NCBI GenBank assembly: GCA_030141605.1
Contig: JAQGDQ010001955.1
Location: 1-19,349, forward strand
Origin: Tubiluchus corallicola
Lineage: Eukaryota; Animalia; Priapulida
Direction: 5' to 3'
Length of the DNA: 19,349 nt
The position numbers were made by a program, and so were the translations under genes. The notes under the pieces are model-generated. The model worked only from the letters and a program-made list of their open reading frames with translations, made no database searches and was not told the DNA's origin. Positions within the stretch are counted from its first letter, which is position 1; every line of letters begins with the position of its first letter. Below are positions 1 to 19,349 of the stretch, piece after piece.

Positions 1-153
1 GAAAAGACAGAACCAGTGTTTGTCACTGCATTTGATCACACCCATTACACAGAAGGAGAAGGACTGATATTGAATTTGAACGTGGAGCTTGGTCCTGGTA
101 ACTTCACTCTCGTATTTTACGACTTGGGACTGAACGACAATCAGCGAAATTTG
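1..153 (+). CDS. Partial exon (runs in from the window edge) of a DUF1647-like protein; inverted duplicate of the exon at 382-795
   Basis: Frame 1 reads EKTEPVFVTAFDHTHYTEGEGLILNLNVELGPGNFTLVFYDLGLNDNQRNL, then a GTAAGT splice donor at 154-159. It differs from the reverse complement of 374-534 at only 2 positions. Confidence 0.6.
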
Positions 154-534
154 GTAAGTTTCTTGCATGACTTGGATATTTATTGTAATTAAAAAGCTTG
201 TAGTGACAATTTCCACGGCAGTAACACTTCATCTAAAAAGAAAAAGAAAAATGTCATAAGCAGTAACATGGTATAACGGGCTAATGATTAACTGAATTTT
301 GTGTAGGTTAATAGATTAAATGATAATTATCACGTCTAACGTAGTACTTAAACAATATCTTGTTCAATTTTTTAAACTTACCAAATTTCGCTGATTGTCG
401 TTCAGTCCCAAGTCGTAAAATACGAGAGTGAAGTTACCAGGACCAAGCTCCACGTTCAAATTCAATATCAGTCCTTCTCCTTCTGTGTAATGGGTGTGAT
501 CAAATGCAGTGACGAACACTGGTTCTGTCCTTTC
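1..534. repeat. Long inverted repeat: 1-161 vs 374-534, 212-bp spacer
   Basis: Direct comparison gives 159/161 identity, including the splice donor. The left arm probably continues beyond the window. Confidence 0.9.
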
Positions 535-795
535 ATTGACTTTAGAAGCATTGAAGGGGTTCAGATGATACTCATGAACATTCTCACAGCAGTAGCTTCC
601 CCCAGAATGTAATTTTACATTTGCGATAGTTTCTACAGATGTCTTCAAGTCTCTGTGAACAATCTGATGGTGCATCGCAGACGGTACTATTGGCCTCCAT
701 CGTCCTGGTCCTAGGAAAGTCAGTATCATCACCATACAGAGTATAAGTAAATAGGAGAGTTTCCTTTTAACTCCAAAGACGTTTGAGAGTGACAT
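382..795 (-). CDS. First coding exon of a DUF1647-like type II membrane (putative glycosyltransferase-fold) protein
   Basis: ATG at 795, a basic stretch plus hydrophobic anchor (KRKLSYLLILCMVMILTFL), then PVFVTAFDxxHY...FYDLGL, a motif pair I associate with DUF1647 (PF07801). Acceptor TTCTTGTTTCAG precedes 818 and a phase-0 GTAAGT donor starts at 381, so the ORF-track tail 364-381 is intronic. Confidence 0.65.
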
Positions 796-1489
796 AATGG
801 TACTAGACGGTGCGGATGCTGAAACAAGAACTGAAGAAATGTATAATGCGAAAAATGCTCTTTTACCAAGTTTTGTGTTATTTTGTATCTCTTTGAGTTT
901 TAATAAAAGCGTATAGAGTTCTTATTAATAAGCTTATTAGTGTCTGATGCATGTGTTTTCGCCTGCCTGCGTTTGTTGTTTGCAGGTTGTCTGCTTTGTT
1001 TGAAGCAAGCGCTTGCCTGGATATCACAGGGGATGTCCATTTCACAAAGTTAAACTTTTGCTAAATTTTATCATCAATGACCAATGGTAGAAGTGCTATT
1101 CGGAACGTACAAGGAGGGCATTTTCTAAATAAGTGTCGTTAGCCACACGTGTGAGATTATTTTGGATTTAAGTTCTATTTGCAGTAAACCTATTGCTTTT
1201 TTATCACAATAAAACTGATCTCTAATGCGTTATTGGAATTTGTACATGAGCTTTCTTCTGTGTATAATTAACACAAATTATTGTCTCTAAAATTAACAAT
1301 AAGCTAACAATTTATCATTTACTTCCCAGTAAACATTGAAATTATGAGCCTGTTCTGGCATTATTACGCCACATTCTGGCATTGCTGGCATAAAAGCACA
1401 CGCTCATTGGGTCAGTGATGGCATGCCGCTTCCTAACCATTAAATAAATAACATTGCTGGTCCAGTACTGACATGTTGCTTCAGCGATC

Positions 1490-2910
1490 TGATTTGATTT
1501 AATTCTTTATTTCAAACATAAGTTCATATTATAATTTACTCGTATACAACAAACAACATCATAAAAACAACAAAACCAATATAAACAAATCACACACAAA
1601 CTTAGATAAACCTGAAAATTACAATAACAGTCTTCACCATTACTGTCTTACATGCGATGTAAATTCAGCATCACTTCCTAAAATTTTCTGACACAATAAA
1701 TTATCACTAGTATCAAATCTTTTCACTAAACTTAAGACAGATTTTCTACGTAATACATCAAAATACATCACGCGAATTTCAAATAATCATCAAATAACCA
1801 TATCCAAAATATAATCTTTTTAACACATTGTGCGCAATTTTGAGCTTTAAGATATTACAATTATGAAAATGTCTCTAGGTAGACATGCTGTAGAGTGTAT
1901 TACGGTAAGCATTAAATAGATATCTTTTAATCAACAGAACAATAGCTAAATTTCCTAATAAGTTGTTTTGTACGACAGTAGTATAAGGATCTTTAATTAA
2001 CAATGTCAAGGTCATCTCAGTTAACATGTGAAATAATATTTTTCATCATCACAGGTACGTGAAACATTGTTATCTAGTTTGATGTTACCAAACGTAAAAT
2101 TTCTCATGATGTTTGAATTAACAGGCATAAGTTTAGTTTTAGCTACATTGATTTTTATGTCATAATGTTCACCACACAATTTATAGACATCTAGTAGTTG
2201 CTGTAGGGAGGTAATCGTTGTTGCTAACAAACAAACATCGTCAGTGTACATCAGGTAGTTCATAACCATGTTCGAGACATTGCAAGTTGGGTGGATGAAA
2301 GCTTAACACTTAGATCTTTAAAATAAAAATAAAAAAGAAAAGGTGACATCTTGCCACCTTGTCGTACTCCATTTTCAATATTAATACTTGTAGACTGACT
2401 ATGTCCCCACCTGACAGACGTGCCTTGTTGCGTGTAACAAAATGTGAGCAAGCGGTTTACAATATTCGGGTTTGAAGTCTTTGTGAGTTTGACAAAAAGC
2501 TTGAAGAAATTAACCCTATCAAATGCCTTTGACGTATCGATCAAACCAATGTGAACAGAGCTACCACTACTAATGTAGTAGCCAATGATCTCCTTTAATG
2601 TGTTTATGCAAATTTCAGGAGTTGTTGGAACATACTGTTTGCATCTGTTAAGTAATAAAATTTCGAATATTTTGCTGGCAATAGAAGCTAGTGCAATATA
2701 GTTATTGTGGCCTATAGTTATTTGTATCCGTAATAATTTTATTTTTATCTTTGACTGAAGGAATTAATATACACATCATCGGCGATTCAGGAAAAAAGCC
2801 GTGAATCAAACAGGAGCTAAATAACAAGGATAAAAGTACCGATAACATTGAGCTAGAATACTTAAAATGTTCGGCCTGCATACCATCAGGACCTGCAGAT
2901 TTATGCAAAG
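1490..2910 (-). mobile_element. Decayed, 5'-truncated non-LTR retrotransposon (LINE, CR1/L2/Daphne-group-like) RT
   Basis: RT motifs in order across three frameshifted ORFs: KSAGPDG, NYRP, IDTSKAFDRVN, GVRQGGKMSPFLF, YTDDVCLLA, NVAKTK. The 3' end has AATAAA (1506-1511, - strand) followed by a short AATCA repeat tail. Confidence 0.85.
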
Positions 2911-3493
2911 TCAGTGTTCTTCAGCAGTTTTTAAGTTACTGCTGAAAGATTTTGCTCATTAAAAATTTAAACACTGGAACAGTATCAGTTTATCATCTAC
3001 TAAAAACAGCCAACGTGCTTAAAGCAGGGCAGCAAAACAATAAAGAAGCCAACTACTAGTTCACAAGTGTTTGTCACAGAAAATGAAGTATAGATGAAAT
3101 TTGTTGAACAGAAAAATGCGACTTGATCTTGCACCACTAAAGAGGCATTGAACGACAGCCGTACTGAGCCGTTTGATGCTAAAGAACTAATTTCAAAAAT
3201 TTTTAATGCCGGAAGATCAAATATCACTTAAAGTAGTGAGAAACTGTATCTAGTTATTGGAGGAGGACACATAGACAACTTGCTGTAAATTTTAACAATA
3301 GTTGCAAACAAAATTTTTAGGCTTAGTAACTTAAAGCTGCCTGTATTTTTGGGAAAATTTAAAAAGAACAACGTAGAATTTTGTTATTTATACAAAATTG
3401 TGTGCAACATTTTGTCTACATTTTTGTCTACAACAGTTTGACAATTTTCAAGACACAACAATAAACCCCCCCTCGCACATTTTTTGCACCACC

Positions 3494-3534
3494 TGATATA
3501 ACAATTAATGTTATATCACATTAATTGTTATATC
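3494..3534. repeat. Nested perfect inverted repeats (17-bp arms with 6-nt loop; 10-bp arms with 5-nt loop)
   Basis: GATATAACAATTAATGT (3495-3511) pairs with ACATTAATTGTTATATC (3518-3534). TGATATAACA (3494-3503) pairs with TGTTATATCA (3509-3518). Confidence 0.85.
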
Positions 3535-3989
3535 CAGACACATTGACAACATTGAAATTAGGTGTGGTGAACTCACCCTGATATCCCACCGATCCTTGAC
3601 TTGACAACAAGCTTGAGGTCATTTTTTCTGACTCAATCAAGCCAGCTCAATCAGCAAATGAGGCGCAATATTTTAAAGGAAACCTGTGAATTTGTAATAC
3701 TATTAAATAAACGGCATTAGAAATTCACTGTTGAAAGAAAGAAATTACATACATTTTCTTACACAGTTTTTGTTAGCAAAACGATTTTAATGGCTTGACT
3801 GAAATCACATAACTGCACTAGCTTCAATCATTAAAAAATCTGTCTACAATAAACATGTCATGATGCATCGCACCAGCAAATCATTTGGTGTCCTGACGCT
3901 TATTAAGCGAGATGTTGATCTTACAAGATTTTAATAAAAAAAACAAGTAACTGCTTAGGTATGGCAACTGGTCTCATATGTTGTCAATA

Positions 3990-4237
3990 AATTTTTGGCA
4001 CATTCATCTAAAACCGTGCAATGAACCCGATCCTAAAAGCTGACGTCTCACAAACGAAAATACCTCAGGAAAATTCGTGTAATTCTTCCACCATAGAAGC
4101 GGATCTGTTTTTAAAATCTTTTTGAGGTTTCTTGATCTTAGTATAATTCCGTGATTTCTACCTAAAGAAAAAACAATATCCTTGTTGAAGAGTCCCAGGC
4201 TGAATGACAACTTGATTAGTGCGAATCTTTCTGCTAT
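3990..4237 (-). pseudogene. Remnant N-terminus of a eukaryotic integrase-core (IS3EU-like) DDE transposase
   Basis: LIKLSFSLGLFNKDIV..HGIILRSRNLKKILK....WKNY...EVFSFVRRQLLGSGSLHGFR*MCQK resembles the recalled family pattern YF.LG..Y.EI...HGI..S.R.LKR.L...L.GSG.L.GYRWM.QK. The Trp codon appears to have become TGA, and no catalytic core follows. Confidence 0.55.
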
Positions 4238-4851
4238 AACACCGTTTCTGTAATTACGTAATTCTATAATGATGTAATTCTATGCACACGAAATAATTCG
4301 TGGCCACAAATTCGATTTCTCACGCACGGATCATAATACATTGTCACGAATTAATAACTTTTCTCATCTTGAACCTTCGAGGGTTCCAGAGTTTGATGCA
4401 TACCATCTCACACAAAATTTGCAGTTATACGCAACTTTTGCATAAAGCAAAGATTCTATTGGTCTTATCTGTTTTTATAGTCAACAATTATTTTTGAGCT
4501 TTTTATAGCCAACAATATACACGAGAACGAATTTAAGCACGTTTAATTAAAATATGTAAGTCATAAGGCTGGTAAAACAGCTTATAAGGGTATGTATCGA
4601 ACCCGAAGCCAAGCAAAAGTTGTGTCAGACAAATTGTTGCAGAGAGAGTCAATTATGCGGAGTTATTTGAGTCAATTACCGATAGGTTTTATGTATATTT
4701 GAATATAAGCAGCTCGTTCCAGGCGTTTATGTGTGTGAATTATGCGATTAAGTCTGTTAACGGTGAGTGTATTATGCGGCGCCTAATGTAGTATGGCAGA
4801 AGCTTATAATAGTAATTTTGTGTTTACGTTGTATATGTGATGCAATAGATT

Positions 4852-5879
4852 TTCGTACTCTCATTGACATCAAAACTACTTCGTACTCTCATTGACTTGA
4901 AATCTACTTCGTACTCTCATTGACATCAAAACTACTTCGTACTCTCATTGACATGAAATCTACTTCGTACTCTCATTGACATCAAATATACTTTGTACTC
5001 TCATTGACATCAAATCCACTTCGTACTCACATTGACATCAAATCTAGTTCGTACTCTCATTGACATCAAATCTACTTTGTATTCTCATTGACATCAAATC
5101 TACTTTGTATTCTCATTGACATCAAATCTACTTTGTATTCTCATTGACATCAAATCTAGTTCGTACTCTCATTGACATCAAAACTACTTCATACTCTCAT
5201 TGACATCAAATCTACTTCGTTCTCTCATTGACATCAAATCTACTTCATACTCTCATTGACATCAAATCTACTTTGTATTCTCATTGACATCAAATCTACT
5301 TTGTATTCTCATTGACATCAAATCTACTTCGTTCTCTCATTGACATCAGAACTACTTCCTACTCTCATTGACATCAAAACTACTTCATACTCTCGTTGAC
5401 ATCAAATCTAGTTCGTACTCTTATTGACATCAAATCTACTTCGTTCTCTCATTGACATCAAATCTACTTCGTACTGTCATTGACATCAAAACTACTTCGT
5501 ATTCTCATTTACACCAAAACTACTTCGTATTCTCATTGACATCAAATCTACTTCGAACTCTCGTTGACATTAAATATACTTCGTACTCTCATTGACATCA
5601 AAACTACTTCGTAGTCTCATTGACATCAAAACTAGTTCGTACTCTCATTGACATAAAATCTACTTCTTACTCTCATTGACATAAAATCTACTTCGTTCTC
5701 TCATTGACATCAAAACTAGTTCGTAATCTCATTGACATCAAAACTAGTTCGTACTCTCATTGACATCAAAACTACTTTGTACTCTCATTGACATCAAAAC
5801 TAGTTCGTAATCTCATTGACATCAAAACTAGTTCGTAATCTCATTGACATCAAAACTAGTTCGTACTCTCATTGACATC
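4852..5879. repeat. 28-bp minisatellite, ~36.7 copies, consensus TTCGTACTCTCATTGACATCAAA(A/T)CTAC
   Basis: Units are head-to-tail with no spacers. Unit starts fall at 4852+28n (checked at 5132 and 5860), so there is no net indel. Confidence 0.95.
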
Positions 5880-6133
5880 TGTTGGGAGCTAGTAGTTTTT
5901 ATGGTGGGGGTGCAACTCTTTACCTCTCAACTCATCCACAAATCTGACTATCCTGTCGCGTCATCTTTTATTCACAATAAAAGGGGTTTGTGGGTGGTTG
6001 TTGTCCTACAATTTTCCAGAGGGCAACAAGGCATATGAACCAAAACGACACAGGTTTTCCATGTTGACCATGACATACATAGATTCCAAACATTCCGACA
6101 ATAAAATCTTATATGAAACGGAGGAAAAGATTA

Positions 6134-6275
6134 TGAATTTGAATTTGAATTTATTTATTCCACAGCAACTCAAATATACATATAAATTGATATAACATTG
6201 AAAAAAAATAAATAAACTATGCGAGTTACTGTGAGGAGGAGGAAGGAGCATTTTGCTTTCGAGTCCTCCTCCAAG
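6134..6275 (-). mobile_element. Short 3' end of an L2/Crack-like LINE (or related SINE)
   Basis: The - strand ends AATAAATAAATTCAAATTCAAATTCA (poly(A) signal plus short tandem tail). It is preceded by a stem-loop, read on + as GGAGGAGGAAGGAGC-ATTTT-GCTTTCGAGTCCTCCTCC, resembling L2-group 3' UTR hairpins. Confidence 0.4.
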
Positions 6276-7961
6276 GTTATGTTTACTATTTTTATTCACT
6301 TTTTGCTCTGTTTAGATAAATCAGGACAGGTTATATTATCAATGACAGTTTCGCGTAAAGGCAGTTAATAATAATAATAACAATGACAAAGTGAAAAGGA
6401 AACAAATTGTCTACTTGTCAGTTAACCCTTCCACTGAGAGGACAAGGACATAGGATAGGAGTCCGCGGACATAGCTCACTCCAGTCGGTCACAGCAACAC
6501 ATCAACGACTTCAAGTCTATGGCCATGACTATCAAAGGTGATGACGCCTGCAGCAAATTAAACATGAACTAAGGAATGCCTCACAAGTCTCTGTGGTTGA
6601 CTCAGGATACGTCCACAATCCACTACGCCAACTTGCCTTGATATAGCATATAGTGACTTGATTGGACATTTGGCAATGAATAATCAACAGCCAGTTAGAT
6701 TTTGTCGGATTCTTATGCCTTCGCTTTCAGCTGTATGATCTCGAATGAAAGCTTTCAATTTTATTAAGACATTTATTTAAGAGACATTCTTTTATTGAAA
6801 TTTATTGGAATTTATTTATTTATTACTAGTTGCTTTTCTTATGTCGACTATTTCTTGTATAAATGCATGTACTGCATATTCTCTATCACACAGATTTGTA
6901 CTATGCACTATACTCTACCCAGAAATCTGTTTGTTTGAAGTAAACAGTTTATATTAATATCTTTGGAAATATGGTAGTCATGCTGGCAGACACAGCCAAG
7001 AACGAGAAAAACTGTGCAATTAGGTGAATTTTAAAGAAAGTTTCACCATTGATATTTGCTGTTTCAAAGTACTCCCAGGCAGCAAATTGCATCTGATCAA
7101 GCACCATTAATGTAGTTTCTCTGTTCACCAAATGACTTGTAAATGCTACTTATTCTTAGTAAACCATTCCCATCATATTGAAAAATATTTCTGGGAATAG
7201 GAAGTCTGAAGATTGTACAATTTGCCATTGTTATCAAACCAGAACTCCTAGACTAAAAAAGAAACTACATTTTGTTAGGGATAATAAATGCACAGAAAAA
7301 TTATGATAACCCTGAAACACAAATAAACTTTGTTTCAACCACTATGGGCTCAGTTCACATAGCTACATTTTTCATTGCCATACGCCCTTGATGGCCAATC
7401 CTGAACATTTGAACAACCGTTCATTTTTTCAAGTTATTCGTCAACTGATATTTGTGTAATATAAAAACTGTTACTATTATGCTGATTAAAACGTAATAAA
7501 CAGTTTCATTTGAATGCACCTAATACATTTGTTGGATGAGTTGACTTAAGATGCTGTGCCTCTAGCAAGCTAATATATTCTGCCTTATAATCTCTCATTC
7601 ATGACTTACCTTAATGCCATCACAACAATACATTAATCATCACTACAACTATTTAAGAGCCGTCTCATCTGCAGGGACTAACTGTTTGGGATTTAACTGT
7701 TTGACGCTGTTTTTATTTGTTATCATAAATTTCTATTCTTTATTTGTTCTTTTTTAAGGTTTGCTAATGTTATTTACATTGCATTCTATTCGCACTACAG
7801 TACAGAATTCCCTCATGATATAGATATTTTAAACATTACTCCGGGTATTAGTATAAAAGGTCTGAATAAGCTGAAATTCAGTCCTTTTATGTATAATTAG
7901 AAACTTTTAACAGTAGTGTGTAATGTTACATTACTGGCCGTTTTAGGGACCCCTGCCCTGT

Positions 7962-8136
7962 GGGGGGGGGGGGGGGTGTTGACGAAACCGTAAAAAAGTG
8001 CGCGAAAGCCTGTGAAAGTGTGTGAAACCATGTGAAAGTGTGTAAAACTGCTTACATGACCTCAATCAAAGAAAAAGCGTGTGAAACAGAGAAAAAGCGT
8101 GTGAAACAGAGAAAAAGCATGTGAAACAAAGAAAAA
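7962..8136 (+). repeat. G15 run followed by GTGAAA-rich short repeats, including 3 copies of a 20-bp unit (GAAAAAGCGTGTGAAACAGA)
   Basis: G run at 7962-7976, degenerate ~10-bp TGTGAAA repeats at ~7990-8050, and 20-mer copies starting at 8071, 8091 and 8111. Confidence 0.75.
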
Positions 8137-8332
8137 TGTGGCAAGTTGAGTCCCCTCCCGCATGCCTTCATTTGGGCAAATGACCTTGAACTTTTCCCCA
8201 CCCGAAATGGCTTCTTTTTGGAATTACCTTATTAGAATTAGTAACAACAATACTTTTTAAAACACTTTGTCTAATAAACATAAGTAACAAAAATAAGCAA
8301 CAACAATACAATATTTTATGACATATAGTAGC

Positions 8333-8835
8333 TGTATTGTTTAGGAAACAATTTGATAATATATTTTTTGTTATACAGTTGTGTCATAATGAATGTTTTT
8401 TTTAGACTTGGAATTAACAGAAACTTGTAGTATCTTGGGGAGGTGTTGCCATCTTTTGGCTGTAAAATTAATTTACCTGTCTCTTAAACTGTTTACTGTA
8501 CAATCTATTTACATACCATTTACTGGGTTTCAACTAAAGTCAATGAGCTGTAACAGGAGTCCTGGCTATTGTATGTTGGTCAGTAGTAGTTCAGGTCTCA
8601 TAGTCTGCTGGTGAATAGTGTAATTGGTGAATTTCATAATGTAGTTTGTCAATGTATGTTGCTTTAAATTATATTTTTGTGGTTTTTCCTGATTTGCTAA
8701 ACTGAGAAGTTCAATGCTTTAATTTTTGTTATAGAGTGTTAAACTTAGGTGAATTATTAAGTGTAAACTTCCCTAAACGTTGCTTCATTACTTTTATTTG
8801 GTTACAACATGCAGGCAGACAAACTGGACAAAACA
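8333..8835 (+). repeat. 5' LTR of BEL element 1
   Basis: 8333-8652 matches 14789-15108 (5 transitions in 320 bp), and 8792-8837 matches 15208-15253 exactly. The termini form an imperfect 8-bp inverted repeat. Confidence 0.9.
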
Positions 8836-8870
8836 TTTCAACATAAATTCAGCACTTTCAATAGGAATTA

Positions 8871-11800
8871 ATGATGTCAGCTTCGGAGAAAAAGACGAGG
8901 AGAACTGTTGCAAAGTCAGCTTTGACAAGGGTACTGAGAAGGCTTCAAAATTTAATTGAAGAGGAAGACAGTGTGCAAGAAATTAATCGGCTGGTGGATG
9001 CTGTGGAGGCTGCACTCAATCATTTGGAAGCATGCCACATTGAATTCTTTAATGCATGCAAACAAGAACAGCAGAATGTGGATGAAGACAAGGCTTCTCA
9101 ATACATGGAGCAAGAATATTCAAGAGCAGACAACGTTTTTGCATCAGTTAAGGACTACAAGCGGAGAATCAGGCGAGTTGAAGAACTCAAGAAAGAGAAG
9201 GATGATGAAGCTAAAGCAACGAAGGAAGAGGAAAAAATCATCAGGTGGCACAAAATAGATTTTGATACACTGATTCATTTATTGCATGGACATATTGAAA
9301 ATCAGGAAAAGAGGCTTGAGAGCGGAGATACAGCAATTCAGGTTCTGGAGAGTTGTCGGTTAGAAATTCAGACATTGTTGGAAAAAGTGAGGTTATCATT
9401 CACCAAATATGCTTCCTTGCTTGCTGACTATCAGGAAGAGGATAGAAGATTCAATGACGTAGAGACAATTGTTAAAGAGATAAATGACAAAGCAATGAAC
9501 TATATTGGTTCTCAATCATTGCAAAACAATCATGCATCTGGCATGTCAAACAACACTGGAAATGAGCAAGCATCTGGTAGAGCAAAATTGGAAGCAATAC
9601 CAATTCCCGGTTTTCGTGGTGGCTACAGTGAATGGCCGACGTTCATCACAAATTGGAGGAGGATTGTCGAAAAACATTATTCCAGTGAATTTTGAGCTGC
9701 CATCTTGAATGAGAAACTAAGTGGAGAGGCGGCGGATCTAGTAGCTGCCTGTAATGACAACTACGCTGAAATGATTAAACGCCTTGAAAGAAAATATGGA
9801 GATAGAAAGAAAGACACTGAAAGCATCATGGCAGAAATCAGAGATGTCAAGCCTTTATCTTCTGGCAACCATGTTGGTTTCATAAAGTTTGTCGACAGGA
9901 TAGAAAAAGCCAGTACAAAACTAAAGTCACTAGGTATGTTGCAGGAAATTAGCAATGTGGGGGCACTAGCTGAAATTGAACGCAGGTTACCGGAAGATAT
10001 TCGTAATGAATGGGCAAGGCACATCATCAGCAAGAGTGATGAGGAGAGACTGGAACCTTTCAAGCTTCTTTTACCATTTTTGTTAATGGAAAAGGAGCGC
10101 GTAGAGTATTTAACTGCAGGTGTACGAAAGCAGTTTGGCAGTGTCAGTAGCCATTATCAGGACATTCAACCCGAAGCCTTTGGGACTGGTGGCGGTGCTA
10201 AGTTAAAAAGCTGTTTCAAATGTGGCAAACAAGGACATTTTGCTCGTGAATGTAAAGCAAACGGGAGGATGGGTGACAAAAGACCTTACTTCAAGTGCAG
10301 CACATGCGAAGTAAATGACCATTTAAACAGGGATTGTGAGAAGTTCAAAAATATGACTGTTAATCAAAGACGAGATGTAATAAAGAGGCATGGTGCTTGT
10401 TATATCTGCTTTGGAAATCATGTGGCAGTAGTATGCAAGGGCACAGCAAAGTGCAAGAAGTGTCAGAATGGAGGTCACCATACAATGCTCTGCTCCAAAG
10501 AGATGCAATCTGGGCCTGGTAGTGTTTCAAAATCAAATGTTGAAGTGGTTGATTCAACAACTATTTCAAATTGTGTGGATGCTAAGAAGGTTACATCAGC
10601 TACAGTGACGGATAGTGCTGGTACTGATTCAACAACATTACTTCATATAATGGAGATTCAAGGACCAAGACGGGGCAGTAAAATCAATGCTTTCTTTGAT
10701 TCAGGAAGTTCTGGAATGTTTATAACACATGACTGTGCAAAGCAGAATAAGTTCCCTGGAAAAAGTGAGATAATTGATGTTAAAACTTTGCAGGGACATG
10801 TCGAAACTTTGGAAACTCAGGTGTATAACGTCACGATAGTGGATAAAGATAATCAACGTCATACCTTTTTGGCATACGGCCTGGATTCAATAACTGGAAG
10901 CATTTCTCCAGTTGACATGACAGTGGTGAAGCGTATTTTTCCAGGGATTTCAGTTGGGGACCTTAAGCGTCCGAGTGGCACAGTGGAGCTTTTACTTGGC
11001 AATTTTAAAGCTGGATGGCAACCTCAACCAATCAGATCAGATGGCGCTCATCTTTTCATTATGGAAAATATGTTTGGTAGGTGTTTGGGTGGATCTCATC
11101 CAGAGCTATTTGACACTACCAGAAAGGCAAATGGATGCTGGAAAGAAGCTATTTTTCATGCAAAGGTCTCTAATTTCAGTACTGAAGTTTTAAGTCATCC
11201 ACAGCTCAATCCACAGGAGTGCCTAGTGATAAAGCAGTCGGGTGATTCTATGTCATCATTTTCAGTTGGTACAGAAGATAACTGTGACACCTTCTTTGCA
11301 GCTGAAGCACTCGGAACTCAGATTGTGCCGAAATGTGGGGCATGTCGGTGTGGTAAGTGCCCTATACCCGGGCATACCTACAGTTTCCGGGAAGAAAGTG
11401 AGCTACGCTTGATCCGTGAAGGACTCAGCTACGATCTAGATCGCCAAGTCTGGATTTCAAAGTATCCTTGGATAGTGGACAGATCACAGTTGCCTGATAA
11501 CTATCAACAAGCTCTGTCAGCTTTACAGTCGTGTGAGACAAGTTTGGCAATAAATACAGAATGGGGTGCTGTGTATTCAGGTCAGATACAAGACATGGTC
11601 GATCGAGGTGCTGCACGCAAACTTAGTCAAGCCGAGATTGATAACTGGAAAGGGCCAGTTTTCTATTTATGCCACTTGGCTGCGCTTAACCCTAAGAGCC
11701 AGTCAACACCCGTGCGAATTGTTTTCAACAGCAGTAGAAAAGCCAAGGGTAACATTTCACTTAATTCATGTTTGGCTAAAGGACCAGACAATTACCTTAA

Positions 11801-14756
11801 TAATTTGCTTGGCGTGTTTTGCAGGTTTCGAGAGCACTCTTTTGCTATTCAAGGGGACATTCGGAAGATGTACAACTCAGTTGAAATGGATGTCAATGAT
11901 CAGCACTGTCACAGATTTCTTTGGCGGGATTGTGATGAAAATAGGGCACCAGATGTATACATCATTACTGTTGTAAATATTGGCGACCGTCCGGCGGGAG
12001 CGATTGCCACTGAAGCATTGTATATGACTGCTGAAATGTTCCAAAGCTCACATCCTCAGGCAGCAAAGGTCATAAAAGAGTCAACATATGTTGATGATAT
12101 TCTAGAGTCTTGTGAAGGAAGAGAAAGGGGCCTCGGACTAGCAAAGGAGGTGGAAGATATTTTGAAAAGAGGGAATTTTAAAGTGAAGTGTTGGCGTTTT
12201 TCTCGTGAAGCAACTACAGAAGAAAATTCTCCGGTTAAAGTGATTGCAAATTCAGAAGAGGAAGGTCGAGTGTTGGGAGTTGTGTGGGACTCAGTGGTGG
12301 ACAAATTCAAATTTCATGCAAAGATCAATTTCTCAAGACGGAGGAGGAAAGTACGAACAGGTACAGACATATGTCGCGAGGAGTTAGCCAGAGAAATGCC
12401 ACCAATTTTGACAAGACGGATGGTCATGAGCCAAGTCATGTCACTGTTTGACCCATGTGGCTTTCTTACTCCAGTCACCATGAAGAGTAAGATACTGCTA
12501 AGGGAAACTTGGGTTAAGAAACTTGGCTGGGATGATGCATTGCCATTGGATCTGCGGGAGAAGTTTTTTGAATTTTTTCAAGAACTCTATGATGTTCAGA
12601 GTTTATCATTCCCAAGATGCTTGCAGCCAAGAGAAACTGTTGGTGATCCGATGCTGATCATACTTTCAGATGCTAGTGAGACAGGATTTGGTGCTGTCGC
12701 CTATGCTCATTGGGAATTAACTGATGGAGGTAGTAAGAGTCAGCTTATAATGGCAAAGGGTAAAATTGCTCCGCTGAAGCACATCACGATTCCAAGACTT
12801 GAACTAAATGGTGCGCTAGTGGGCAAACGAATAAGGAAATTCATTGAAAGTGAAATGCGGTACAATTTCACAGAGGTTTTGCATCTCATTGACTCGAAAA
12901 CAGTTTTGGGGATGCTACAAAAAACAAGCAGTAGATTCGATCGCTATGTGGGAGTGCGTGTTGGAGAAATACAATCTGCATCTAAACTTTCAGAAGACGG
13001 GAAACTTGATGAGTGGATGTGGATCGATGGATCTCATAATATTGCAGACTGGGTGACACGTGGAAAGAAGCCATCAGATTTAGCAAGTGATGAATGGGTA
13101 AATGGACCACATTTTCTGAGTTTACCAAGGAGTGAATGGCCTGTATCACCTGCTTCAGTCAGTGAGGATGAACTATCAGATATCGCAGCAGTTGGACTAG
13201 TTTCTGTCAAGGAGAACGAGTCAGTATTTGATGTATCTCGGTTTAGCAAAGTTAATAGGCTACTTCGTTCAGTCGCAAGAGTGTTGCAAATAGTGAAACC
13301 GTGTGGTGATGGGAAACGCCATTTTTCCAGTGGTTCAGTAATGGTAACAGCTGAGATGTTGGAGGCAGCCAGGAGACGTGTCATCAAAGAAGCTCAGGAC
13401 ACAGTTGAGGAAGAGTTAGAGAAATCGGCACCAGATAAAGATGGTAAACCCACTGGTAGATTTACAAGGTTAGCACCAACGAAGAACAGTGACGGATTTT
13501 GGGTGGTTGGCAGTAGAATGCAGTGTTATGTCATTTTCACGTGGGACAACCAGCTACCTATTATTTTGCCATATGGACATCCATTGACACGACTTTTCAT
13601 GGACGAAGCTCATTCTCAAGGGCATCTTGGGGTGGCTGCAACTCTGGAAAAGTTTCGCAGGAAGTACTGGGTTCCTCGTGGAACGCAATTGGCCAAAAGT
13701 GTCAAGCACAGATGTACTACTTGTAGACGTGTTGATGTCAGAGCAGCGAAACAGCTAATGGGCCCTCTTCCAGAAGAAAAGCTTAAGCCAGCTCCACCTT
13801 GGACAAATACAGGAGTTGATTTGTTTGGCCCATTTAGGGTAAGAGGAGAGGTCAATAAGAGATCAGCTGGGAAAGCATATGGAGTTCTGTTCGTGTGTTT
13901 AATAACAAAGGCTGTCCACATAGAACTTGCGAACAGTTACTCCACTGGCAGCTTTCTTTCATGTCTCCGTCGGTTTGGTGCAATCAGAGGCTGGCCAACA
14001 AAGATGTTCAGTGATGGTGGGTCGCAGCTGAGAGCAGCAGGCAAAGAATTGTTGGAAATGCATCTTCAGCTAGCAGGAAAAGATGTGTCCACATTCAGTG
14101 CTTCAAATGGATTTGCTTGGGAGTTTAGCCCTGCACATGCTCCATGGTGGCAGGGGACAACAGAGAAGTTGATTCATACGGCAAAAAGGGCGATTTCACT
14201 GGCAGTAGGATGTGCACTCATGAGCTATTCCGAGTTACAAACTGTCCTTTACGAGGTGATGCAGCTAATAAACCAGCGACCTCTTCATGTACATATTTCA
14301 GAGGAGAAGCATTTCAAGGCTTTGACACCGAATGATATGTTGCTTGGTCGCAGCTCTGTGAACATACCTCCAGGTCCGTGGAACTACAAGGCATCGTACA
14401 GAGATCGCTTTAGAGTAATTCAGGCAATTGTCGACACGTTTTGGCGCAGGTGGAGCAGAGACTGTGCACCAGCCATGGTAGTTCGTCAGAAGTGGCATCA
14501 TAGAGAGCGGAACATTCAAGTAGGAGATGTTGTGTTTGTTGCTGACACCAATACTCTGCGAGGAGAGTATCGCTTGGCAATGGTGGATGAGGTGTTTCCT
14601 GGATCAGATGGAAATGTTCGTCATTGCATCGTCAAATACAAAAACATCAAACCAGATGAGGATGCTAGGAACTATGGTGGTGCGACATATACAAGGGTAA
14701 GACGGCCAGTTCAGCGGTTGGTTGTTCTTGTTCCTGCAGATGGTTGGGAGATTTAA
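8871..14756 (+). CDS. gag-pol: BEL/Pao Gag-Pol polyprotein, one frame interrupted by an in-frame TGA at 9693-9695
   Basis: ORFs 8871-9695 and 9705-14756 are in the same frame (SEF*AAILNEKL). Motifs: DUF1759 (IPGFRGGYSEWPTF); Zn knuckles at 10212-10493; protease FDSGS (10698); RT GDIRKMY and YVDD (12087-12098); RNase H SDAS, IPRLEL and NIADWVTRG; integrase HxxGH..CxxC, GVDLFGP, SDGG and PWWQGTTE; C-terminal FWRRW..RPVQRL. Confidence 0.93.
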
Positions 14757-14783
14757 AGGAGCACCGCGTTTTTTTTTCATCTT

Positions 14784-14788
14784 GGGGG
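14784..14788 (+). promoter_or_regulatory. Short polypurine tract (GGGGG) of element 1
   Basis: Lies immediately 5' of the TG that starts the 3' LTR at 14789, preceded by a T-run, as is typical for BEL elements. Confidence 0.7.
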
Positions 14789-15251
14789 TGTATTGTTTAG
14801 GAAACAATTTGATAATATATTTTTTGTTATACAGTTGTGTCATAATGAATGCTTTTTTTAGACTTGGAATTAACAGAAACTTGTAGTATCTTGGGGAGGT
14901 GCTGCCATCCTTTGGCTGTAAAATTAATTTACCTGTCTCTTAAACTGTTTACTGTACAATCTATTTACATACCATTTACTGGGTTTCAACTAAAGTTAAT
15001 GAGCTGTAACAGGAGTCCTGGCTATTGTATGTTGGTCAGTAGTAGTTCAGGTCTCATAGTCTGCTGGTGAATAGTGTAATTGGTGAGTTTCATAATGTAG
15101 TTTGTCAAGACTGCAATTTATGTTGAAACCTACCCCCCTCTACACCAGCTTCACTGCTTCATTTTTTTTACAATAAAGGAATCAACCTGTATCAAAGTGT
15201 TCATCATTTTTATTTGGTTACAACATGCAGGCAGACAAACTGGACAAAACA
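14789..15251 (+). repeat. 3' LTR of BEL element 1
   Basis: Matches the 5' LTR except for 15109-15207. Contains AATAAA at 15172-15177 and ends ACAAAACA. Confidence 0.9.
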
Positions 15252-15799
15252 TTCATAGCTATAGTGTATCGGTTGTGCAATTCTGGGTTCCTCTGCAGCC
15301 GTTTACGTAGACTTTCCAATCTAGATGAAGCCATTTGTAGCGTATCTGGTAAAACATCGTTCTCAGATTTAAATGGGATGTCCAACTGGTAATGCCCATG
15401 TGTTTTTGTGACTGAAGCCTCCCATATATCGAGAGCACGCATATCGTCTCTAGAGAATTGTCTGTCAGACTCGCTAGTTTCAATTTTCCAGAATTGTTCT
15501 ATTTGCTGCTGCAAGGAATTGGTTTCTCCATATGACAATGCATTGGCTTGGGTTAAATTACTACAAATGCGCCCTAAATTAGGAACGCCGCCTCCTATGG
15601 GTCCATTAAGGGTCCAGCCTAGCTTTGTCTTCACAGCATATGGCGTTAGTCTAGGACCTGTTCGTACCTCAAGAGGAATCAGCGCATCAGGAACATCCTG
15701 GCCGATCAAAAGTCCCAGTTCAGTTAGGTCTTCTGTATCTGTGAACGATAGGGGAAGTCCTTGCAAATGCGGCCATTGTTCTACATCCTTGCTAAAGGC
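15252..15799 (-). pseudogene. In-frame continuation of element 2 pol (end of protease and pre-RT linker) after a TAG, truncated
   Basis: The same frame continues past the TAG at 15800-15802 as AFSKDVEQWPHLQGLP... to ...NPELHNRYTIAMN, then runs into the reversed LTR of element 1. Confidence 0.85.
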
Positions 15800-18790
15800 C
15801 TAGCAGTCCTTTTCCAGTAACAATGCAGGCCTAACGAAGACATGAGGCAAAGCTATTTTATTGCCAGTGTTTACCCCAGTAACAGACATCTTCGTGATTA
15901 AAGTGTTTATCTTGGAATATTTCTCTTCTATAGTGGTTAAAGAGAGCGTTCGTTTTTGTCCAGTAGCCCCAAGTTTGTCGAACAATGCCTTTGTACAAAA
16001 AGTGTTAGTCGAGCCAGGGTCAAGTAGGGCTAAAGTACGCACGGGCATCTTCCCATCAACTTCAACCAAAACTGAGACAACAGGGAGAGCCGCTTTGCCG
16101 CCTTCCTTAATACTAGCACAACTGCTAGAAGCTTCTGGTTTACAATGTGTTGGCGCTTTTTCCTTCTTGCTTCCATCATTGTTTTTAGAAGGTGACATTT
16201 TCTCCAAGGCAGCATGCAGTAAATTTGAATGCTTACGTCTGCATCCTTCTACGTCGCATCCTGCTTTGAAGCATCGAGCAGCCCTGTGCTTTCCTTTAAT
16301 CAAACAATTGAAGCAAAGACCTTCTCTTCTGGCGGTTTTCAATCTATCAGTATCATTCATTGACTTAAATTTATTGCATAGCCTGAGTGAACGGTGTTCC
16401 GTAGAGTTACATAGAAAACAAGGCATCTCTAGGCGTTGAGAAGCCATTTTGCCACCACTTCCGGTTGTATTTCCGGGTTGTCGTTCACTGTTGCATTTCG
16501 TAATTGATGCAGTTTCCTGCGCTGAGCTGGCGAAATTCCTGGCTTTGGTGTCGCGTCTACCTTTTGGGCTCCTAGTAGACAGGCTAACGTTAATGTCGCC
16601 AAAGACCGGATGATTAATTTTGTCAGCTGCGTCCTTAATGAATTCGACTACATCAAATATCGTCGGATTCCTGTGCTCATATTTCAGAAGCCTGGCTACA
16701 ACATCCTTCCACCTATCCTGGAACTTGAATGGGAGTTTTTTAATTATTTGTAGCAAACTGCATTGAGTACTAATTTCGCAAACGTTGTTCATTATTTTCA
16801 AAGTTTCCACACAAGCCACAATCAAATCAGAAAATTCCTGTAACTTTCCCGGCTCATTTATCTTTATGGGCTCAAATTCAGCAATTCTGGAAAGCCAGGC
16901 CTGTGTGACAACAAATGGCGAGCCGAATCTTTCGGTTAAAAGCTGTTTAGCATGCCCATATGCAAAACGGGGGTCCATATAATTACAACTGTCAACAACT
17001 CTTTTAGCTTTACCAATGCAGAGTTGGGCTAACCTAGTGTACCTCGCTGCATCATCTTGGGTATAGTTCTCCACGCTGGCTTCGAAACGCTTGATAAAGC
17101 TCCAGAACTTCATTACGTCACCATCAAACGTTTCAAGCTGCACGTGTGGAAGCTGCATAGCATTGTACATATTTAAGTGTTGTCTTTGGCCTTCTAACAT
17201 GAGGTCCATAAAAACGTTCATGTCATTCTGACTAGCCCTACCGGAGAAATTCCTAGAATTATTTTGTATCCCGTTACCACAAGAAGCCTGAGGCGATGTA
17301 GCCGGAAGCGGAAGTTGCGTATTCCCTGGGACGAAGTCACGTGCAGAAATATTTAAAGTTTGTTCTACCTGGGGTGATTTAAATGCGGCATGGAAGAACG
17401 GCGTAGTTTGTTTAACGCTAGGTTCTAAACCTTCACTGGAAGAATTTTCGAAGAAGGGCTGTACATCAGATAAATAGATATTCCACCATCTACGAAGAAA
17501 ACCTGATTCATAGTCATCCGAAAAATTGACGTTTACATATTCAGTATAATCCCAGGGCTTCTTTCGGCCTAAAAAGTGCGCAACTTTAATCTTGCTACTG
17601 AACTGCTTCATTGCAGGAAGGTAACCGTAACGACCTTGGACGGCAGCATTATACACAAAAGGTAGGCGCTTGTCAAACTGTGAACTCCAGTTCGGAAAGG
17701 CTAAATTTAATAAACCCTGATCACCGCCATCGAATGAACAGGCCTCAGTTTGTGATAGTGACAACAATCTACTGTAAGTTTCCAAATTAGGCTGAAATAC
17801 AAACATTCCAGAATTAAAACAATCAGGCCACCCCACATCTGGGGCAGCCGCAAGCTCATCATAATTGAATAACTCATCAATATTATCTAATACTAAAGTA
17901 TCAGCATCTAAGTAAACGCACTTTGTAAACTGAGTCATAGCCCAGCAGTGCAATTTCGAGAATGTTACATTTAGCTCTGGCCTACCTAGCAAATGCAAGT
18001 TATCAAAATCACTACTCTTTAATAAATCAATCATTTGTACATAATCAAAAACATTACTAAGCTCTGCCATAACTCTGCTAGAAACAGTATGGGTGACCAA
18101 AATTGCTAGATGTCGAGTTGTACCAGTTCGACGCAAACTGTGTGCCAAGACAAGAGCTCCCTTAGCATAACTGTCGTTCATTGCCATGGTGAGATAGGCC
18201 TCCATAGACGTATGATGAACTGCAGGCTTGGTGTCTGATGACTGGGCTTTGGTGACGTCACGCACTCCTTGAAGCCAATCGGTAACCTTGTCCTTGGTTG
18301 ACATGGGTTTCCTAGCTAAAGTCTCGTCCTTGATTTCAGGCGAGGTGATGGTTGTACGCGACTTCTGACTGGTTGCACTGCTATGTGAAGTAACTTCACT
18401 CTCAAGTCTTAACTGTTTTAACTTCATTGCTTTTAATTTCAGCTCCTGTTCCTGAATCTTAATCTCATGCAACTTTACTTCCCTGGCACTTTTCTTCGAC
18501 CGTCTCGTAGATTTCAAATGACTAGCACCTGAAGATGCTTTGGAAGGGCTGCGCTCGCCAACTTGATGCTGCGCTGTCGCTGTAGCTGCGTCAGCATACG
18601 ACGACGTACCAGACGCTTCACATGACGTTACATTATATGAATGATCTGGTTTCTGCTGACTTGCTAAGAGTCTGTGAATTAGCTCTTCTTTACTACCAGA
18701 AACTGACAGTTGTTTGGCCCGCAGCATTTCTCGCAGCTGATCACGGGTAGTATTTTTTAATTTCTCCCTTGTTGTTTGGTCCGACATCAT
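15800..18790 (-). CDS. gag: BEL Gag-protease ORF: SAP domain, glycogenin GT8 domain, PAM2-like motif, DUF1759, Zn knuckles, aspartic protease
   Basis: A 996-aa uninterrupted ORF. SAP-like aa 11-45; glycogenin aa 196-445; LNISARDFVP aa 479-488; capsid-like region from ~17152; knuckles CFLC..H..C, CFNC..H..C and CDVEGC..H..LLH; protease DPG. Confidence 0.92.
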   Translation of the reverse strand: MMSDQTTREKLKNTTRDQLREMLRAKQLSVSGSKEELIHRLLASQQKPDHSYNVTSCEASGTSSYADAATATAQHQVGERSPSKASSGASHLKSTRRSKKSAREVKLHEIKIQEQELKLKAMKLKQLRLESEVTSHSSATSQKSRTTITSPEIKDETLARKPMSTKDKVTDWLQGVRDVTKAQSSDTKPAVHHTSMEAYLTMAMNDSYAKGALVLAHSLRRTGTTRHLAILVTHTVSSRVMAELSNVFDYVQMIDLLKSSDFDNLHLLGRPELNVTFSKLHCWAMTQFTKCVYLDADTLVLDNIDELFNYDELAAAPDVGWPDCFNSGMFVFQPNLETYSRLLSLSQTEACSFDGGDQGLLNLAFPNWSSQFDKRLPFVYNAAVQGRYGYLPAMKQFSSKIKVAHFLGRKKPWDYTEYVNVNFSDDYESGFLRRWWNIYLSDVQPFFENSSSEGLEPSVKQTTPFFHAAFKSPQVEQTLNISARDFVPGNTQLPLPATSPQASCGNGIQNNSRNFSGRASQNDMNVFMDLMLEGQRQHLNMYNAMQLPHVQLETFDGDVMKFWSFIKRFEASVENYTQDDAARYTRLAQLCIGKAKRVVDSCNYMDPRFAYGHAKQLLTERFGSPFVVTQAWLSRIAEFEPIKINEPGKLQEFSDLIVACVETLKIMNNVCEISTQCSLLQIIKKLPFKFQDRWKDVVARLLKYEHRNPTIFDVVEFIKDAADKINHPVFGDINVSLSTRSPKGRRDTKARNFASSAQETASITKCNSERQPGNTTGSGGKMASQRLEMPCFLCNSTEHRSLRLCNKFKSMNDTDRLKTARREGLCFNCLIKGKHRAARCFKAGCDVEGCRRKHSNLLHAALEKMSPSKNNDGSKKEKAPTHCKPEASSSCASIKEGGKAALPVVSVLVEVDGKMPVRTLALLDPGSTNTFCTKALFDKLGATGQKRTLSLTTIEEKYSKINTLITKMSVTGVNTGNKIALPHVFVRPALLLEKDC
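17456..18205 (-). CDS. GYG: Glycogenin (GT8) catalytic domain embedded in frame within Gag
   Basis: Colinear with glycogenin-1 as recalled: NDSYAKGALVL, RPELNVTFSKLHCW, CVYLDADTLVLDNIDELF, AAPDVGWPDCFNSG, SFDGGDQGLLN, LPFVYN, YGYLPA, VAHFLGRKKPW, WWNIY. Confidence 0.95.
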
Positions 18791-18908
18791 TTAGGTGTGT
18801 TCAACTTTAAACATGACCAAATAACTTCTCCTGTCTACAAAAGTCAATCTATGTACGCGAAACAGTAGCTAAACCGGAAGTAGGTCACAATCTGGGTCAT
18901 ATGTTGAC

Positions 18909-19349
18909 TGTATAAAAATGTCCACTCTGGATTGTCGAATGCCGATATAAAATTGCTTGGGCTTTACGGAGACAAACAAACAAAGTCATCATTCGCTCAG
19001 TGTAACTGTTTATTGTTTGTACTATTTTCATGGCACATGCCCCGTAGTCATATTTGCTTCATCCCAAAATATTACATTTTATCTGAAATAATATATAAAT
19101 TTCTTTAATAAACTGATTCATTTTTACCAAAACATCGAATATGATTAAATTAATGAGAAGCTTACAACAAAATAAAATAAATGACTAAATAAAATTTACG
19201 TACATCGTTGGCATTAATCATGAGTTCACACAGCTACGTCACCACATGTACACCTTGAAACCTAAATGACCGGAAACTCTGTAGGAAGCGACTATTGAGG
19301 CCAGGTGTCGCCACTTGTAACTTATAGCTATACTAAATTTGACAAACAA
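18909..19349 (-). repeat. Putative 5' LTR of element 2
   Basis: Upstream of the Gag ATG. It has AATAAA (19009-19014, - strand), an AT-rich intron-like GT..TTTCAG segment and a candidate CA end (TTTTATACA at 18909). There is no second copy in the window to confirm the boundaries. Confidence 0.35.

Follow-up and report, generated by a model that had tools for sequence, protein, structure and literature searches.

The window, a 19,349-nucleotide stretch of Tubiluchus corallicola DNA, carries at positions 15800–18790 of the minus strand a 996-aa open reading frame (P0001) that ends at a stop codon at 15800–15802. We confirmed that this frame encodes a BEL/Pao-type Gag-protease with an in-frame, intronless glycogenin catalytic domain, and its translation bears out the claim of an earlier sequence-only reading that no internal stop interrupts the 996 codons. 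The same reading expected a domain search to recognise four domains: in Pfam, Glyco_transf_8 and DUF1759 were indeed matched, whereas SAP scored below its cut-off and the aspartic protease was identified by motif only, with no Pfam match within the ORF.

Most of the frame consists of recognisable Gag sequence. The N-terminal SAP-like motif (residues 15–42; 18665–18748, minus strand) scored 20 bits in Pfam, under the 23.9 cut-off; SAP is matched above the cut-off at residues 8–42 in relatives P0235 and P0381, which indicates that the motif is native to some Gags of this lineage. Upstream of the glycogenin insert, a coiled-coil-like stretch is followed by the Gag-like motif VTDWL (18272–18286, minus strand), which has a counterpart, VNDWL, at the same place in one of 18 relatives (P0237). 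Downstream of the insert, the Gag motif LNISARDFVP (residues 479–488; 17327–17356, minus strand) resembles an LNP.A..W/F.P motif found shortly upstream of the capsid in several relatives (P0187 matches the strict pattern; P0134, P0138, P0175, P0244, P0372 and P0380 show looser forms when inspected by eye). There follow a DUF1759 capsid-type domain (residues 555–696; 16703–17128, minus strand; Pfam E 5.1e-6, above cut-off), over which 18 BEL Gag relatives are 35–44% identical to P0001; three zinc-knuckle-like nucleocapsid motifs (residues 791–859, starting at 791, 826 and 845; 16214–16420, minus strand), also present in P0244, P0380 and P0381; and the aspartic protease active-site motif LDPGS (residues 923–927; 16010–16024, minus strand), which matches full-length BEL Gag-Pol relatives.

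The glycogenin (GT8, GT-A type) catalytic domain occupies residues 196–445 (17456–18205, minus strand), the extent originally assigned to it, with Met196 at 18205. Pfam Glyco_transf_8 covers residues 200–416 (E 4.5e-18), and a phmmer search of the PDB aligned residues 197–447 with positions 4–261 of the human glycogenin-1 catalytic domain (E 5.9e-85, versus 3.7e-31 for the next-best GT8 enzyme). An AlphaFold2 model of the domain has a mean pLDDT of 84.9 and a pTM of 0.87. The insert begins at the Met where host glycogenins begin and runs to the last helix. We compared the domain with 22 positions that we take to be the key residues, numbered via muntjac GYG1 (P0360), and 20 were kept. Of the two departures, that at residue 204 is private to the window copy: independently assembled contigs of four public runs (X1–X3, one sample; X4, a second study) all agree there with 37 of 37 hosts. 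The catalytic DXD motif is kept as D295-A296-D297, together with His405, Lys411 and the other metal- and UDP-glucose-binding residues N326, D354, D357, Q358 and R270. According to PMC9188544, glycogenin works as a dimer and human Tyr195 is the self-glucosylation acceptor; this Tyr is kept as Tyr388 (codon 17627–17629), and the dimer contacts Y197/D160/W128 described in PMC12267440 are preserved as Y390/D354/W321. Judged by these residues, the domain looks catalytically intact, and the enzyme is probably active.

Using a host-tail profile (E ≤ 10), we found no C-terminal synthase-binding motif in P0001 or in any of the six frames of the window; the profile finds the tail in 8 of 9 control glycogenins, in 341 of the 387 glycogenins fetched and at 76 of 80 loci. 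This tail of about 34 residues recruits glycogen synthase, as PMC9188544 describes. Because it is absent, we class the insert as a glycogenin catalytic domain rather than a complete glycogenin, and a short oligoglucose primer is a likelier product than a granule. The earlier suggestion that particles associate with glycogen granules is weakened for the same reason.

Upstream of the ORF lie a leader (18791–18939, minus strand) and, judging from depth and contig ends, a 5′ LTR of at least 410 bp (18940–19349, minus strand) that runs to the window end. Internal contigs of all four runs end at 18972, summed depth climbs several-fold past about 18885, and the LTR terminates with CA at 18940 (minus strand). 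Belpaoviridae are characterised by paired LTRs of 0.2–1.2 kb and an 18-nt primer-binding site matching tRNA-Arg or tRNA-Gly. A second LTR of the glycogenin element is absent from the window, and the primer-binding-site position lacks the usual TGG start, as it does in a neighbouring BEL element; no tRNA genes were found in the window. At the stop codon, contigs of all four runs differ from the window, and the stop is apparently private to this copy. Read through with an X at the stop, pol continues for 182 codons of protease-RT linker (15253–15799, minus strand), and this one frame aligns unbroken from the capsid to just before the RT of relatives; seven BEL Gag-Pol relatives align at 35–39% identity, to residue 1175–1179. 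The nearest relatives have the order protease-RT-RNase H-integrase, of which the window copy retains only the protease motif: RT, RNase H, integrase and the 3′ LTR are missing beyond a cut at 15251/15252.

The truncation is made by the 3′ LTR of a second BEL element on the plus strand (8333–15251; 5′ LTR 8333–8835, 3′ LTR 14789–15251), which is only distantly related to the glycogenin element (20% identity over Gag-protease). This second element lacks a target-site duplication, and an internal block differs between its two LTRs, so that at least one point in the region is rearranged or mis-joined; no listed contig bridges 15251/15252. Beyond 15250 the majority contig carries on in sequence that differs from the window (X2 record 9; X1 and X2 also show loose ends), so the family as a whole does not share the nested truncation.

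Both edges of the GT8 domain are bridged by contigs with at least 31 letters on each side. The 3′ junction near 17450 is spanned by X1 record 5 (16935–17539, depth 1326) and X3 record 22 (17402–17755), and the 5′ junction near 18205 by X2 record 14 (18036–18348) and X3 record 23 (17817–18519). An X4 contig contains position 17440, 53 letters from the contig end, and X4 record 31 (17994–18237) extends 32 letters beyond Met196. X1–X3 may themselves be the source of the assembly, all five listed X1 flank contigs having 0 differences from it. Depth of the major contigs is even across Gag, GT8 and protease in X1–X3. The median ratio of element to unique-flank contig depth is 15 in X1, the deepest run (range 10–20), and 10 in X2 (6–16), the GT8 domain itself standing at about 11–16 times the unique flanks in X1, and we estimate that the family comprises 10–20 near-identical copies. 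No contig skipping GT8 was found among those listed, none of the three listed joints omits it, and the contigs seen include no full-length copy that retains RT and integrase. In X4, one GT8 variant at high depth lacks 2 letters, and both BEL elements occur as uneven, high-depth deleted variants. X5 and X6, which bear the same species label, contain next to no sequence words of the element. No RNA run was listed as containing it, a result that speaks neither for nor against expression.

The fusion is real and family-wide, a conclusion we hold with high confidence. An assembly chimera had been named as one way in which the fusion might be spurious, and the bridged junctions speak against it; a one-off insertion had been named as another, and no GT8-less sibling appears among the listed contigs, with the domain present at full family depth. 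The in-frame fusion is genuine and present in most copies of a multi-copy family. The proposal that every Gag copy would carry the enzyme holds for the sister copies but not demonstrably for the window locus, given its stop and truncation.

We searched for comparable fusions elsewhere. No retroelement Pfam domain occurred in the 120 proteins listed among 717 matches of 548–1743 aa, or in any of 11 longer proteins. Among the best 150 of 13,260 representatives at 50%, the best stretch was GT8 or Gag and none scored like a fusion, and none of 418 fetched proteins matched both the glycogenin and the Gag parts. A metagenome scan with the N-terminal 535 aa of the fusion and a search of viral contigs returned nothing; in a metagenome scan with the GT8 alignment, 80 loci were kept out of 326, and none of them contained Gag or pol. 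The ESM Atlas gave no usable match, which shows neither absence nor novelty. A literature search by title and abstract, with Repbase, Dfam, subscription journals and supplements outside its scope, found no glycogenin-bearing retrotransposon among the papers listed, in agreement with the initial statement that no described LTR retrotransposon is known to have this cargo.

Identity of the GT8 domain to 40 named animal glycogenins is only 48–57%, whereas those proteins average 56–68% among themselves, and the domain forms the longest tip branch among animal sequences in a maximum-likelihood tree. Trees of 74 and 51 sequences, a set without a named cnidarian or sponge, leave it unplaced (SH-aLRT 17 for a clade of all other animal sequences). 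A likeness to P0304/P0349 (56%) was hinted at. GC3 of the domain (0.37) resembles that of the rest of the element (0.38–0.45) and gives no capture date.

To judge constraint, we classified the differences between copies. Synonymous changes make up 16 of the 31 differences listed within the frame, where 28% would be expected (omega about 0.37, P = 0.005). These counts are drawn from 40 differences listed among 241, and constraint reaches into pol past the stop. For the GT8 domain alone, four of seven listed differences are synonymous, which is not significant (P = 0.10). The open frame is itself uninformative on GT8 function, because Gag-Pol needs an open frame regardless. Among columns invariant in hosts, the domain retains 73 of 83; its 10 substitutions there are conservative, with a mean BLOSUM score of +0.9, versus −0.79 for random missense (P = 0.0006). 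At 88%, compared with 95–100% in the hosts tested (mean 98.9%), retention is lower than in any of those hosts, which points to relaxed constraint. The contrast between rate classes is modest (ratios 0.89, 0.82, 0.71 and 0.91), and at about 11% loss in invariant columns, some 18 ligand residues would all be kept by chance roughly once in eight. The conservative divergence may also predate a recent capture, having accrued in the host gene. On balance, we lean slightly towards selection having kept the GT8 domain for its activity.

The reading we favour, to which we give a probability of about 0.5, is that of a young multi-copy BEL/Pao-type family with a likely active glycogenin domain in Gag, acquired by template-switch capture and placing short glucose chains on the particle. 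A spliced host glycogenin mRNA would have been captured in frame into the N-terminal part of Gag; we infer template switching because the host introns and tail are absent and the route is documented for Pao/BEL elements, BATUMI and BEL18_AG being among the template-switch LTR retrocopies described in PMC5131818. Sequences N-terminal of the capsid domain are predicted to face outward, and the hundreds of GT8 domains on a particle could dimerise and glucosylate Tyr388 using UDP-glucose. With the tail missing, growth of the chain would end with a primer of about 8–12 glucoses. The most plausible benefit would be a coat of host-like sugar, shielding the particle or guiding it within the cytoplasm. 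Only tentatively do we extend this to a capsid self-glycosylation device kept by selection, in which each Gag would be both glucosyltransferase and acceptor and the particle would gain a host-like alpha-1,4-glucose coat independently of host glycosylation machinery.

A serious, if rather unlikely, alternative is that the domain is a tolerated passenger, captured fairly recently from a divergent host glycogenin and hitch-hiking in a variable arm of Gag, its activity incidental, with the frame kept open and the insert folded only because misfolding would spoil Gag. The pre-capsid region of full relatives varies from about 170 to 465 aa and so tolerates inserts, the eroded invariant columns and the non-significant GT8-only omega fit this explanation, and the glycogenin-Gag fusion was found in one species group only. 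Yet the insert coincides almost exactly with the catalytic domain, from start Met to last helix, and despite the extra 750 bp its depth remains that of the whole family; the changes within it are conservative, and its low identity to animal glycogenins and long tip branch also weigh against a recent passenger. Retrocopies offer a parallel that cuts both ways. As described in PMC5131818, retrocopies made through LTR elements are common and are often in frame simply because they are young, and they share with the glycogenin element an intronless host coding sequence between element sequences and a likely route of capture. Those retrocopies, however, are young and non-autonomous and replace parts of the ORFs, whereas here a complete domain has been added, the capsid, nucleocapsid and protease are intact downstream, and the family has amplified under constraint.

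It is less probable still that the domain serves as a binding module rather than an enzyme, either as a dimeriser aiding Gag assembly or by pairing with host glycogenin, which would tether particles to glycogen-rich cytoplasm or dampen host priming through a tail-less partner. The dimeric state of glycogenin (PMC9188544), the retained dimer contacts and the missing tail, which suits a partner unable to recruit synthase, are consistent with such a role. A pure scaffold, however, would have no need of the metal- and sugar-binding residues and acceptor Tyr that are kept, and the capsid of relatives assembles unaided, none of 19 relatives matching the GT8 part. We consider it very improbable that the copies represent a host-domesticated or segmentally duplicated chimeric gene, multiplied by locus duplication and serving the host: the lack of a complete element and the deleted variants in X4 would fit, but an LTR lies upstream of the ORF, the nested truncation is not shared past 15250, and constraint continues in pol beyond the stop. 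An assembly chimera, or a one-off retrocopy in a dead element, is largely refuted despite the rearranged or mis-joined point at the plus-strand element, since independently assembled contigs from two studies bridge both GT8 junctions at the depth of the whole family.

As an element, the glycogenin family resembles Belpaoviridae (PMC8742986) in its LTR, single gag-pol frame, DUF1759 capsid, three zinc knuckles and protease, and is 35–39% identical to the BEL Gag-Pol proteins P0244, P0380 and P0381 and to Lineus and Patiria proteins; it differs in the 250-aa glycogenin domain within Gag. BEL/Pao superfamilies include Sinbad, Suzu and Tas, as listed in PMC3118150, and the ICTV profile of Belpaoviridae names an env-like gene as the sole extra cargo (PMC8742986). 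The captured domain corresponds to the whole catalytic domain of animal GYG1, with equivalents of DXD, His212, Tyr195 and the dimer contacts, but it differs in its long branch, in being embedded in a polyprotein, and in lacking the synthase-binding tail, linker and introns. According to PMC9289625, LTR elements are considered to acquire cellular enzyme domains stably only on rare occasions. Bdelloid rotifer LTR elements with GDSL esterase and DEDDy exonuclease ORF3s (PMC5408684) and orchid Gypsy elements with an AlkB-like m6A demethylase shown to be active (PMC9289625) are likewise described as LTR lineages that retained such a domain; those enzymes, however, are encoded by additional ORFs of their own and act on RNA, DNA or lipids, whereas the glycogenin domain is a carbohydrate enzyme fused into a structural protein. 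A results section on the plant LTR-element screen (PMC9289625) names no glycosyltransferase domain. A virus-encoded glycogenin-like glucosyltransferase is described in PMC9614988: Mimivirus R707, a glycogenin paralogue proposed to build glucose polymers on virion proteins. R707 still has the Tyr but does not self-glucosylate, which counts against reading activity from that residue. It is encoded by a gene of its own in a giant DNA virus and has 26% identity to glycogenin, whereas the captured domain has about 53% and lies in a capsid precursor.

If the favoured reading is true, a central carbohydrate enzyme in a structural protein would connect glycogen metabolism with the particles of a retrotransposon. 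A non-enveloped cytoplasmic particle would then have a possible route to self-glycosylation, a strategy that we otherwise found described only for giant DNA viruses. Even as a passenger, the domain would represent a clean whole-domain capture that has spread to 10–20 copies.

The minus-strand Gag-protease frame starts at 18790 and stays open for 996 codons until a stop at 15800–15802; it has no internal stop, as the sequence-only reading had claimed. We searched its product (P0001, whose residue numbers we use) against Pfam, and two of the domains which that reading expected were recovered: Glyco_transf_8 (residues 200–416, E 4.5e-18) and DUF1759 (residues 555–696, E 5.1e-6). SAP gave only a sub-threshold match (residues 15–42), and the expected protease was seen as an LDPGS motif (923). 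Among solved structures, the middle of the frame matched human glycogenin-1 over the whole catalytic domain (E 5.9e-85), the next-best GT8 enzyme being far weaker (E 3.7e-31); the Pfam and structural matches thus bear out a complete glycogenin-type GT8 in frame within a BEL Gag. An AlphaFold2 model built from a 38-sequence alignment is a confident alpha/beta fold (pLDDT 84.9, pTM 0.87). The insert (GT8; 17456–18205) begins at Met196 (18205), the point at which host glycogenins start, extends to the final helix of the glycogenin catalytic domain and contains no introns. Among the top matches were P0005 and P0010, glycogenins fused to FHL-type LIM domains.

Glycogenin is described as self-glucosylating a tyrosine, yielding a primer of 8–12 glucoses, and as recruiting glycogen synthase through a C-terminal motif of ~34 residues (PMC9188544). 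A profile of this motif matched 341 of the 387 glycogenins retrieved and 76 of 80 loci from metagenomes, and found nothing in P0001 or any frame of the window; thus, judged by sequence, the captured piece would be the primer-making half only. We conclude that GT8 represents the catalytic domain of glycogenin and not the whole protein.

Downstream of GT8 lie a capsid-type domain, three zinc-knuckle-like motifs (791, 826, 845) and then the protease motif. With the stop read as X, the frame is 35–39% identical to seven BEL Gag-Pol relatives up to residue 1175–1179, just before reverse transcriptase (RT). Pao peptidase, RT, integrase and DUF5641 domains are present in three relatives of this kind, and two that are named come from Lineus and Patiria. 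GT8 occupies the variable N-terminal arm of Gag, between VTDWL (169) and LNISARDFVP (479), both similar to motifs in BEL relatives, and none of the relatives compared for these motifs carries the insert. An LTR runs from ~18940 to the window end (-). The element would work like a BEL element, and its Gag has the features of a BEL Gag, RT being absent from the window copy. The primer-binding-site position begins TT, not TGG, both here (18915–18939, -) and in a second BEL element (8836–8860, +).

LTR elements, Pao and BEL ones among them, have documented cases of capture by template switching from spliced, particle-packaged mRNA (PMC5131818), and because introns and tail are missing we infer that GT8 was acquired in this way. 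The Ty3 capsid is reported to comprise 540 copies, with the N-terminal capsid subdomain forming a protruding layer and the N-terminal arm directed outwards (PMC6525542). By analogy, GT8 domains would stand at high density on the outside of the immature particle, where they would dimerise and attach short alpha-1,4-glucose chains to Tyr388. Our preferred guess at the benefit is a host-like coat that would shield or steer the particle. A predicted function of GT8 is likely. Mimivirus R707 is a precedent but also a warning: this viral paralogue of glycogenin has been proposed to add glucose to virion proteins, and it keeps the tyrosine yet is reported not to self-glucosylate (PMC9614988).

GT8 might instead be a tolerated passenger, which we consider doubtful. 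Selection was assessed on the 40 differences shown of 241: the coding frame, leaving the stop aside, accounts for 31, and the other nine are seven and one LTR sites plus the stop. Synonymous differences make up 16 of the 31, against 28% expected (omega ~0.37, P = 0.005), and 4 of 7 in GT8 alone (P = 0.10). GT8 keeps 73 of 83 columns near-invariant in 37 host glycogenins, below every host (95–100%); its ten changes there are much milder substitutions than random missense would give (P = 0.0006). GT8 might also serve as a dimerising or host-glycogenin-binding module, a possibility to which we give little weight. Of 22 positions key to glycogenin, GT8 keeps 20, including D295/D297, H405, K411, Q358 and the acceptor Y388; of the two that changed, one did so in the window copy alone. 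Four of the 22, Y195, Y197, D160 and W128, are named in PMC9188544 and PMC12267440. GT8 is 48–57% identical to 40 named animal glycogenins, below the 56–68% that these average among themselves, and trees left the donor lineage unplaced. These patterns are consistent with GT8 having long resided in the element under selection that is purifying, though relaxed; they might also arise if it was captured recently from a host glycogenin gene that evolves fast and lies outside the sample.

Major element contigs of run X1 have depths of 961–1530, against 76–92 for contigs of unique flanking DNA (n = 5, zero differences from the window). The element/flank ratio, a rough guide to copy number that would halve if flank contigs are single haplotypes, has a median of 15 (10–20) in X1, excluding two of eight listed element contigs (low-depth variants ~7% diverged), and is 10 (6–16) in X2. 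Between the majority contigs and the window the divergence is ~1%, and therefore the glycogenin-bearing family is young; that its copies are a host-duplicated chimera is very improbable. Over 15447–15787, ~7% diverged X1 contigs (depth ~200–235) suggest a second, older subfamily of this element.

The window is matched by four public runs that represent no more than two samples and two studies; contigs assembled independently from these runs cover all 30 bins of the stretch. X1–X3 are one sample, perhaps the assembly's own source, and therefore only X4, from the second study, is independent. X1 record 5 (16935–17539, depth 1326) and X3 record 22 (17402–17755) span the downstream GT8 junction (~17450), and an X4 contig includes place 17440 at a distance of 53 letters from the contig end. 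X2 record 14 (18036–18348) and X3 record 23 (17817–18519) span the upstream junction (~18205), and X4 record 31 just reaches across, to 18237. With both junctions bridged in two studies, an assembly artefact is scarcely credible. None of the three joints listed among run contigs skips GT8. We conclude that the fusion is real and family-wide. X4 also includes a GT8-region contig (17568–17912) that carries 15 differences plus a deletion of 2 letters, at depth 127 versus 25–38 for most other parts, and an internally deleted form of the second element (12100–13298, depth ~157); both may be amplified non-autonomous derivatives.

The window copy is broken off at 15251/15252 by the 3' LTR of that second element, a near-complete Gag-protease-RT-RNase H-integrase unit (8333–15251, +) at ~4x flank depth in X1, with one in-frame stop (9693–9695) not shared by run contigs. 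No target-site duplication surrounds it, and its LTRs (503 and 463 bp), though almost the same at either end, differ in an internal block; this suggests that the rest of the first element was lost by recombination between two insertions or by a mis-join. In none of the four runs do contigs agree with the window at codon 15800–15802, and the majority contig continues beyond 15250 with other letters, so stop and cut both appear private to this copy.

Elsewhere in the window, an open frame at 364–921 (-), probably a host exon, has a stretch like a membrane anchor and a motif resembling that of glycosyltransferases (weak DUF2304 match only; Atlas leads <0.9). An inverted repeat of 161 bp (1–161/374–534, 99%) overlaps the end of this frame. 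An RT fragment at 2260–2763 (-; RVT_1 E 5.9e-12), inside a high-depth repeat region, is probably from a non-LTR element. A tandem array at 4852–5879 (28-bp unit, 36.7 copies, 90% matches) adjoins a very high-depth repeat near 4646, and 5881–6500 is a very high-depth interspersed repeat, SINE- or MITE-like (summed depth ~48,000 in X1).

We found no second glycogenin-Gag fusion among the matches listed from proteins, metagenome and viral contigs. The sequence-only reading knew of no LTR retrotransposon with this cargo, and we likewise found none described in the literature outside repeat databases, subscription journals and supplements; the fusion is apparently undescribed so far. Enzyme capture by LTR elements is already on record (PMC5408684, PMC9289625, PMC6338049); what is unusual here is the cargo, a glycogenin domain, and its place inside Gag.

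Follow-up and report, generated by a model that had tools for sequence, protein, structure and literature searches.

A glycogenin-derived catalytic domain inserted in frame in the Gag protein of a BEL/Pao retrotransposon from Tubiluchus corallicola

A 996-codon gag-protease open reading frame (ORF) of a BEL/Pao LTR retrotransposon, here termed element B, was found on the minus strand at 15800-18790 of the window, with a glycogenin-type GT8 domain inserted in frame. The window is the whole analysed stretch of 19,349 nucleotides from the priapulid Tubiluchus corallicola (contig JAQGDQ010001955.1 of assembly GCA_030141605.1). By its sequence the insert is a glycogenin-derived catalytic domain and is incomplete as a glycogenin, the glycogen synthase docking motif being missing. 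The explanation that fits best, held tentatively and at slightly less than even confidence, is that a BEL/Pao family keeps a working glycogenin domain in its Gag and that the particle is tethered to, or disguised as, glycogen. Capture of host domains by transposons is already known; no glycogenin inside a BEL/Pao Gag was found among the database matches listed or in the literature searched.

All features described below lie on the minus strand. The domain order of the ORF is SAP, Ser-rich/coiled coil, GT8, linker, DUF1759, zinc knuckles and protease. The SAP domain (residues 15-42, 18665-18748) matched PF02037 with an E-value of 6.3e-5, slightly short of the curated cut-off, and a SAP domain was found at the same location with an E-value of 9e-9 in the BEL relative P0350. 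The Ser-rich stretch at approximately residues 97-132 (18395-18502) showed weak similarity to the N-termini of P0362 and P0357 and likely contains a coiled coil, which would be typical for the Gag group of element B. The GT8 catalytic domain occupies approximately residues 196-447 (17450-18205), is intronless and lacks the synthase-docking tail. It is followed on its 3' side by a low-complexity Gag linker (17156-17449), and neither this linker nor any other part of the ORF outside GT8 was matched by 369 glycogenin-like proteins at E ≤ 1. The capsid-like DUF1759 Gag domain (residues 555-696, 16703-17128) was matched by PF03564 with an E-value of 5.1e-6, the Cys/His zinc-knuckle region (16211-16420) was read directly from the sequence and the aspartic protease core (15920-16066, with DPGS at 16010-16021) was matched by PF13650 with an E-value of 0.008. 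Residues 487-996 were 32-38% identical to BEL/Pao Gag-Pro proteins. A DUF1759 Gag, zinc knuckles and an aspartic protease in a single frame place the element in BEL/Pao, and Peptidase_A17 and DUF5641 were present in those of the closest Gag relatives that have a full pol.

The copy of element B in the window is dead. A premature stop codon is present at 15800-15802, and the pol remnant that follows in the same frame (15252-15799) runs up against a second BEL/Pao element in the window, element A, whose 3' LTR truncates pol at 15252. The copy has in addition changed residue 204 of GT8 (equivalent to human residue 11; 18179-18181), a position at which all 51 of 51 glycogenins agree. A high-copy repeat 5' of the ORF (18900-19349, ends approximate), with depth several-fold up in three runs, is likely the 5' LTR of element B; the 3' end of the element is absent from the window, and the LTR evidence consists of this upstream high-depth repeat.

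Four public DNA runs (X1-X4), from two samples and two studies, were compared with the window at 80% likeness. The runs contained 51-67% of the window's sampled words, corresponding to a divergence of ∼1.3-2.1% from the window. The 5' junction of GT8 was spanned by contigs of X1 (18036-18348) and X3 (17817-18400), and the 3' junction by contigs of X2 (16935-17539), X1 (17361-17501), X3 (17402-17755) and X4 (17388-17510), so that contigs of both samples spanned both junctions. Distinct haplotypes of 94-99% identity coexist, the main copies being 98-99% alike, and in-frame insertions or deletions of 12 and 3 nt were found in a variable loop of GT8 in other copies. The stop codon was altered in contigs of X1, X2 and X4, codon 204 differed from the window in contigs of all four runs, and in X1 and X2 a contig continued through 15250 without element A, into letters absent from the window. 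The defects of the window's copy are thus private to it, and other copies continue past 15252. Several copies of element B exist, and all carry GT8.

The preliminary description of this DNA had held that the catalytic and acceptor residues of the captured glycogenin are retained, and on this point it was borne out. FSKLHCW (17942-17962), DAD (17900-17908), FNSG (17807-17818) and FDGGDQG (17714-17734) share one minus-strand frame, and the acceptor tyrosine of RYGYLPA is Tyr388 (17627-17629). HFLGRKKPW was present as described, at 17552-17578; the range of 17560-17970 given for the whole set falls 8 nt short of the start of this motif. Human GYG1 was represented by the 350-residue chain 7q0b_E in the chain's own numbering, which matched with an E-value of 1.3e-84. 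In this alignment, and in agreement with the preliminary description, K279, D295, D297, N326, D354, D357, Q358, Y388, H405 and K411 correspond to Lys86, Asp102, Asp104, Asn133, Asp160, Asp163, Gln164, Tyr195, His212 and Lys218, with D295/D297 forming the DxD metal site on motif reading, alignment and column conservation alike. Beside Asp102 and the acceptor Tyr195, the other named residues belong to the GYG1 active site. Each of the ten columns was conserved without exception across the 51 glycogenins of alignment A1, and columns 205, 208, 270, 276, 390 and 408 are likewise retained in the element.

Tyr195 is described as the acceptor of a primer of 8-12 residues, with a C-terminal segment binding glycogen synthase through the docking motif GN34, human residues 300-332 (PMC9188544). 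Its acceptor role is also given in PMC7046021, where the Asp102His and Thr83Met variants are inactive; the residue terms did not occur in the available text of PMC12267440. PF01501 matched the domain with an E-value of 4.5e-18. The superposition on GYG1 that had been proposed as a check bore out the assignment: an AlphaFold model (pLDDT 86.4) superposed on 3u2w with a Z-score of 36.8 and an rmsd of 1.8 Å over 252 residues. Glycogenin was the closest fold, LgtC scoring far lower at Z 21. The domain thus resembles GYG1 (CAZy GT8; PDB 3t7m, 3u2w and 7q0b) in its GT-A fold, in an identity of ∼52% and in the ten named residues. It differs in being embedded in Gag, in a shorter loop after the KPW motif, in changes at conserved columns and in the absence of GN34. 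The insert spans approximately from the glycogenin N-terminus to the end of the catalytic domain, and no docking motif better than E 3.3 was found in the six frames of the window, whereas 44 of 51 homologues have one.

Around these residues the domain has drifted. It deviates at 12 of the 98 columns with at least 90% conservation among homologues; 50 of 51 natural glycogenins deviate at 0-8 of these columns and one at 13. In a quick tree of 94 rows its branch was 1.35 against a median of 0.17, and its placement was without support. The deviations and the long branch indicate that constraint has been below that on host genes, or that the host itself is fast-evolving.

Selection was assessed between copies. 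Two X4 contigs (17568-17912 and 17883-18023) were treated as one copy, 95% identical to the window and with its differences complete. Of 24 differences 14 were synonymous, against an expectation of 20-28%, giving a pN/pS of 0.18-0.28 and a binomial p of 5e-5 to 2e-3, according to the transition bias assumed. This copy, the deepest divergent copy in X4, is decayed, with a 2-nt deletion and loss of the Lys86 and Asp163 equivalents, so that the pN/pS is biased upward; at Y388 it differed only silently. In variant tables that list 40 rows out of 65 and 40 out of 298, 16 of 32 differences within GT8 were synonymous (pN/pS 0.26-0.39). At 10% divergence, simulated neutral decay kept all ten key residues in 10% of runs and left the frame free of stops in 4.8%; at 20% the corresponding figures were 0.7% and 0.3%. 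From these comparisons, selection acting on GT8 within the element appears highly probable. They support selection on GT8 as a protein, without pointing to catalysis specifically.

The preliminary description had left purifying selection inside the element and recent capture as alternatives. The former is favoured by the synonymous excess between copies together with the lack of a near-identical donor: none was found in the four DNA runs at 80% likeness, and the near-identical host gene with dN/dS ∼1 that had been named as the contrary case was not seen. A single further glycogenin came to light in that sample, and it was a diverged one. One contig each in X1, X2 and X3, taken as the single contig under 90% in each run, matched the window only over a 47-nt block (17942-17988) and was unlike it on both sides. 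Both 30-nt flanks read by eye as glycogenin coding in the window's frame, with 12 and 13 of 30 letters different; 12 of 20 residues were shared, and 8 of these 12 codons were silently different, a small sample counted by eye. Identity to the insert was ∼70% over 107 nt, the flanks being biased towards divergence. No splice site was present over the 107 nt seen. The loose end behind 17988 was considered as an intron acceptor and rejected, the sequence there being in-frame glycogenin coding.

The second glycogenin carries the family residue at two of the invariant columns from which the window departs, which suggests that it is probably the host gene. If it were instead an old element copy, the case for selection inside elements would be even stronger. 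Selection inside the element is thus favoured both by the silent excess between copies and by the fact that the only other glycogenin is diverged, with many silent differences.

The domain could be a structural passenger, which must fold and perhaps dimerise to aid Gag assembly while catalysis is dispensable. Several observations agree with this. Outside GT8, 15 of 27 differences listed in the same shortened tables were synonymous, and among those listed GT8 and the rest of the ORF were alike (Fisher p 0.79). Most deviations at conserved columns are conservative swaps. With 12 changes placed at random over the conserved columns, all ten named residues would be spared with P ∼0.25, so that their retention alone does not single out catalysis. 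Against it, those pocket residues that folding does not require were all kept, although at variable columns the family's commonest residue was matched in no more than 11 of 68 and 16 of 41 cases. Further, no joint skipping GT8 and no copy without the 750-nt insert was found in the contigs of X1-X4, yet relatives function without the insert. A passenger role is judged unlikely.

If the enzyme is active, its target may lie elsewhere. An active glucosyltransferase could add glucose in trans to Gag or to proteins or glycans of the host. It could also poison the initiation of glycogen in the host if it paired with the host's glycogenin and synthase was then not recruited. The accelerated change surrounding an intact active site and the loss of the docking tail are in keeping with such a role. 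So is the mimivirus protein R707, a glycogenin-like GT8 in a selfish element which retains DxD and Tyr, is not self-glucosylating and makes mixed linkages (PMC9614988); its retained tyrosine also weighs against reading self-glucosylation from Tyr388 alone. R707, however, is encoded on its own by a giant DNA virus and is 26% identical to glycogenin (PMC9614988), against 52% to GYG1 for the element's domain. Y388, the acceptor, and Y390 in its arm are also retained here, and even the decayed X4 copy is silent at Y388. Judged on sequence, another acceptor or role seems improbable.

The domain could also have been captured recently and retained neutrally; if this took place in another species and horizontal transfer followed, the true donor would lie outside the host. 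The close likeness of the main copies agrees with this, and the second glycogenin, known over its 107 nt only and without a splice site, may itself be an old copy of the element, or else a paralogue. Identity to any database glycogenin was at most 58% among the matches listed, which means that the donor lineage is unsampled. Against this, the synonymous excess is between copies 5% apart and is independent of the donor, and the insert has changed at columns that stay the same from molluscs to vertebrates, which would be unlikely in a fresh copy of a working host gene. Recent capture is therefore considered very unlikely. A domesticated single-locus host Gag-glycogenin chimera or an assembly chimera would account for a window that lacks the 3' LTR and the remainder of pol, but is hardly credible given that both junctions are spanned in two samples, that several haplotypes exist, that other copies pass 15251 without interruption while the window's is the broken one, and that element depth was 2.8 (X1), 6.3 (X2) and 3.4 (X3) times that of the likely host gene, ratios which, depth not being copy number, are a rough guide and were taken to mean several copies only.

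For the preferred reading, a working glycogenin domain kept in Gag, the following course is proposed. A segment of host glycogenin mRNA was most likely joined into gag by template switching during reverse transcription, as suggested by the lack of introns in the insert and by its extent, from about the N-terminus of glycogenin to the end of the catalytic domain. The landing site would be the Gag linker, which varies in length and sequence among relatives. Gag assembly would pair the GT8 domains as dimers, and each would glucosylate its own Tyr388 to give a short alpha-1,4 glucose chain of 8-12 residues. Lacking the tail, GT8 would not directly recruit glycogen synthase. The particle would then bear malto-oligosaccharides, which could tie it to glycogen granules or to host glycogenin or let it pass for glycogen of the host; speculatively, the benefit could be riding germ-cell glycogen granules or shielding from host surveillance. 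Catalytic activity of GT8 in intact copies is considered somewhat probable. That a self-glucosylated, glycogen-associated particle is the selected function is put forward as a possibility falling a little below an even chance.

Comparable proteins were sought in databases and the literature. No protein combining GT8 with a BEL Gag was found among the best 120 of 708 matches of 547-1743 residues or among all 11 of 11 of 1744-4980 residues. No GT8-Gag fusion was found among the best 120 of 1895 proteins of 140-448 residues or the best 150 of 13256 in a 50%-cluster library; viral contigs gave no match to such a fusion and the ESM Atlas no usable match. Metagenome contigs contained three ordinary-looking glycogenin loci at 52-56%. 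The BEL/Pao (Belpaoviridae) relatives from marine invertebrates, P0261 (Lineus), P0283 (Patiria), P0362 (Lytechinus) and the unnamed P0350 and P0380, share with element B a single gag-pol frame and, at 32-38% identity, the DUF1759 Gag, the zinc knuckles and the protease. PF01501 was found in none of nine BEL/Pao relatives scanned, and relative to them the linker of element B has an extra glycogenin domain of 250 residues. P0350, with a SAP and coiled-coil N-terminus, has the same SAP-linker-DUF1759 order without GT8, which locates the enzyme in the variable linker.

Host-gene fragments in transposons have been surveyed, with selection in 9 of 24 testable cases and BEL1-I_SM among the elements listed (Abrusan et al., 2013, PMC3597677). 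Those cases likewise place a piece of host protein within a transposon protein, whereas element B retains a whole enzyme domain; glycogenin and PF01501 were absent from the main text and four supplement files of that survey (file 1 excluded). LTR elements of bdelloids carry host-type enzymes in extra ORFs, namely a GDSL esterase, a DEDDy exonuclease and a dUTPase (PMC5408684). There the esterase and the exonuclease each occupy an ORF3 of their own, and variation within the genome is mostly neutral (PMC5408684, section 3.6), in contrast to element B, in which a sugar transferase is fused inside Gag and shows a synonymous excess. The titles and abstract starts of the literature searched, with subscription papers and Repbase outside its scope, contained no report of a glycogenin-Gag fusion.

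Membranes, nucleic acids or chromatin are the usual targets of the host domains that LTR elements are known to have captured (PMC5408684). Element B might be the first retrotransposon to glycosylate its own Gag, a self-primed glycogen mimic without the synthase-control tail that rides or hijacks granules, for example into oocytes, although this wider proposal is rather doubtful. As a natural tail-less glycogenin, the domain could serve as a probe for roles of the enzyme other than priming, which PMC7046021 leaves as a question. If it is under selection, a carbohydrate-priming enzyme in Gag would tie the particle biology of a retrotransposon to glycogen metabolism.

A second BEL/Pao element, element A, was located on the forward strand at window 8333-15251. 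Its LTRs span 8333-8835 and 14789-15251, and a single stop (9693-9695) interrupts its gag-pol. When the two LTRs were compared, 5 differences were found in the first 320 nt and an internal block was unlike between them. No target-site duplication was present in the flanks (GTAGC vs TTCAT), and no continuation of element B, the BEL/Pao element carrying the captured glycogenin domain (GT8), was found in the window beyond the far side of element A. Recombination between two copies, a deletion or a misjoin is the likely origin of element A.

Frameshifted reverse-transcriptase fragments were identified on the reverse strand at window 2021-2763 (PF00078, E-values 5.9e-12 and 1e-5) and are likely the remains of a decayed non-LTR element. 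A tandem array of 36.7 copies of a 28-nt unit (90% matches) was located at window 4852-5879. Part of a coding exon (ORF 364-921 on the reverse strand) was contained in an inverted duplication (window 1-161 and 374-534, 99% complementary); an Atlas search returned only weak glycosyltransferase-like leads (<0.9).

Among the matches listed from the search for GT8-Gag fusions (547-1743 aa, best 120 of 708), P0005 and P0010 were glycogenins joined to PF25076 and LIM (PF00412) domains. The BEL/Pao Gag P0350, which has no GT8, carried a SAP domain at its N-terminus; a literature search for SAP in Pao Gag found nothing relevant.

Copies of element B were compared in public DNA sequencing runs. A low-depth diverged relative of the element was observed in runs X1 and X2 over window 16115-16477, with 42 differences and 25 gap letters in 340, and a similar relative was present in run X4. 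The loop that follows the KPW motif of GT8 (window 17514-17531) is 7 residues shorter in the window than in human GYG1; in other copies, in-frame indels were observed there, with 12 nt inserted and 3 nt deleted.

Run X4 also contained a decayed copy of the GT8 stretch (window 17568-18023, 95% identity), with a 2-nt deletion and the loss of two active-site residues. Depth in this run, which does not equate to copy number, was 96-127 over the decayed copy vs ∼30 over the flanking gag. The dead GT8 fragment seems to have been amplified separately in the X4 sample.
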